Origin: an uncultured Methylomirabilota bacterium
Lineage (GTDB): Bacteria; Methylomirabilota; Methylomirabilia; Methylomirabilales; 2-02-FULL-66-22
Direction of reading: 5' to 3'
Assembly (NCBI GenBank): GCA_963705305.1
Contig: OY970067.1
Coordinates: 4,992,001 to 5,056,000, forward strand
Length of the DNA: 64,000 nucleotides
Below are positions 1 to 64,000 of the stretch, piece by piece. The notes under the pieces are model-generated. The model was not told the DNA's origin and did not search any database. It worked only from the letters and a program-made list of their open reading frames with translations. The translations under genes and the position numbers were made by a program. How positions within the stretch are numbered: position 1 is the first letter of the stretch; each line of letters begins with the position of its first letter.

Positions 1-2
1 CG

Positions 3-845
3 TTCCCCCTGGTGTGGGGATTTGCGGCGTTCCTGGTGGATCCCCTCTGCTACTGGGCCGCTCCATCGCGCCCGGTCTCCCTGCTCTCCCAGTTCGAGCA
101 CGGAGACCCCCGCCCGTTCCTCCGCCTGCTCCTGGCCGGGCTGATCTGCGGCGGCTTGTGGGAGTTCTGGAACTATTGGGCGGTCACCAAGTGGATATAC
201 ACCGTGCCCTTCGTCGGGGACTGGAAGTGGTTCGAGATGCCCATCCTGGGCTTCCTGGGATTTCCCCCCTTCACAATCGAATCCTATGTCCTGATGAATG
301 GACTGAACCTGATGCGGCGGGGACGCGGATGGGAGGAGCCGAGCCGGACCGGACCCGGCGCCCGCCGATCTCTGGCGGGAGCGGCCATCGTCCTGGCCAT
401 GGTCTTCAACCTGGCGGTGTACGCGGGAATCGATCGCTGGACGGTGCAGAGCTACCTGCCTGTCTTGGCCGAGATGACCGGCGTGCCGACCGACCTCGCC
501 CTGCGGCTGCAGCAGGCCGGCGTCTCTTATCCTGAGACCCTCCTCCGCCGCACCCGGACGGCGGAGGCGCTCGCCGAGCTGGCCCGTCAATCCGGCGTGC
601 CGGAGGCGACGCTCGAATGGCTTCGCCGGGCCGCCCGGCTGGTAGATCTGAAGGGTCTCGGCGCCGCTCACTTCAACGAGCTCCAGCGCCTCGGGATCAG
701 TCGGGTCTCCGCCCTGGCCCACCAGGACCCCGACGAGCTAACCCGCCGCTGGCGGCAGCTGGCCGTGTCCAGGCCGCCCACGCGTTCCCAGGTGCGGGTC
801 TGGATCCGCGCGGCCCGGCAGGAGACGGCCGGCACAGGCGGCTGA
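3..845 (+). CDS. 5'-truncated membrane protein with C-terminal DUF4332-like (HhH-type) region
   Basis: Frame is open from the window edge; hydrophobic segment LWEFWNYWAVTKWIYTVP...EMPILGFLGFPPF; C-terminal 'LKGLGAAHFNELQRLGI' HhH-like repeat. Confidence 0.6.
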   Translation, partial: FPLVWGFAAFLVDPLCYWAAPSRPVSLLSQFEHGDPRPFLRLLLAGLICGGLWEFWNYWAVTKWIYTVPFVGDWKWFEMPILGFLGFPPFTIESYVLMNGLNLMRRGRGWEEPSRTGPGARRSLAGAAIVLAMVFNLAVYAGIDRWTVQSYLPVLAEMTGVPTDLALRLQQAGVSYPETLLRRTRTAEALAELARQSGVPEATLEWLRRAARLVDLKGLGAAHFNELQRLGISRVSALAHQDPDELTRRWRQLAVSRPPTRSQVRVWIRAARQETAGTGG

Positions 846-855
846 CGGGCGCGCT

Positions 856-1980
856 TCACCCCGCGTCCGGTGTCACGGTCAGGCGAATCCGGCCGATGAG
901 CTGGCCGGCCGCCGTGAGGACATCCACAGACCACTGACCGGCCGGGTCATCCCCCAGATCGGTCTTGCGCGAGTAGGTCCGAAACCCGCCCGGACGCCCT
1001 CCTCGGAGGGCGGACAGCACGACCCGCCCGACCACCACCCCATCCTTCCGCCACACGTGCACAATAGGTTGGCGCAGACCGGCCGGCGCCGCTACGGCGC
1101 TGAAGGCCGTCAGGCTCCCCCACCGGCGCAACTCGTCGACCGGCAGCCGGGAAACCGGGTCCACGGGCTCCAACCGGTCCACCGCCTGGGCGAACGTCCC
1201 GCGAGTAAGCTGGAGCGGCACCGGCGGAATCCAGGCCTGGAGCAGCCAGACCACGGCGACCGCCACGGCGCCCGCTCCCCCGGCGACCGCCACGGCGCTC
1301 CACCAAGAGGAGGCGAGGGTCCGCCGGAACACGGGCGCCAGGGCCACGGGACTGGCGAAGGCGCTGAGGACCAGCGTCCAGCCCCGCGGCACACCGATCA
1401 GGGGGAAGGCCACGTTGAGCGACGCGAAGAGGACCAGGGCGAAAAGGGCCAGCTCGGTGCCGCGGAAGCGGCGGCTCACCGCGCGGTACCAGGGATCCAT
1501 GGTGGCCAGGACCGCCGCCCCTCCCAGGAGAGCTAAACAGGAGACGTTGGCCGAGGTCAGGGTGGTGCTGGCATAGTAGATCGGCAGGAGGAACAGGAGC
1601 AGGCCGTGGAGCAGGGTCTGCACCGTGTACTCCAGTACGAAACTCACAACCCGACGACCCCGCGAGGCCAGCGCCTGCCGGGCCTCCGTGAAAACAACCC
1701 CCGCCAGCCAGGCCAGCAGGAGATAGCCGATGAACAGGGGGAAATACTGCAGCCCGCGGCGGAAGATGAACAGGGTTGCCAACCCCAGGAGGAGCGAACC
1801 GATCGAGATTCCCCAGCGCTCCAGCCAGCGCAGCCAGCGATGTCGCGCCTTCCAGGCGGCCCAAGTCGCCTCGAGCCGGCCGGCCCAGCCCGCCTCGCGC
1901 CGGTGCCGCTCTCCCGTGTGCTGGTCGTGCGCCAACGGGACACTCCTGCCACAGCGAATGCCGGCCCGCTTCCATCCCAA
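856..1980 (-). CDS. Multi-pass membrane protein with C-terminal DUF2914-like Ig domain; start uncertain
   Basis: About 7 hydrophobic segments followed by 'AFSAVAAPAGLRQPIVHVW...GGRPGGFRTYSRK...GQWSVDV'. Confidence 0.7.
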   Translation of the reverse strand: MGWKRAGIRCGRSVPLAHDQHTGERHRREAGWAGRLEATWAAWKARHRWLRWLERWGISIGSLLLGLATLFIFRRGLQYFPLFIGYLLLAWLAGVVFTEARQALASRGRRVVSFVLEYTVQTLLHGLLLFLLPIYYASTTLTSANVSCLALLGGAAVLATMDPWYRAVSRRFRGTELALFALVLFASLNVAFPLIGVPRGWTLVLSAFASPVALAPVFRRTLASSWWSAVAVAGGAGAVAVAVVWLLQAWIPPVPLQLTRGTFAQAVDRLEPVDPVSRLPVDELRRWGSLTAFSAVAAPAGLRQPIVHVWRKDGVVVGRVVLSALRGGRPGGFRTYSRKTDLGDDPAGQWSVDVLTAAGQLIGRIRLTVTPDAG

Positions 1981-2361
1981 GAAATTGCGCGGGGACCCCT
2001 TGACGGGAGGGAGGGTGGGGCCTATCTTCAGAGTAGCCGCAGGGATCGGCAGAGCAGCCTTCTCGCCATGGGGTGCGAGACCGTCCCCCGGGTCGCCCGG
2101 AGGAGCGAGACCTCAGGCGCCGGACGCAGTCCCGCACAGGGGCTGCCAGGACTGGCGTCGGCGAACCGGCGGGTGATGCTGCACGGCTCACGCCGATCGC
2201 CTGCGGCGTCCTTGTTTTCCCGTCCTTCCGGACCTGCCCGGCACCCTCCCGACGCGATCAACGGGCCGTCCGCACGGCGGGACCCCCGCCCGGGATCAAG
2301 CCAACGTCGCACCCAAGGCAGTAAAGCAGTCACGCCGCGCCCATCGCCTGCGGCACAGCGA

Positions 2362-2874
2362 TCACTGGCGGGGAAACTCGCGATCCAAGATCTCAGCGAT
2401 GAATCGCTCGATGGAAACCGGGTAGAACTTCACATCCGGCGACAGAATCACCCCGGTGTCCAGAATCTCCCTCTGCATGAGCTCGTCTAGGGCTCGATCG
2501 ATGTGGGCGTGTGGGTCCTGGTCCACCTTCACGATGCGGAGGTCTTCGCTCTCCAAACGGACGTTCTGCCGGATGGCGTACAGGAAGCTGAATACCCGCC
2601 CGACCAGGGTCCGATCCATCAGGTCGGGATCGTCAAAGAGCTCTTCGTACTTCTGCCCCAAGTGACGGGGCGAGATGACCAGGCGGGGCGAGACGCGGAT
2701 CTTCCCCCGAATTTCCACCGCTCCCTGGCTGCGCTCTTCGTCGGGGCCGACCAGGACGTAGGGAAGCACGTGATAGCCGGCCAGGATGCCGGTGATTGGC
2801 CTGCGCAGGATCTGCGTCTCCTCGAAGACGTGCCGCAGATATTCCGGGTCGGAATGGGAATCACCGAACGCCAT
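2362..2874 (-). CDS. Hypothetical protein (170 aa)
   Basis: Natural amino-acid composition and GC3 bias; GAAAGAGA upstream of ATG. Confidence 0.7.
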   Translation of the reverse strand: MAFGDSHSDPEYLRHVFEETQILRRPITGILAGYHVLPYVLVGPDEERSQGAVEIRGKIRVSPRLVISPRHLGQKYEELFDDPDLMDRTLVGRVFSFLYAIRQNVRLESEDLRIVKVDQDPHAHIDRALDELMQREILDTGVILSPDVKFYPVSIERFIAEILDREFPRQ

Positions 2875-3212
2875 GGTGTCTCTTTCGGCCGCGTGCCGCG
2901 ACGGGGGTGGGCCCCACGCCGTCTCGACTGTACGCCTCTACCCCGTCTCGGCCGCGCTCCGCCCCCGCCCGGAGCATGCCCGCGCGCCGAAGTGGCCTCA
3001 CGATACCTGGAGAATCGATCCGGGTCAACTCCACCGCCGAGGCGGGAGAACAGGCGCCCGCTTGGTCCCTCGCACAGCCCGGTTCACAGCACCGCAATCA
3101 CGAGAAGGCCAGCCGCTGAAACCGCGCGCCGGACCCCGGGGGAGCCCAGCCCCGGTCGATGCCCGAGCGCTCGGTCCGGTGAGTTCACGGGCCCCTTCGT
3201 GAATTCTCCGGA

Positions 3213-3626
3213 CTAGAGCCCCAGCGCGGCCACCGCCCGCGTAAAATGGTCCGGCCGGATATAGAGTATGTAGCCGAAGCCCCCCCGCCCGTCGGCGACC
3301 CCCGCCGAGGCGTAGACATTGACCTCGGCTTCGAAGAGCTTCATGTGAATCCCCGCCAGGGCACCCAGCTCGTCGTCTCCCTGAACCAGGAGCGCCGGAT
3401 GGGGTCCGTCCAGGACGAGTCCCGCTTTCCGGCATGTCTCTTGGGTCCGCGCCGCGTCCTGCGGAAAAATGGCGAGCTGGGTGTGCATCGGCCCGACGGG
3501 GACCGCCGCAAACGCCAGCAGGTTGATGCCCAGGTCGGCAAGACGGGACAGCAGCTTGTAGGCCTCTCCGGGCTCGTCCCTCACCGTCGTGTAGAAGTAC
3601 TCGGCCCGGCAAACGCTGTGTGCCAT
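3213..3626 (-). CDS. Tandem ACT-domain protein
   Basis: Two ACT-like repeats 'VRDEPGEAYKLLSRLADLGINL' and 'GDDELGALAGIHMKLFEAEVNV'; GGGAGG RBS. Confidence 0.75.
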   Translation of the reverse strand: MAHSVCRAEYFYTTVRDEPGEAYKLLSRLADLGINLLAFAAVPVGPMHTQLAIFPQDAARTQETCRKAGLVLDGPHPALLVQGDDELGALAGIHMKLFEAEVNVYASAGVADGRGGFGYILYIRPDHFTRAVAALGL

Positions 3627-3852
3627 TCTCTTCCCTCCCGGGCGCGCTGGGCGGTCGGGTTTTTCGGTGGCGCGGCGCCTGAGCCACGCTAGCCCTGCTC
3701 CGCGCCGCCTGTCAAGCGGAAAGGAACCCCGGTCCCGGCCGCCCGTCCCGCCTTCTGCTTCCCATCTCGTCCCGTTCTGGTACAATGTCGGCAGGAACCT
3801 CCGCACCGCGTTCGCCATCTCCGGCGGTGCACCCCCCGACGAGGATTCCTCC

Positions 3853-4454
3853 ATGGCCGCATTTCTGGGCAGCCAGCCATCCGACCCCTCCGACCGGCCG
3901 CCGCCAAACCTGTCGGCGGAGCGCCTGCGCATCGACGAGTACGAGGGGCAGCGGGCCTTGCTGGCCGACGGGGTGATTTTGTCGGTGGATGTCGAAGGCG
4001 GGAAACCGCCGGTGGGCTACTGGGCGGCGGCACACTGGCCCAACTGCTCAACCAGCGGGCCCCCGGCGTCCAGATCGTCGGGGTGGACCTGGACGCCGAG
4101 ATCGTGGCCTTCGGGCGGCGGCACTTCAACGTCGGGATGCCCAACCTCGAGGTGGTGATCGGGGACGCGTTCGAGTTCGTGGCCGGCTGCACGCGCCGCT
4201 TCGACTTCATCGCCGTGGATCTCTTCGTCGGTCACACCTTTCACCGGGGTGTCCTGGCGAAGCCTTTCCTCCGTAGGCTGCGGTCCCTGGCCGCTCCCGG
4301 AGGGGAGATCGCCATCAACCTGTTCAAAGACCGCCGCAGTCAGGTCCACGTCCACCGCATCCAGCGCATCCTACCGGTCCGCGCCGTGCAACACCTGCCG
4401 CGCAACGTGGTGGTGCACTGCACGGCTCTTCCAGCGGGGGCGGCTTCGGCCTGA
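3853..4454 (+). pseudogene. Spermidine synthase-like class I SAM-dependent methyltransferase broken by a frame change near 4020
   Basis: First frame reads ...ALLADGVILSV...GYWAA; second frame from 4020 reads LGGGTLAQLL...VGVDLD...VIGDAFEF...FDFIAVDLF. Confidence 0.65.
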
Positions 4455-4461
4455 GCGGAGC

Positions 4462-4713
4462 ATGCCTCTGCTCTCTCGGAAAGAAATAGCCGAGTATCCT
4501 CTCGACCATTCTACGATCGGCAAGCATTTCCACATCATGATCGTGGCTCTGATGGTCGGCGCCGGCTGGGAAGGGAATCCGATCGCCAAGTACATCGCCC
4601 TGGGGGGCCCGGCCATGGTCGGGTTCGGGTCGGTCGTGATGACCTACGGCTACATCGCCTCCAAGCTCCGCAATGGAGGCCACCAGGAGCGGGAGCGGCA
4701 GCCGGCACGCTAA
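4462..4713 (+). CDS. Small two-helix membrane protein (83 aa)
   Basis: GGAG then ATG at 4462; two hydrophobic stretches. Confidence 0.5.
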   Translation: MPLLSRKEIAEYPLDHSTIGKHFHIMIVALMVGAGWEGNPIAKYIALGGPAMVGFGSVVMTYGYIASKLRNGGHQERERQPAR

Positions 4714-4812
4714 AGCTCTGATACGTCCGACGAAATATCCCGCTGCCGATCTCGCTGACCTTGCTCCCTGCGCTTTGCTCCCTCACTCCCTCTGCGGGGG
4801 CCTGTCGGACGC

Positions 4813-6085
4813 TCAATACAAGAAATCCCGGATATCGTAAACAGCCACCTTGGGCCGCCCTCCCGGCCCGACGGCCACGCCGGCTCTCAAGCGCTCGAGT
4901 TGGCTCGCCACCTCCGCCTCGCCCAGCGGGCGGATACCCGCCGCCTGTTCCAGCTGGCGGTACGGCGAACCGGCCTCCGCCACCAGGGGCGACAAGTAGA
5001 GGATATCCTGCGCCCCCAGGCCCATCTCGTTCACAACCTCCCGGGTGTCGGCAAGGTGCCGCTCTGAAAACTGCCGGCCCCCGATGCCCAGCAGGACGAT
5101 GACTCCCACGGCCACACCCGCCGCCCGGAGCGCCCGAACCAGCGCCACGGCGTCCGCCGCGGTGGCCGGCTTGCCCAGGAAGCGCAATAGCGCGTCGCAC
5201 CCGCTCTCCAGCCCGAGATAGACACGCCGCAGGCCCCGTTCCGTCAGAGTGCGGAAGTGAGCCGACGATTTGGGTGCGCCGCTGAAGGCGTCCACGAACG
5301 AGTAGACACCCCCTCGCCCTTCGGCAACACCCCGGAAAAGCTCTGCCCGCAGGAGATCCAGCACCTCCACGAGACGCGCGGGGGGCAGGACCAGGGCGTT
5401 GGCGTCGGCCAGGAAGACGCGCTGCCGATGGCGCAGCCCCTCGCCGAAGAACTCCCGCACTGCGACGAGATGCGCCAGGAGCTCCTCGGACGTTCTTGAC
5501 GCGGAACGGGCGATCCTGATAGAACCGGCAGAAGCTGCAGTGATTGTAGGAGCATCCCTCCGTGACCTGGATCACCACCGCCCCGTACTGGTCGGGCGGA
5601 AGGATGGGGACGGGCAGATAGACCGAGCGAAAGCGGATCGCGTCCGCCTTCAGGGCCTCCGGCGTCCACGCCAGCACATCATCCAGACGGCGCCGGAGCA
5701 GGTCGGCGCCGGCGTCCGGGACGGCCCGCGGAGCGGCCGCGACGCCCGCCCGAACGGCCGCCACCTCGCGAAGGGCATCCCGGACCAAGGCCTCGGCCTC
5801 GGCCGCACCCAGCTCGCACCGGGCGTGGCTCCACGGGTAGGCGCCCGCCTTCCGTCGAGCCACGAAGCGGTTGTCCAGGCCGCGCCGGATCGATCGGCCC
5901 GCCCAGAAGGCCCGGACCAGCCGTCCGGCCCGGTCGAAGGAGAGGCTCCGCGCGTCGTCCAGGCCCAGGGTGGTCGAGCCGTCCCGCAGGGCTGCCGTCA
6001 CCAGGCGCCCGGATGGAATCCGGAACGGGGCCAGGCCGATCTGCCATTGGGCGCGCCGCGCCTCCGCCATCCCCGGCTGCCTCAT
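4813..6085 (-). CDS. Radical SAM protein with a one-base frameshift at ~5493 (probably a sequencing error)
   Basis: [10 protein letters not shown] cluster motif in the 5' frame; VFLADANAL and RVYLGLESG in the 3' frame; deleting one base from CGGACGTTC (5487-5495) joins them as [18 protein letters not shown]. Confidence 0.8.
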
Positions 6086-8770
6086 CCCACACGCGGACGG
6101 AAGCGCCGCAGGCGGAGAGAGTTACTGACGACCGACACCGAGGAGACCGCCATGGCCGCGGAGGCCAGCATGGGATTCAAGAGCAGCCCCAGCACCGGAT
6201 ACAGCACCCCGGCGGCAATCGGGATCCCGATCATGTTGTAGATGAAGGCCCAAAACAGGTTCTGCTTGATCGTGCGCATGGTGCGCTGGCTCAGCTGGAT
6301 GGCCGTCACCACGCCGGTGAGATCCCCCCGGATCAGCGTGATGTCCGAAGCCTCCATGGCCACGTCCGTCCCCGTGCCGATGGCGATCCCCACATCCGCC
6401 TGGGCCAGGGCGGGGGCGTCATTGATGCCGTCCCCGACCATCGCCACCACCCTGCCCTCGGCCTGGAGCTTCTTCACCTCCTGTGCTTTCTGGTCGGGCA
6501 AGACCTCGGCCAGCACGCGGCCGATCCCCGCCGTCTTGGCGATGGCCTCGGCCGTCCGCCGGTTGTCCCCCGTGAGCATGACCACCTCGATCCCCAGCCG
6601 GTGCAGGGCCTGCACGGCCTCCACCGAGTGCTCCTTGAGGGTGTCGGCCACCGCAATGACGCCGGCGGCTTGGCTGCTCACGGCCACAAACATGGGAGTC
6701 TTGCCTTCGGCGGCGAGCTTGTCCGCGCTCGCCCGGAGGTCGCCCGGCTCGACTCCCGACTCCTGCATGAACGTGAGGTTTCCCAGCAGGACCGGCCTCG
6801 CGTCCACCCTGCCGCGGACCCCCCGACCGGGGACCGCCTCGAATCCTTCGACGGCGCTCAGGGCCAGGCCGTCCGCCTTCGCCCGGTCCACGATGGCCTC
6901 CCCCAGGGGATGCTCGGAGGCCCGCTCCAGCGAGGCGGCCAGCCGCAAGAGGTCTTGCGCTTGGCTGATGGCTGATGGCTGATGGCTGAGAACGTCTGTC
7001 ACCTCCGGCTTGCCCTTGGTGAGCGTCCCCGTCTTGTCCAAGACGATGGTCCGGATTCGGTGGGCCGTCTCCAGGCTCTCGCCGCTCCGGATCAGGATGC
7101 CGTGCTCGGCCCCCCGGCCCGTCCCGACCATTATGGCCGTCGGCGTTGCGAGTCCCAGGGCGCAGGGGCAGGCGATGATCAGGACAGCCACGAAGTTCAG
7201 CAGGCCAAAGACGAACGACGGGGCGGGACCGAAGACCCACCAGGCCGCGAAAGTGAGGAGCGCGATGCCGATGACCGTCGGCACGAAGATGCTGGCCACG
7301 TAATCGGCCAGCCGCTGGATGGGGGCCTTGGATCCCTGCGCCTCCTCCACCAGACGGACGATCTGCGCCAGAACCGTATCCTTCCCCACCTTGGTGGCTT
7401 CGAACCGGAACGTCCCGGTCTTGTTGAGGGTGGCGCCGATGACCTGGTCCCCTGCCCGCTTCTCCACGGGCAGGCTCTCGCCGGTCAGCATGGACTCGTC
7501 CACGGCGGAGGCCCCCTCGCGAACGATCCCGTCCACAGGGACCTTCTCGCCGGGCCGCACGATCACCAGGTCGCCCGACCGCACTTCGTCCACGGGGATG
7601 TCCTGCTCCTCCCCATCGCGCACGACCCGGGCCGTCTTGGCGCGCAGTCCCATCAGCCGCCTGATCGCCTCGCTGGTTCGCCCTTTGGCGATGGCTTCCA
7701 GGAAGCGGCCCAGCAGGATCAGCGTCACGATCACCGCCGCCGTGTCATAGTAGACCGCCGGCGCGATGCCCAGACCGCGGAAGACCTGCGGGGCCACCGT
7801 CATGGCCACGCTGTACAGGAAGGCCGCCGAGGTGCCCACGGCAATCAGCGTGTTCATGTCGGAGGTCCGGTGCTTGAGGGCCGCCCAGAAGCCCCGGTAG
7901 AACTGGGCCCCGGCCCAGAACTGCACCGGGATCGTCAGGGCCAGGAGCACCCAGAAGTTCTGGAGAGCGTGCGGCGCCCAGGGAAACCACTCCGACATAC
8001 TCCCCAGGACGATCGGCACCGTGAGGACGATCCCGGCAACCAGCTTTCGCCTGAGCGTCCGGATCTCCCGTTCGCGGGCCGCCCGCTCGAACGTCCGGGG
8101 CGGCGGCCCCCGCACCGGCCTCCAGGGGGTCGTACCCGGCATCCCGGATGGCCCGCCGCAGGTCCGGCAGCGCGACGGCCGCGGGCGAATACTCCACCGT
8201 GGCGGCGTTGGTGGCGAAGTTCACCGACGCCGAGACCACTCCCGGCGTCTGCCGCAGCGCTTTCTCGATGGCGGCCACGCAGGACGCACAGGAGATCCCG
8301 CCGATCGGGATCGTCACCTTCTCGACCAGCGGCGCGTACCCCGCGTCGGCGATGGCCTTCACCAACGCCGCCGGTTGCGCCGCCCCCGGATCGTACTGGA
8401 CGCTCCCTCGCTCGGCCGCCAAGTTGACCACGGCCGTCCGCACCCCGGGGACGGCCGCCAGGGCCTCTTCGACCGCCGAGACGCAGGAGGCACAATGCAT
8501 TCCCCGAATGCCGATGTCCAGGCGGGCGGCCCCCCGTGGCGCGGGCGGCCGCTCGGAGGCCGAACCCGCGTTTTCCGCGGTCGCCGGGAGAGCGGTCGGA
8601 TTGCCGCCGTCACCTTCCAGGTAGCGCGCCGGATCCGCCTCGAACTCCTCCTTGCACCTCGTCGCGCAGAAATACACCGTCCGACCGTCGCGACGGCTGG
8701 TGGCCGCGGCGGCGGCCTCTTCGATCATCATGCCGCAAACCGGATCACGAACCATATCCGTCCGCCTCAC
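6082..8770 (-). CDS. copA: Copper-translocating P1B-type ATPase (YHS/TRASH plus two HMA domains) with a frameshift at ~8091
   Basis: DPVCGM, GMHCASC, GISCASC, TGES, CPC, DKTGT, SEHPL, GDGIND, YN and MAVSS motifs; deleting one base at 8089-8097 gives [11 protein letters not shown]. Confidence 0.92.
6962..6989 (+). repeat. Four tandem copies of the heptamer TGGCTGA inside copA
   Basis: tggctga x4, encoding [10 protein letters not shown] on the minus strand. Confidence 0.85.
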
Positions 8771-9960
8771 TCATTTCCGTCGCTCTCCGCGTCCGGGCCG
8801 CCCCGGCTGAACCCCATCCGATGCCGCACCCAGGTGCCGGCCTTCGCCTCGATCCGCTGGACAACGTCCCGCAGCAGGCCCGCGTACGACTCCTCGCCCA
8901 AGAGGATGCTCACGTACTCCAGAAGAGAGCCGGGCATCCTGGACAGCAGTCGATGCCACCAGCGGGGCATGCGGTGGAAGAGCGCAGCCAGCCTCGAGGC
9001 GGCGCGCAGATCCGGCCAGATCGCCTCGGCGACCGCCCGCTCGTAGCGAGCGGCCGTGTCGGCCGCGTCGCGGGCGTGGAGAACCGCCTCGGCCGCGAAA
9101 CGCCCGCTGCGGATTGCGGAGTAAATGCCTTCTCCCAAAAACGGATCGGCCAGGTGGGCGGCATCCCCGACCAGCAGGACGCCGCGGGCTGCGCAGAGAA
9201 CCGGCTCCCCCCGGGGGGCTGCAACCGGGGCAGCCAGGCAATCGGTGCCGGGGATCACCGGGTACGCGGCGCAGCCGGTGAGAAAGGCGTCCAGCGCCTC
9301 GCGCAGACCGCGCCCGCGCCGATAGTCGAGCATCACCCCCACGTTCACGCGGTCTCCTTTGGGAAAGGCCCATGCGTACCCCCGCGGATACCGCCCCACA
9401 TCCACCAGGACAGTGGCGCGGGACGTGTCGTCCCCGTTCCAGGGCACCTCCGATTCCAAGCCGATATAGGCCGGCGGCGGCCGGCGGGGAAGTAGCTGGG
9501 CCGCCACCAGGCTGTTGGCGCCGTCGGCCCCGATCAGCATCCGGGTCCGCAAGACCTCGTCCCCCGTGCGCACGAGGAGCGCGGATCCTTCGCGCCCGAC
9601 GGCGCGGACCGCTCGACTCTCCCGCACCTGGGCGCCGGCCTCCTCGGCCAGACCGCGCAGCCAAGCATCAAACTCCTCGCGACGAACCATGTAGCCCATG
9701 GGAACGCGCGATGTGACCTCGAAGGGCTGTCGGGACAGATAGGTAAAGACGCCACGCCGGATCGTCGCGCGACAGTAGGGCTCGATCCCGGGCGGCAGGA
9801 GCCGCAGCACGCGGGGGGACAGGGCTCCGCCGCACGCCTTGGGCCGGGGAAAGGCGGCCCGGTCCAGCAGGCAGACACGGGCCCCCGCCTCGGCCAGCAC
9901 CCGAGCCGCCGTGGACCCGCCCGGCCCCGCCCCGACCACCACCACATCGAAATCGGCCAT
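8767..9960 (-). CDS. Geranylgeranyl reductase-family FAD-dependent oxidoreductase
   Basis: DVVVVGAGPGG, FPRPKACGG, GADGANS, GYAWAFPKG, LVGDAAHLADPFLGEGI. Confidence 0.88.
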   Translation of the reverse strand: MADFDVVVVGAGPGGSTAARVLAEAGARVCLLDRAAFPRPKACGGALSPRVLRLLPPGIEPYCRATIRRGVFTYLSRQPFEVTSRVPMGYMVRREEFDAWLRGLAEEAGAQVRESRAVRAVGREGSALLVRTGDEVLRTRMLIGADGANSLVAAQLLPRRPPPAYIGLESEVPWNGDDTSRATVLVDVGRYPRGYAWAFPKGDRVNVGVMLDYRRGRGLREALDAFLTGCAAYPVIPGTDCLAAPVAAPRGEPVLCAARGVLLVGDAAHLADPFLGEGIYSAIRSGRFAAEAVLHARDAADTAARYERAVAEAIWPDLRAASRLAALFHRMPRWWHRLLSRMPGSLLEYVSILLGEESYAGLLRDVVQRIEAKAGTWVRHRMGFSRGGPDAESDGNE

Positions 9961-10020
9961 CGTCTCCGTCCCGCGCCCGCAGCGCTTTGCCGCCGATCCG
10001 GGCTGAACCGCCGGGCCCGC

Positions 10021-10311
10021 TCAGCGAGAGCCGAAGCCGCCGTAGCGAGAGAACACGTCGATCAGCTCCTCGATCTTCTTGGCCCGTGCCCGCTCCGTGC
10101 CCGCCTTCATGCTGTCCATCACGCAACTCTCAATGTGCCGGGCCATCAGGATCTTGGAGACCTGCTCCAGCGCCCCCTGGATGGCCGAAATCTGCAGCAT
10201 GATGTCCACGCAATACTTGCTCTCCTCCAGCATGCGCTGGATCCCTTGCACCTGGCCTTCGATTCGCCGAAGGCGAACCAACGCCCGCTCTTTTGTCTCC
10301 GGATCGACCAT
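10021..10311 (-). CDS. csoR: CsoR/RcnR-family copper-sensing repressor
   Basis: RLRRIEGQVQGIQRM...YCVDI...HIESC (C-H-C ligand set); AAGGAG RBS. Confidence 0.9.
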   Translation of the reverse strand: MVDPETKERALVRLRRIEGQVQGIQRMLEESKYCVDIMLQISAIQGALEQVSKILMARHIESCVMDSMKAGTERARAKKIEELIDVFSRYGGFGSR

Positions 10312-10332
10312 GGGCCTGGCTCCTTTTGTACA

Positions 10333-10377
10333 ATACCCCCGTATGGTATATATAACATTCTTGGTCCGGCCTGTCAA
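10333..10377 (-). promoter_or_regulatory. csoR promoter and CsoR-type operator
   Basis: TTGACA (10372-10377, minus strand), AT-rich -10 region and pseudo-palindrome ATACCCCCGTATGGTAT. Confidence 0.65.
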
Positions 10378-10589
10378 AAGCCGGACAGGCGGTTCTGCCC
10401 GCCCCCCCCGCAGCGGCCCGCAGCCGCTCGGGGGGCGACGCCGGCAGGAGAGGCTGTAGCCGCGGCAGCGGATGTGGTATACAGGGACGGCCGGCCGCGC
10501 CCCAGGGCAAGGGGACCGCGCCGCCCCGGTCCGCGCGGCGCGGCCGGGGCCATTTGCTTTGGCTGGCGTGCGCCGAGGAGGACTGCACC

Positions 10590-10829
10590 ATGGAGCCCAG
10601 GCAGCACCTGCCACCTCCCGGAGAGGGCGGGACACCCATCCCCGACGTGGCCGACGGAAAGCCGGCCATGCGGATCGGTGCGCTGGTCCTCGCCTTCGGC
10701 TGCGTCTTGATGGTCGTTGCGGACTCGTTGGGCGTCCTGGGCGGCAAGATCGTTGGGGGCGTCGTGATGCTGGGAGGCTTCCTCACCTATCTGGTCGGCC
10801 GCGTCCGCTATCGGAGGCAAGCGAGATAG
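10590..10829 (+). CDS. Small two-TM membrane protein
   Basis: GAGGAGG RBS; two hydrophobic helices; basic C-terminus. Confidence 0.55.
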   Translation: MEPRQHLPPPGEGGTPIPDVADGKPAMRIGALVLAFGCVLMVVADSLGVLGGKIVGGVVMLGGFLTYLVGRVRYRRQAR

Positions 10830-11244
10830 CCTCTTTCTGAAGATATCTAATCGCCAAGCCGCCAAGAATAACAGGGTTGGATCGGGCAGAATGCCAAGGG
10901 ACCCGAACCGTGTCACGTCTCCCGGCGGAGCCTTCCGGATCATCGAACCAATACCGCCGGGCGCCTCGGAAGCCGCTTGCGTTTTGGTGCGCACCGGCGG
11001 TATGCTTCCACCGATTCATCTCGGCCGACCAGGCCGACCCGCCTCGTGTTCCCGGCCGCGCGCGGCCTTGATATGTCGGGGAGGTGTCGCGCCCCGATGT
11101 CTTCTCTCTCATGGGCCAAGAGCAGGGAGTCCGCTTGCCAGTCGCCTCGGCCTGAGAGAGCCGCCCCGGAAGGGGCAATCCTCCGGACCACGGCACCGCG
11201 GAGCGTTGCCCCATCGCGCGACCATGCGAGAAGGAGGAACGGGC

Positions 11245-11628
11245 ATGGCGGAGTTGGTGGAGCGCCGAAAGATGCCTCGGGTACGGATCGCCGGGCAGCT
11301 CGGCGGCCGGGCGCGGGCCACGCTGGATGTCCGTCTGTTGGATCTCAGCGTCAGCGGCGCGCGCATCGCACACTACGAGGTGCTCCGGCCGAGCGCCCCG
11401 TGCTCCTTCCAATTGCCTTCGGCCATCGGGGCAGCCACGCTGCCGGCCCGCATCGTCTGGAGCCGGTTGGTGGGCTCCGAGCGCAACGAGGCCGGTGAGC
11501 GGATCCTCTGCTACCAAAGCGGCCTGGTATTCACGAGCCTCACCGACGAGCAGCGCGCGGCGCTGGAATCCGTGGTGGCCCGCATTACTCCGAGCGGCGG
11601 GCTAGGGCTCATCTCGCTGATTCTGTGA
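11245..11628 (+). CDS. PilZ-domain (c-di-GMP-binding) protein
   Basis: ERRKMPR (RxxxR) and DLSVSG (DxSxxG); AAGGAGG RBS. Confidence 0.85.
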   Translation: MAELVERRKMPRVRIAGQLGGRARATLDVRLLDLSVSGARIAHYEVLRPSAPCSFQLPSAIGAATLPARIVWSRLVGSERNEAGERILCYQSGLVFTSLTDEQRAALESVVARITPSGGLGLISLIL

Positions 11629-11823
11629 GGCGGCCCGGGACGCGCGGCCGTGCCGGCGCAGAGGACGCCGCAGAGCGAAATCACCCGCTGGCGGCAATGG
11701 GGGAACGCAGAAGGCCCCGGCGAGACCCCGACGCCGAACGCTTTCGGCATTCGCGTCATTCCCGCCGGGGTCGGCAGGCGTGCACCGGAGGGCGGTCTGG
11801 CGTCTCCCCCGGCGATCATTGGG

Positions 11824-11934
11824 TCACAGGCTGACCAGGAGACCCCAGAGCAGACTCAGCGCTCCCGCCAGGAGCAGCAGCGTCCAGTCGGAAGCGGTCA
11901 CATCCCGAATACTCCCGAGCAATCTATCGACCAC
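11824..11934 (-). CDS. Putative 36-aa single-TM peptide (not in the ORF track)
   Basis: GTG start; MVDRLLGSIRDVTASDWTLLLLAGALSLLWGLLVSL; overlaps the stop of the upstream ORF. Confidence 0.4.
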   Translation of the reverse strand: MVDRLLGSIRDVTASDWTLLLLAGALSLLWGLLVSL

Positions 11935-12148
11935 GGGCCGCTCGCGAATGGACGCGGCCCTTCCCGGACAGGCCGTCGGGTGGAAGGCGCCAGTAGGCTA
12001 CCCATGCCGGTTCGCACTCCGCAGCCGCAACCGGAGCGGGAAGTCCCAGATCGAAATCGAACGCCTTGGCCTCGGTCTCGGCCATCTCCTCCAGAAGGCG
12101 CAATTCCTGCTCGGGAGACCACACCTCGACGACTTCTCGAACCATCAT
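11924..12148 (-). CDS. Small acidic hypothetical protein
   Basis: Strong AAGGAGGAG RBS before ATG. Confidence 0.5.
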   Translation of the reverse strand: MMVREVVEVWSPEQELRLLEEMAETEAKAFDFDLGLPAPVAAAECEPAWVAYWRLPPDGLSGKGRVHSRAARGR

Positions 12149-12305
12149 CTATTCTCCTCCTTGCCACGTCGCTCGTGCGGAGACGAGAGCAAGCGGGCTC
12201 GGGCCCGCGATGAGGTTGAACTGGCTCTCTGGCCCGGGATGCGGCGTGGGGGACCGCCCCGCTCGAGTCCGGCCCCGCCACCGATTCGCTCGTTCCGCCC
12301 CATCC

Positions 12306-12815
12306 TCACTGCAAATAGGCCGTCGGAGCCATGCGCCGGATAGACCGGAACCACTTCGCCACCACCGGTCGGTCGGCCTCCAGGCCGTACAGCATGGACT
12401 GGAGCCGCGCCAGGTGATCCTCCTCTTCGGCGCGCAGCATCTCCAGCAAGGCAAGGATCTCTTCGCGTCCCGCACTTTCTTCGGCGAGCTCTGCGAAGAG
12501 CTGCTGCGAGCGCCTCTCCTCGGCCATGGTTACGCGCAGGATCTCCTCCTCGCTCTGCGGCATCGTTTCGGGCACGTCGCCCAGCGGAACCGTGAGATCC
12601 AGTTGATTCAAGCAGTCGTCAGCCACGCCATCCATGAGGCTCACCAGCGTCAAGAGATGCCGGAGCTCATCTAGCGCCAGTTGATTATACAGGCGTCGAG
12701 CCTTGGGGCAGGTGCAGCGTTTGGCGGCGGCTGTGAGGCGAGCGAACGAGGCTTTTACTTTGTCGATGGCTGTCAGGATGATGTCGCGCTCGCCTTCGGT
12801 TGCCGTTGCACTCAT
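12306..12815 (-). CDS. Ferritin-like / rubrerythrin-family four-helix protein
   Basis: Two ExxH motifs (DELRH, EEEDH) in repeated helical halves. Confidence 0.75.
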   Translation of the reverse strand: MSATATEGERDIILTAIDKVKASFARLTAAAKRCTCPKARRLYNQLALDELRHLLTLVSLMDGVADDCLNQLDLTVPLGDVPETMPQSEEEILRVTMAEERRSQQLFAELAEESAGREEILALLEMLRAEEEDHLARLQSMLYGLEADRPVVAKWFRSIRRMAPTAYLQ

Positions 12816-12910
12816 GTTCTTTTCCACCCTCGCCGCCGCGCTTTCCCCGGCGGTGACAAGCCCGGCCGACCAGCCCCATTCCAATCCCCTGCACAAACAC
12901 TCGCATTCTC

Positions 12911-12926
12911 AGCAAGGGTGGTGCCA
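12911..12926 (-). promoter_or_regulatory. Sigma54 -24/-12 promoter
   Basis: TGGCAC-CACCC-TTGCT with exact GG-N10-GC spacing, ~95 bp upstream of the ferritin-like gene. Confidence 0.75.
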
Positions 12927-12975
12927 CGGTCGCTTCCCTGAGAACATATCTGACCCGTTCGATCCCTTTCATATT

Positions 12976-12988
12976 TATCAATCGGTTA
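12976..12988 (+). promoter_or_regulatory. IHF binding site
   Basis: TATCAATCGGTTA matches WATCAANNNNTTR, 50 bp upstream of the sigma54 site. Confidence 0.6.
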
Positions 12989-13451
12989 CAGCTGAGGATA
13001 GGATTTCCAACGGGCTGACAATTGGGAACATTGTGATGCCGACCGGCGAGACTGTCCCATTCGACAGCAGCCCCTGTGGGAAATCGCGCAAGGACTCGCT
13101 GAGCGATGCATGAACTACAGACAAGCTTCCAACGATGAGCCTCGTGGGCCGGGTCGGAAGCACGGCCTGCTTGGGAGATTCCCTGTCCCCGTGCCTGCTT
13201 TTAGAGACATCCAGGATTGGATTAGACCTGATTGGAGTCCCTGGCAATTCTCCCCGGCATGGAGAAGCGCCGGTCGATCTTGGCGTCCCGCCCGTGCCGG
13301 ATCCGGGCGGGGATTGGCACGGTCGCGCTAGCCGGCCGGGTTCGCGCGATCGGGCCGGCAGCCGTCCGGCAGGGCGGCCGCGCCTCCCGCGCCCGATGGT
13401 GCGATCGTCCCAACAACCCGACCGGCAGGCAGCCGCTTTCCTGCTCTCCGC

Positions 13452-13511
13452 TTGACAGCGCCGGGAGCGACCAGTATAGTCCGACCAGAAATTGAAATTC
13501 ATTTTCATAAT
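13452..13511 (+). promoter_or_regulatory. Sigma70 promoter plus Fur-box-like operator
   Basis: TTGACA-17 bp-TATAGT followed by AT-rich inverted repeat TTGAAATTCATTTTCATAAT. Confidence 0.7.
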
Positions 13512-13536
13512 CTGTTCGAGATGATGAGGATGTGCC

Positions 13537-14022
13537 ATGGCCGATTCCGGGCCCCGCCTCCAGGATTTTGCCGCGTTCTTGGCCCGCTCGGGCCTCAAGG
13601 CGACCCGCCAGCGTGAGCGCATCGTGCGCGCGTTCTTCGCCGCCCGGCGGCACGTCAGCGCCGAGGAGCTCTATCACCAGATCCACGACCAAGACCCCGG
13701 TATCGGCCTGGTGACGGTCTACCGGACTCTCAAGCTGCTGCGCGAGGCGGGGCTGGCCACTGGGCGGCAGTTCGGGGATGCCTACACCCGCTTCGATCCC
13801 AACCCGGCCGACTGGGCGCACCACCATCTGATCTGCACCCGCTGCGGGAAGATCCAGGAGTTCCAGGACACCACCCTCCAGTCCCTGCGCCGGCGGGTGG
13901 CCCGCACCAGGGGATTCACCGTCACCAACCAGAAACTCGAGTTGTACGGCGTCTGCCGGGACTGCGCACGGTTGGGACGGATCCGGACGCCGCGGAGCGG
14001 CGCCGCCAGGCTCTCAGCCTGA
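13537..14022 (+). CDS. fur: Fur-family transcriptional regulator
   Basis: GLKATRQR, HVSAEELY, TVYRTLKLL, HHHLICTRCG, GVCRDC. Confidence 0.9.
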   Translation: MADSGPRLQDFAAFLARSGLKATRQRERIVRAFFAARRHVSAEELYHQIHDQDPGIGLVTVYRTLKLLREAGLATGRQFGDAYTRFDPNPADWAHHHLICTRCGKIQEFQDTTLQSLRRRVARTRGFTVTNQKLELYGVCRDCARLGRIRTPRSGAARLSA

Positions 14023-14040
14023 CGGGCGAGGAGGCCGGGA

Positions 14041-14769
14041 ATGGATGATGGCGCACCCTCCGGGCTCACCGACGAGATCCTGGAGGATCTCCTGGCGGCC
14101 CTCCATCGGCTCGAGGCACAAGGGCGAGTCGCTGCAGCCGCGGCAGACGTCGCCGCCTTCGCCCAGTTGACGCCGGACGTGGCCGACCGGGCCTTGCGCG
14201 AGCTCCGGGCACGCGGCCTGCTTGCCGACGGCGGCCCGCCGCATATCCGCCTGACACCCGAAGGGCGGCGGCAGGCGGCGGGGGTCCTTCGTCGGCACCG
14301 CCTCTCGGAGCGCCTGTTCGCCGATGTCCTGGGGCTGCCCTGGGATCGCGTCCACGAGGAGGCGATGCGGTTCGAGCACGCGCTGACGCCGGAGGCAGAG
14401 GCCCGGCTGGCCACCCTGCTCCACGATCCGGAGACCTGCCCCCACGGGGCGCCGATTCCGTCGGCCAACGGCCAGGTGGCCCCTCGGGACACCAGGACCT
14501 TGGACCAGATCCCGGCGGGACGCCGCGTCTGGATCCAGCAGATCGTAAAGGAAGAACCGCCCTTCCTACGATATCTGGCCAGCCTGGGCCTCCTCCCCCG
14601 CGCCGAGATTCAGGTGGAGGAAGTCGCGCCCTTCGGAGGGCCGCTTCTGGTGCAGGTGGGAAACGCCCGCTACGCCCTGGGGCGCGACGTGGCGGCCAAG
14701 ATTTTGGTCCGCGAGATATGGGGCCCTCCCGGACCGCGCCGGCTGCGCCGAAGACATCGCGGGTCGTGA
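14041..14769 (+). CDS. DtxR/MntR-family metal-dependent regulator with C-terminal FeoA (SH3) domain
   Basis: RRHRLSE...EAMRFEH...CPHGAPIP; FeoA-like LRYLASLGLLP...APFGGPL. Confidence 0.88.
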   Translation: MDDGAPSGLTDEILEDLLAALHRLEAQGRVAAAAADVAAFAQLTPDVADRALRELRARGLLADGGPPHIRLTPEGRRQAAGVLRRHRLSERLFADVLGLPWDRVHEEAMRFEHALTPEAEARLATLLHDPETCPHGAPIPSANGQVAPRDTRTLDQIPAGRRVWIQQIVKEEPPFLRYLASLGLLPRAEIQVEEVAPFGGPLLVQVGNARYALGRDVAAKILVREIWGPPGPRRLRRRHRGS

Positions 14770-14812
14770 GGGGCGCCCCGCATCATCGGCATGAGGGAGG
14801 GGCAGCGTGCCC

Positions 14813-16825
14813 ATGAACTGTCACGGGGCCCTGCAGCAGTTGCGAGAGGGCGTCCAGCTCTCCGTGGCCCTGGCCGGGAATCCCAACGTTGGCAAATCGA
14901 GCATCTTCAATCACCTCACCGGGATGGGGGTGGCCACCGCCAACTATCCCGGGAAGACGGTGGAGGTCCAGCTGGCCGAGACCCGTCTGGGAGACCAGGT
15001 CATCGGCGTGATCGACCTGCCCGGCACGTATGCGCTGGGCGGAATTTCCGAGGATCAGTGGGTGGCCCGCCAGGCCCTGCTGGACGGCTGCCCGGATACC
15101 GTCATTCTGGTGCTGGACGCCACCAACCTGGCCCGCAACCTCTACCTGGGACTCCAGATTTTAGACATGGGCATGCCCATGGTGGTGGCTCTGAACGTCG
15201 TGGACCAGGCCGAGGCCCACGGCATCCGGGTGGACACGGAGCGGCTGGCGGAGATCCTCGGCAGCCCCGTGATTCCGACGGTGGCGACCCGCGGGACCGG
15301 GCTGGACAGCCTGATGGCGCAGGCGGTGCACCTGGCTACGCACCCCGCCCCGCTCAAGCCGCACCTTCGCTACAGCGAAGACGTGGAGGCGGCCATCGCC
15401 AAACTGGAGCGGGGGCTGGCCGACCGCCGCGACCGGCCACGCGGTCTTCCGCCGCGGGCGGTGGCCATCCTGCTCTTGGAAGGGGACCCCGAATTCGGGG
15501 CCTGGCTGGCGGCGGCCCAGGGGGCGGCGGAGCTGACCCGGCTGCGCGACGAACTGGTCGCCACGCTCCGGGACTTGCGGGGAGAAGATCCGGCCTATCT
15601 CCTCTCCAGGGAGCGGCACGGCCTGGCCGGCCTGATCGCCGCCGAGGTGGAGCGGCGGGAGGTCAGGCGCCCACTCCTGGCGGACCGGCTCTGGCGCCTC
15701 ACCACCGCTCCGCTCACCGGCCTGCCGCTCCTGGGTCTCGTCCTGGCGGGCATGTTCACCTTCCTGTTCGTGGTCGGAAACTGGCTCTCCGACGGATTCA
15801 GCGCCCTGTGGTCGGCCTACGCATCGCCGGCCATCCAATGGCCGGTGCACGCCGTGCTGGGCGGCGGGATCGCCGCGCGCACGCTGCTGTGGGGCGTCGA
15901 TGACGGGATCAACGCCGCACTGGCCGTGGGCATCCCGTACGTCCTGACGTTCTACCTCCTCCTCGGCCTGCTGGAGGACAGCGGGTACCTGAACGCCGCG
16001 ACCTTCCTGACCGATCGGGTTATGCACAAGATGGGACTGCACGGCCGGGCCATGATCCCGCTGGTGGCCGGCGCCGGGTGCAACGTTCCCGCCATCCTGG
16101 GGACGCGGGTCCTGGGCAGCATGCGGGAGCGCGTCATCGCCAACACCCTGGTCGTGCTCACCCCGTGCAGCGCCCGCACCGCCGTGATCCTGGGGGCCGT
16201 GGCGCTCACGGCGGGCTGGAAAGCCGCCCTCGGCATCTACGCCGTCACCGCCGCCTTGGCGTTTGCCACCGGCGTCGGCCTGCACCGCTTCCTGCCGGGA
16301 GAGGGAACCGGCCTGGTGATGGAGATGTTCCCCTTCCGGCGGCCGGGCGCTCTGGCCATCCTGAAAAAGACCTGGTTCCGGTTCCACGACTTTGTGGTGG
16401 TGGCCACGCCCATCGTCCTGGGCGGCAGCCTGGTCCTGGGCGGCCTCTACGAGACGGGGCTGCTGTGGGCCCTGGCGGCGCCGCTGCGGCCCCTCATGGA
16501 GGGCTGGCTGGGCATTCCCGCCGTGGCCGGCCTGACTCTGATCGTGGCGGTCCTCCGGAAGGAGCTGGCGCTGCAACTGCTGGTAACCCTGGCCATGGTC
16601 CAGTACGGACCCCAGGCCAAGAACCTCCTCACCTTCATGCGACCAGACCAGATCGTGGTCTACGCCCTGGTCAACACGATCTACTTTCCCTGCGTGGCCA
16701 CCCTGGCCGTCCTGGCGCGGGAGCTGGGCTGGCGGAGGGCCCTCTTGATCTGCGGTTTCACGGTGGTGTTGGCCCTCTTGGTTGGCGGGGCGGCCCGCGG
16801 CGCCTTTTCCCTCTTCGGATACTGA
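14813..16825 (+). CDS. feoB: Ferrous iron transporter B
   Basis: GNPNVGKS, NYPGKTVE, DLPGTY, gate motifs LEDSGY/GCNVPA/PCSAR, YFPCVAT. Confidence 0.93.
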   Translation: MNCHGALQQLREGVQLSVALAGNPNVGKSSIFNHLTGMGVATANYPGKTVEVQLAETRLGDQVIGVIDLPGTYALGGISEDQWVARQALLDGCPDTVILVLDATNLARNLYLGLQILDMGMPMVVALNVVDQAEAHGIRVDTERLAEILGSPVIPTVATRGTGLDSLMAQAVHLATHPAPLKPHLRYSEDVEAAIAKLERGLADRRDRPRGLPPRAVAILLLEGDPEFGAWLAAAQGAAELTRLRDELVATLRDLRGEDPAYLLSRERHGLAGLIAAEVERREVRRPLLADRLWRLTTAPLTGLPLLGLVLAGMFTFLFVVGNWLSDGFSALWSAYASPAIQWPVHAVLGGGIAARTLLWGVDDGINAALAVGIPYVLTFYLLLGLLEDSGYLNAATFLTDRVMHKMGLHGRAMIPLVAGAGCNVPAILGTRVLGSMRERVIANTLVVLTPCSARTAVILGAVALTAGWKAALGIYAVTAALAFATGVGLHRFLPGEGTGLVMEMFPFRRPGALAILKKTWFRFHDFVVVATPIVLGGSLVLGGLYETGLLWALAAPLRPLMEGWLGIPAVAGLTLIVAVLRKELALQLLVTLAMVQYGPQAKNLLTFMRPDQIVVYALVNTIYFPCVATLAVLARELGWRRALLICGFTVVLALLVGGAARGAFSLFGY

Positions 16826-16887
16826 TCGACGCCGGGAGGGGCCGCCCAGCATCGGGGCGGGCGGATTGGAGGCGGGGGGATCGAGGG

Positions 16888-18162
16888 TCAGATCCGGCTG
16901 AGCAGCCTCGCCAGGCGGACTCGGAACGGCTTGCCGCCGAGCTCCTGCCAGGTGTCCGCGAAGGCCCGGCGCAGGCCGTCCATCTCCGCCTGGAGCGCCG
17001 CCAGGTAGGCGGCCACCGGGGTGAGGTCGCTGCCGCCGGGCAGCACCGTGCCCGCCGCATACTCCCGCAGCAGGCCGGCCGCCACCCAGCGGTCGTGGAG
17101 CTGCCCGAGCCGGTCCTGGCTCTCAACCGCCAGCGCAACCATCGGCCGCACCCGCACGCCCAGCGCGCTCTCGAAGAATTCCAGCAGATATCGGAACCGC
17201 TTGATCTCGATGCGCAGCGCGTGCAGTGTCTCGATCGATGGGCCTTCGAGAGGCTCATAGACGCGAACGGCCGCATACTGGCTCCAGATGGCCGGCGGGA
17301 CCACGTCGCAGACCCGCGCCGGTCCGGGGCCCGAGTCCGCCGGCGGCGCGTCCTTGCCCCCGCCGGCCGATCGCGCCTCCGCCAGGAAGGCCTGGAAGTC
17401 CTTGCGGAACCTGGCGAACCGCTTGGACGCCAGGTACGCCTGCAGGTCGCGGCGCGCGTCCGCCCGCTCCTCCTGCAGGGCGCGAATCCACTCCCAGAGC
17501 CCCGCGCCGCCAGCGGGTGGTTGCTGCGCGCCCGCGACCGCGTGGGCCAGGATGACATCCAGATCGCGGACGGCCCCCAGCGCGCGGGTCGCTGCCTGCA
17601 GCTCCCCCGCCAACCCGCGCACGCGCTTGCGCCGGAAAAAGGGGCGGGCGATGCGGAGGGCCGCCCGCAGGCGGCGAAAAGCCACGCGCATATCGTGCAC
17701 CGCATCCTCGTCCGCCTCGAAGGCTGCCCCTTCCAGCTTTTTCACCCGGCCGAAGTGGAACGCCAGGATCTTGCGGAGGGCATCCGCCATCGGACCCGTC
17801 CGCCGGATCCGGGGGCGGCGCACACCCGCTTTCTGCCCGCCGCCCGCCGAATCGCCGCCCACGGGGGCGCCGGCCCGGTCGGGGGCGTAGGGCGTCACGG
17901 CCGGGTCCGGCGCCGAGCCCGCCCGGGGCCGCTCCGGGGGAGGTGGGGGGAAGATGTCGAGCCGCCGTCGCCTAAAGGCGGCCACCCAGTGCCGCACCTG
18001 GCCCGGCCGGAGCCCCGACACCTTGGCGGTCCGCCGGATATCCGGATCGGATGCCCAGTGGAGGATGGCCCGGGCTCGCCGCGGGTCCTCGCCGTCGCCG
18101 GCGGCGATGTCGGCCAGGACGCGGGCCTCGGTTCGGGTCAGGGATCTCGTACTCTTGGTCAT
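16888..18162 (-). CDS. CHAD-domain (polyphosphate-binding) protein with N-terminal HTH-like module
   Basis: VHDMRVAFRRLR, LGAVRDLDV, LHALRIEIKRFRY, QDRLGQLHD. Confidence 0.85.
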   Translation of the reverse strand: MTKSTRSLTRTEARVLADIAAGDGEDPRRARAILHWASDPDIRRTAKVSGLRPGQVRHWVAAFRRRRLDIFPPPPPERPRAGSAPDPAVTPYAPDRAGAPVGGDSAGGGQKAGVRRPRIRRTGPMADALRKILAFHFGRVKKLEGAAFEADEDAVHDMRVAFRRLRAALRIARPFFRRKRVRGLAGELQAATRALGAVRDLDVILAHAVAGAQQPPAGGAGLWEWIRALQEERADARRDLQAYLASKRFARFRKDFQAFLAEARSAGGGKDAPPADSGPGPARVCDVVPPAIWSQYAAVRVYEPLEGPSIETLHALRIEIKRFRYLLEFFESALGVRVRPMVALAVESQDRLGQLHDRWVAAGLLREYAAGTVLPGGSDLTPVAAYLAALQAEMDGLRRAFADTWQELGGKPFRVRLARLLSRI

Positions 18163-18255
18163 TCCGCAATCCACCGTGCGCGGTCCCGAACGAAGGCGAG
18201 GGGCATCCGCACCTTCTCGATCACCCCGGGCGAAAACGGATCTTTCAGCATCCGG

Positions 18256-20364
18256 CTAGCCCTCCGGACGGGTGAGAGGCCGGAAGCGCATCCCGGAGCT
18301 CTTGGCCGCACGCGCCGCCTCCACCGCATCGAGATGGAGTTTTTCCTGGGCGCGGAGGGGCGCGCCCTTCCCGCGCACTCGCTCGTAGGTGCCATCCGGC
18401 AGCAGGCGGCAGGCCTTCACGGTGTCCGCGAAATACGTCTCCAGGATCCCGCCAAGCCGCCGGATGAGGGCGGGTGATTTGACGGGGAAGAGGATCTCGA
18501 GGCGCCGATCCAGATTGCGGCTCATCCAATCCGCGCTGGCCAAATAGATCTCCTCGTGGCCGCCGTTCCGGAAACGGAAGATGCGCGCGTGCTCCAGGAA
18601 CCGGTCCACGATGGATCGGACCTCGATGTTCTCCGAGACCCCCTTGATTCCCGCCCGCAGGCAGCAGATTCCTCGCACATTCAGCCGGACCGTGACCCCG
18701 GCCTGGCTGGCGCGGTACAGCGCCCGGCACATCTCCCCGTCCTGCAGGGAGTTGACCTTGGCCATGATGAGGCCAGGCTGATCCGGGGTCGAGGATCGGA
18801 TCTCGCGTTCGATCAGCTCCAGGAGGCGGTGTCGCAGATCGGTGGGCGCAATGGCCAGATCGGCCCAGCCGACCGCATCCGAGGCCCCGGTGAGCAGGTT
18901 GAAGAAAGCCGCGACATCCGCCGCCAGGTCGCGGTCGCTGGACAGCAGGCCGACGTCGGAATAGAGGCGGGCGGTCCGGTCGTTGTAGTTCCCCGTCGAG
19001 AGGTGGACGTAGCGCCGGATGCGGTTCGTCTCCCGCCGGACAATCAGCAGGGCCTTGGCGTGCGTCTTGAGGCCGACGATGCCGTAGATCACGTGACAGC
19101 CGGCGTCCTCGAGCCGGCGGGCCCACTCCACGTTTCGGGCCTCGTCGAAGCGGGCCTTCAGCTCCACCAGCACCGTCACCTCCTTTCCGTTCTTGGCCGC
19201 GCGCTCCAGCGCCCGGACGACCGGCGAATCTCCGCTGGTCCGGTACAGGATCTGCTTGATCGCCAGGACGCCGGGATCCTCGGCGGCCTCGCGGAGGAGC
19301 TGGACGACGGACTCGAAGCTCTCGTAGGGGTGCACCAGCAGCGCATCGTGATCCCGCATGGCCGACCAGAGGTCCTCGGCGCCGGTCAGGTCCTGCGGCG
19401 CCTGCGGCGGCCATTCCGGGTACCGCAGTTGGTCGAACCCACGCCGGGTGGCTAGCTCCATGAGGGCGCCGGCATCCAGCATCCCGGCGATCTCGTACAT
19501 CGCCTCCGGCTCCAGCCCCAGCCATTCGGGCAGCCACCGCTTGATGCGGGGGTCGGTGTCCGCGCCCACCTCTACCCGGACGGCGGCCCGGCGGCGGCGG
19601 GCCAGGACGGCCTCCTCCACGGCGTGAAGCAGGTCCCCCCCTTCGTCGTCATCGATGGTCACGTCGGCATCGCGCGTGACCCGGAAGACGCCGGTCCCCA
19701 GGACCTTCGCCCCCGGGAAAAGCAGGTCGAGGTTGGCCGTGATGACGCTTTCCAGCCGGACCAGATTCTGTCCCGCGCTGGCCGGCACGGCCAGGAACCG
19801 CGCGCTGCCGCTCGGCTGCGGCACCGCAACGATCTGGGACGGGGCCTCCGGGCCCGCTCCCCCGATCACCGCGGCGACGTGCAGCTGAAGCCCGGGCAGG
19901 AGGGGGGCGGGGTGGAGGTCCTCCACCGCCAGCGGCGTCAGCACCGGCAGGATCTCGCTTTCGAAGAGCCCGCGCAGGAACTGGCGCTGTTCGGAGGTCC
20001 ACTCCGGCTCCTCCAGCACAGACAGCCCGCGCTGGCGAAGCTGCCCGAGCACGCCGGCAATCCCCTCCGACTGCTCGGCCACCATGCGCCGGGCCCGCCC
20101 GCCGATCCGCTCCAGCTGCTGGGCGGGGGTGAGGCCGCTCGCGTCGCGCCGGCGGACGCCGGCGGCCCGCTGCTGTCGCAGGCCGGCCACCCGAATCATG
20201 AAGAACTCATCCAGGTTGGAGCCGACGATGGCGAGAAACTTCAGTCGCTCGAGGAGGGGCAGGTCTTCGCCGCGGCCCTCCTGCAGGACCCGGTCGTTGA
20301 ACTCCAGCCAGCTCAGCTCCCGGTTGATGTACAGATCGGGGGCGTCCAGATCCGGTTTACTCAT
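18256..20364 (-). CDS. ppk1: Polyphosphate kinase 1
   Basis: NRELSWLEFN, SNLDEFFMIRVAG, HPYESF, ELKARFDE, KTHAK, RFLEHAR, SADWMSRN. Confidence 0.97.
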   Translation of the reverse strand: MSKPDLDAPDLYINRELSWLEFNDRVLQEGRGEDLPLLERLKFLAIVGSNLDEFFMIRVAGLRQQRAAGVRRRDASGLTPAQQLERIGGRARRMVAEQSEGIAGVLGQLRQRGLSVLEEPEWTSEQRQFLRGLFESEILPVLTPLAVEDLHPAPLLPGLQLHVAAVIGGAGPEAPSQIVAVPQPSGSARFLAVPASAGQNLVRLESVITANLDLLFPGAKVLGTGVFRVTRDADVTIDDDEGGDLLHAVEEAVLARRRRAAVRVEVGADTDPRIKRWLPEWLGLEPEAMYEIAGMLDAGALMELATRRGFDQLRYPEWPPQAPQDLTGAEDLWSAMRDHDALLVHPYESFESVVQLLREAAEDPGVLAIKQILYRTSGDSPVVRALERAAKNGKEVTVLVELKARFDEARNVEWARRLEDAGCHVIYGIVGLKTHAKALLIVRRETNRIRRYVHLSTGNYNDRTARLYSDVGLLSSDRDLAADVAAFFNLLTGASDAVGWADLAIAPTDLRHRLLELIEREIRSSTPDQPGLIMAKVNSLQDGEMCRALYRASQAGVTVRLNVRGICCLRAGIKGVSENIEVRSIVDRFLEHARIFRFRNGGHEEIYLASADWMSRNLDRRLEILFPVKSPALIRRLGGILETYFADTVKACRLLPDGTYERVRGKGAPLRAQEKLHLDAVEAARAAKSSGMRFRPLTRPEG

Positions 20365-20388
20365 GGCAGCGTGTTTCGCTCGTCCGCC

Positions 20389-21981
20389 TCAGCCCGCGAC
20401 CGCTGCGGCGGGTGGCCGAGCCTCCTCGAGGCGGATCTTCACGCCGAAGACGTCCTCGAACAGGTCCGCCTTCTGCGCCATCGCCTGGCGCTCGAGGGTG
20501 AGGTCGCTGACCCCGGGGACCACAAGCACGAACTCCTCCCCTTGCCGTTCGCAGCGGAAGTCCCGGACCTGCTGGGCGTGCGCCCGGTCCAGCGCATCGG
20601 CGACCCGCAGGATGGCCGCCAGCTTGCTGACGAGCATACGCTTGTCCCGGGGCAGCGCCATATACTCGGGGTGGCTGGGCTGGGGGCCGGCCCGCCGATG
20701 GTAGCGGGCCACGTGCGCCGCCAGCAGGTGCTCCTCGCCGGTCAGGCCGAAGATCTCTGCGTTGGCGATGAGATAAAAGCTGTGCTTGTGGTGGGACCGG
20801 TTGCTGACGAATCCCCCCACCTCGTGCAGCAGGGCGGCGACGCGAAGCAGCAGGCGGTGTCGGGAGCCCAACCCGTGCTCCGGTTGCAGCTCGTCGAACA
20901 GCCTCACGGCCAGGTCGGCGACACTCTGGGCGTGTCGCCGGTCCACCCGGTACTTGCGGGCCACGGCCTGAGCCGATCGGATGATCCCCTTGGCCAGCGC
21001 CTCGTCTTCCCGGCCGGTCACGCGGCTGACCAAGTCCAGCATGAGGCCATCCCGCATCGACGCCTGCGACACGTAGAACTGGGTCGCCTGCGTCGTGTTC
21101 AGCAGCCCCTGGTACACGAGCAGCGCCGGGTAGAGCGTCTCGGCATCCGGAAAGGGGAGCCCGAACTTGGCGGCCAGCTCCTCCGTGGTTTGGCCTTGGC
21201 ACTGGCGGACAAACTTGTCGAAAGGCCCGCGACCCACGGAGAACAGCTCCTCCGGGCTGATCGGTTTCCCGATTTGGCGGGCCACGAAACGAGCGTCGCC
21301 CCCGATGGCGACGAACGCTTCGGTCCGGTCCAGGGGGAGGCCGCTCTGCATGGCGGCAAGCACGTTGGTGATTTGCTGCCGCAGGATTGCGGCCGCCCGC
21401 GGCGGCGGCTCGGCGCCCGTGAGCAGGCCCTCACGCAGTCGGATGGAGCCTAATGGCAGGCTTTGGGCATCGACGATCTCGCCTTGGTGCATGACGGTGA
21501 GGAGGGTGCTCCCCCCGCCGACGTGCGCCACCAAGACCAGGCCCCGTTTGGCCATGATCTCGGGCCCGAGGTGTTGCCGCACGCCGGCTGCCGTCAGACG
21601 GCTTTCCTCTGCGCGGTCGATGACCTCGATCTCGAAGCCCGCTGCCATGAGCACGCGGTCGATGAAGGTGTCGCTGTTGCTGGCCTCGCGCACGGCGCTG
21701 GTGGCCACGGCGCGTTGCTGCTTCACCCGATAGGTGCCCAGGATCCGGCGGTATTCCCGCAGGATGGCCAGGGCGGCCCGCATGCTCTCGCCGGCGAGCC
21801 TGCCGCGCCGGAATGTGTCCTGGCCCAGACGGATCCCCTTCTGGAGCTTCTCCAAGACCTCCAGGCTGCCATCCGGAAGCACCTCGGCCACGACCATGCG
21901 GATGGCGTTCGAGCCGATGTCGATCCCGGCCACGATTTGAGGCTCAGACGACTGATCGCGTGGCTTCTCCGGCGTGCTCAT
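20389..21981 (-). CDS. ppx: Exopolyphosphatase Ppx/GppA with HD domain
   Basis: IDIGSNAIR, ATSAVREA, GGGST, ALLHEVG...HHKHS, LRVADALD. Confidence 0.93.
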   Translation of the reverse strand: MSTPEKPRDQSSEPQIVAGIDIGSNAIRMVVAEVLPDGSLEVLEKLQKGIRLGQDTFRRGRLAGESMRAALAILREYRRILGTYRVKQQRAVATSAVREASNSDTFIDRVLMAAGFEIEVIDRAEESRLTAAGVRQHLGPEIMAKRGLVLVAHVGGGSTLLTVMHQGEIVDAQSLPLGSIRLREGLLTGAEPPPRAAAILRQQITNVLAAMQSGLPLDRTEAFVAIGGDARFVARQIGKPISPEELFSVGRGPFDKFVRQCQGQTTEELAAKFGLPFPDAETLYPALLVYQGLLNTTQATQFYVSQASMRDGLMLDLVSRVTGREDEALAKGIIRSAQAVARKYRVDRRHAQSVADLAVRLFDELQPEHGLGSRHRLLLRVAALLHEVGGFVSNRSHHKHSFYLIANAEIFGLTGEEHLLAAHVARYHRRAGPQPSHPEYMALPRDKRMLVSKLAAILRVADALDRAHAQQVRDFRCERQGEEFVLVVPGVSDLTLERQAMAQKADLFEDVFGVKIRLEEARPPAAAVAG

Positions 21982-22205
21982 GGCAACTCACCCCGTGCTT
22001 CCGGCTCTCGGCCGCGACCGCCGACCCTCCTGAGGCACGTCTCCCGGACAGCGGAGAAAGATCTCCGCCCTGAGGCCGAGGCCCCTCATCCACCTCCTGG
22101 CGAACCTTGCCAGCGGACGCTTGGAGACACGAAAGGGCAGAAAGCCCGGGAGATATTTGCGTTTCACCCTACCATATCCGGATCGGGAATTCACCGGAAA
22201 GTTCT

Positions 22206-22223
22206 GTGACATTTTTGTTACAG
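22206..22223 (-). promoter_or_regulatory. Pho-box-like direct repeat upstream of ppx-ppk1
   Basis: CTGTAAC-AAAA-ATGTCAC with 11-bp periodicity, resembling CTGTCAT-N4-CTGTCAY. Confidence 0.5.
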
Positions 22224-22498
22224 CCTATTTCCCCGGCCACCAATCGGCGGGAGAAAGAAACGCGAGTAACCGGGTAAGACATTGCACTGATGGACGCGGA
22301 TCTCCTATCGGTTCCCGTCATTCGACACAATGGCTCCCGACGGCAATTCCGCGTGAAACCTCGGCGCGGGAGACCGGCCGGCCGCTCTGCCGCCATCCTG
22401 GGATGGCGCTGGGGCATCGACCCGTCCGACTTCCCGGACCCCTCCGGCATAGGGGATGGGGAAGGAAGGCCCCGGGGCCGGTCGACCCGCACGGAGCC

Positions 22499-22545
22499 TT
22501 GACACCGGGGGGCTACGGGACTATTCTAACTGAGAAAATTTCTCA
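22499..22545 (+). promoter_or_regulatory. Sigma70 promoter plus Zur/Fur-type 7-1-7 palindrome
   Basis: TTGACA-17 bp-TATTCT followed by perfect TGAGAAA-A-TTTCTCA (22531-22545). Confidence 0.75.
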
Positions 22546-22561
22546 TTTAAGGATGTATCCC

Positions 22562-23014
22562 ATGCCCTCGTCCCAGTTCGGACAGGCCCTCCAAGGGCAC
22601 GGCTTCAAGCTCACCCGGGCGCGCCGCGCGGTCCTCCAGGTTCTGGGGGCGACTGCGCAGCACCTGAAGATTGCGGAGGTCCACCAGCGCGCCCGCCAGA
22701 TCGACCCCCGGGTGAGCCTGGCCAGTGTCTACCGCACCATGGATCTGCTGGCGCGGCTCCACCTGGTGCAGGACGTCCACATGGAGCATCGCCACCGCCA
22801 CTATGCCAGGCTGAGCGACGACCACGGCCACCACCTTATCTGCAGCCGGTGCGGCCTAGTGGTCGAGTTCTCGGACTGTCAGGCCGAAGTGCTGGCCCGC
22901 CTCCTGGCGCGGCGGACGCACTTCCGAATCGACGGACACCACCTGGAATTCTTCGGCCGGTGCCCGCGCTGTCGCCGGGAGACCCAGACGGGGCGGCTGG
23001 ACGTGCGGCCCTGA
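22562..23014 (+). CDS. zur: Fur-family regulator, probably Zur
   Basis: SVYRTMDLL, HGHHLICSRCG, GRCPRC; heads a Zn/Mn ABC operon. Confidence 0.75.
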   Translation: MPSSQFGQALQGHGFKLTRARRAVLQVLGATAQHLKIAEVHQRARQIDPRVSLASVYRTMDLLARLHLVQDVHMEHRHRHYARLSDDHGHHLICSRCGLVVEFSDCQAEVLARLLARRTHFRIDGHHLEFFGRCPRCRRETQTGRLDVRP

Positions 23015-23072
23015 CCGCACACATCCCAGGGTCAACTCAGCTGTTCCCGCAACGTGATAGGAGACGAGAAAG

Positions 23073-23987
23073 ATGAACATCATTGCAGCCGCTCTGCTCG
23101 CCTTCGTACTGGCGGCGGGACACGCACCGAGCGCCCTCGCCGCGCCCGCGGCCCCCGCCAAGCTCCGGGTGGTAACCAGCTTCACCGTCCTGGCCGACCT
23201 GATCCGCCAGGTGGGCGGCGACCATGTCCAGGTTACGGCCCTGGTGCCGCCGGGAGAGGAGCCGCACACCTACGAGCCCACCCCCGGGGACATGAAAGCC
23301 GTGTCCCGGGCCCGGCTGGTCTTTTACAACGGCGCGCACCTGGAAGAATGGTGGAGCCAGTTCGTCCGTAACGTCAGCCCCGGCGTGCCTGTCGTGGACC
23401 TGTCGAAGGGCCTGCCCGTCCTGCACATGCCTGGCCCGCCCAGTGCGGACGGACACGCGGGGGAAGAGCCGAACCCGCATTTCTGGCTGGATGTGATGAA
23501 CGCCAAGATCTACGTGGAGCGTATCCGGGACGCCCTCGGCCGGGCCGATCCGGCCAATGCGGACGCCTATGCCGACCGGGCCAAGACCTACCTGGCCAAG
23601 CTGGATTCTCTGGATGTCTGGATCCGGACGCAGGTCGCCATGATTCCCCCGGCGCGGCGGAAGCTGGTCGCCTTTCATGACGCCTTCCCCTATTTCGCCA
23701 AGCGCTACGGTTTCAGCATCAGCGGATACGTGGTCGCCAGCCCCGGGAAAGAGCCATCCGCCCGGGAGCTGGCGGATCTGGGCCGACGCATCCGGGAGGA
23801 GCGCGTCCCGGCCGTCTTCGCCGAGGCGGAGTTGAACCCGAAGACCATGCAGATCCTGGGACGGGATGCCGGCGTGAAGGTGGTCACCAACCTGTACATC
23901 GAGAGTCTCAGTCAAGGGCCCGAGGCCAATTCCTATATCGCCCTCATGCGGCACGACGTCACCATGATTGTCAACGCACTAAAGTAA
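23073..23987 (+). CDS. znuA: Zn/Mn ABC transporter substrate-binding protein
   Basis: Signal peptide; EPHTYEPTP, NPHFWLD, FHDAFPYFA. Confidence 0.85.
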   Translation: MNIIAAALLAFVLAAGHAPSALAAPAAPAKLRVVTSFTVLADLIRQVGGDHVQVTALVPPGEEPHTYEPTPGDMKAVSRARLVFYNGAHLEEWWSQFVRNVSPGVPVVDLSKGLPVLHMPGPPSADGHAGEEPNPHFWLDVMNAKIYVERIRDALGRADPANADAYADRAKTYLAKLDSLDVWIRTQVAMIPPARRKLVAFHDAFPYFAKRYGFSISGYVVASPGKEPSARELADLGRRIREERVPAVFAEAELNPKTMQILGRDAGVKVVTNLYIESLSQGPEANSYIALMRHDVTMIVNALK

Positions 23988-24034
23988 GGGAAGGTTCGAG
24001 GTTGGGGGAAGGCAGCGGAGGTCGGAAGGTCGAC

Positions 24035-24841
24035 ATGACGGATACCCCGTGCTGGAAATACTGCCTGGAGGTGCGGAACCTTGTGGCGGGCTACGGCGGC
24101 CGCGCCGCCATCGAAGGAGTCTCCTTCGGGATCTGCCCGGGACAGATGGCGGGGGTCATCGGCCCCAACGGCGCCGGAAAGAGCACCCTCTTCAAGGCCA
24201 TCCTGGGGCTGATCCCACGCCTGGGAGGCGAGATGCGGCTCCATGACGAGGAGGCGCTTGGACAGCGGGCCTTGATGGGGTACGTGCCGCAGCTCGATAC
24301 CATCAACCGGGCCTTTCCATTGACCGTCGCGGACGTCGTGCTGATGGGCCGGTATCGGCGAATCGGCTGGTTCCGGCGCCCCGACCGGGAAGACCGCGCG
24401 GTCGTGGAGCGGGCGCTGGCACGCGTCGAGCTGCTTCCGCAGGCCCGCACCCAGATCGGCCAGCTCTCGGGTGGACAGCAGCAGCGGGCCTTCCTGGCCC
24501 GCGTCCTGGCCCAGGACCCGCACCTTCTGCTCCTGGACGAGCCGGTGAGCGGCGTGGACGCGGCCACCCAGCACGCCATCTTCAATGTGCTGGAGGAACT
24601 CCGAGACAGCGGGAAAACGGTCGTCGTGGCCACCCACGATCTCAACTGCGTGATCGAGCGATTCGACCAGGTGCTCTGCCTGAACCGCCGGCTGGTGGCG
24701 TACGGCTCCCCGGTCGAGGTCTTTCGCGAGGATATTCTGGAGCAGACCTACGGCAGCCACCTCATGCTGGTCAAGGTGGGGGATCGGCGCGTCGTCGTGG
24801 CCGACGAGCATGGGGGCGGCGGCCATAGGGTGCGGCCATGA
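24035..24841 (+). CDS. znuC: Metal ABC transporter ATP-binding protein
   Basis: GPNGAGKST, LSGGQQQR, LLLDEP. Confidence 0.85.
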   Translation: MTDTPCWKYCLEVRNLVAGYGGRAAIEGVSFGICPGQMAGVIGPNGAGKSTLFKAILGLIPRLGGEMRLHDEEALGQRALMGYVPQLDTINRAFPLTVADVVLMGRYRRIGWFRRPDREDRAVVERALARVELLPQARTQIGQLSGGQQQRAFLARVLAQDPHLLLLDEPVSGVDAATQHAIFNVLEELRDSGKTVVVATHDLNCVIERFDQVLCLNRRLVAYGSPVEVFREDILEQTYGSHLMLVKVGDRRVVVADEHGGGGHRVRP

Positions 24842-25671
24842 TGGAATGGCTAGCCTCCCCGTTCCAGTTCGCCTTCATGCAGCGGGCCCTGGTCGGTGGG
24901 GTCTTGGTGGGGGCCCTGTGCGCGGTGGTGGGGACGTACGTGGTCCTGCGGGGCCTGGCCTTCGTCGGCGACGCGCTGGCCCATGCCGCCTTTCCCGGGG
25001 TCGTCATCGCCTACCTGCTGCAGGCCAACATCTACCTGGGGGCCACGATCTTCGCCCTGGCCACCGCCATGGGGATCGGATTCATTTCCCGGCGCGCCAG
25101 CACCTCGTACGATACCACCATCGGGATCCTCTTCGCCGGTGCCTTTGCCCTGGGCGTCCTGCTCCTGAGCTCGATCCGCGGGTACAGCGTGGACCTGTTC
25201 AGCTTTCTCTTCGGCAACATCCTGGCGGTCTCGGAGGCGGACCTCCTGGTGGTGGGCATCCTGGCGGGCGTCGTGCTGCTGACGGTGGCCCTGTTCTATA
25301 AGGAGTTCCTCCTCCTCTCCTTCGATCCGGTGGTCGCCGAGGCCATGGGCTACCCCGTGCAGATCCTGAACTACCTCCTCCTAGCCCTCATCGCCCTGAC
25401 CATCGTGATCTCCATCCAGGCCGTGGGGATCATCCTGGTCGTGGCCCTCCTGGTCACCCCCAGCGCCACGGCTTACCTGCTGACCGAGCGGTTCCTCCCC
25501 ATGATGGTCTTGGGGGTCGTCCTGGCCGCGCTGGCGGCGGTGACCGGCCTGTACGTCTCGTACTACCTCAACGTGGCCTCCGGGCCCGCCATCGTCCTGG
25601 TCAGCACCTGCGTGTTCTTCGCCGTGCTGATCCTCCGCCACCTGGCCGGCGCGGAGCGACGGTCCGGGTAA
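24838..25671 (+). CDS. znuB: Metal ABC transporter permease
   Basis: GDALAHAAFPG, FLFGNIL, VGIILVVALL. Confidence 0.85.
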   Translation: MMEWLASPFQFAFMQRALVGGVLVGALCAVVGTYVVLRGLAFVGDALAHAAFPGVVIAYLLQANIYLGATIFALATAMGIGFISRRASTSYDTTIGILFAGAFALGVLLLSSIRGYSVDLFSFLFGNILAVSEADLLVVGILAGVVLLTVALFYKEFLLLSFDPVVAEAMGYPVQILNYLLLALIALTIVISIQAVGIILVVALLVTPSATAYLLTERFLPMMVLGVVLAALAAVTGLYVSYYLNVASGPAIVLVSTCVFFAVLILRHLAGAERRSG

Positions 25672-25851
25672 TTCGAGGGCGTTCAGCGGGATCGTCCGCC
25701 ACGCCGGGAACGTCCTGCCGTCCGGCGCGCCTCCGGCGAGAGCGCCCACGCCCCCCGGGCCAGGGCCTCTCCTCCCAGCTTGCGCACGGTGCGCATCAGC
25801 CGATTCAGGTGGACCTCGTGCGGGGCCAGGGCCGGCGGCGGGACGGGGGGC

Positions 25852-26946
25852 CTACGCGTCGTCGCCCGGCGGATCCGCCGACGGCGGCGTGCGGATCTCC
25901 TCGGCGAATCGAAGCAGTGCCAGCGCCAGCGCCACAATGACCGGACCCAGGAACATGCCGATGAACCCGAAGGCGGCAACGCCCCCCATCAGGCCGAAGA
26001 AGAGTGGGAGCATCGAGATTCGGGCGCGACCGGAAATGAACGCCGGCCGCAGGAAGTTGTCGACGGAGGCGATGACGGCGAGGCCCCAAATCACCAGGAA
26101 GACGGCGGCGACCCAGCGTCCTTGCATGGCCAGCACGGCGGCCCCGGGCACCCAGATGAGCGCCGTCCCCACGACGGGAAGCATCGAGACGCCTACCGCC
26201 AGGAAGCCGAACACCACGGGCGAAGGCAACCCCACGAGGGCAAAGGCGATCCCCACCAGCGTGCCCTGGGCGATGGCCACCACGAGCGCACCCAACACGA
26301 CGGCCCGCGTCACGGCCGCCAGATAGTCGAAGAGGCGCTGCGTGTACCCCGCATCCATCGGGATCAGGAGGATCAGCCGCCCCAGCATCTCCTCCCCGTC
26401 TCGCAGGATGAAGAACAGCAGGAACAGGGTCATGCCCAGGCTGACCAGCATTCCCAGCGTTCCGACGAAGACGGACCCACTCATCGACAGGAGCGCCTGC
26501 AAGGGTCCCCTGGCCCCGTCCACCATCCAGGCTTTCACCTGCCCCGTCGTCAACGGCACGTAGTTTCCCAGCTTCGCGACCAGGCGATCCAGCAGCGGGA
26601 TCCGAACGAGGTCTTGGAGGCTGAAGATCTGGTGGCGGCCGGCCATGCCCTGGAGGGCGGCCAGCAGCTCCCGGGCCTGCTGGGCGAAGGCCACCACGGA
26701 AAGCGCGGCCGGGATCACCCCCACCACGATCACCCCCAGCGTCAGGACCAGGGCCGCCGGACCCTGCCGTCCGTGGAGCAGCTGCCGCAGGCGCCGGTTG
26801 GCCGGGAACAGCAGGAAGCCCAGCAAGGCCCCCCAGAGAATCGCATCCAGAAACGGCTTGAAGATCTGAAAGAGGGCAAATCCCAGCAGGCCCGCCGCAG
26901 CGAGGGCGAACGCCCGGCGGTAAAACTGGCTCTCAGGCTGTGGCAT
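25852..26946 (-). CDS. AI-2E family (PerM-like) transporter
   Basis: AQGTLVGIAF, PVVGTALIWVP, DNFLRP, GFIGMFLGP. Confidence 0.85.
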   Translation of the reverse strand: MPQPESQFYRRAFALAAAGLLGFALFQIFKPFLDAILWGALLGFLLFPANRRLRQLLHGRQGPAALVLTLGVIVVGVIPAALSVVAFAQQARELLAALQGMAGRHQIFSLQDLVRIPLLDRLVAKLGNYVPLTTGQVKAWMVDGARGPLQALLSMSGSVFVGTLGMLVSLGMTLFLLFFILRDGEEMLGRLILLIPMDAGYTQRLFDYLAAVTRAVVLGALVVAIAQGTLVGIAFALVGLPSPVVFGFLAVGVSMLPVVGTALIWVPGAAVLAMQGRWVAAVFLVIWGLAVIASVDNFLRPAFISGRARISMLPLFFGLMGGVAAFGFIGMFLGPVIVALALALLRFAEEIRTPPSADPPGDDA

Positions 26947-27079
26947 CCGATGACCTCTAGCGCCCGGCGGACTGCCCCCCCGCCGATCCGTCCCGCCTCC
27001 GGCGGCTCCCCGGACGCCGTTCCGGGGGGCTCGGACGGAGGCCGTTCCCGCTTCCGCCGGGGCGATTCTCTCCTGCCGC

Positions 27080-28261
27080 CTACCGGTCCACCCGATAGGT
27101 GGCAACGACCTTGGGATCCAGCTCGATCCCCAGTCCCGGCCCCTCCGGAAGCTCGACGTGGCCGGTCCGATCCACCAAGAGCGGCGCCGTGACCAGATCG
27201 GCCATCAGCGGATGGGCCGGAAAGACCATCTCGGCCATGCTGCCGTTCGGAAGGGCGCCGAGGAGGTGAACGGCGGCCGCCACGGCCACGGCCGAGCCAT
27301 GGATGTGCGGGGCCACCGGCAGGTTCCAGGCCTGGGCCAGGTGGGCGATCTTCAGGGACTCCGTCAGCCCGCCGGCCCAGCAGACGTCCGGCTGGACGAC
27401 GTGAACGGCCCGGGCCGCGATGTAGTCTCGAAAGCCCGTCCGGCCGTAGGTGCAGGTCTCGTAGCCGGCCACCGGGATGGCGATTTTGCGGGCCACCTCC
27501 GCGCTGCCGGCGATGTCGTCCGGGCAGACAGGCTCCTCGTACCAGTAGATGTCCAGCGGCTCCATGGCGCGCCCCTGTTTCACGGCCGTGGGAACATCCC
27601 AGGCCCCGTTCACATCCACCATGAGACGGATGTCCGGTCCGACGCTCTCCCGCACCGCCCGGACGCGAGCGAGATCCTCCGCCAGCGAGATCTCGCAGGT
27701 CCCCCGGTGCGCCATGGCGCGGAGCGGGCTCCCCTCGATGTCGCTGTTCCGACCCACCTTCATCTTGACGGCGCGGAAACCGTGATCGCAGTACCCCCGC
27801 ATCTCTTCGCACAGCTCGGGAATCCCCTTCCCCTCCGCGTAGAAGCCGCCCGTGGCATACGCTGGAACCCGCCGCCGGTACCCGCCCAGCAGCCGCCACA
27901 GCGGCTGCCCCGCCAGCTTGCCCCGGAGATCCCACAGGGCGATGTCGATGCCGCTCATGGCGGCGATAAGCAGCCCGCCGCGGGCGTGCTTGTAGGCCCG
28001 CTGGTGCATCTGCTCCCAGAGGCGCTCCACGTCGCGGGGATCCTCTCCCACCAGATGCTCCTTGAGCTCCCCCTCGATGACCCCCCGCGTCGAGGCGAGC
28101 GGGCCGCCGAAGTGCGCCGCCTCTCCCAGGCCGACCAGACCGTCGTCGGTCTCGACCTCGACCAGCAGGGCGGGCTTGGTGGCCATGATGTAATTGGCGT
28201 CGTAGACCGGGCGGGGCAGGCGGCACTCCACGGGAATCGTGCGGACGTCACGGATGCGCAT
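27080..28261 (-). CDS. Mandelate racemase/muconate lactonizing enzyme family protein
   Basis: GIDIALWDLRGK, KMK, MVDVN, WYEEP, VQPD, APH. Confidence 0.9.
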   Translation of the reverse strand: MRIRDVRTIPVECRLPRPVYDANYIMATKPALLVEVETDDGLVGLGEAAHFGGPLASTRGVIEGELKEHLVGEDPRDVERLWEQMHQRAYKHARGGLLIAAMSGIDIALWDLRGKLAGQPLWRLLGGYRRRVPAYATGGFYAEGKGIPELCEEMRGYCDHGFRAVKMKVGRNSDIEGSPLRAMAHRGTCEISLAEDLARVRAVRESVGPDIRLMVDVNGAWDVPTAVKQGRAMEPLDIYWYEEPVCPDDIAGSAEVARKIAIPVAGYETCTYGRTGFRDYIAARAVHVVQPDVCWAGGLTESLKIAHLAQAWNLPVAPHIHGSAVAVAAAVHLLGALPNGSMAEMVFPAHPLMADLVTAPLLVDRTGHVELPEGPGLGIELDPKVVATYRVDR

Positions 28262-28504
28262 ATGGGCTCTCCGGAAAATGGGTGAACTGCGGGACACGCG
28301 GGAGAAACCCTCGGCGTGTCGAGAGAGGGTTATCATTCGTGCCTGGCGGTGTCAACGTGCTTCCCTGCCCGGGGTGCGCCCAGGCCGACGGCGCCCACAT
28401 CTTGGGGAAGCCGCGAAGCTTTGAAACATAATTTCATATTGACATTCTTCCATGAATAAATTAGATATAGCGAATCATACTTTCATACTACGATCTGTTG
28501 AGCC

Positions 28505-28696
28505 ATGCGAAAATCAGCCGCGACCGACAAGACGTCCGAACCGCAGCGCCTCCTGCAAGCCCGACTCCCGGCAGCGCTGGTGAGAGAGCTCCGCATCCTG
28601 GCGCTGGAGCAGGATCTGACGGTCAGGGAGCTCGTGAACCGGCTCGTCGCGGATTACGTGGCCCAGCACCGCCGCGTGGGCGGCAGGAAGGGATAG
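28505..28696 (+). CDS. Ribbon-helix-helix (CopG/ParG-like) protein
   Basis: LLQARLPAALVRELRILALEQDLTVRELVNRLVADY fits the beta-alpha-alpha pattern; AT-rich upstream region. Confidence 0.7.
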   Translation: MRKSAATDKTSEPQRLLQARLPAALVRELRILALEQDLTVRELVNRLVADYVAQHRRVGGRKG

Positions 28697-28699
28697 GCG

Positions 28700-29107
28700 A
28701 TGCAGCGATCCCACCGGCAGGGGACCGGTCGGCTGGTTGGGGTGGGGCTCCTGCTCGCCTGCCTGTGGGCCGCACCGGGCTGCGGACCCGCCGCCCTGGT
28801 GGTCATGAGCATGGCCGGGGGAGCGGCGGCGGTGAGCGGCGAGCCCCAGCGCCTCTACGGGACCCAGGGCCAGGACTTCGACGAGCAACGCATGAGCGAG
28901 ATCCGGTCGGGCGTGACCACCGCGTCCGACGTGGTGCAGCTCCTCGGCAATCCCCAGACCAAGGTGTTCACGGGGGACGGGGAAGAATGGGCCTATCGCT
29001 TCTACGTCCCGCCCACCATGCTCCGCTCGGGCACGGAGAAGATCCTGACGATTCGGTTCCGCGAGGGCAAGGTCCAGGATCTGCGCTACTCGATCAGCGC
29101 CCTCTAG
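28700..29107 (+). CDS. BamE/SmpA-like lipoprotein
   Basis: Lipobox-like APGC; IRSGVTTASDVVQLLGNP...EEWAY. Confidence 0.7.
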   Translation: MQRSHRQGTGRLVGVGLLLACLWAAPGCGPAALVVMSMAGGAAAVSGEPQRLYGTQGQDFDEQRMSEIRSGVTTASDVVQLLGNPQTKVFTGDGEEWAYRFYVPPTMLRSGTEKILTIRFREGKVQDLRYSISAL

Positions 29108-29146
29108 CCGGCCCCTCCCCCCCGGCGGGCTGTCGCGTGCCGGGCC

Positions 29147-29320
29147 TCACGGGGTGAAGACCTGTTTGATTCCCCGCCCCAGCGACTGCAGGTCCTCTCC
29201 CATGCCACGCATGGTGGCACAGCCGCTTGCCCAGAGCGCCGTCAGAACCAGCAGGACTGCCACCGTCGCGCGGGCGCGTCGCGGCATCGTCACGCGCGGT
29301 GCCGGCCTGCCGCCGCTCAT
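29147..29320 (-). CDS. Entericidin EcnA/B-like small lipoprotein
   Basis: ASGC lipobox followed by ATMRGMGEDLQSLGRGI. Confidence 0.65.
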   Translation of the reverse strand: MSGGRPAPRVTMPRRARATVAVLLVLTALWASGCATMRGMGEDLQSLGRGIKQVFTP

Positions 29321-29682
29321 CGCTCTCCCGCCCCGTTGAACTGCGCCTGCCCCCGGACCATCTCCGGCGTGACCACATACGTCCCGGTGCAGCCGAGGCG
29401 CAACAGGTAACCGGCGGTGCTCCGATCGCCATGCGTGAACGCCAGGCTCGCCCCCGAGGCCACCGCCATCCCCGGGCAGAGGACGATCGCCTTGAACGGG
29501 GCATAGACCACCGTCCCCATCCCGGCGGCGCCGGTGGCCAGGACCTGGGCCGTGGACGGGTTCGGGCTGGCCGGTGGCGGCTGGCGCTCCTGGCTCCAGG
29601 CCGAGGATGCCGGGGCCAGCAGCAGGCCTAGAGCCACCACCACGATGACGGCCGACAGGCAGAGCAAGCTCGTCCGACGCAT
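29317..29682 (-). CDS. Exported hypothetical protein
   Basis: AAGGAG RBS; signal peptide; stop overlaps next start (ATGA). Confidence 0.6.
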   Translation of the reverse strand: MRRTSLLCLSAVIVVVALGLLLAPASSAWSQERQPPPASPNPSTAQVLATGAAGMGTVVYAPFKAIVLCPGMAVASGASLAFTHGDRSTAGYLLRLGCTGTYVVTPEMVRGQAQFNGAGER

Positions 29683-29720
29683 CGATTCTCTCCTTTTCCA
29701 TCCCGCGAATCCTTCCCGAC

Positions 29721-30233
29721 TCACGCCCGGCGCAGGGCTCCTCCCGCTCGAACCGTCTTGCGCCGGCCGTCTGGCGGCCCCGCGGCCCGACCCGCACCCC
29801 GCCGCACCTTGGCGACGATCGTCTCCAGCGCTTCTCCGGCGCTGGCGAAGACCCGCAGGATGTCGCCCGCGCGGGCCTGCCGAAGATGCACGCCGGCCAC
29901 GACCACGGCGGTGCGATTCAGGCTGCGCGCCAGCTCGGAGGCGAAGGGCCGGGCCAGTTCGTCCTCCTTGTGTCCCAGCAGGGTCAACACCGACGTGGTG
30001 GCGCTCCGTCGGCGCGGATCTGCGAGGCTGGGGCGCGGGATGCTGACGGCCACCGCGCCCACGTGTGGCACGTCCCCGCCCACCAGGTTCACGCTGAGGG
30101 CCTCTCCGGCCACCAGCACCGTCCCCCACACCCGATGGCGCCCCGTGCCGGCGGCGAATTCGAACGCCGCCGGCACGGGGCGCGCGACCGCCGCTGGCCG
30201 CCGCCCGCGGGCGGCGGAATCCGGGCTCTTCAT
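29721..30233 (-). CDS. LpdD-like prenylated-FMN chaperone
   Basis: GGDVPHVGAV...GHKEDELA...VAGVH; coupled to ubiX. Confidence 0.7.
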   Translation of the reverse strand: MKSPDSAARGRRPAAVARPVPAAFEFAAGTGRHRVWGTVLVAGEALSVNLVGGDVPHVGAVAVSIPRPSLADPRRRSATTSVLTLLGHKEDELARPFASELARSLNRTAVVVAGVHLRQARAGDILRVFASAGEALETIVAKVRRGAGRAAGPPDGRRKTVRAGGALRRA

Positions 30234-30814
30234 AGCGTGGGCGTCTGCGGACGGCCCGTTCCGGGCCATTCCGGCGCCAGGCTCTGCGCGATGCCCAGCC
30301 GGTCCAGGATCCGACCCACCGTGTGATCCACGATATCCTCCAGCGTCTTCGGACGGGTGTAAAAGGCCGGCATGGGCGGAAAGATCACCGCCCCCATCTC
30401 GGCCAGCAGCGCCAGCTGGCGGAGATGGCCCAGGTGCAGCGGCGTCTCGCGCACCCCCACGATCAGGGGGCGCCCCTCCTTCAGCGTGACATCCCCCGCC
30501 CGGCACAGCAGGGTGTCCCCGCAGCAGCCAGCCAGGGCCGATGCCGTCCGGATGCTGCACGGCAGGATCACCATGCCGGCAGTCTTGAACGATCCGCTGG
30601 CCAGGGCTGCCCCCACGTCCCGGTTGTCATACGCCCGGGTCGCCAGCGCCTCCACGTCCTTGACGGCGTAATCGGTCTCTTCCGACAGGGTCCGCTTCGC
30701 CGGCGACGTGATGATCAGGTGGGTCTCCAGGTCGGGGAGGTCGCGAAGGACCTCCAGCAGGCGGATGCCGTAGATGGTCCCGGTCGAGCCCGAGATGCCG
30801 ACAATCAGCCTCAT
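30230..30814 (-). CDS. ubiX: Flavin prenyltransferase
   Basis: GISGSTG, ASGSF, PCS, RETPL, PPMPAFY. Confidence 0.93.
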   Translation of the reverse strand: MRLIVGISGSTGTIYGIRLLEVLRDLPDLETHLIITSPAKRTLSEETDYAVKDVEALATRAYDNRDVGAALASGSFKTAGMVILPCSIRTASALAGCCGDTLLCRAGDVTLKEGRPLIVGVRETPLHLGHLRQLALLAEMGAVIFPPMPAFYTRPKTLEDIVDHTVGRILDRLGIAQSLAPEWPGTGRPQTPTL

Positions 30815-30865
30815 GCCTCCCCCCGCTGACCGTCCAGAAGGGCCGCCAGGACATCCGGCAGCCTG

Positions 30866-31672
30866 TCACCGGGCGCTCGGACCGTCCTGTCGCTCGCCCG
30901 CCCGCTTCCGCCGCATCAGCCAAAGCGCCCCCGCCGATCCCACCACCAGCACGGCGCTCACCAGCTGGGCGACCCGGAAGCTGCCCAGCATCAAGCTGTC
31001 GATCCGGAGTCCCTCTACAAAGAACCGTCCGATGGAGTACAGTCCCAGATAGCAGAGCGTCAGCGCCGCCGGCCTATCCTGCAGGCGCTTGCGCAGGCCG
31101 AACCACAGCAGCAGAAAAACCAGGAAGTCCCAGAGCGATTCGTAGAGGAAGGTCGGATGAAAGTACTCGAAGCGCGCCAGCTGTGGGGGCCGGTGGGCCG
31201 GATCGATGTAGAGCTTCCAGGGAAGATCAGTAGGAACGCCGAAGGCCTCCTGATTGAAGAAGTTCCCCCAGCGTCCGATGGCCTGCCCCAAGATCACGCT
31301 GGGGGCGAAGATGTCCAGGGTGAGCAGCAGCGGGATCCGGGCGCGGCGGCAATACAGCACGGTGGCCAGGGTCCCTGCGATCAGGCCCCCGTGGATGGCG
31401 AGGCCCCCCTCCCACACCGCCACGATCTTGGCGGGGTGGACGCCGTAGTAGTCCCAGTTGAAGAGCACGTAGTACAGCCGCGCGCCCACCAGGGCACTGA
31501 GGACAACCACGACGATGACGTTGAGAATCTTGTCCGGATCCTGCCCGCGCCGGATGGCCTCGCGGTGCGCCAGGCTGGTTCCCAGGAGGACTCCGGTGGC
31601 GATGAGGAGGCCGTACCAGCGAACGGCCAGCGGCCCGAAGCTGAAAGCAATTGCGCCCGGGGAGGCAAACAT
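30866..31672 (-). CDS. lgt: Prolipoprotein diacylglyceryl transferase
   Basis: VRWYG, GARLYY, GGLAIHGG, GRWGNFFNQE, HPTFLYE. Confidence 0.95.
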   Translation of the reverse strand: MFASPGAIAFSFGPLAVRWYGLLIATGVLLGTSLAHREAIRRGQDPDKILNVIVVVVLSALVGARLYYVLFNWDYYGVHPAKIVAVWEGGLAIHGGLIAGTLATVLYCRRARIPLLLTLDIFAPSVILGQAIGRWGNFFNQEAFGVPTDLPWKLYIDPAHRPPQLARFEYFHPTFLYESLWDFLVFLLLWFGLRKRLQDRPAALTLCYLGLYSIGRFFVEGLRIDSLMLGSFRVAQLVSAVLVVGSAGALWLMRRKRAGERQDGPSAR

Positions 31673-31992
31673 TTCGACTCCTCTGTGGTGTGGAACCTCT
31701 GCCTGCCGGCCGGAAGGCGGGATGCCGGAGCACCCCTCGACATGGGATGGATGTCCCCCGTCGCCCGCCCGGCGGCACCGCCGTTCGCGCCACGATAGTC
31801 TTGGAGTCCGCATCAAGTCAAGCGAAAGTCCCCCGTCCCTCCCTTTGGAAGCCTGCCGATTCTCCGCCGTCCCCGCAGACCGGCACCGCCTCGGAACGCC
31901 TGCGGGGGCGCCCAGTTTGTTCCGGTCGGGAGACGGTATTCCGCGCGGCGCGGCAGGGGGGCGCCATATCCGGAAGGAGCCTGCGAGGCCGG

Positions 31993-32952
31993 CTAACGGC
32001 GACCGGAGCCCCGGGAGCCGCGCCCGGCCCCGGACGCCGACTGCCCCGCGCCCATCTCGCGGGGGGGAAGGATATGATAGGCGACGCCCTCGACCAGCGG
32101 CATGGGCTGAAAACCGAAGCTCCGCTTGACCGCATCCAGGGCCGTGATGGTTCCCACCTCCAGCAGCTCCAGGTGGCGGTATCCCAGAAAGGGACTCTGC
32201 CCCAAGCCTTCCAACGCCCGCCCCAGCCAGCCGGCCATCCGGCGCGAGAGGTGGATCTTCACCGGCGCCACGTTCAGCATCTTGCCCACCTGCTCCGCAA
32301 TCTCCTCGTAGGTCAGGTGCTGGGGGCCTCCGACGGGGATGGTCCGATCCAGGGCCTCTTCGTCCTCGAGGGCCCGCACGAAGCATGAGACGACGTCGCC
32401 CACCCAGATGGGCTGGAGCATGGCCTTCCCCGTGCCCGGAATCACCACCATGCCCAGGCGCTGGAGCAGTCGGGCCATGTTGCTGATAAGGCGATCGCCG
32501 GCACCGAACATCAGGGAGGATTGCAGGACGACAAAGGGGAGGCCGCTCTCCCGGAGGCGATCCTCGGCCATCCCCCGACTCCGCAGGAAGGGGAGGCCGG
32601 CGGAGGCCCCGCTCCCCAGCGGGCTGATCATGAGGATCCGCTCGACGCCTGCGGCACGGGCCCCCTCGATGAGGTGCTTCATGCCCGTCAGCTGGACATG
32701 CTCCACCACGGCATCCCGTCCCTCATGAATGGGGGCGGCCAGGTGGATTATCTTCTGACTCCCCTGGCAGGCGCGGGCGACTGCACTTGCATCCAGCAGA
32801 TGGCCCGGCACCAGCTCCGCCGGCTGGGTCCGCAGCCAGTCCACGCCGGGCGAGCCGGAGCGGACCAGGCAGCGCACCCCCTTGCCCGCGCCCAGCAGGC
32901 GCCGCACCAAATGGTGCCCGAGGAATCCCGTGCCCCCGGTGATCAAGATCAT
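31993..32952 (-). CDS. NAD-dependent epimerase / NDUFA9-like atypical SDR
   Basis: ITGGTGFLG, LQPIWVGDV, GGPQHLTY. Confidence 0.8.
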   Translation of the reverse strand: MILITGGTGFLGHHLVRRLLGAGKGVRCLVRSGSPGVDWLRTQPAELVPGHLLDASAVARACQGSQKIIHLAAPIHEGRDAVVEHVQLTGMKHLIEGARAAGVERILMISPLGSGASAGLPFLRSRGMAEDRLRESGLPFVVLQSSLMFGAGDRLISNMARLLQRLGMVVIPGTGKAMLQPIWVGDVVSCFVRALEDEEALDRTIPVGGPQHLTYEEIAEQVGKMLNVAPVKIHLSRRMAGWLGRALEGLGQSPFLGYRHLELLEVGTITALDAVKRSFGFQPMPLVEGVAYHILPPREMGAGQSASGAGRGSRGSGRR

Positions 32953-33055
32953 CGGTATCTATCCTGTCGTCCCGACCGGGATTCCACCCCAGTCGGGACG
33001 GCGCCTGCCTCCGCCCTATCCTTCCGTCTCCCCCGCCGGGCCGGCGGGGCACTTT

Positions 33056-33220
33056 TCAACTCTTTCTCGAGGTTTTGGCGAAGAACGAGGAGAAGACCGG
33101 TTCCGCTTTGCTCGATCCGCACTTGGGACACTTGATCCGTTTCCGCTCTCGCTCGGCGATGGAGAGGGTGAGCGAGAATCGCTTGCGGCACCCGCCACAA
33201 CGGAAGTCGTATGTCGGCAT
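33056..33220 (-). CDS. FmdB-family zinc-ribbon protein, 54 aa (not in the ORF track)
   Basis: MPTYDFRCGGCRKRFSLTLSIAERERKRIKCPKCGSSKAEPVFSSFFAKTSRKS; GGGGG RBS. Confidence 0.85.
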   Translation of the reverse strand: MPTYDFRCGGCRKRFSLTLSIAERERKRIKCPKCGSSKAEPVFSSFFAKTSRKS

Positions 33221-33296
33221 TGGCACCCCCTTCGTGAGAAGAGAAGCCCGAAACGGCCGCCCACCCTTGCCGGGGGCCTTCGGCCCCGAGGCGGCT

Positions 33297-33638
33297 CTAT
33301 GAGGCCTCGCGCAGCTTGCGCAGTCGTCGCTTCATCCGCTTGATCCGATGTCGAGCCACTCCTGCCCCCGTCCGGTCCTTGGCCTGCGCCGCCGCATCTC
33401 GATCGCTCTTCAGCGCTCGAATGGCCGCCTTTAGCTGGGCCGTCCCCATGCTGGCCGTCGCCTGCCCCTTCTCCTCCTTCGGGCGCAGCCCGAGGCGCAC
33501 CTCCTCGGTGATGATGGCCTCGACCAGCTCCTCCTTCTTCATGCCCGACACGCCGGTGACATTGGGATACTTCTCGATCGCCAGCTCCCGCAGCTTCGGC
33601 GCGGTCATCTTCTCCAGCTCAGCGCGCGTCGTCACCAT
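33297..33638 (-). CDS. Rho N-terminal-domain-like small basic protein
   Basis: LEKMTAPKLRELA...GVSGMKKEELVEAI; GGAGGAAGG RBS. Confidence 0.7.
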   Translation of the reverse strand: MVTTRAELEKMTAPKLRELAIEKYPNVTGVSGMKKEELVEAIITEEVRLGLRPKEEKGQATASMGTAQLKAAIRALKSDRDAAAQAKDRTGAGVARHRIKRMKRRLRKLREAS

Positions 33639-33834
33639 CCGCCTTCCTCCTGAGGACGATGCCACGATTGGCAGCGGATCCCCCGGATCCTCCGAGCGGG
33701 ATTCGCTGCGACTCCGGACCGATCCATTGGATTATATCCCTGCGGACTTAAAAATCAAGCCTGTGGCTGGCAGCGCGGATTCGGGAGGACCGGCAGCGGC
33801 GGGAAGGCCTCATCGCGCTTTGGACCCGCGGCGC

Positions 33835-35004
33835 CTATCCGGCGGCGGCGAGCGAGGCGAGGGCGGCCGCCACGCCCCCGGGGATGAAGGGGATCTTCGC
33901 CAGGGCCAGGCCCATCTCGACACCGCAGAGGGCTCCGGCCAGCGTGAGGTCGTTCAGGTCGCCGAGGTGCCCGATCCGGAACACGCGTCCCTTCAGCTTG
34001 CCCAGGCCGGTGCCCAGGGACAGGTCGAACCGCTCCAGCACGAGCTTTCGCAGGACATCCGCATCGTGACCGGCCGGCATCATCACGCCGGTGAGGGAAT
34101 TGCTGTATTCGGCGGAATTTCGGCAGACAACCTCCAGCCCCCAGCCCCGCACGGCGCGGCGTGTGGCTTCGGCGTGGCGGGCGTGGCGGGTGAAGACATT
34201 TTCGAGCCCCTCGTCGAGGAGCATCCGGATGGCCTCCTTGAGGCCGTAGAGCAGATTCGTCGCCGGGGTGTACGGGAAGAAGCCTGCGGCATTGTCCACC
34301 AGCATGGCCTCCCAGTCCCAGTAGGATCGGGGCAGGCGGGCCGACTTCGCCGCCGCCAGAGCCTTCTTGCTGATGGCGTTGATGCCCAGACCGGGGGGCA
34401 GCATCAGACCTTTCTGGGAGCAGCTCACGGTCACGTCCACCCCCCACTCGTCATGCCGGTACTCGATGGAGGCCAGGGAGGAGATCGTATCCACCAGAAG
34501 GAGGGCCGGATGGTTCGCTGCATCCAGCGCCTTCCGCACCCCGGACACATTGCTCGTCACGCCGGTGGAGGTCTCGTTATGCACCACAGCCACCGCCTTG
34601 ATCTGACGGGCGGTATCCTCGGCCAATTTAGCCTCCACCACCCCAGGATCCACGCCGCTGCGCCAGTCGCCGGGGACGAACTCCACCTCCAGCCCCAGCC
34701 GTACCGCCATGTTTCGCCAGAGGGTGGCGAAGTGACCGGTCTCGAACATCAGGATCCGGTCTCCGGGGGACAAGGTGTTCACCAGGGACGCCTCCCACGC
34801 GCCCGTGCCGGAGGACGGGAAGATCACCACCGGTCCCGCAGTCCGCACCACCTGCTGGAGTCCCGCCAGCACCTCGCGCGCCAGCCCCGCAAATTCGGGA
34901 CCCCGGTGGTCGATGGTCGGGTAGCTCAACGCCCGCAAGACGCGATCGGGCACGTTGCTGGGCCCGGGAATCTGCAGAAAGTGGCGTCCGCTCTTGGCGA
35001 CCAT
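33835..35004 (-). CDS. Serine/alanine-glyoxylate aminotransferase (class V PLP)
   Basis: GRHFLQIPGPSNVP, HNETSTG, DTISSL, SQKGLMLPPG, FRIGHLG. Confidence 0.9.
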   Translation of the reverse strand: MVAKSGRHFLQIPGPSNVPDRVLRALSYPTIDHRGPEFAGLAREVLAGLQQVVRTAGPVVIFPSSGTGAWEASLVNTLSPGDRILMFETGHFATLWRNMAVRLGLEVEFVPGDWRSGVDPGVVEAKLAEDTARQIKAVAVVHNETSTGVTSNVSGVRKALDAANHPALLLVDTISSLASIEYRHDEWGVDVTVSCSQKGLMLPPGLGINAISKKALAAAKSARLPRSYWDWEAMLVDNAAGFFPYTPATNLLYGLKEAIRMLLDEGLENVFTRHARHAEATRRAVRGWGLEVVCRNSAEYSNSLTGVMMPAGHDADVLRKLVLERFDLSLGTGLGKLKGRVFRIGHLGDLNDLTLAGALCGVEMGLALAKIPFIPGGVAAALASLAAAG

Positions 35005-35144
35005 ATCATTCCTCCCTGCCAGCTGGCCGGTTGTGGCTGCACGCTCAACCCAGACCTTGACCGAGCACGCGGGGGCGGTCGGAAACCGGCCGCGCCCACC
35101 CACGCGCGCCCCGAATGCCAATTGCCTGTGTTCAGGCCCCTTTG

Positions 35145-35375
35145 CAGGATGCTCAAATACCCGTGTTCGCCCAGGCTGCTCAAAAAGGCCCAGATGTCCC
35201 TCGACTTCGCTCGGGACCGTGAGCCTGTCGAACGGCAAGGCGGCGTCACCCATCCCTCGGGATGGGTACCCGGGGCGGGGCACCCGCCGCAGGCGGGTCA
35301 AGGCGTACTTCCGGTACGCCGCAACGAGTGCCCGAGCGCGTCAACGCGGCAGATGAGCCCTTTTTCAGCAGCCTG
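35145..35375. mobile_element. MITE-like element, copy 1 (longest, with internal hairpin modules)
   Basis: CAGGATGCTCAAA...CAGGCTGCTCAAAAAGG at the left end, CCTTTTTCAGCAGCCTG at the right end; abuts the gcl stop (TTAG). Confidence 0.75.
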
Positions 35376-37124
35376 TTAGCGGACCGCCGCCGGCTGGGGA
35401 ACCGGCACCTCCTCCGGCAGGTCGATCACGGGATCCCGCTCGACGATCTTGTCCAGAGCGATTCCCATGGCGGCGTCGGTCTCGCGATCTACGCGAATCT
35501 CGACGAGGACGGGGATCTTCCGGCTGTTGGACTCCTGGACGGCCCAGGCCAGCGCCGGCTTGATCTCCTCGGGCTTGATGATCCGCTTGCCGGCGCCTCC
35601 GAAACCCTCCATGATCTTGACGAAATCGGGCCCGTAGCCGTCCCCGTATCCGATATCCACGCCGTAGTTCATGTGGTAGAGATACTTGGACGGCTGCCGG
35701 ATCAGCGACAGGTAGCCGTTGTTCAACATGACCATCACGTAGGGCACGTTGTTCTGGACGGCGGTGGCCAGGTCCCCCAGGAGGAATTGGAAGGAATAGT
35801 CCCCCACCACGCCCACCACCTGCGCGGTCGGCTTGCCCAGCTTGATGCCCAGACAGGCCGGCACCTCCCAGCCCAGGGGACCCGCCTGGCCGCAACAGAA
35901 GTACGTGTGCGGCCTCCGGATCTCCTGAAACTGGCCCGACCAGATCTGGTACAGGCCGATGGCCGTGGCGAAAATGGTGTCGGGGCCGAAGAACTCGTTC
36001 AGCTCCTTGAAGACCCGCTGGGGCTTCAGCGGCACCTGGTCGAAGTCCATCTTGCGGCGGAAACGCCGCTTGTAGTCGGCGGCCTTCCGGCTCCAGTCGC
36101 TGGGAGAGCGCGGCGCCGTCATCTGCCTGGCCGTTCGCAGGAGCGATTCCACCGCCAGCTTGGCGTCCGCCACGATGCCGAGATCGGCCGGGAAGACCTT
36201 GCCGATGACGGTCGGCTCGATGTCGATGTGGATGAATTTGCGCCCGCCGCGGTAGACGCCCAGATCCCCGGTGTGCCGCTCGGCGAACCGGTTGCCGATG
36301 GAGAGGACCACATCGGACTCCAGGAACAGCTTGTTGCCGGCCCGGGTGTTGGTCTGTAGCCCGACCCGCCCTCCGTACAGCGGGTGATCGAAGGCGATGC
36401 CACCTTCGGCCATGTAGGTCGGAATGACGGGGATCTGCAGGTACTCCGCCAGCTCGACGAACTGCTGGCTGGCCCGGGCCAGCATGACCCCGCCGCCCAT
36501 CATCAGGATCGGCCGCTCGCCCTGCAGCAGCATCTCCAGAGCCCGCCGGATCTTGCGGGCGTCGGGGGACGGCTTGAAGACCTCCAGGGGCGCGTCGATG
36601 TCGGGATCGTACTCCACCTCCCCGCGCTGCACGTTCAGGGGCAGATCGATGAGCACCGGGCCGGGCCGACCCTCCCGGGCGATCCGGAAGGCCTCGCGGA
36701 ACACCTGCGGGATCTGGGCGCTCTCCTTGACGCAGTAGGTCTTCTTGGTCACCGGCTTGGCGATCTCGGCGATGTCCACCGCCTGGAAGGCCTCCGTGTG
36801 CAGCCGTTCCGAGAGCGCCTGGCCGGTGATGCACACGATGGGGATGGAGTCCCCCATGCAGGTGTAGAGGCCGGTCACCATGTTGGTCCCGGCGGGGCCC
36901 GAAGTCCCGATGGCCACGCCGACCTTGCCGGTGACGCGCGCCCACCCGTCGGCGGCGTGGGTGGCCCCCTCTTCGTGGCGCATGGTCAGGTGCCGGATCT
37001 TCTTGGACTTCGACAGCGCCTTGTACAGGGGCAGGATGGCGGCCCCGGGGATCCCGAAGCAGACGTCCACACCCTCGCTCTCGAGAATGTGCACGGCGGC
37101 TTCCATGACAGGCATCATGGCCAT
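35376..37124 (-). CDS. gcl: Glyoxylate carboligase (tartronate semialdehyde synthase)
   Basis: FGIPGAAILPLY, GTSGPAGT, EAFQAVDI, CGQAGPLGW, GDYSFQF, NNGYLSLIRQ. Confidence 0.93.
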   Translation of the reverse strand: MAMMPVMEAAVHILESEGVDVCFGIPGAAILPLYKALSKSKKIRHLTMRHEEGATHAADGWARVTGKVGVAIGTSGPAGTNMVTGLYTCMGDSIPIVCITGQALSERLHTEAFQAVDIAEIAKPVTKKTYCVKESAQIPQVFREAFRIAREGRPGPVLIDLPLNVQRGEVEYDPDIDAPLEVFKPSPDARKIRRALEMLLQGERPILMMGGGVMLARASQQFVELAEYLQIPVIPTYMAEGGIAFDHPLYGGRVGLQTNTRAGNKLFLESDVVLSIGNRFAERHTGDLGVYRGGRKFIHIDIEPTVIGKVFPADLGIVADAKLAVESLLRTARQMTAPRSPSDWSRKAADYKRRFRRKMDFDQVPLKPQRVFKELNEFFGPDTIFATAIGLYQIWSGQFQEIRRPHTYFCCGQAGPLGWEVPACLGIKLGKPTAQVVGVVGDYSFQFLLGDLATAVQNNVPYVMVMLNNGYLSLIRQPSKYLYHMNYGVDIGYGDGYGPDFVKIMEGFGGAGKRIIKPEEIKPALAWAVQESNSRKIPVLVEIRVDRETDAAMGIALDKIVERDPVIDLPEEVPVPQPAAVR

Positions 37125-37268
37125 GACGACCTCCTTGATCGGGGGGGCCCCGGGACCATCCGGGGGCCGATTATCGTAGTACTGACAGGCAGCCCGCCTG
37201 CGCCGCCCGGCATCTGCAGCTGATGCGCTGGCGGCGGACGGCGCGACCGCGGGACGTTCCGCGTCTGG

Positions 37269-38084
37269 CTAGACCGTGGCGCGATAGCCGAGCTCCGCGG
37301 AGATCTCGTCCGCGGTCCGCCGCATCAACGGAGCCAGCGCCGCCAGCCGCCGGGAGGTCAGGCGGATCGCCGGTCCCGAGACGCTCAGCGCTCCTTCCAC
37401 CTGCCCGGCGGCATTGTGGAGGGGCGCGGCGATGCAGCTGGCCCCCTCCTCGCACTCTTCCTGATCCAGGGCGAACCCTTGCAGCCGGGCCTGCTGCAGC
37501 TCGCGCCAGAACAGGCTGGGGGCGACGATCGTGCGAGGGGTGAGCGCCTCCAGCCGACCTTGGCCAAGCAGGGCCTCTGCCTCCGCGCGGGGACGATACG
37601 CCAGCAGGACCTTGCCCACCGCCGTGCAGTGCAGGGGGGCCCGGTGCCCGATGCGGGAGAAGTAACGGAGACTCTGCGGGCTCTCGACCTTGTCCAGATA
37701 CAGGACCTCCCGCCCCTCCAGGACCACCAGGTTTGATGTCTCCCCGGTCTCCCGGCTGAGGCGCTCCAGCCAGGGATGCACCAGGCCCCGCAGGTCGAGC
37801 TGGGCCAGATATGCCTCGGCCAGTCGCACGGACTGCGGACCCAGGGCATACCGGCCGGTCTCGGCGTTCTGCCGGGCGTAGCCCCTGGCGACCAGCGTGG
37901 CCAGGAGGCGGTGCGTGGTGCTCACGTGCAGGCCGACCTCTTTGCTGAGCGCCGCGATGCCCACCTCTCCGGGGCCGTCCCTCAAGGCCTCCAAGAGTGT
38001 CAGCGCCCGGCCGATTGATTGCACCCTCTCCCGCCCGTTGCCGGAACGGACCTCCGGAGCCTGGCGGGGTCTGCCCGCCCGCAT
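37269..38084 (-). CDS. IclR-family regulator (start could extend to 38132)
   Basis: VQSIGRALTLL, STTHRLLATL, TGETSNL, HCTAVGK, CIAAP, SVSGP. Confidence 0.9.
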   Translation of the reverse strand: MRAGRPRQAPEVRSGNGRERVQSIGRALTLLEALRDGPGEVGIAALSKEVGLHVSTTHRLLATLVARGYARQNAETGRYALGPQSVRLAEAYLAQLDLRGLVHPWLERLSRETGETSNLVVLEGREVLYLDKVESPQSLRYFSRIGHRAPLHCTAVGKVLLAYRPRAEAEALLGQGRLEALTPRTIVAPSLFWRELQQARLQGFALDQEECEEGASCIAAPLHNAAGQVEGALSVSGPAIRLTSRRLAALAPLMRRTADEISAELGYRATV

Positions 38085-38125
38085 GGGGGTGGCGGCCCGG
38101 CGGCCCGGCGGTGGGTTCTCTGATT

Positions 38126-38185
38126 TTCGCATTACGATAATTCCTTTCGTAATGTGAATCTAGCGCCTTATTCCGTCACTGTCAA
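38126..38185 (-). promoter_or_regulatory. iclR promoter and inverted-repeat operator
   Basis: TTGACA-17 bp-TAGATT on the minus strand; TTCGCATTACGA-N9-TCGTAATGTGAA (38126-38158). Confidence 0.7.
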
Positions 38186-38435
38186 TCCTGAACCGTGAAA
38201 CGTCTTGAACCGCCATGACGCCAAGGCCAGCCCATTCAACTTCGAAATTCGAATTTTCCCTTGGCGTGTTGACGCTGAGATAGTTGCGGAACGGAGCCAA
38301 CCCACAGCAGGCCGCGGCCAATGAAGGCCTGGGGATCGAAGCAGAGATCAAATCATGCAGATCTTGCTGCAGCTCACAGCGGCGAGGAAGATCATTTGAC
38401 GGCTGCGGCGCGCCTCGACGGCGGCCCTGACTCGC

Positions 38436-38477
38436 CTGGATTCCGGTCCCTCGACAGGCTCGGGGCCGGAATGACGG
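38436..38477. repeat. REP-like palindrome
   Basis: CTGGATTCCGG-TCCCTCGACAGGCTCGGGG-CCGGAATGACGG; the inner module resembles 35197-35216. Confidence 0.55.
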
Positions 38478-38512
38478 GGCCCGAAAAGCAAGGAAGCGTC
38501 GGGCGCATTCCC

Positions 38513-38770
38513 CTAGGAGGTGATCTTCAGGACCTCGTCGCCTTTCCGCACCCGATCCTTCACCCGGATCCCCACGACCTGCCCCACGCCGGCCTGCTGC
38601 ACGGCCTGATGCTCGAGCTGCATCGAATCCACCGGCTGCGTCAGGTCCGTGGTGTGCCCCTTGATCCGAATGGAATCCCCGACGGCCAGAGATCCCTGCG
38701 TCACCTGGATGCCGGCTACCCCGACCTTTGCAAAATAGTCCACCACCGTGCCGACCAAGACCTCGCCCAT
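38513..38770 (-). CDS. Small beta-barrel protein (U32 peptidase C-terminal / EF-Tu domain II-like)
   Basis: VGTVVDYFAKVGVAGI...GDSIRIKGHTTD...VRKGDEV; AGGAGGT RBS. Confidence 0.8.
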   Translation of the reverse strand: MGEVLVGTVVDYFAKVGVAGIQVTQGSLAVGDSIRIKGHTTDLTQPVDSMQLEHQAVQQAGVGQVVGIRVKDRVRKGDEVLKITS

Positions 38771-38947
38771 GATCGCACCTCCTGCGGCAAACTCGGGGGA
38801 GCCCCCCTCGCCGCGCGCTCTGCGGGTGTGGCAATGACGCTACCATCATCCCGGAGAGCGAGGCAAGGCTTTTCTCGCCCGGGTTTCATTGACAAGCCCC
38901 GCCTGCATCGGCTATAAACGCACAACCCTACACCGAAGGAGCGTCGA

Positions 38948-41662
38948 ATGCCCTCACGATCCATCATCGGCTCGATCATCCTCGCCTTCATCGCACTCAA
39001 TCTGCTGGGACAAACGCTGCCGCTCTACACCGACTATCTCTGGTTCCAGGAAGTCCATCTGACCTCGGTCTTCACCACCATCCTGTGGATGAAGGTGCTC
39101 ATGGGAGTCCTCGTCGGCCTGGCCTTCGCCGTCCTGGTCTACCTGAACGTCCACATGGCGGCCCGCCCCACGCCGGGCGACGTCCTCGTGGAGCTGGACG
39201 ATCCCCTCGGCCTCCCCAGTCGCCTGGTCATCGAGCCCCTGTTCCAAAAGCTGCTCCTCCCGGGGGCGCTGGTCCTCGGGTTCCTGGCGGCCTTCCAGGG
39301 TGTCTCGCAGTGGGAGACCGTCCTGCGCTTCCTGAACGGCCAGCCCTTCAACACGCCAGACCCCCTCTTCGGCCGCGACATCGGCTTCTACGTGTTTCGC
39401 CTCCCCTTCCTAGAGATGCTCTACGGCTGGGCGCTGGCGGCGCTGGGGGTCACTTTCCTGCTGGTCCTGGCAACCTATGTCCTGCACCGCGGGATCCAGA
39501 TCACGCCACGCGGCTTGCGGGTGGCCACCCGGGCCCGCGCCCACCTGCTGGCGCTGGGGGCCCTGCTCCTGATCGTCAAGGCTGCCGGCTACTACCTGAA
39601 CACCTTCGACCTGCTCCTGTCTCCCCAGGGCATCGTGTTCGGGGCCAGCTACACGGATATCAACGCCCAGCTGCCCGCCTTGCACATCCTGACCATCCTA
39701 ACCCTGGCGGCAGCGGCGGTCTGCATCTGGCAGATCGGCCGCGCGGGTGCGCGCCCGGTCTACGTCACGCTGGCGGTCCTGCTGGGGGTCAACATCCTGG
39801 GCCTGGGTGTGTACCCGGCCCTGCTCCAGCGAGTCCGCGTGGTGCCCAACGAGCTGGTGGCGGAGCGGCCCTACATCGAGCAGAACATCAAGTACACGCG
39901 GATGGCCTACGGGCTGGATCGCATCCGGGAGGAGGAGTTCCCGGCCTCCGAGACCCTGACCGCCGCCGACCTGGCCAACAACAGCGCCACCATCCAGAAC
40001 ATCCGGCTGTGGGATCACCGTCCCCTGCTCGCCACCTACGCTCAGCTCCAGGAGATCCGGACGTACTACCAGTTCGTAGACGTGGACAACGACCGCTACG
40101 AGGTGAACGGACAGCTTCGGCAGGTCATGCTCTCGCCGCGCGAGCTCTCCTACACCCACTTGCCCAGCCGAATTTGGATCAACGAGCGGCTCACCTACAC
40201 CCACGGCTACGGTGTGGTCCTGGGCCCGGTGAATCGCGTCACACCGGAAGGGCTGCCGGAGTTCTGGATCCAGGACATTCCCCCCGCCTCCTCGCAATCA
40301 ATCAAGGTCACTCGCCCCGAGATCTACTACGGGGAGACCGCTAACGACTACGTCTTCGTCAAGACACATGCGCAGGAGCTGGACTATCCCGCCGGCGACA
40401 AGAACGTCTACACCTCCTACACTGGGAGCGGGGGCGTTCCCATCCAGTCGTTCTGGCGCAAGCTGATCTTCTCCCTCCGCTTCGGGGATCCCAAGATCAT
40501 CCTGTCGAACGACATCGTAGACGACAGCCGGGTGATGTACTATCGGGACATCGAAGAGCGGGTCAAGCGGGCGGCTCCGTTCATCCTGTTCGACCCCGAT
40601 CCGTACCTGGTCATCGGCGCAGGCGGCCGCCTCTTCTGGATTATCGACGGGTACACCACCACCGACCGCTTCCCATATTCCGAGCCGGTCCGCGGGATTG
40701 GCAATTACATCCGCAACTCGGTGAAGGCCGTCGTGGACGCCTACAACGGCAGCCTGGCTTTTTACCTCAGCGAGCCGAACGACCCGGTGGTCCAGACGTA
40801 CGCGCGGGCCTTCCCCGGCCTGTTTCAGCCTCTGTCCGCCATGCCCGCCGATCTCAGGCCCCACATTCGTTATCCCCAGGGGCTGTTCTCCATCCAGGCC
40901 CGCATGTACGCCACCTACCATATGCAGGACCCCCAGGTCTTCTACAATAAGGAGGACCTGTGGTCCATTCCCAAGCGGGTCTCCGACGGGCAGGAGCAGG
41001 AGATGGAGCCGTACTACACCATCATGCGGCTCCCGGGGGAGCAGGGAGAGGAGTTCATCCTGCTCACCCCCTTCAACCCCAGCAAGAAGGACAACATGAT
41101 CGCGTGGATGGCTGCTCGCAGCGATGGGCCCCACTACGGCACGCTGATCGCGTACGTCTTTCCGAAGCAGAAGCTGATTTACGGCCCCCGGCAGATCGAG
41201 GCGCGTATCGACCAGGACGCGTTCATTTCACAGCAGTTGAGCCTGTGGAGCCAGCGGGGCTCTCAGGTCATCCGGGGCAGCCTGCTCGCCATCCCCATCG
41301 AGAAGTCCCTCCTCTACGTCCAGCCCCTCTACCTGGCGGCCGAGAAAGGATCCCTGCCCGAGTTGAAGCGGGTCATTGTTGCCTTCGGCAACCAGATCGC
41401 CATGGAGGAGACCCTGGAGGCCTCCCTGGACCAACTGTTCGGAACCCCCGGCAGGCAGCGGGAGGTTGCCGCCATGGAGGCGCCGGCCCGGGGCGCGCAG
41501 CGGCCCCCCAGAGAGCTCGGCGTGCGCGGATTGGCGGCTCAGGCGTGGCAGCAGTATTCCCGGGGCCAGGACCTGCTCCGCCAGGGAGACTTTGCGGGCT
41601 ACGGGGAGCAGATGCGACAGCTGGAAGGCACGCTGAAGAAGCTGCAGGAGCAGGCGCGCTGA
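38948..41662 (+). CDS. UPF0182 family membrane protein
   Basis: YTDYLWF, DPLFGRDIGFYVF, NIRLWD, YTHGYG, NYIRNSVK, LYVQPLYL. Confidence 0.93.
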   Translation: MPSRSIIGSIILAFIALNLLGQTLPLYTDYLWFQEVHLTSVFTTILWMKVLMGVLVGLAFAVLVYLNVHMAARPTPGDVLVELDDPLGLPSRLVIEPLFQKLLLPGALVLGFLAAFQGVSQWETVLRFLNGQPFNTPDPLFGRDIGFYVFRLPFLEMLYGWALAALGVTFLLVLATYVLHRGIQITPRGLRVATRARAHLLALGALLLIVKAAGYYLNTFDLLLSPQGIVFGASYTDINAQLPALHILTILTLAAAAVCIWQIGRAGARPVYVTLAVLLGVNILGLGVYPALLQRVRVVPNELVAERPYIEQNIKYTRMAYGLDRIREEEFPASETLTAADLANNSATIQNIRLWDHRPLLATYAQLQEIRTYYQFVDVDNDRYEVNGQLRQVMLSPRELSYTHLPSRIWINERLTYTHGYGVVLGPVNRVTPEGLPEFWIQDIPPASSQSIKVTRPEIYYGETANDYVFVKTHAQELDYPAGDKNVYTSYTGSGGVPIQSFWRKLIFSLRFGDPKIILSNDIVDDSRVMYYRDIEERVKRAAPFILFDPDPYLVIGAGGRLFWIIDGYTTTDRFPYSEPVRGIGNYIRNSVKAVVDAYNGSLAFYLSEPNDPVVQTYARAFPGLFQPLSAMPADLRPHIRYPQGLFSIQARMYATYHMQDPQVFYNKEDLWSIPKRVSDGQEQEMEPYYTIMRLPGEQGEEFILLTPFNPSKKDNMIAWMAARSDGPHYGTLIAYVFPKQKLIYGPRQIEARIDQDAFISQQLSLWSQRGSQVIRGSLLAIPIEKSLLYVQPLYLAAEKGSLPELKRVIVAFGNQIAMEETLEASLDQLFGTPGRQREVAAMEAPARGAQRPPRELGVRGLAAQAWQQYSRGQDLLRQGDFAGYGEQMRQLEGTLKKLQEQAR

Positions 41663-41693
41663 CCGGCGGATGTCCGCGGGAGGCGGCTTCGCC

Positions 41694-42440
41694 TCACGGG
41701 AGGGGCCGCCCTGGGCGCCCGCCCTCGGGCGGGGCATCCGGAGCGGGCTGGGTCGGCGCGGCCTGGCGCTGCTGGTATTCGTCCACGGTGGAGCCAATCC
41801 ACTCCTGGCCGTCCGTCCAGACCTCTTTCTTCCAGATCGGCACGATCTCTTTGACGCGCTCGATGGCGTGGGCGCAAGCCTGCAAGGCCTCACGGCGGTG
41901 CGGCGACGAGACCACAATGGCCACGCTGGTTTCGCCGATCTGGAGCCGGCCGATCCGGTGGACGATGGCAACCTGGTCGATCGGCCAGCGCCCCCGGATC
42001 TCCTCACCAATGGCGCGCATCGCGGCCAGCGCCATCTCCGGATACGCGTCGTACTCCAAGTACAGGACCTGACGCCCCCGCGAGAACTCTCGCACCACAC
42101 CCACGAAGCTGGCGATCGCCCCCGAGGTGGTTTGCCGCATCGCGGACGCCAGCGCATCCAACGAGAGCCGCTCCTCCGTGACCTCGTAGCGGTCCAGACC
42201 GCCGCTTACCGGGGGAATAAGGGCAACTTCGTCACCGTCCTCCAGAATCTGGCCGCCCGCAACGTACTCCCGGTTCACGGAGAGACGAGAGAGGGCCGAC
42301 AACCTTGCCAGGCCGGGATATTCGGCGAGGAGCCGCCGCAGCAACCCCTCCACCGTGAGCCCGTCAGGGACCTCCAAGGCGATCTCCCGCTGTCCCACGA
42401 TATCCCTGGCTGCTGCAAAGAATCTCATTCGAACTGTCAT
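41694..42440 (-). CDS. Fused molybdopterin synthase MoaD-MoaE
   Basis: MoaD part RFFAAARD...DEVALIPPVSGG fused to MoaE part GAIASFVGVVR...LEYDAY...HRIG...PIWKKE. Confidence 0.9.
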   Translation of the reverse strand: MTVRMRFFAAARDIVGQREIALEVPDGLTVEGLLRRLLAEYPGLARLSALSRLSVNREYVAGGQILEDGDEVALIPPVSGGLDRYEVTEERLSLDALASAMRQTTSGAIASFVGVVREFSRGRQVLYLEYDAYPEMALAAMRAIGEEIRGRWPIDQVAIVHRIGRLQIGETSVAIVVSSPHRREALQACAHAIERVKEIVPIWKKEVWTDGQEWIGSTVDEYQQRQAAPTQPAPDAPPEGGRPGRPLP

Positions 42441-42811
42441 GGAAGGCCGCCCGATCGCTTCGGCCGGGTGAGATCCAGGGCCGGAGGGAGAGGGTACTGC
42501 CAGTCCACGTCTTCGTGACGCCTGAGGCCCACCGCCTCGCGCTGGATGATGAGGTGGTGGCGAAGAATCTGGACGTGCCGTGCCAGCCGGAAATACTGAT
42601 CCCATTTCTCCTGCATCCCGGCTTCCAGGTGTGCCTCCTGCTGTTGGCACGACGGGATTGACGCCCAAATTTGCATCAGCTCCCGTCCGGCCATCTCCAA
42701 ATCTCTGATTGCGCGCTCCAGCCGCTCACCCGCCCGCCCCAAGGCCTCGGCTTTTTCCTTTCGGATCTCCGAATCTATCTTCTCAAGTGCGTCTTTCATT
42801 TCCATCCACAT
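42437..42811 (-). CDS. Helical hypothetical protein
   Basis: EIRKEKAEALGRAGERLE...LIIQREAVGLR; overlaps the moaDE start. Confidence 0.65.
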   Translation of the reverse strand: MWMEMKDALEKIDSEIRKEKAEALGRAGERLERAIRDLEMAGRELMQIWASIPSCQQQEAHLEAGMQEKWDQYFRLARHVQILRHHLIIQREAVGLRRHEDVDWQYPLPPALDLTRPKRSGGLP

Positions 42812-43413
42812 GATGAATGTTGCTCTTTACTTAATTCTTTTTCATGTTTGACAATATGTCATAGATGGATACTATTTGTATTAAAAACGAATATAAAGTA
42901 TTAGATTCAACATGTTATAAACTTAGCTGGCTGCAAAATAACATGTGTGTGACCTTCTGTCAACGGCTTTCGAAATGTCATAACTTCAAGTTTTTCAGTG
43001 AGTTTTAGCTGTGACAGGTGAATTCGGCCTTGACGAAATGCCTCTTTTCATGTTAGTAAACCTTCGTAAGTTATTGACTATATCGCTCTTACGGTTACAC
43101 AAGAATGGGGCGTGCGGATCCTTCCACCGGTCCTGTCATTTTCCCCGTGACGCTGTTTCCGCACGGCACGGCCGTGCGGTGTTATTCTTCCATAATGTCT
43201 CTTTCGAATGTGGGTGGCGTGGGGTCCCGGCGAGGGGGAGCCAAACGCGCCGCGCACGCACGCGACGGCAGGAACCACACACCTGTTTGGGAGGTGCCGG
43301 ATTGTGCCGGCGCTTGTCAGGTGCAAGCAGCGAGCCGAGAGGAATTCTCTCCGCGGACTCGAACGCGGACGATCTCAGGGTCGAGACCGAAGTGAGGACG
43401 GGCGGGAGAGTCC

Positions 43414-45123
43414 ATGACGATTAAGGTGCTCGCCGAATCGGCCAAGGAGAAAGGCCGGCTGCTGAGCCAACTCGTCAGACACCTTTTGGATGAGCTAGGC
43501 TACGACGATTTTCGCGTGCAGGTAGCGGCGACCGGGATGGACCTGGAGGCCAAAGCCAAGCACCGAGCCACCCAGGCCCCGATCCTGTGCAAGGTCCGCG
43601 CCTTGCCGCGCGAGATCGGTCCGGACGAGTTGAAGCGATTCCTAGCCGACTACGCCAAGAGCAAGCGGAAGGATCGCCGCTTCGTCGGCCTGCTGCTGGC
43701 TTTTTCCGGGCTGAGCCAGTCCGCCCGCGACTGGTATGCCAACATGGAGGAAAAAGGGAAAGGCGAATTCCATGTTTTTGCGCCGGAGAAGATCCTGGCC
43801 TTGCTCCGGCGCGCGCGGCTGATCGGTTCGCCCGAGGTGGTCGAGCCGGCCGTCAAGTCCCGGATCCGCACCGATGCCGGCCCACGCTTTCTGGCCTACC
43901 ACGAAGGCCACATGTTCTGGGTCCAGACGATCCTCAGCGGACGCAAGCCGACCAGCTATGCGGTGCTGGGTTCCCACGGAGAGCTGATCTCCCGGGTGGT
44001 GGCCCGGGAACTGAAACGGCTCGACCCCGCCCTCCAGGGCAAACGCTTGGTGGACCTGTTCCTCCGCGACAAGATTTTCCTCGCGCTCTTGGATATGGTC
44101 CCGCGCAATCTGGAGGCCCTGGCCAAGGAGGCGCGGGAGCCTCTGGCTGATGTCCGCGAGGCGATCCAGGACCTGCTGCGGGAGAATGTCCTGACCGTGG
44201 AATCGGGCGGCCAGCCGCGCTGGAAAACGGATCGCTACAGCTTGCGTCCCGACCTGGGCCTCTTCCTCTCCCTGGCCCGGCAGTACCTGGAGGGACCCAA
44301 TAGGTTCCGGTTCCTGAGCTCGGCCTTCGCGGTCAATCTGCTGGCGGCGGACGTGCCCGGCTACCTCGAGGGGCGCTGGCGCTTCCGTGGCTCCGAGCGG
44401 GATCGCGCGGGCCTGTACCGCTTCCTGACGCTGACTCCCAGCGGTCTTAACCACATGCTCTTCACCCCGACCGACCGCTACGCCGCGACCGACGGCGAGG
44501 CCCGCGCGGGGCTGGGATACGCAGAGCGCGAGCGCATGCGCATTCCCCATATGCAGCGGCTGCTGGCCGATCTCCTGGTGCGGATGGCCAACGACATGGA
44601 GCAGCCGCAATTCCAAGAGCTGCTGGTCACCAAGGGGGTCAAGGTTCACCTCCTTCGCATGATCGCCAAAGGGGCCACCATCAACGACCTGTGGTTCAAT
44701 CTCGATGCCGAGAGCTTGCTGGCGCTGGGGCGGACCGGTGGCGCGAGCCGCTCTGCCCAAACCGGCCGTGTCGAGACCGACCATTTCATCGACCTGGGCA
44801 CCGCCCTGCTGCACGCCGGCGAGTACGAGCAGGCGGTGGCCCAGTTCGATCGCGGCATCAAGGAGGTCCGCGATCCCAGCCGCCTCCTGACCGCCTGGAA
44901 TCAACGCGGGCTGTGCCTGGTCCATCTCAAGAAGTTCACCGACGCCACCACCTGCTTCAACGAGGCGCTGCGCTACAACGGGAACTCCAAGGCGGCCTGG
45001 TTCTACAAAGCCGTCTGCCTGAAAGAGCTGGGGGACCTGAGTGGAGCCCAGCGCTGCTGCCGGCGCGCCCTGGAAATCGATCCGACCTACGCCGAGGCGC
45101 GCGAGCTCTCGCAGATCCTCTGA
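43414..45123 (+). CDS. Protein with Mrr-like PD-(D/E)XK N-terminal domain, central wHTH-like region and C-terminal TPRs
   Basis: KGRLLSQLVRHLLDELGY...GMDLEA...GLLLAFSGLSQSA; TPRs AWNQRGLCL, AWFYKAVCL, RALEIDPTY. Confidence 0.7.
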   Translation: MTIKVLAESAKEKGRLLSQLVRHLLDELGYDDFRVQVAATGMDLEAKAKHRATQAPILCKVRALPREIGPDELKRFLADYAKSKRKDRRFVGLLLAFSGLSQSARDWYANMEEKGKGEFHVFAPEKILALLRRARLIGSPEVVEPAVKSRIRTDAGPRFLAYHEGHMFWVQTILSGRKPTSYAVLGSHGELISRVVARELKRLDPALQGKRLVDLFLRDKIFLALLDMVPRNLEALAKEAREPLADVREAIQDLLRENVLTVESGGQPRWKTDRYSLRPDLGLFLSLARQYLEGPNRFRFLSSAFAVNLLAADVPGYLEGRWRFRGSERDRAGLYRFLTLTPSGLNHMLFTPTDRYAATDGEARAGLGYAERERMRIPHMQRLLADLLVRMANDMEQPQFQELLVTKGVKVHLLRMIAKGATINDLWFNLDAESLLALGRTGGASRSAQTGRVETDHFIDLGTALLHAGEYEQAVAQFDRGIKEVRDPSRLLTAWNQRGLCLVHLKKFTDATTCFNEALRYNGNSKAAWFYKAVCLKELGDLSGAQRCCRRALEIDPTYAEARELSQIL

Positions 45124-45128
45124 CCCCC

Positions 45129-46259
45129 ATGTCCATCGAGCTGGTGTGCGCCACCTGCGGCCGGGCAGCCTCGCCCTCGACGCGAAGCTGGCGCTGTGCC
45201 TGCGGCGGGTTGTATGGGCTGCGGGCTCCGGCGGCGTTCCCCCGGAACGCCATTCGGAGCCGTCCGGCCACCCTCTGGCGATACCGCGAGGCGCTGCCGC
45301 TGCCCGCTGATTGCGAGCCGGTCACACTGGGCGAACCAGTGACCCCCCTCCTGCCCTGGCCTGCCGTCGCCGGCTGCCTCCTCAAGGCGGAGTGCCTGTT
45401 CCCCTCCGGATCGTTCAAGGACCGGGGCGCCTGTGTGATGCTCAGCCACATGCGGTCCCAGGGCGTTCGGGACGCGGTGGAGGATTCCTCCGGGAACGCC
45501 GGGGCAGCCGTCGCGGCGTATGCGGCCCGCGCTGGCATCGCATGTCGAATCTTCGTCCCGGCGGCCGCCTCAACCGGCAAGCTGACGCAGATCGCGGCCT
45601 ACGGGGCCACCGTTGTCCCCGTCTCGGGCAGCCGTGAGGATACGGCAGCCGCCACGCGGGCGGAAGCCGAGCGCTGCTATTACGCCAGCCACGTCTTCAA
45701 TCCGTTCTTCCTGCACGGCTGCAAGACCTTTGCCTTCGAGATCTGGGAGCAGCTGGGATGTCGCGCCCCGGACGCGCTGATTCTTCCCGTCGGCAACGGC
45801 ACGCTGTATCTGGGGGCCTATCTGGGCTTCCGCGATCTGCAGGCGGCGGGAGAGATCCCGCGGCTCCCCCGGCTCATCGGCGTCCAGGCGGAGTCGTGTG
45901 CCCCGCTGGCAGCCCGGTGGCACGGGCGGCCGGCCGGCGCCCCGGGGTCCACGCTGGCGGAGGGGATTCGCATCGCCCAGCCGGAACGCGGGGCGGAGAT
46001 TCTGGCGGCCTGCCGCGAGACGGACGGCGATTTCGTCACCGTCAGCGAGTCGGAGATCGCTGCGGCGCTCCTTGCCCTGGCGGCAGTCGGCCTGTATGTG
46101 GAGCCGACGGCCGCGGCAGCGCCCGCCGCGGCCCTGCAGCAGGTCGCTGCCGGGTGCCTGTCCGCCCGGGAGACCACGGTCGTCCCCCTCACCGGCTCCG
46201 GCCTCAAGGCCGGGTCCGCCATCTCGGAGATCCTGAAGGCCCGCCGCCGGCCCGCCTAA
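45129..46259 (+). CDS. thrC: Threonine synthase-like PLP enzyme
   Basis: N-terminal Cys pairs; PSGSFKDRG, SSGNAG, PVGNGTL, VEPTAA, LTGSGLK. Confidence 0.8.
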   Translation: MSIELVCATCGRAASPSTRSWRCACGGLYGLRAPAAFPRNAIRSRPATLWRYREALPLPADCEPVTLGEPVTPLLPWPAVAGCLLKAECLFPSGSFKDRGACVMLSHMRSQGVRDAVEDSSGNAGAAVAAYAARAGIACRIFVPAAASTGKLTQIAAYGATVVPVSGSREDTAAATRAEAERCYYASHVFNPFFLHGCKTFAFEIWEQLGCRAPDALILPVGNGTLYLGAYLGFRDLQAAGEIPRLPRLIGVQAESCAPLAARWHGRPAGAPGSTLAEGIRIAQPERGAEILAACRETDGDFVTVSESEIAAALLALAAVGLYVEPTAAAAPAAALQQVAAGCLSARETTVVPLTGSGLKAGSAISEILKARRRPA

Positions 46260-46392
46260 TCACCCGCCGTACCGCAGGCCCGGAGGCGGTACTGTCTGGT
46301 TTTTGCCTTGCAGGCCGCCCGCACCTTGGGTAAGGTACGGGCAGGCACCGCATGCGGGCCGCCCCCGCGGCGGCTCGGAAGGGGGACGAACG

Positions 46393-46620
46393 ATGGCCAT
46401 CGCCTATATCTTGGTCGAAGCGGTTCCCCGAAAAGCCCGCAGCGCCTGCGGGAAGATTGCCCGCCTGGCCGGCGTCAAGTCCGCCCACCTAGTCACAGGA
46501 CCGTACGACATCATCGTCCTGGCGGAGGCCAAGGACCCGGCGGCCATCGGCAGGCTCGTCATGTCGAGAATCCAGGGGGTGGACGGTGTCGGCCGAACCA
46601 TCACCTGCGTTGTCGTGTAG
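46393..46620 (+). CDS. Stand-alone Lrp/AsnC ligand-binding domain protein
   Basis: AYILV...VTGPYDII...IQGVDGVGRTITC. Confidence 0.8.
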   Translation: MAIAYILVEAVPRKARSACGKIARLAGVKSAHLVTGPYDIIVLAEAKDPAAIGRLVMSRIQGVDGVGRTITCVVV

Positions 46621-46718
46621 GGCGACCGGGGCGCGCGGCTCATCCGGTCGCCGGGACTCTGGCGCGCCGTGCTCGAGGCAGGGCGAGGCTCCCGCCGCCG
46701 GTCTGCCGGAACGCCTAG

Positions 46719-46793
46719 CAGGCTGCTGGAAATGCGCCTTGCACCTGGACCTTTTTGAGCAGCCTGGGCGAAAACGGGATTTTCAGCATCCTG
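46719..46793. mobile_element. MITE-like element, copy 2 (75 bp) flanked by a CTAG duplication
   Basis: CTAG-CAGGCTGCTGGAAA...TTTTCAGCATCCTG-CTAG; reverse complement aligns to 35145-35196; right CTAG holds the pepA stop. Confidence 0.8.
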
Positions 46794-48341
46794 CTAGGGG
46801 CTGAGGAGTTCCTGCGCCAGTGCGACAAACGTCCGCACCATGACGCCCGTGGCCCCCTTGGGTTGATACCCCTTCTCCTTGTCCGTCTCGGACGTCCCGG
46901 CGATGTCCAGGTGCACCCACGGCGTCTCTCCCACGAAGCGCTGCAGGAACTTCGCCGCAGTGATGGCCCCGCCCTTCCGGCCCCCCGTGTTCTTGACCGC
47001 GGCGATGTCGCTCTTGAGCAGCTCATCGTACTCCGGATCGGTCGGCATGGGCCAGAGCTTCTCCCCGGTGGTCTTCGCAGCGCGCAGGAGGGCGTCCAGC
47101 AGTCCCTGGTCGCTGGCGAAGGCCCCGCTGGTGATCGTGCCCAGCGCCACCACGCAGGCGCCGGTGAGGGTGGCGACATCCACCAGGTGGGTCACCCCGC
47201 GAGTCCGGGCGTAGTGGAGTGCGTCCGCCAGGATCAGTCGTCCCTCCGCATCGGTATTGATCACTTCGATGGTCGTGCCGTTCATGGCCCGGAGGACATC
47301 GCCCGGCTTCAGGGCCGTGCCGCTGGGTAGGTTCTCCGTCGCCGGCACGACCCCCGTGACCCGCACGGGAAGCTTCAGCCGAGCGATGGCGCAGAGCGAT
47401 GTGATGACCGCCGCGGCCCCGGCCATATCCCCCTTCATGGTCTCCATGTTCTCCGCCGGCTTGAGAGAGATCCCGCCCGAATCAAAGGTGATGCCCTTGC
47501 CCACCAGCCCCAGGTGGGGACCGGTCGGCCGTCCGCCCCGGTACTCCAGGAGGATGAGCCGGGGCGGCTCCTGGCTGCCGCGCGCCACCCCCAGCAGGGC
47601 GCCGGCCCGCAGGCGGCGCAGCTCCGGCGGGCCCAGCACGCGACAGCGGACCCCTGCGCGGCGGGCCATCGCCGCCGCGCGGCGGCCCAGCTCGGTCGGG
47701 GTCAGGGCGTTGGCGGGCTCGTTCACCAGATCGCGGGCCGCATTGGTGGCCTCGGCCGCGATCCGCCCGCGACGGACCGCCTCGCCCAGCACCCGCAGTG
47801 TGTGCGGATCGGACTCGAGAATGGCGAGCGTCTGGATGGCCCGCTCCTCCTCGCCGCTTCCCTTGTAGCGCGTGAACCGGTAGAGGCCGAGCAGCGCGCC
47901 CTCCACCAGCGCCTGGGCGGCCTGTGCGCGGTTGAATTCGCCCATCCGGGCGAGGTGCAGCACGCTCCCGAAGCGACGCGCGCCGATCCGCCGGAGGTAC
48001 CGGGCCGTTTCCGCCGAGGCCACCCGCAGGCGATCCAGGGTGAACTCCTCCGGGCGTCCCAGGCCCGCCACCAGGATCCGGCCGGCCGGAAGCCGCCCCA
48101 GCGTGTGGATCAGGGTCTGCTCTCCCCATTTGCCCGTGGCTTCTCCCGACTGCACGAGACGGCGGATGGCGCCATCCAGGGCGGCATCCGCTGCCGCCGT
48201 GGCGCCCTCCAGGTCGCCGGCGGCGGCGGTGCGCACCGGGCGGCGAAGCGGGGCTCCCACCCGGGCCCCTTCAAACAGCCCGACCACCAGCGCGTCACCC
48301 CGGAACGCGGCGGCATCCCCCTGCACCACCCGAATGTCCAA
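46794..48341 (-). CDS. pepA: Leucyl aminopeptidase (M17)
   Basis: VGKGITFDSGG, MKGDMAG, NTDAEGRL, ATLTGA, HLDIAG; TTG start after AAGGAG. Confidence 0.93.
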   Translation of the reverse strand: MDIRVVQGDAAAFRGDALVVGLFEGARVGAPLRRPVRTAAAGDLEGATAAADAALDGAIRRLVQSGEATGKWGEQTLIHTLGRLPAGRILVAGLGRPEEFTLDRLRVASAETARYLRRIGARRFGSVLHLARMGEFNRAQAAQALVEGALLGLYRFTRYKGSGEEERAIQTLAILESDPHTLRVLGEAVRRGRIAAEATNAARDLVNEPANALTPTELGRRAAAMARRAGVRCRVLGPPELRRLRAGALLGVARGSQEPPRLILLEYRGGRPTGPHLGLVGKGITFDSGGISLKPAENMETMKGDMAGAAAVITSLCAIARLKLPVRVTGVVPATENLPSGTALKPGDVLRAMNGTTIEVINTDAEGRLILADALHYARTRGVTHLVDVATLTGACVVALGTITSGAFASDQGLLDALLRAAKTTGEKLWPMPTDPEYDELLKSDIAAVKNTGGRKGGAITAAKFLQRFVGETPWVHLDIAGTSETDKEKGYQPKGATGVMVRTFVALAQELLSP

Positions 48342-48596
48342 GGCTGGCTCCTTTCCGGCGGACGCAATCGCGCCGTCGCATTCACTCCCGGTCCGCTCCC
48401 TCCAGCGGCGTGTGGCCGCTCGCTCCATCGCCGGACCATGCCTGCCCCTTATAGCGCAGAAAGCCGAACCCGTCCAGCCCGGGCGTCGAGGACGCTTTAC
48501 ATTCGTGACGTGCCCGCGCTAGTATGGCGGCAGAATGCTTCCCTGCAGGCCGTGCTGCTTGACCTTCACCCCAGCTCCGCCAGGAGGACACCAGCG

Positions 48597-49958
48597 ATGA
48601 CCACGTGGGACGTCCCTGCACTCGTGAGCGAGGACCGCGCGCACCTACTCCACCCGTTGTACCATCCCGCCGACCACGCCGCGCCGCACATCTGGGTGCG
48701 CGGCCGCGGGGCCACCCTGACGGACGCCGCCGGGAAGGAGTTCTTGGACGGCCTGTCCTGCCTCTGGAATGTGAACGCGGGCCATGGCCGCCGGGAGCTG
48801 GCCGAGGCCGCGGCGGAGCAGATGGCCACCCTCGCCTTCTCCACCAATTACGTCGGCTCCTCCAACGTGCCGGCCATCCGGCTGGCCCGGCGGCTGATCG
48901 AGCTGGCCTACCCCAACCTAGCCGCGGTCTACTTCGCCAGCGGCGGGGCCGAGGCCAACGAGAGTGCGTTCAAGACGGCCCGCTTTTACTGGAAGACCCA
49001 GGGCCGGCCTGCCAAGGTGAAGATCATCTCCCGCCAGTACGGCTACCACGGGGTGACGCTGGCGGCCATGAGCGCCACCGCCGTCCCTGGATACGCCAAG
49101 ATGTTCGAGCCGCGCGTGCCCCACTTCATCCACACCGCCACCCCCTACGCGTACCGCTTCGAAGGGGCCGGGCCGGGCGAAACGGTGGGCCAGGCCGCGG
49201 CCCGCATGCTGGAAGAGACGCTCTTGCAGGAGGGCCCCGAGACGGTGGCTGCCGTCATCGCCGAGCCGGTGCAGGGGGCCGGTGGCATCCTCGTCCCACC
49301 GGACGACTACTTCCCACGCGTCCGGGAGATCTGCACCAAGCACGAGGTGCTCTTCATCGCCGACGAGGTCATCACCGGCTTCGGGCGCACCGGCCGCTGG
49401 TTCGCCCTGGAACGCTGGGGGGTCCAGCCCGACATCCTGGCCTTCGCCAAGGGGGTCACCAGCGGTTACCTCCCCCTGGGCGGCATCATGATCGCCCGCC
49501 CCATCTACGAGGCCATGCTGGGCGCCCCCTACGCCGACCGCTGGATGCACGCCTATACCTATTCGGGCCACGCCACCTGCTGTGCCGTGGGACTCCGCAA
49601 CCTGGAGATCATCGAGCAGGAGGGCTTGGTCGCGCGGGCCGAGGCCCGGGGCGCGCGGCTCTTGGCCGGCCTGCGGGCGGCCACGGCCGATCTGCGGGCG
49701 GTGGGGGAGGTGCGGGGCCTCGGCCTCATGGTGGCCGTCGAGCTAGTGGCCGATCGCGCGACCAAGGCCGCCTTCGACCCGGGGCTGCAGGTGATCGGAC
49801 GGATCAAGGCCGAGATGGAGGCCCGGGGGCTCTTCACCCGGTCCGTGCGGGACATCATCCTGCTGGCCCCGCCCCTGGTGATCACGGAGGCGCAGGTGGA
49901 CCGGATCGTGGAGATCGTCCGCGACAGCATCGCGGCGATCTGTCCGGAGCGAGTATAG
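48597..49958 (+). CDS. Class III PLP aminotransferase (omega-amine type)
   Basis: LWNVNAGHGR, GYHG, AEPVQGAGG, DEVITGFGRTG, AKGVTSGY; AGGAGG RBS. Confidence 0.92.
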   Translation: MTTWDVPALVSEDRAHLLHPLYHPADHAAPHIWVRGRGATLTDAAGKEFLDGLSCLWNVNAGHGRRELAEAAAEQMATLAFSTNYVGSSNVPAIRLARRLIELAYPNLAAVYFASGGAEANESAFKTARFYWKTQGRPAKVKIISRQYGYHGVTLAAMSATAVPGYAKMFEPRVPHFIHTATPYAYRFEGAGPGETVGQAAARMLEETLLQEGPETVAAVIAEPVQGAGGILVPPDDYFPRVREICTKHEVLFIADEVITGFGRTGRWFALERWGVQPDILAFAKGVTSGYLPLGGIMIARPIYEAMLGAPYADRWMHAYTYSGHATCCAVGLRNLEIIEQEGLVARAEARGARLLAGLRAATADLRAVGEVRGLGLMVAVELVADRATKAAFDPGLQVIGRIKAEMEARGLFTRSVRDIILLAPPLVITEAQVDRIVEIVRDSIAAICPERV

Positions 49959-50064
49959 ACACTCGAGCGGGTCGCGGTCGGCCGAGGCTACAGGGCCGGG
50001 CTGGGAAATCTCGGGGCCCAGTTGTTTTCCTGCCCTGCTCTTCGCCGGGAGGCGCGAGCACACT

Positions 50065-50514
50065 GTGGGGTTCTGGGATCTGTTGCGCCGCCGCCCCTTC
50101 CTCACCCCCCAGGAGCGCGACCAGATCGCGGCCGCGCTGGCGGGGATCGACCGCTATACGTCCGCGCGCATCGCCCTGCGCATCGACGAACGCCCGCAGG
50201 GGAATCCGGCCGCCCGGGCGAGCAGGCTGCTCCAGGCCTGGGACCTCCCGGAGGACGAGCGCGCCAGGGCGGTCCTGATTTACGCCTGCGCCGCCAATCG
50301 GCAGTTCGCCGTGGCGGGCGGGGAGGAGATCCGCCGGGTGGCCCCGCAGGCCTTCTGGATCCAGGTCGATCAGGACCTCCGGCACCACTTCCAGGAAGAG
50401 CGCTACTGCGACGGCTTCTTCAAGGCCCTGGCCCAGGTGGCCCGGCAGCTCCAGCACCATTTCCCCCCGCCGGCGGCTCCGCTTGCGACCGACGAACCCG
50501 ATCACGGGCCGTGA
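50065..50514 (+). CDS. TPM-domain protein
   Basis: FLTPQERDQIAAAL...TSARI...AVLIY...FAVAGGEEI. Confidence 0.7.
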   Translation: MGFWDLLRRRPFLTPQERDQIAAALAGIDRYTSARIALRIDERPQGNPAARASRLLQAWDLPEDERARAVLIYACAANRQFAVAGGEEIRRVAPQAFWIQVDQDLRHHFQEERYCDGFFKALAQVARQLQHHFPPPAAPLATDEPDHGP

Positions 50515-50638
50515 CCGCTGTTCGCCGCTCGTCCGTTTGCCGGGGGCGCGGCCCGGGTCCCGGAGAAAAGCGCGGCCGGGGCGGCAGACGCCTCGCCGCC
50601 CCGGCCCGTGGCATTCCGAGCACCCGGCGCTCGTCCGG

Positions 50639-51133
50639 CTATCCCTGACCGCGCTTCCCCAGCTGGCGGTCGAGCATGATCAGGGAGGGCTTGCTCTCGC
50701 CGATCATCTTGAACTGCTCCGCGATCAGGCCGGCGCTCTTCTCCTCCTCCACCTGCTCCGTGACGAACCACTGCAGAAGGACTTGGCTGGCGTAGTCGTT
50801 CTCCTTGACGGCCAGCGCGTATAGCTTGTGGATCGACTCCGTCACGCGCCGCTCGTGCTCCACCACCTGCTGAAAGATCTCCAGGGCCGACTTGAACTTC
50901 GCCGGGGGCTGGTCGATGGCCTTCAGAACCACCTGGCCGCCCCGATCGTTCACGTAGTCGAAGAACTTCATAGCGTGCGAGGTCTCCTCCTGGTATTGGA
51001 CCCGCATCCAGTGCGCCGTGCCGGGCAGGCTGTTCGTCTCGCAATGGGCCGACATGGCCAGATACAGGTAGGCCGAGTACAACTCCTTGTTGATCTGATC
51101 GTTGATCGCGTCTTGAATCGTCTTGGTCAGCAT
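50639..51133 (-). CDS. ftnA: Non-haem ferritin
   Basis: INKELYSAYLY, EETSHAMK, EHERRVT, QWFVTEQVEEE ferroxidase residues. Confidence 0.93.
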   Translation of the reverse strand: MLTKTIQDAINDQINKELYSAYLYLAMSAHCETNSLPGTAHWMRVQYQEETSHAMKFFDYVNDRGGQVVLKAIDQPPAKFKSALEIFQQVVEHERRVTESIHKLYALAVKENDYASQVLLQWFVTEQVEEEKSAGLIAEQFKMIGESKPSLIMLDRQLGKRGQG

Positions 51134-51251
51134 ACCGTTGCTCTCCTTTCGTGGGTCGGGGTTGCTCGTGCTTGTCCGCGATGGTCGGGCCCTGAGCCGG
51201 ACGGCGCCGCGCTCCGGTTCGAACGGCGGGTCGGACGGCCGAGCCGGTCCG

Positions 51252-52610
51252 TCAGGCGGCGTTGATCATCTCATCCACACGCGGGTCGCTGGGCTTGAAC
51301 GGATCCTTGCACAGGATGGTCCGCTGGTACCGATCGTTCAGCTTGAGGTAGGACCACCCGACGTCGTACGACTTGTTCCGCTCGTTGGCGAAATTGATGA
51401 AGTCGGAGCGGACCTTGGCCCGGGTCGTCTGCGGCGGGGTGGTCATGGCTTCTTCGATCAGTGCGTCGCTGAACAGCCGGTCGACCTGTTCCTGCCGGCA
51501 GAGCATGTTGTACAGGCCCCGGTCCCGGCGGATGTCGTGGTACTGGAGGTCCAGCATGCTGATCCGCTGGTCGTCGAAGCCGATCCCCTTGCGCGCCATG
51601 TAGGACTGGATCAGCTCCTGCTTGATGACCCAGTCCAGCTCCCGCGCGCACTGCCGGGGCTCCTCGGCCAGCTTGTCCAGGATGGTCTGCCAGCGCTCGA
51701 GGAGGTCGCTCACCTGGGGGGAGGGCTCCAGGCCGGCGTAGTAGTCCAGGGCCAGCTCCAGGTACTCCCGCTGCAGCTCGATGGCGGAGAATTCCTTCCC
51801 CCGCTTCAGCCGGACCTTCCGCCGGCAGCTGGTGTCGTGGGAGATCTCCTTGATGGCCCGGACCGGATCCTCCAGGGCCAGGTCCTTCCGGATGGCCCCG
51901 TCCTCCACCATGGCCAGGACCAGGGCCGTGGTCCCCACCTTGAGGTAGGTCGTCACCTCGGACATGTTCGAATCGCCGACGATGACGTGCAGGCGCCGGT
52001 ACTTCTCCTCGTCGGCGTGGGGCTCGTCGCGGGTGTTGATGATGCCGCGCGAGCTGGTGGTGGCCCCCGAGATCTCCTGATAGATATGCTGGGCGCGCTG
52101 CGAGATGTAGTAGTGGTTGCCCAGCCGGGTCTTCAGCACCTTGCCCGCGCCGGCGAAGACCTGCCGCGTCACGAAGAAGGGAATCAGCTGTTCGGCCAGC
52201 TTGTGGAAGTTGGCCCCGCGCTCCACCAGGTAGTTCTCGTGACAGCCGTAGGTGTTGCCCACCGAGTCGGTGTTGTTCTTGAAGATGAAGATGTCGCAAT
52301 CGATGCCGTTCTCGCGCAGCTTGCGCTCCGCCGTGAGCAGGAGCTCCTCGATGACCCGCTCTCCCGCCTTGTCGTGCAGCGTGAGGTCGAAGGGGTTGTC
52401 GCACTCGGGCGTGGCGTATTCGGGATGGCAGCCGGTGTCCTGATAGAGCCGGGCCCCGTTGCGCAGGAAATCGTTGGTGCCGCGCTGGCGCGAGACGACC
52501 CGCTCGAAGAGATACCCGAGGGCGCTCTCCACCGAGAGGTTCACCCGGCCGCCGGCCGAGGAAGAGATCAGGCCGTACTCGTTCTCCAGCCCGAAAATTC
52601 GCCGCTGCAT
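51252..52610 (-). CDS. pafA: Pup-protein ligase
   Basis: RRIFGLENEYG, NGARLYQDTGCHPEYATPEC, KNNTDSVGNTYGCHENY, PPQTTRA, CKDPF; no Dop loop. Confidence 0.93.
   Translation of the reverse strand: MQRRIFGLENEYGLISSSAGGRVNLSVESALGYLFERVVSRQRGTNDFLRNGARLYQDTGCHPEYATPECDNPFDLTLHDKAGERVIEELLLTAERKLRENGIDCDIFIFKNNTDSVGNTYGCHENYLVERGANFHKLAEQLIPFFVTRQVFAGAGKVLKTRLGNHYYISQRAQHIYQEISGATTSSRGIINTRDEPHADEEKYRRLHVIVGDSNMSEVTTYLKVGTTALVLAMVEDGAIRKDLALEDPVRAIKEISHDTSCRRKVRLKRGKEFSAIELQREYLELALDYYAGLEPSPQVSDLLERWQTILDKLAEEPRQCARELDWVIKQELIQSYMARKGIGFDDQRISMLDLQYHDIRRDRGLYNMLCRQEQVDRLFSDALIEEAMTTPPQTTRAKVRSDFINFANERNKSYDVGWSYLKLNDRYQRTILCKDPFKPSDPRVDEMINAA
51522..52044. repeat. 523-bp direct repeat, copy A (inside pafA)
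   Basis: Compared line by line with 54645-55167; no mismatch found; offset 3123 bp. Confidence 0.95.
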
Positions 52611-52625
52611 GACGAGTGCGGGGGA

Positions 52626-53327
52626 TCAGGCATCCCCACTGCCCTCCTTTTCCACATAGGTCCGCAGCTCCGCCAGAGGAAGCCGTCGGAATTTCCGCCC
52701 CGGCCGCTCCCGCTCGAGGAGGGCCACTTCCAGGCTGGCCGCCTTCACCTGCTGGCTGGCCGCCGCCTCCAGGGCTCGGGTGGCCAGTTGGAGCGCGGCC
52801 TCCAGGCTGAGGCCCTCGCTGTACTTGTCGCGCAGAAAGATCTTCAGCTCCTCCGCCTGGCCGCCGATGCTCGCGTAGCCCTTCTCGTCGGCGATGCTGC
52901 CGTCGAAGGCGATCCGATACAGCTCGTTGCCGGCCGCTCCCTCCCCCACCTCCAGGACCAGGATCTCCACCTCCAGCGGCTTGATCTCCATGCTGAAGAT
53001 GTTGCCGATGACCTGGGAGTAAGCGCTGGCCAGTGATTTCGCCGTGACGTCCTCGCGACCATACGCGTACCCCTTCAGGTCGGCGTAGCGGATCCCCTCC
53101 TTGCGCAGCCGCTCGAATTCGCTGTACCTTCCCGCGCCGGCGAAGGCGATGCGGTCGTAAATCTCCGAGATCTTGTTGAGCGAGGCGCTGGGATTCTCCG
53201 CCACCATGAGCAGTCCCCGGTCGAACTCCAGGGCAATGATGGACTTCCCCTTGGCGATGCCCTTGCGGGCGTATTCCGCCTTGTCCTGCATCATCTGTTC
53301 GGGAGAGACGTAATAGGGCAGCGCCAT
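52626..53327 (-). CDS. prcA: 20S proteasome alpha subunit
   Basis: PYYVSPEQMMQDKAEYARKGIAKGKS, KISEIYDRIAF, KPLEVE. Confidence 0.95.
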   Translation of the reverse strand: MALPYYVSPEQMMQDKAEYARKGIAKGKSIIALEFDRGLLMVAENPSASLNKISEIYDRIAFAGAGRYSEFERLRKEGIRYADLKGYAYGREDVTAKSLASAYSQVIGNIFSMEIKPLEVEILVLEVGEGAAGNELYRIAFDGSIADEKGYASIGGQAEELKIFLRDKYSEGLSLEAALQLATRALEAAASQQVKAASLEVALLERERPGRKFRRLPLAELRTYVEKEGSGDA

Positions 53328-53402
53328 CGTTTGGCCCTCAGTGGTGGTGGCCCCGGCCGCCGGGAAGCGGATGTCGTCCTTCCCGCGCCCCGACGTGTCT
53401 CA

Positions 53403-53526
53403 GGGGCTCGCTGAAAAACTCGTTTGGCCCAGGCTGCGCAGACAGAACCACATGCGCGGGGACCCATCCGCAGGATGGGCACCCATCAGATGGGTACCCG
53501 GCAGATGGTCCTTTTTCAGCAGCCCG
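53403..53526. mobile_element. MITE-like element, copy 3 (degenerate), between prcB and prcA
   Basis: GGCTCGCTGAAAAA...GCCCAGGCTGC...GATGGGTACCCGGCAGATGGTCCTTTTTCAGCAGCCCG, then TTAG holding the prcB stop. Confidence 0.7.
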
Positions 53527-54324
53527 TTAGGCCGATCGGCGGGCGTTCACCAGGGTCTGGCAAACGGAGGCCACGCGATCCTCGGGAACATCCTGGGTCC
53601 CCTGCCGGGTCACCAGCTTGACAGTCGGAAAGATCCCCCGGACGAAATCCGGCCCGCCGGTCCCCCGGTCCTCGTCCGCGGCGTCGTACAGCGCCTCCAG
53701 ACCCGTCGCGATCGCTTCGGCCTCTTCCAGGCCCAGCCGGTAGAGCTTCTTGAGGCTGGAGCGGGCGTCCTTGCCGCCGGAGCCGATGGCGTAGTATTCG
53801 GCTTCGTCGTATCGGCCGCCAGCCACGTCGTACTTGTAGATGCGCCCCTCGTCACGGCGCAGGTCGTACCCGACGAAGATCGGCACGACCACCAGACCTT
53901 GCATGGCCAGGGGGAGGTTCGCCCGCACCATCTGGGCCAGGCGGTTGGCCTTGCCCTCCAGGCTCAGCCCCAGGCCTTCCAATTTCTCGTAGTGGGCCAG
54001 CTCGGTCTGGAAGAGCCGGACCATCTCGAGGCACGGTCCCGCGGCGCCCGCGATGGCGATGGCCGAGTGCTCGTCGGTCGCATACACCTTCTCGATCCGC
54101 CGCGAGGCCACCTGGTAGCCTTCGGTGGCCTGCCGGTCCCCGGCGATCACCACCCCCTGGCGGTACGTGAGGGCCAGCACGGTGGTCCCGGTGGGAACGG
54201 GCGGGGCGGTCTCGTGCGCCTCTCGCCCCTCCGCAGCGAACTGGGGCACGAGCTGCGGTTGGCGCTGGCGGACCAGGTCGAAGAAGCTGGAGCTGGCGTC
54301 GTTTTGGAAGAATGAAGGCTCCAC
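53527..54324 (-). CDS. prcB: 20S proteasome beta subunit with propeptide
   Basis: SSSFFDL propeptide; G|TTVLA processing site; AGDRQAT, IGSGG, DRGTGGPD; GTG start after AGGAGG. Confidence 0.95.
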   Translation of the reverse strand: MEPSFFQNDASSSFFDLVRQRQPQLVPQFAAEGREAHETAPPVPTGTTVLALTYRQGVVIAGDRQATEGYQVASRRIEKVYATDEHSAIAIAGAAGPCLEMVRLFQTELAHYEKLEGLGLSLEGKANRLAQMVRANLPLAMQGLVVVPIFVGYDLRRDEGRIYKYDVAGGRYDEAEYYAIGSGGKDARSSLKKLYRLGLEEAEAIATGLEALYDAADEDRGTGGPDFVRGIFPTVKLVTRQGTQDVPEDRVASVCQTLVNARRSA

Positions 54325-54338
54325 GGAACGGACCCCTC

Positions 54339-55823
54339 CTAGCCGGCCAGCCGCTCCAGCAGCTCGGCCACACTCTCCGATCGCTCCAGAACCTCCCCCA
54401 CCAGCTTCCGCGTGCCCCGTCCGGGCTCCGCCATGGGAATCCGCTTGACCGTGGCGTCGCCCGTGTCCAGCAGCACGGAGCTCCAGCTCGCCCCGTAGAC
54501 CTGGGCGCCGAATTTTTGAAGACACATGCCCCGGAAGTACGCCCGCGTATCCGTCGGCGGATGGCCGGCGGCCCAGAGGATCTCGTCATCGCTCAGCAGC
54601 CGATCCACGTATCCTTCCCGCTCCATCCGGTAGTAGATGCCTTTGTCCCGGCGGATGTCGTGGTACTGGAGGTCCAGCATGCTGATCCGCTGGTCGTCGA
54701 AGCCGATCCCCTTGCGCGCCATGTAGGACTGGATCAGCTCCTGCTTGATGACCCAGTCCAGCTCCCGCGCGCACTGCCGGGGCTCCTCGGCCAGCTTGTC
54801 CAGGATGGTCTGCCAGCGCTCGAGGAGGTCGCTCACCTGGGGGGAGGGCTCCAGGCCGGCGTAGTAGTCCAGGGCCAGCTCCAGGTACTCCCGCTGCAGC
54901 TCGATGGCGGAGAATTCCTTCCCCCGCTTCAGCCGGACCTTCCGCCGGCAGCTGGTGTCGTGGGAGATCTCCTTGATGGCCCGGACCGGATCCTCCAGGG
55001 CCAGGTCCTTCCGGATGGCCCCGTCCTCCACCATGGCCAGGACCAGGGCCGTGGTCCCCACCTTGAGGTAGGTCGTCACCTCGGACATGTTCGAATCGCC
55101 GACGATGACGTGCAGGCGCCGGTACTTCTCCTCGTCGGCGTGGGGCTCGTCGCGGGTGTTGATGATGGGCCGCTTGGCCATCGTGTCCAGCCCGATCAGG
55201 GTCTCGAAGAAATCGGCCCGCTGGGAGAGCTGGAAGCGGCAGGGCTCCGTGCCGTTCTCGAAGCCGACCTTCCCCGAACCGCAGAAGACGATCCGAGAGA
55301 CCAGGAAGGTCGTGAGGCCCTCCACCAGCTTGTCGAACGGGACGCTGCGGGCCATCAGGTAGTTCTCGTGATATCCGTAGCTGTTTCCCTTCCCGTCGCT
55401 GTTGTTCTTGTAGATCATTAGCTGCTGAGAGGGTGGAAGCTTGCGGTTGGCCGCCTCGCGGCACTGGTCCGCCACGCGCTCCCCGGCCTTCTCGAAGAGC
55501 ACCAGGTCCCGGGCGTTGGTGGTCTCGGGGGTGGAGTATTCGGGGTGCGCCCCGTCCACGTACAGCCGGCCGCCATTGGTCAGGATCTTATTGATCGCCC
55601 GGTTGTCCTGCTGGCTGGGCCGCTCCCGCTCGCCGCTGGCCTCGAACCCTCGGGCGTCCAGCAGCGGATTCTCCCCCGCATAATCCCACATGACGCGGGG
55701 GGGCTGAGTCATCGGCAGCGCGTTGATGAGGAAGATGGAACTGCCTACGGGATCGAAGCCGGCGCCCTCCCGCGCCGTGATCCCGAATTCGGTCTCGCTC
55801 CCCATGATCTTGTCGATCGCCAT
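54339..55823 (-). CDS. dop: Pup deamidase/depupylase
   Basis: GSETEFG, Dop loop WDYAGENPLLDARG, NGGRLYVDGAHPEYSTPE, KNNSDGKG, PPTDTRAYFRG, ASWSS, EPGRGT. Confidence 0.93.
   Translation of the reverse strand: MAIDKIMGSETEFGITAREGAGFDPVGSSIFLINALPMTQPPRVMWDYAGENPLLDARGFEASGERERPSQQDNRAINKILTNGGRLYVDGAHPEYSTPETTNARDLVLFEKAGERVADQCREAANRKLPPSQQLMIYKNNSDGKGNSYGYHENYLMARSVPFDKLVEGLTTFLVSRIVFCGSGKVGFENGTEPCRFQLSQRADFFETLIGLDTMAKRPIINTRDEPHADEEKYRRLHVIVGDSNMSEVTTYLKVGTTALVLAMVEDGAIRKDLALEDPVRAIKEISHDTSCRRKVRLKRGKEFSAIELQREYLELALDYYAGLEPSPQVSDLLERWQTILDKLAEEPRQCARELDWVIKQELIQSYMARKGIGFDDQRISMLDLQYHDIRRDKGIYYRMEREGYVDRLLSDDEILWAAGHPPTDTRAYFRGMCLQKFGAQVYGASWSSVLLDTGDATVKRIPMAEPGRGTRKLVGEVLERSESVAELLERLAG
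54645..55167. repeat. 523-bp direct repeat, copy B (inside dop)
   Basis: Identical to 51522-52044. Confidence 0.95.
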
Positions 55824-55941
55824 AGATGGACCCTTTCGGGACCGTCGCCGTGCGGCCCGCCCTCGCCTGGATCACCTCCTGAAGGCAAGACCGCGGGTCA
55901 CAGCCCTGACGGGCCGGCGGAGCCTGGTGCGGAAGCCGCCG

Positions 55942-57760
55942 TCAGAGGTAGTGACCCGTGGTGATGGTCTCGACCTTGCGCGGCTTCTTCTGCTCGCGAT
56001 CGAACACCGGACGAACGTGCACGATCCGCTCGCCCCGTCGTCCGGCAATCTTGGCCCAATCATCGGGGTTGGTCGTATTCGGAAGGTCCTCGTTCTCCCG
56101 GAACTCGGCTTTGACGGCCTCGATGAGGTCGCTCGCGGTGATGCCCTTCACCCCGCTGGTGATCATCCGCTTCACCGCGGCCTTCTTGGCCCGCGTGCAG
56201 ACGCTTTCGATCAGCGCCCCGCTGACGAAGTCCTTGAAGTAGAGCGTCTCCTTCTCGCCGGAGGCGTAGGTCACTTCGAGGAAGCGGTGGGCGTCGTCGG
56301 TCTCGAACATCTCGCCCAGGGCCGACTCGATCAGGCTGGCGACCGTGGCCGCCGGATCGTCCCGTTGCGCCGCCAGGGTGTCCGGGGCCAGCGGAAGGTC
56401 CGGGGTGAGGTACTTGGAGAAGATCTCCCGAGCGGCGTCCCGGTTGGGACGTTCGATCCGGATCTTGACGTCGAAGCGGCCGGGACGGAGAACGGCGGGA
56501 TCGATGAGGTCCTGCCGGTTGCTGGCCCCGATGACGACCACGTGGCGCAGCCCCTCCACCCCGTCCAGCTCGGCCAGGAACTGGGGCACGATGGTGGACT
56601 CGACGTCCGAGGAGATGCCGGATCCGCGCGTCCGGAACAGGGAGTCCATCTCGTCGAAGAAGACCACCACCGGGGCCCCGGCGCTGGCCTTCTCCCGGGC
56701 GCGGGCGAACACTTCGCGGATCTTGCGCTCCGTCTCCCCCACGTACTTATTGAGCAGCTCGGGACCCTTGACGTTGAGGAAGTAGGCCGGGCTGGGCGTG
56801 CCGGTCTGCCGGCTCAGCTGCTGGGCCAGCGCATTCGCCACCGCCTTGGCGATGAGCGTCTTCCCGCAGCCGGGCGGCCCGTACAGCAGGACCCCCTTGG
56901 GTGGGGCGAGCTTGTGGGCGGCGAAGTGCTCGGCGTAGAGGACCGGCAGCTCGATGGCGTCGCGGATCTGCTCGATCTGCGCCGCCAGCCCCCCGACGTC
57001 GTTGTAGGTGATGTTGGGGACTTCTTCCAGCACCAGGTCTTCCACCTCGGCCTTGGGCAGCTTCTCCAGCACGACCCCGGCCCGCGCATCCAGCCGCAGA
57101 TGGTCTCCCACCTGGAGCGGCACGTCGCGCAGCTGGGCCGAGAGCTCCACCACCCGCTCTTCGTCCGCACGGAGGCTGACGATGGCCCGCCCCTCGTCCA
57201 ACCGATCCTTCAGGCGCACCACCTCTCCCTGCAGGTCCTGGCCTCCCACGTCCACCACGTTCAGGGCCTCGTTCAGGACGACCTCTTGGCCCCGGTACAG
57301 CTCGCCGCTCTTGACCATGGGGGCAATGTTCACCTTCATCTTCCGGCCGCCGGTCCAGAACGTCCGCCGTGCTGTCTGGGTAATGCTGCAGGAAGATGCC
57401 GTAACTGGACGGAGGCGCGGCCAGCTTGTCCACCTCGGCGCGCAAGGAGGCGATCTGCTCCTTGGCCTGGTTCAGCGCGGCCACCAGGCGATCGTTCTGC
57501 TGCTGGGCTCGATCCAGCTGTTCCCGCGACTGGCTCAGCTTGTTGCGCAGGAACTCGAATTCCTTGGGGGTCTGTTCCAGCCGTCGCCGCAGGTGGAACA
57601 TCTCCTCTTCCAGCGCCTTGACCTGAGCTTGAAGATTCTCGATATCCATGGCATCTTGACCGAACGCCCGCGCGAGGGCGGGATCTGACTTCGAAGGTTG
57701 CCCGGAAAGCTTCTGCATCGTCTTTCGCAGCGAGTTGAGCCTGGTCTCGGAATCCCCCAT
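55942..57760 (-). CDS. arc: Proteasome AAA+ ATPase ARC/Mpa with a one-base frameshift at ~57360
   Basis: N-terminal coiled coil and [38 protein letters not shown]-terminal GHYL; deleting one base at 57358-57366 gives [13 protein letters not shown]. Confidence 0.93.
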
Positions 57761-57863
57761 GCCGACTGGTCCTCCGCCGCTGCCGGCCGCCGATCACCCC
57801 TCGCCGCGCGCTCGTGCCACTACAGCGCGCGCGACAAGAGCACGCTCTTTCGGTTTCGATCGT

Positions 57864-57891
57864 ATATTAAACGGCTTCAAGGGGGTGTCAA
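57864..57891 (-). promoter_or_regulatory. Putative sigma70 promoter for arc
   Basis: TTGACA-16 bp-TAATAT on the minus strand. Confidence 0.5.
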
Positions 57892-57947
57892 GCTCCTTTT
57901 CCGCCCGCGCGGGCGGCGATTTTCGGGCCGTTCACCGGCCGCCAGAC

Positions 57948-57978
57948 ACCGATGGCTGGGAACACCCCAGCCATCGGT
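57948..57978. terminator. Perfect 13-bp stem-loop downstream of pup and the zinc-ribbon gene (no U tract)
   Basis: ACCGATGGCTGGG-AACAC-CCCAGCCATCGGT. Confidence 0.45.
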
Positions 57979-58004
57979 CGGCGACCCCGCCATCGCGTCT
58001 GCGG

Positions 58005-58023
58005 TCCCCCGTCACGCGGGGGA
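58005..58023 (-). promoter_or_regulatory. Candidate bacterial SECIS hairpin
   Basis: TCCCCCG-CGTGA-CGGGGGA; loop starts 25 nt after the TGA at 58042-58044, with G at loop position 2. Confidence 0.5.
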
Positions 58024-58242
58024 TCAGTGGCTGCACGTCCCTCACCCGCTGCTGGTGCAGGTCCCGCACCCACCGCTGGTGGACCCGACAAATCCCCGCT
58101 CGCCTTTGAAGGCGAAGGTTGAGAACTGCCTGGTCACCTTTCCGCTCTCGCATTTGGGACAGCGCACCCGGCTCTGGCTGGACGCGACACGCTTCTCGAA
58201 GGCGTGCGCGCAGGCATCACAGACGTACTCGTAGATCGGCAT
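58024..58242 (-). CDS. FmdB-family zinc-ribbon protein, candidate selenoprotein (TGA at 58042-58044 read as Sec; otherwise ends at 58042)
   Basis: MPIYEYVCDAC...CPKC...GGCGTCTSSG-TGA-GTCSH-stop. Confidence 0.8.
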
Positions 58243-58284
58243 CAGGCCTCTCCGGGCGGCGACAGCGCCTCCGAGGGACTCGGG

Positions 58285-58482
58285 TCACTGGCCGCCCCGC
58301 TGCACATAACTCTTGACGAACTCTTCGGCATTCTCTTCCAGGACGTCGTCGATCTCGTCCACCAGCTTGTCCATATCCTCTTTCAGCTTCTTGCCCTTCT
58401 CCGTCGCCGCGGAGCGCGTTTGCTCACCCTCTCCCGCCGGCGGCCCCTCGGTTCGACGCTGCTTTCGCTCTTGCTCCGGCAT
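58285..58482 (-). CDS. pup: Prokaryotic ubiquitin-like protein Pup (GGQ type)
   Basis: DKLVDEIDDVLEENAEEFVKSYVQRGGQ; AGGAGG RBS. Confidence 0.95.
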   Translation of the reverse strand: MPEQERKQRRTEGPPAGEGEQTRSAATEKGKKLKEDMDKLVDEIDDVLEENAEEFVKSYVQRGGQ

Positions 58483-58544
58483 GCCGTGCCTCCTTCCCCT
58501 GCCTTTCCACGCCGGTCCTTACCCTGGTATTGTACCACTGAAAT

Positions 58545-59057
58545 TCATCGGTTCGCTACCCAGATCAAATGCGGAAGCTCCGGGATCAATACCTGGGACA
58601 GTCCCAGCCGAACCGCCGCCTGCGATCCCGGCAGGCAGCAGATGACTTTCCCCCGGCTCACACCGCACAGCGCCCGGCTGAGAAACGCGGCGGCGCCGAT
58701 CTCCTGGAAGCTCAGCCAGCGGAACAGCTCGCCGAATCCCGGGAGCGCCTTCTCGATCAGCGGCTCCACCGTCTCGACCGTCAAGTCACGGCGGCCGACT
58801 CCGGTGCCCCCCGTCACCACCAGGCAGCGCGCGGGGCCCTGCAGAAATCGGCGCACCACCGCCTGGATCGCTGCCGGCTCGTCCCGGACCAGCTCGTGAT
58901 CCAAGAGGGTGTGCCCGGCCCCCTCCAAGAGCTCTCGGGCCAGGCGCCCCGAGGCGTCGGTGGCCTGGGTGCGGGTGTCGCTCACCGTAAGGACAACGCA
59001 GGCGACCGGCCCGACCGTCTGCGCGCCTACCTGATGCTCGTGCGCCCCCATGCTCAC
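58545..59057 (-). CDS. moaB: Molybdenum cofactor biosynthesis protein MoaB/MogA
   Basis: LTVSDTR, DASG, TGGTG...RDLT, PGFGELFR, LPGS. Confidence 0.88.
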   Translation of the reverse strand: MSMGAHEHQVGAQTVGPVACVVLTVSDTRTQATDASGRLARELLEGAGHTLLDHELVRDEPAAIQAVVRRFLQGPARCLVVTGGTGVGRRDLTVETVEPLIEKALPGFGELFRWLSFQEIGAAAFLSRALCGVSRGKVICCLPGSQAAVRLGLSQVLIPELPHLIWVANR

Positions 59058-59683
59058 CTGCCTTCCCGAAGAAACGGGTTGTTCCGGCGTTCGGCACCGA
59101 TGGTCGTCTGCGGCCCGTGGCCGGAATAGACCACCGTTGCATCCGGGAACGTCAGGAGCTTGGTGCGGATGGAATGAAGCAGGGCCGCCGGCGATCCGCC
59201 GGCGAGATCCGTGCGCCCCACCGAGCCTGCGAACAGCGTGTCTCCCACGAAGACGCTCTCCTCCGCCCGCAGCGAGATGCTGCCCGGCGTATGGCCGGGG
59301 GTCTCCAGCACACTCAGGGCGAGGCCGCCCAGCGCGATCACATCCCCCTCGCGGACCAGCCGATCCGGGCCGGGGGGCTCCGCCGCCTTGAGGCCGAACA
59401 TCCGGGCGGTTTCCGGGACCATCGCCAGCAGGGGGAGATCGTCCGGATGCATCACGATTGCGGCGCCCGTGGCGGCCTTGAACAACTCGGTCCCCGCCAC
59501 GTGATCGAAGTGGGCGTGGGTGGCGATCAGATAGTCCAGCTGAAGCGCCTGCGTGCGCACCGCCTGAAGGACCCGCTCGCTCTCCATGCCCGGATCGATC
59601 ACCGCCGCCCGGCGGGTCTGCTCGTCCACCACCAGATAGCTGTTACTCTGTAACGGCCCGACCACGAACATCTCGACCCGCAC
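59054..59683 (-). CDS. MBL-fold metallo-hydrolase (glyoxalase II-like)
   Basis: THAHFDH, TPGHTPG, GDTLF, GRTDL, GHG. Confidence 0.9.
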   Translation of the reverse strand: MRVEMFVVGPLQSNSYLVVDEQTRRAAVIDPGMESERVLQAVRTQALQLDYLIATHAHFDHVAGTELFKAATGAAIVMHPDDLPLLAMVPETARMFGLKAAEPPGPDRLVREGDVIALGGLALSVLETPGHTPGSISLRAEESVFVGDTLFAGSVGRTDLAGGSPAALLHSIRTKLLTFPDATVVYSGHGPQTTIGAERRNNPFLREGR

Positions 59684-59785
59684 CGTTGCTCTCCCGCCCC
59701 TCCGCCCCTCACGACGCCCCGAAAGAATGCACAGACGAAGAATGCCACGCACGGCGGCCGCCGGGGGCGGCCTGGATGTGCTCGC

Positions 59786-59947
59786 TCAGGACAGCTCCCG
59801 CTGGATCCGCAGCACCGTCGAATAATCAACCCCGGTCTGGGCCGAAAGACGGAGCAGATCACGCTCGGTGATCCGGCTCCCGCGCTTCATGATCGCTTGC
59901 AGTTCACGACGAACGACCACCAACGCCTCCTCAGTCTTTAGCCGCAT
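59786..59947 (-). CDS. 53-aa protein with possible HTH (not in the ORF track)
   Basis: AAGGAG RBS; MRLKTEEALVVVRRELQAIMKRGSRITERDLLRLSAQTGVDYSTVLRIQRELS. Confidence 0.65.
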   Translation of the reverse strand: MRLKTEEALVVVRRELQAIMKRGSRITERDLLRLSAQTGVDYSTVLRIQRELS

Positions 59948-59974
59948 ACGCCGCTCCTTGCCGTATGTCGCTGC

Positions 59975-60811
59975 CTACCCCATGTGGATCACGGGGCCGG
60001 AAATCGCCTCCGCCGCGATCCGCTCCAGCAGCCCCGCCGCCGCCCGGCGGAAGGCCTCCGCAACGGCCGAGTCCGGATGGCTGGTCAGGACCGGTTCGCC
60101 GCGGTCGCTGGTCTGGCACACCATCGGGTCCAGGGGAATCTCCCCCAGGAAGGGCACGCCCAGGGTCTGGCTGGCCCGCCGGCCCCCGCCCTGCTTGAAG
60201 ATCGGCGCCCTCGCCCCGCAGTGCGGGCAGACGAAGCCGCTCATGTTCTCCAGGATTCCCAGGATCGGCACCTTGAGCTGCCGGAACATGGCCAGGGCCT
60301 TGCTGGCGATGTTCATGGCCAAGTCCTGCGGAGTCATGACGATGATGGCCCCGGCCAGGGGGGTGGACTGGGCCAGCGTCAGCTGGGCGTCTCCCGTGCC
60401 CGGCGGCAGGTCGATGATGAGGTAATCCAGCGCCCCCCACGCGACATCCTTCAGGAGCTGCTGGACAGCCTGCGCCACCATGGGGCCGCGCCAGACCACC
60501 GGGGCGCCGTCGGGCAGCAGGAATCCCAGCGACATCATCCGGAGGCCGTGGGCCTCCAGCGGGAGAATCTTCTGTTCCACGCTCTGCGGCATCCGGGTGA
60601 CCCCGGTCAGCTTTGGGATGGTGGGGCCGTAGATGTCGGCGTCCAGGAGACCGGTGGCGACCCCGGCCTGGGCCAGCGCAACCGCCAGGTTCACCGCCAC
60701 CGTGGATTTCCCCACGCCCCCCTTCCCCGAGGCGATGGCCACGGAGTGCTTGATGCCGTTCTGGGCCGCCGGATCCACAGGAATGCCGGGGCCGACTGTC
60801 TGAGCCGTCAT
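59975..60811 (-). CDS. mrp: Mrp/ApbC/NBP35 Fe-S cluster carrier ATPase
   Basis: SGKGGVGKST, DADIYGP, VVWRGPM, DLPPGTGD, ENMSGFVCPHC. Confidence 0.92.
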   Translation of the reverse strand: MTAQTVGPGIPVDPAAQNGIKHSVAIASGKGGVGKSTVAVNLAVALAQAGVATGLLDADIYGPTIPKLTGVTRMPQSVEQKILPLEAHGLRMMSLGFLLPDGAPVVWRGPMVAQAVQQLLKDVAWGALDYLIIDLPPGTGDAQLTLAQSTPLAGAIIVMTPQDLAMNIASKALAMFRQLKVPILGILENMSGFVCPHCGARAPIFKQGGGRRASQTLGVPFLGEIPLDPMVCQTSDRGEPVLTSHPDSAVAEAFRRAAAGLLERIAAEAISGPVIHMG

Positions 60812-60857
60812 GGTCACTCCTTCCGTGCACGACCGTTCCTCCCGGCCGCCCCCCACT

Positions 60858-61259
60858 TCACTCCAGGGAGGGGAGCCGGCGAGCGTCCCCGTTCACCGCC
60901 GGGCCGCCGGCGCGCTCGCGGAACACCGGGCACTGGGTGCAGGGAACATCCCGGGCCGCCCCCAGGATCTCCCAGCACGGGGCGTAGCCCAGCAGCCGCT
61001 TCACCCCCTCGATGCTGATCTTGTCGCGATGGATGAGACGGCGCAGGCACTCCAGCCACTGCACGTCCCCCAGGCAGTAATAGCGCTCGCGGGCCCGGCG
61101 GGCGGGCTTCACCAGCCCGTGGGATTCGTAGAGCCGGAGGGTCTGCTCCGTCACCCCGAGCATCTCGGCCACGATGCCGATGGGGAAGCAGGCCCCGCTC
61201 TCGGCGGATCGCTCGCCGAGGAGGGGGGCCGGCCGGCGCTGGTCACTCACCCGCTTCAT
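60858..61259 (-). CDS. MerR/HspR-like regulator with Cys-rich C-terminus
   Basis: IGIVAEMLGVTEQTLRLYESHGLVKP...PCWEI...CTQCPV. Confidence 0.8.
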   Translation of the reverse strand: MKRVSDQRRPAPLLGERSAESGACFPIGIVAEMLGVTEQTLRLYESHGLVKPARRARERYYCLGDVQWLECLRRLIHRDKISIEGVKRLLGYAPCWEILGAARDVPCTQCPVFRERAGGPAVNGDARRLPSLE

Positions 61260-61416
61260 CTCAACCTGGAATTTTGCCCGCGCTAGAAATCTCGGCTTTA
61301 GATAACAGGACAAGCCGGAGGTGTCAAGCACCGGAAGGGGCGGGCTCGAGGGGAGACGTACGCCCTGTCGCGGTTCAGGCCAAGGGGACACCGGGGCCGG
61401 GGTGCGGGCCGGCGGC

Positions 61417-61971
61417 TCAGCGATGCCCCGCATGGATCAGCTGCAGGAACTCCTCGCGGGTTTCCCGGCACTCGCGGAACGCCCCCAGCATGCAGGAGGT
61501 GACGGCCTTGCTGTTCTGCTTCTCCACCCCGCGCATCATCATACAGAGGTGGTAGGCCTCGACGATCACGCCGACGCCGGCCGGGCGGAGCGCCTCCTGA
61601 AGGGCCTCGGCGATCTGCGTGGTAAGCCGCTCCTGCACCTGCAGGCGCCGGGCGAACATCTCGACCAGCCGCGCCAGCTTGCTGAGGCCGACGATCTTCC
61701 CCGCCGGCATGTAGGCGATGTGGGCCTTGCCGAAAAACGGTAACAGGTGATGCTCGCACAGGGAATAGATCTCGATATCCCTGACCACCACCATCTCATC
61801 GTACTGCTCGTCGAAGACGGCGCCGTTCAGCACCTCGGTCACGGTTCGCTCGTACCCAGACGTGAGGAAGCGGAGGGCACCGGCCACGCGCGCCGGGGTT
61901 TCCAGGAGGCCCTGGCGATAGGGATCCTCGCCGATCTCCTTCAGCAGGTCGCGGATCAAGGGCTCGATCAT
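61417..61971 (-). CDS. folE: GTP cyclohydrolase I
   Basis: [41 protein letters not shown]. Confidence 0.96.
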
Positions 61972-61986
61972 GCCGGATTCTCCTTC

Positions 61987-62472
61987 CTACTCCACGTGCG
62001 CCGGGTCCCGGAGCCTCGCCACCCCCGGGGACTCCAGTTCAAAAGAGTTGTTCGGGGTCTCCTCCAGCCGCAGCCGCCGCAGCCGCCCCGGCGGCAGCGC
62101 CTCGGCCAGCACCCGCCAGAGGACACCGGCCAGCACCTCGGCGGTGCTGGTGGGGCCGTCGGCCGGGCCGATCAGGTCGTCCAGGTTGGCCTGATCGAAC
62201 CGGTCCAGCACCCGGCTCCGCACCACCGACGCCAGATCGACATCCCCCGCCGCCGAGCCGACGTCGGGGCGGATCGGGCCGCGCAGGGTGAGCGCCAGCC
62301 GGTAGGTGTGGCCGTGCCCATGCGGGTTGTTGCACCGGCCGTAAAGCCGCCGATTCTCCTCCGCGGTAAAGCGCGTGTTGTGCATCCGGTGCGCGGCGGA
62401 AAACTGGAACGTCAGCGTGGTCTCCACGATGGGCGCGCCGAGCCGCCGGTCTCCCTCGGGTCCCCTAGCCAT
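61987..62472 (-). CDS. PTPS/QueD-family protein (CX5HGH motif)
   Basis: FSAAHR...GRCNNPHGHGHTY...STAE...ETPNN. Confidence 0.85.
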   Translation of the reverse strand: MARGPEGDRRLGAPIVETTLTFQFSAAHRMHNTRFTAEENRRLYGRCNNPHGHGHTYRLALTLRGPIRPDVGSAAGDVDLASVVRSRVLDRFDQANLDDLIGPADGPTSTAEVLAGVLWRVLAEALPPGRLRRLRLEETPNNSFELESPGVARLRDPAHVE

Positions 62473-62881
62473 GCGTCTCCCGCTCGCCGAAGTAGTCCAC
62501 ATATGCCGACCCGTCCTCGTGCAGGCGCACCCGCTGCAGCCGGGCCTCAGTGAGCCGCGGCTCCAGCAGCTCCCAGATGGCCACCGCCAGCTGTTCGGGC
62601 GTGGGAATGCAGTCCCGGAGCTCCGGCACCTCGACATTCAGATTGCGGTGGTCGAATCGATCCAGCACTACCCGGGCGATCAGGTCCTTCAATGCCTTGA
62701 GGTCCATCACCATGCCCGTCTCCGGTGAGACCTCCCCCTCGATGGTCACCTCCAGGATGTAATTGTGGCCGTGGAGGTTCGCAGCCTTGCCGAACACCCG
62801 GCAATTCTCCTCCTCGGTCCAGTGGGGATTGAGATAGCGATGCGCCGCACAGAACTCCACCCGCTTGGTCAGCCGGATCAT
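62465..62881 (-). CDS. PTPS/QueD-family protein lacking the Cys before HGH
   Basis: FCAAHR...GKAANLHGHNY...TGMVMD...FDHRNLN...PTPE. Confidence 0.85.
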   Translation of the reverse strand: MIRLTKRVEFCAAHRYLNPHWTEEENCRVFGKAANLHGHNYILEVTIEGEVSPETGMVMDLKALKDLIARVVLDRFDHRNLNVEVPELRDCIPTPEQLAVAIWELLEPRLTEARLQRVRLHEDGSAYVDYFGERETHG

Positions 62882-64000
62882 CCCTCTTCCCTTCCCGGGC
62901 CTCCGGACCCGACCGCAGACAAAGCCGCCAGCCCCGGCAGTCCGGCCTCCGTCCCCTCGAGGGCTCCCTCAACCGCGGCCAGGAATTCCCCAGCCACCCG
63001 GTCCGCCTCGAACCGTTCGGCCCGACGTCGGCCGGCCGCTCCGAACTCCCTCCGCAGCCCGCTATCCGTCAGCAGGCGGGCCAATGCCTCCGCCAGTCCC
63101 CGCGGATCATCCGGCTCTACCAGGAGGGCCGTCTCTCCTTCCGCCACCGTCTCGGGCACCGCGGCCGCCCGGGCGGCCACCACGGGCAGGCCCGAGGCCA
63201 TCGCCTCCACGAACACGATCCCGAACCCTTCCTGGCGGCTCGGCAGGCAGAACAGGGCGGCGCGCCCGTACCGCTCGCGCAGCTCGCGCCACGGCAGGGT
63301 CCCCAGGAATTGCACCGCGCCCCCCAGTCCCAACCGGTCCCGCAGCCGCTCCCACGCCCGCCGCCGGGGTCCGTCGCCCACGATCCATCCCTGAAACGGC
63401 ACGCCGGCGGCCGAGAGCTCGGCGAAGGCCTGGAGCAACCGCTCCAGATTCTTCCGCGGGTACATATGGGCCACGCTCAGGATGGCCGGCGGATTTGCCG
63501 GCGCCGGCCCGTTCCCCTGCTCCCGCCAGCGCAGGAGGTCGATCGGCTCGGGGACGATGACGATCTTGCCGGCCGGAATGCCGTAGGCCTCCACGATCCG
63601 GTCCCGCGAGTAGCGGCTGGTGGCCACCACGACCTGCGCCCGGCGCACCGCCAGCCGCTCGCAGCCGGCCTGCAGCCCGAGGAGCGCCCGGACGATTCCG
63701 CGCTCGTTGCGCAACTCGTCCGCCACGACCCCCTTGATGCTGGCCACGTAGGGGACGGCGGGCCGGCGGCCGTAGACGAAGCCATCGAGATCGAAGCCGA
63801 CGACCCAGTCGTACCGGCCCTGCCGGAGGCGGGGAGCGACCCGAAGATTGAACCACAGGCGCCGGGCGGTGTAGCCTGGCCACAGGCGGATCGGCGCGTG
63901 CATCTCGACCCCGACGCCGCGCGCCTCCAGCGAACGGACCAGTTGGCGAATGGCCACATAGGTGCCGCTTCCCTCGCCCACCGACAGCGGCGTGGAGGTG
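62878..64000 (-). CDS. GT4-family glycosyltransferase (5' end outside the window)
   Basis: KNLERLL, PSRQEGFGIVFVEAMASGLPVVA. Confidence 0.9.
   Translation of the reverse strand, partial: TSTPLSVGEGSGTYVAIRQLVRSLEARGVGVEMHAPIRLWPGYTARRLWFNLRVAPRLRQGRYDWVVGFDLDGFVYGRRPAVPYVASIKGVVADELRNERGIVRALLGLQAGCERLAVRRAQVVVATSRYSRDRIVEAYGIPAGKIVIVPEPIDLLRWREQGNGPAPANPPAILSVAHMYPRKNLERLLQAFAELSAAGVPFQGWIVGDGPRRRAWERLRDRLGLGGAVQFLGTLPWRELRERYGRAALFCLPSRQEGFGIVFVEAMASGLPVVAARAAAVPETVAEGETALLVEPDDPRGLAEALARLLTDSGLRREFGAAGRRRAERFEADRVAGEFLAAVEGALEGTEAGLPGLAALSAVGSGGPGREEG

Follow-up and report, generated by a model that had tools for sequence, protein, structure and literature searches.

Gene conversion probably homogenizes a central module shared by the Pup ligase and depupylase genes in Methylomirabilales

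The tufA and tufB genes of Salmonella and Escherichia coli and the rRNA operons undergo concerted evolution by RecA-dependent gene conversion, and segmental gene conversion also occurs between functionally diverged eukaryotic paralogs such as RHD/RHCE and the opsin genes. The pafA and dop genes described here resemble the tuf and rRNA copies in that paralogs within a genome are identical while species diverge, a pattern for which homologous, nonreciprocal exchange is the accepted cause. However, tuf and rRNA copies do not differ in function and are homogenized over their full length, whereas in pafA and dop only an internal module is shared, the encoded enzymes catalyze opposing reactions, and the edges are fixed throughout the order. 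Similarly, RHD/RHCE and the opsins have tracts bounded by divergently selected regions, giving the same mosaic of concerted and divergent evolution, but our locus is a bacterial operon in which direct repeats surround essential partner genes and which encodes a ligase and a hydrolase acting on one tag. A tandem paralog cluster whose unit of homogenization does not coincide with the gene has been described (Tsuru and Kobayashi 2008, PMC2568036). As far as the accessible part of that report goes, it is similar in consisting of same-strand neighboring paralogs in which the recombining and evolving unit is a segment rather than an open reading frame; it concerns lipoprotein paralogs of one species, whereas pafA and dop share an intragenic catalytic-scaffold module in many species and families. 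The canonical PafA and Dop of Actinobacteria, as presented in the accessible sections of Hecht et al. 2020 (PMC7947786), agree with our locus in families, fold, and operon partners (arc, prcB, prcA, and a pup ending in GGQ), and the discriminators described there (the Dop-loop, the alpha-loop, the neighbors of the catalytic Asp, and one C-terminal-domain position) fall in the flanks of the shared module. In those sections NC10 appears only as a phylum with sporadic homologs. Our literature search returned no paper on gene conversion, homogenization, or concerted evolution of pafA and dop, nor one on Methylomirabilis pupylation that reports it.

The locus lies in a stretch of 64,000 nucleotides, referred to here as the window, and its features are listed in Table 1. 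The prcA and prcB genes sit between the two tract copies, and pup is located upstream of the arc ATPase gene, not between dop and prcB as in the canonical operon. On the basis of both the equivalog model and the discriminators, the pafA product is a predicted PafA ligase: it has no Dop-loop (PafA residue 43 aligned to Dop residue 75 in a pairwise alignment), it carries one extra residue after the catalytic Asp (LYQDTGCHPEYATPE versus LYVD-GAHPEYSTPE in Dop), and its alpha-loop, HIYQEISGATTSS, keeps five of the nine PafA residues tabulated in Hecht et al. 2020 (their Table 1). The dop product is likewise a predicted Dop by its equivalog model, by ~30 extra residues ahead of residue 75 that constitute the Dop-loop and include a Trp (VMWDY), and by an alpha-loop, FFETLIGLDTMAK, in which the E, G, L, and K positions are of the Dop type. 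Each protein scored below the cut-off on the model of the other, with 419.8 bits for PafA on the Dop model and 399.2 bits for Dop on the PafA model. Because Pup ends in GGQ, the system is expected to require a deamidase. The prcB open frame reaches 54525, and the TIGR03690 match starts at residue 110 of this 332-aa frame, the translation of which contains a propeptide-like stretch (SSSFFDLVRQRQPQLVP). The arc gene carries an extra T at about 57359-57360 that leaves the N-terminal coiled coil in another frame; arc was read through in a single frame in five relatives, and the T was absent in three congeners aligned at the nucleotide level. This frameshift could mark a true pseudogene, or it could reflect residual indel errors, or polishing able to erase a few true differences between near-identical copies.

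Table 1. Features of the pupylation and proteasome locus in the window
Feature	Coordinates	Strand	Product or extent	Model match
pafA (Pup ligase)	51252..52610	-	452 aa	TIGR03686, 572.2 bits (cut-off, 551.3)
Putative conversion tract copy in pafA	51522..52044	-	codons 190-363; 523-nt exact match	
prcA (20S proteasome alpha subunit)	52626..53327	-	233 aa	TIGR03691, 306.5 bits (cut-off, 139)
prcB (20S proteasome beta subunit)	53527..~54333	-	start inferred just past dop stop	TIGR03690, 309.4 bits
dop (depupylase/deamidase)	54339..55823	-	494 aa	TIGR03688, 573.8 bits (cut-off, 492.3)
Putative conversion tract copy in dop	54645..55167	-	codons 220-393; exact match to 51522-52044	
arc/mpa proteasome ATPase	55942..57760	-	broken by 1-nt insertion	TIGR03689, 668 bits over 55942-57339
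pup	58285..58482	-	65 aa, GGQ end	TIGR03687, 61.5 bits (above cut-off)

A register scan at offset 3123 found 0 mismatches in 523 positions between the two tract copies, a single uninterrupted exact run in the sequence as assembled that includes synonymous sites and encodes the same 174 residues in both proteins, which confirmed the match described in an earlier note on this DNA. Exactly two copies were found in a search of the whole 5.65-Mb single-contig genome. They have the same orientation and lie 3.1 kb apart, and the offset between them is a multiple of 3 (3123 = 3 × 1041). Outside the tract, the identity between pafA and dop dropped immediately on both sides: in 20-codon bins it was 50% ahead of the tract, 75% where a bin straddled the left edge, and 100% in eight bins, after which it fell to 63%, 51%, and 42%. 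Both ends lay within motifs common to the PafA and Dop families (IINTRDEPHAD and LDLQYHD), as the same note had observed. Chance was excluded as the source of the match, the longest exact match being at most 35 nt in 35 pafA/dop pairs from outside Methylomirabilales.

We compared 20 Methylomirabilales species having pafA and dop on one contig with these 35 outgroup pairs, which came from sister families, KSB3, and Actinomycetota. The tract was at least 98% identical and in the same place in 13 of the 20 species, with 100% identity in seven (G000, G016, G015, G005, G034, G023, and G043), 99.6 to 99.8% in five (G006, G020, G039, G013, and G031), and 98.2% in one (G026); in some relatives, short-read assemblers may have rounded about 98 to 99% up to 100%. 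G043, whose exact tract spans 510 nt, is another closed genome in a single contig. In the other seven species the tract had decayed to about 70 to 96% (G010, 96.5%; G096, 91%; G022, 86.5%; G002, 83%; G025, 75%; G009 and G029, about 70 to 80% by bins), and both pafA and dop were mostly still open. Among the 14 pairs with at least 96.5% identity, the last pretract mismatch fell at pafA nt 566 to 570 and dense mismatches resumed from pafA nt 1077 to 1090; the edges were thus sharp and reproducible. No tract was found in 18 outgroup pairs or in 17 sister-family pairs of the same class. In sister families and Actinomycetota, PafA and Dop were 37 to 60% identical in this region at the protein level and had no long exact match, in contrast to the 100% nucleotide identity of the two tract copies in the window.

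Between genomes, the tract had a mean nucleotide identity of only 76% (minimum, 64%), and its dS was about 0.76 to 0.8, compared with a median of 0 within genomes. In an IQ-TREE analysis of 15 genomes (30 rows), each of the 15 pafA tracts had the dop tract of its own genome as sister, with bootstrap values of 93 to 100 or identical rows, and monophyly of pafA in the tract was rejected (AU test, p 0.0005; delta lnL, 1114). In the N-flank of the same genomes, pafA and dop separated by gene with support of 100/100, and the C-flank was likewise separated by gene in FastTree. Grouping by genome, synonymous identity within genomes despite diverged orthologs, and discrete edges together form the pattern that concerted evolution would be expected to leave. 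The earlier note had proposed gene conversion together with this tree test, which bore it out. We therefore regard recurrent intrachromosomal gene conversion of the module as very probably the best explanation of the identical tract.

Whether the tract derived from PafA or from Dop is equivocal in these comparisons, since family models, tree, and pairwise identities disagree. The suggestion that it looks more PafA-like agreed with a protein tree including 13 outgroup pairs, in which the tract fell on the PafA side, but the NCBIfam scores (Dop, 217 bits; PafA, 206 bits) and the identities to the nearest outgroups (PafA, 55 to 59%; Dop, 59 to 61%) leaned toward Dop.

In an AlphaFold2 model (pLDDT, 87.7), the PafA tract comprises strands 191 to 194 and 204 to 209 and helices 218 to 356. 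The tract is, by this model, a scaffold module made up of the IINTRDEPH loop, two strands of the active-site cradle, and a helical bundle behind them. It starts three codons past the alpha-loop, a discriminator between ligase and hydrolase according to the mutagenesis in the accessible sections of Hecht et al. 2020 (PMC7947786), where the positions switching Dop to PafA are Msm PafA 30-67, 174-186, and 418, plus the Dop-loop. With window PafA numbering equal to Msm + 1 near the tract, 20 of these 20 positions and the Dop-loop mapped outside window PafA 190-363, which fits the earlier proposal that the specificity for ligase or hydrolase resides outside the module. The arginines equivalent to Msm PafA R193 and R204, which the accessible part of another study reports as substrate-recognition residues (PMC10465538), are within the tract. 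The S126 loop of Corynebacterium glutamicum PafA, part of the Pup groove in what is accessible of PMC5952411, maps to the N-flank, and the accessible passages name no groove residue inside the tract.

According to the mechanism that we propose, pafA and dop, as same-strand neighbors, would recurrently overwrite each other's central ~510 to 523 nt by homologous, nonreciprocal recombination, a route suggested by the pattern and presumably RecA-dependent. The identical tract would be the present state of a long-running concerted evolution that began at the base of the order Methylomirabilales or earlier. The converted segment would be a scaffold serving both enzymes alike, and the parts conferring specificity (the N-terminal cradle with the neighborhood of the catalytic Asp, the Dop-loop, the alpha-loop, and the C-terminal domain) would lie outside it and evolve separately. 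The edges may stay fixed because heteroduplex could not enter strongly diverged flanks (the 20 codons ahead of the tract are only 41 to 56% identical between pafA and dop) and because a homogenized alpha-loop, positioned immediately upstream of the segment, would abolish one of the two activities and be selected against. In a lineage whose copies have diverged far enough, conversion would fade and the tract would decay, and such decay is seen in several species. Homology anchors were rejected as the factor fixing the edges: in 16 sister-family pairs, exact runs were 8 to 35 nt at the left edge, 11 to 33 nt at the right edge (reached by 14 pairs), and 16 to 27 nt elsewhere in the genes, so that the edges did not exceed some internal motifs in run length. 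Such anchors may make a weak contribution.

Identical copies could also have arisen without recombination, through purifying selection on the nucleotide sequence itself (for example, by an embedded RNA or an overlapping element), and the identity of synonymous sites would agree with this. However, the tract of one species differs from that of another (identity, only about 76%; dS, about 0.8) and matches only within a genome, which refutes the explanation, and the clustering of copies by genome in the tract tree also speaks against it; we give it practically no credence. An assembly or polishing artifact, in which truly different copies were collapsed into one consensus, is extremely improbable. 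The 1-nt arc frameshift of this genome, absent in relatives, is the point in its favor, but many independent assemblies, a further closed genome among them, show this tract at these coordinates (13 of 20 species), the ordinary pafA/dop divergence of about 60% is not cross-mappable or collapsible, decayed intermediates exist, and 18 drafts have contigs that break at the tract. These breaks correspond to 18 of 69 public loci that are contigs of 2.6 to 3.4 kb starting inside the dop tract and ending inside the pafA tract, with terminal overlaps of 89 to 141 nt in 4 of the 18, and loop contigs of this kind are what an exact repeat leaves behind in an assembly. Judging from these assemblies, the identical tract is not an artifact. 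In a small share of one DNA run, 11 pieces of ~150 to 275 nt fell on the window, none of them over either tract copy, and no joints were seen.

The direct repeats also raise the possibility of a recombinational switch, in which a crossover excises a circle carrying the dop 3' end, prcB, prcA, and the pafA 5' end and leaves a Dop-N/PafA-C chimera, with the system off or rewired. The earlier note had the geometry of this crossover right, and the 3123-bp offset permits an in-frame chimera, but the excised piece would hold more than prcB and prcA, namely both gene ends as well; pup lies outside it. Two contigs with exactly the chimeric join exist. One of them, G001:C348, is colinear with the dop-N/pafA-C deletion product and has a frameshifting internal deletion of roughly 25 to 45 nt, and prcA was not found in the 93%-complete bin G001; the other, locus L076, has a clean, in-frame join. 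A reciprocal pafA-N/tract/dop-C join is present in G018:C331, a circularly permuted loop of 3143 nt. However, such contigs are legal walks in an assembly graph with an exact repeat longer than the reads, and true deletions were rejected as their origin because the draft yielding L076 also holds a separate loop contig, L081; chimeric and loop contigs in drafts are best read as assembler paths. Additionally, no recombinase domain was found in 11 neighboring frames that were scanned, and the repeats are direct, so that the loss would be irreversible. The proposed switch thus found no supporting evidence, and we consider it very unlikely.

Gene conversion might itself be adaptive, with conversions favored and the ligase and depupylase needing an identical surface for a common partner, Pup or another; homogenization would then let the two enzymes stay in step with each other while this partner evolves. 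The state persists across the order with at least 13 lineage-specific rehomogenizations, and the tract changes fairly fast between species (dN/dS, 0.26 to 0.28, versus 0.07 for pafA and 0.15 for dop in the N-flank), so the copies would soon diverge without conversion; the substrate-recognition arginines inside the tract (PMC10465538, accessible part) are also on this side. Against it, the seven species with decayed tracts, mostly with both genes open, indicate that identity is dispensable, tracts that are 37 to 60% identical in protein suffice in sister families and Actinomycetota, and the Pup-groove loop is in the N-flank (PMC5952411, accessible part). This explanation is possible but rather unlikely, and we hold equally tentatively, as a doubtful extension, that selection maintains the shared module as a common part by which Methylomirabilales lock both enzymes to one scaffold and partner-docking surface, balancing tagging against untagging as the module evolves quickly. 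If that were true, the lineages escaping conversion would have been caught uncoupling ligase from depupylase. A bolder corollary, if true, is that the direct repeats now and then excise the proteasome genes as a circle, giving rise to subpopulations without the system.

Recurrent conversion of the module amounts to a natural domain-swap experiment repeated across many species, in which the central 174 residues of Pup ligase and depupylase would be fully interchangeable and reaction specificity would thus reside in roughly 190 to 220 N-terminal and 90 to 100 C-terminal residues. The location of the tract independently supports and extends the mutagenesis map, as far as it is accessible, of Hecht et al. 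2020 (PMC7947786). Concerted evolution would act here on one module within two enzymes that catalyze opposing reactions, and its edges would have stayed in place for as long as the order has existed. The locus offers a clean model in which to ask how conversion tracts are limited by selection and by sequence divergence. The repeat also breaks and misjoins drafts, as in the 18 loop contigs, the two Dop-N/PafA-C contigs, and the contig with the reciprocal junction, so that proteasome genes may go missing from bins and chimeric "genes" may enter databases. Similarly, PafA/Dop phylogenies and model-based naming are distorted in Methylomirabilales, where each protein scores about 400 to 420 bits on the model of the other. 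Direct repeats of 0.5 kb around prcBA make the locus deletion-prone, and its persistence argues for selection on the proteasome in these bacteria, which cycle methane and nitrite.

The pafA (Pup ligase) and dop (depupylase/deamidase) genes of the window share, in the assembly, a single unbroken exact run of 523 nt (51522-52044 and 54645-55167), which was recovered both by a register scan at an offset of 3123 and by a general repeat finder. This tract is present in exactly two copies in the whole genome (one contig of 5,645,311 nt, with the window at C1:4992001-5056000). The mismatch-free match described in the earlier note was thus confirmed, as was its 174-residue protein block: by BLASTP, PafA 190-363 was identical to Dop 220-393, and the diverging flanks gave ordinary paralogue-level matches. 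In bins of 20 codons, pafA/dop nucleotide identity was 50% just upstream of the tract, 100% in eight bins, and then 63%, 51%, and 42%. Both proteins passed the NCBIfam equivalog cutoff of their own family and failed that of the other; because of the shared module, both also scored approximately 400 to 420 bits on the other family's model. The tract scored alone gave 217 bits with the Dop model and 206 bits with the PafA model.

Genes of the Pup-proteasome locus and its downstream neighborhood in the window
Gene	Position	Strand	Remark
pup	58285-58482	minus	65 aa, ends GGQ
arc/mpa	55942-57760	minus	proteasome ATPase
dop	54339-55823	minus	passes own NCBIfam cutoff
prcB	53527 to about 54333	minus	20S proteasome beta subunit; apparently starts directly after dop stop
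prcA	52626-53327	minus	20S proteasome alpha subunit
pafA	51252-52610	minus	passes own NCBIfam cutoff
ferritin-like gene	50639-51133	minus	directly downstream of pafA
class-III aminotransferase	47514-49958	plus	farther downstream
M17 leucyl aminopeptidase	46794-48428	minus	farther downstream

In mycobacteria, the tag gene pup sits between dop and prcB; in the window it lies upstream of arc instead, and it is preceded by genes for a MoCF-biosynthesis domain protein, a metallo-beta-lactamase-fold protein, and a NUBPL/ParA-type ATPase. A single inserted T at 57359-57360 interrupts the arc/mpa gene of the window (GACGTTCTGG versus GACG-TCTGG in three congeners), and the N-terminal coiled coil and AAA body of this gene are in different frames. 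The gene is open in one frame in five relatives (G006, G005, G043, G013, and G039), and the split reflects either true pseudogenization or an indel error left in the assembly.

Of 41 genomes searched within the genus and order, 34 gave PafA matches. Every case with pafA and dop on one contig was included in the pair analysis, giving 20 species pairs, the window included. Four loci were left out: G017 (dop truncated by the contig end), G071 (contig without dop), and G001 and G018 (odd contigs with chimera or loop joins). Tract identity was 100% in G000, G016, G015, G005, G034, G023, and G043; 99.6 to 99.8% in G006, G020, G039, G013, and G031; 98.2% in G026; 96.5% in G010; 91% in G096; 86.5% in G022; 83% in G002; 75% in G025; and about 61 to 88% by bins in G009 and G029. 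With 13 of the 20 pairs at 98% or more, most relatives did not show the ordinary divergence that, according to the earlier note, would speak against the tract. Its edges were nearly constant: in the 14 pairs with at least 96.5% identity, the last upstream mismatch fell at pafA nt 566 to 570, and dense mismatches began again at nt 1077 to 1090. G043 is a second closed single-contig genome with a 100% tract, so the finding is independent of one assembly or assembler.

Some assemblies carried small breaks. In G020 (G020:C3; loci L036 and L145), a relative assembled in seven contigs, dop has a 1-nt insertion within an otherwise 99.6% identical tract and arc is broken across three frames; this pattern points to an assembly prone to indels and not to a lost gene. 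The dop of G010 likewise has a 1-nt indel within its 96.5% tract. In G012, a 93% complete genome of the same genus, the queries used recovered neither PafA/Dop nor prcA nor an ATPase scoring over the family cutoff, and thus no Pup-proteasome system.

The tract is not conserved between species: its mean nucleotide identity between genomes was 76% (minimum, 64%), with a dS of approximately 0.76 to 0.79 (NG86), and within genomes the median dN and dS were both 0. We aligned the tracts of 15 genomes (30 rows) for IQ-TREE; G020, G010, and G029 (frameshifts or partial dop) and G043 and G096 (fetched later) were outside this set. Each pafA tract was sister to the dop tract of its own genome, with bootstrap values of 93 to 100 or identical rows, and a tree with the pafA tracts kept together was rejected by the AU test (delta lnL, 1114; p-AU, 0.0005). 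The N-flank, upstream of the tract, split into pafA and dop with 100/100 support, and the C-flank, downstream of it, gave the same split by gene (FastTree). The gene conversion proposed earlier is therefore supported by the grouping of the tract by genome and of the flanks by gene. The two copies of each genome share substitutions on a separate stem, so that at least 13 lineage-specific rehomogenizations are needed. The decayed pairs of G002, G009, G022, and G025 were still sisters. In G025 and G029, members of one family, the tract dops grouped together and so did the pafAs, which places the last conversion before their species split. An exact patch at the left edge in G022 (98 nt, in a tract otherwise 86% identical) and another exact patch in G096 (78 nt) suggest that shorter, partial conversion events occur too. 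These results show that the tract is a case of genuine order-wide segmental concerted evolution.

A crossover between the two copies would, as the earlier note had it, remove 3123 nt including prcB and prcA and leave an in-frame Dop-N/PafA-C gene; the excised piece would also carry the dop 3' end and the pafA 5' end, and pup would be kept. Several contigs of draft genomes have the form that real deletion and circle products would take. G001:C348 (locus L105, 266-1665) has a Dop-N/tract/PafA-C join that is colinear with the window through the join into the downstream genes, with a frameshifting deletion of roughly 25 to 45 nt within the tract, and prcA was not found in this 93% complete bin. 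Locus L076 (1443-2888) is a clean in-frame Dop-N/PafA-C chimera, and G018:C331 (L022, the whole contig of 3143 nt) is a circularly permuted loop in which the join is the reciprocal one (pafA-N/tract/dop-C). However, an assembler can legitimately derive each of the three forms from a graph that contains an exact repeat, and the draft genome behind L076 also has a separate loop contig, L081; for these reasons we read them as assembly products. Breaks at the tract were common: 18 of 69 public loci were contigs of 2.6 to 3.4 kb running from within the dop tract to within the pafA tract, terminal overlaps of 89 to 141 nt occurred in four of the 18, and many further contigs end within the tract. Short-read assemblies break in this way where an exact repeat exceeds the read length. 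The chimeras and loops probably arose as the assembler traversed the repeat, and they provide no evidence for the recombinational switch that the earlier note had envisaged as one possibility.

The tract was absent from 18 outgroup pairs (7 labeled KSB3/Moduliflexus, 8 Actinomycetota, 1 Rokuibacteriota, 1 labeled Acidoferrum, and 1 labeled Woesearchaeota; longest exact match, at most 27 nt) and from 17 pairs of f9 and f10, two sister families in the same class (at most 35 nt). One f10 pair (G072:C10, L125) had mildly raised pafA/dop identity over the whole tract region, 68 to 85% compared with about 50 to 80% in the remaining sister-family pairs; it lacked a long exact match and may preserve traces of an independent ancient conversion. 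Six of the seven family codes within the order had the tract in identical or decayed form, or contigs that break at it, and the seventh, f5, yielded a C-terminal pafA fragment only. This tally includes G057 and G080, which are flagged as unpublished; the sequence-level claims rest on neither. The homogenization thus began once the lineage had separated from f9 and f10, and no later than the base of the order.

We modeled the window PafA with AlphaFold2 (27-sequence alignment; mean pLDDT, 87.7; pTM, 0.91). Residues 190-363 were predicted to form strands 191-194 and 204-209, a small hairpin, and helices 218-236, 249-258, 276-292, 298-316, 318-321, 326-341, and 348-356. The model agrees with an HDX study of Corynebacterium glutamicum PafA (PMC12053664), which places beta7 and its preceding loop in the active site and 260-343 as "peripheral helices" before the C-terminal domain. 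In the work of Hecht et al. 2020 (PMC7947786), Dop was made into a ligase by 20 substitutions and removal of the Dop-loop, with switching positions (Mycobacterium smegmatis numbering) at PafA 30-67, the alpha-loop 174-186, and 418. All of the positions given there lie outside the tract, in line with the earlier proposal that ligase versus hydrolase specificity resides elsewhere. From the shared IINTR motif, window numbering near the tract appears to be M. smegmatis + 1, and on this numbering the alpha-loop would end at window residue 187, with the tract starting at 190. The tract includes the residues matching R193 (the INTRDEPH-loop arginine, which is invariant) and R204, which are reported to act in PafA substrate recognition (PMC10465538); R193 is the same in PafA and Dop, with an orientation that differs owing to the alpha-loop (Hecht et al. 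2020, PMC7947786).

The 20 codons upstream of the tract were the least similar part of pafA/dop (41 to 56% identity in 18 of 18 pairs). The left edge would be fixed by this divergence together with selection against homogenization of the alpha-loop, and the right edge by a diverged stretch running into the C-terminal domain. It is conceivable that conserved motifs at the two edges act as homology anchors too: in 16 sister-family pairs, exact runs were 8 to 35 nt at the left edge and 11 to 33 nt at the right edge (reached by 14 pairs), compared with 16 to 27 nt elsewhere in the same genes. Between species, dN/dS was 0.26 to 0.28 in the tract, 0.07 (pafA) and 0.15 (dop) in the N-flank, and 0.21 to 0.23 in the C-flank. 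Judged by these ratios, the module is constrained, yet more plastic than the rest of the N-terminal domain.

Bacterial paralogues are known to undergo gene conversion, with tufA/tufB and the rRNA operons as examples. In contrast to these, pafA and dop are homogenized only in an internal module, their products catalyze opposing reactions on one tag, the tract edges match the experimentally defined specificity boundary, and the state is kept across an order. A full-text literature search found no paper describing homogenization of a pafA/dop tract. For this clade, the shared module will distort both automated naming and PafA/Dop trees.
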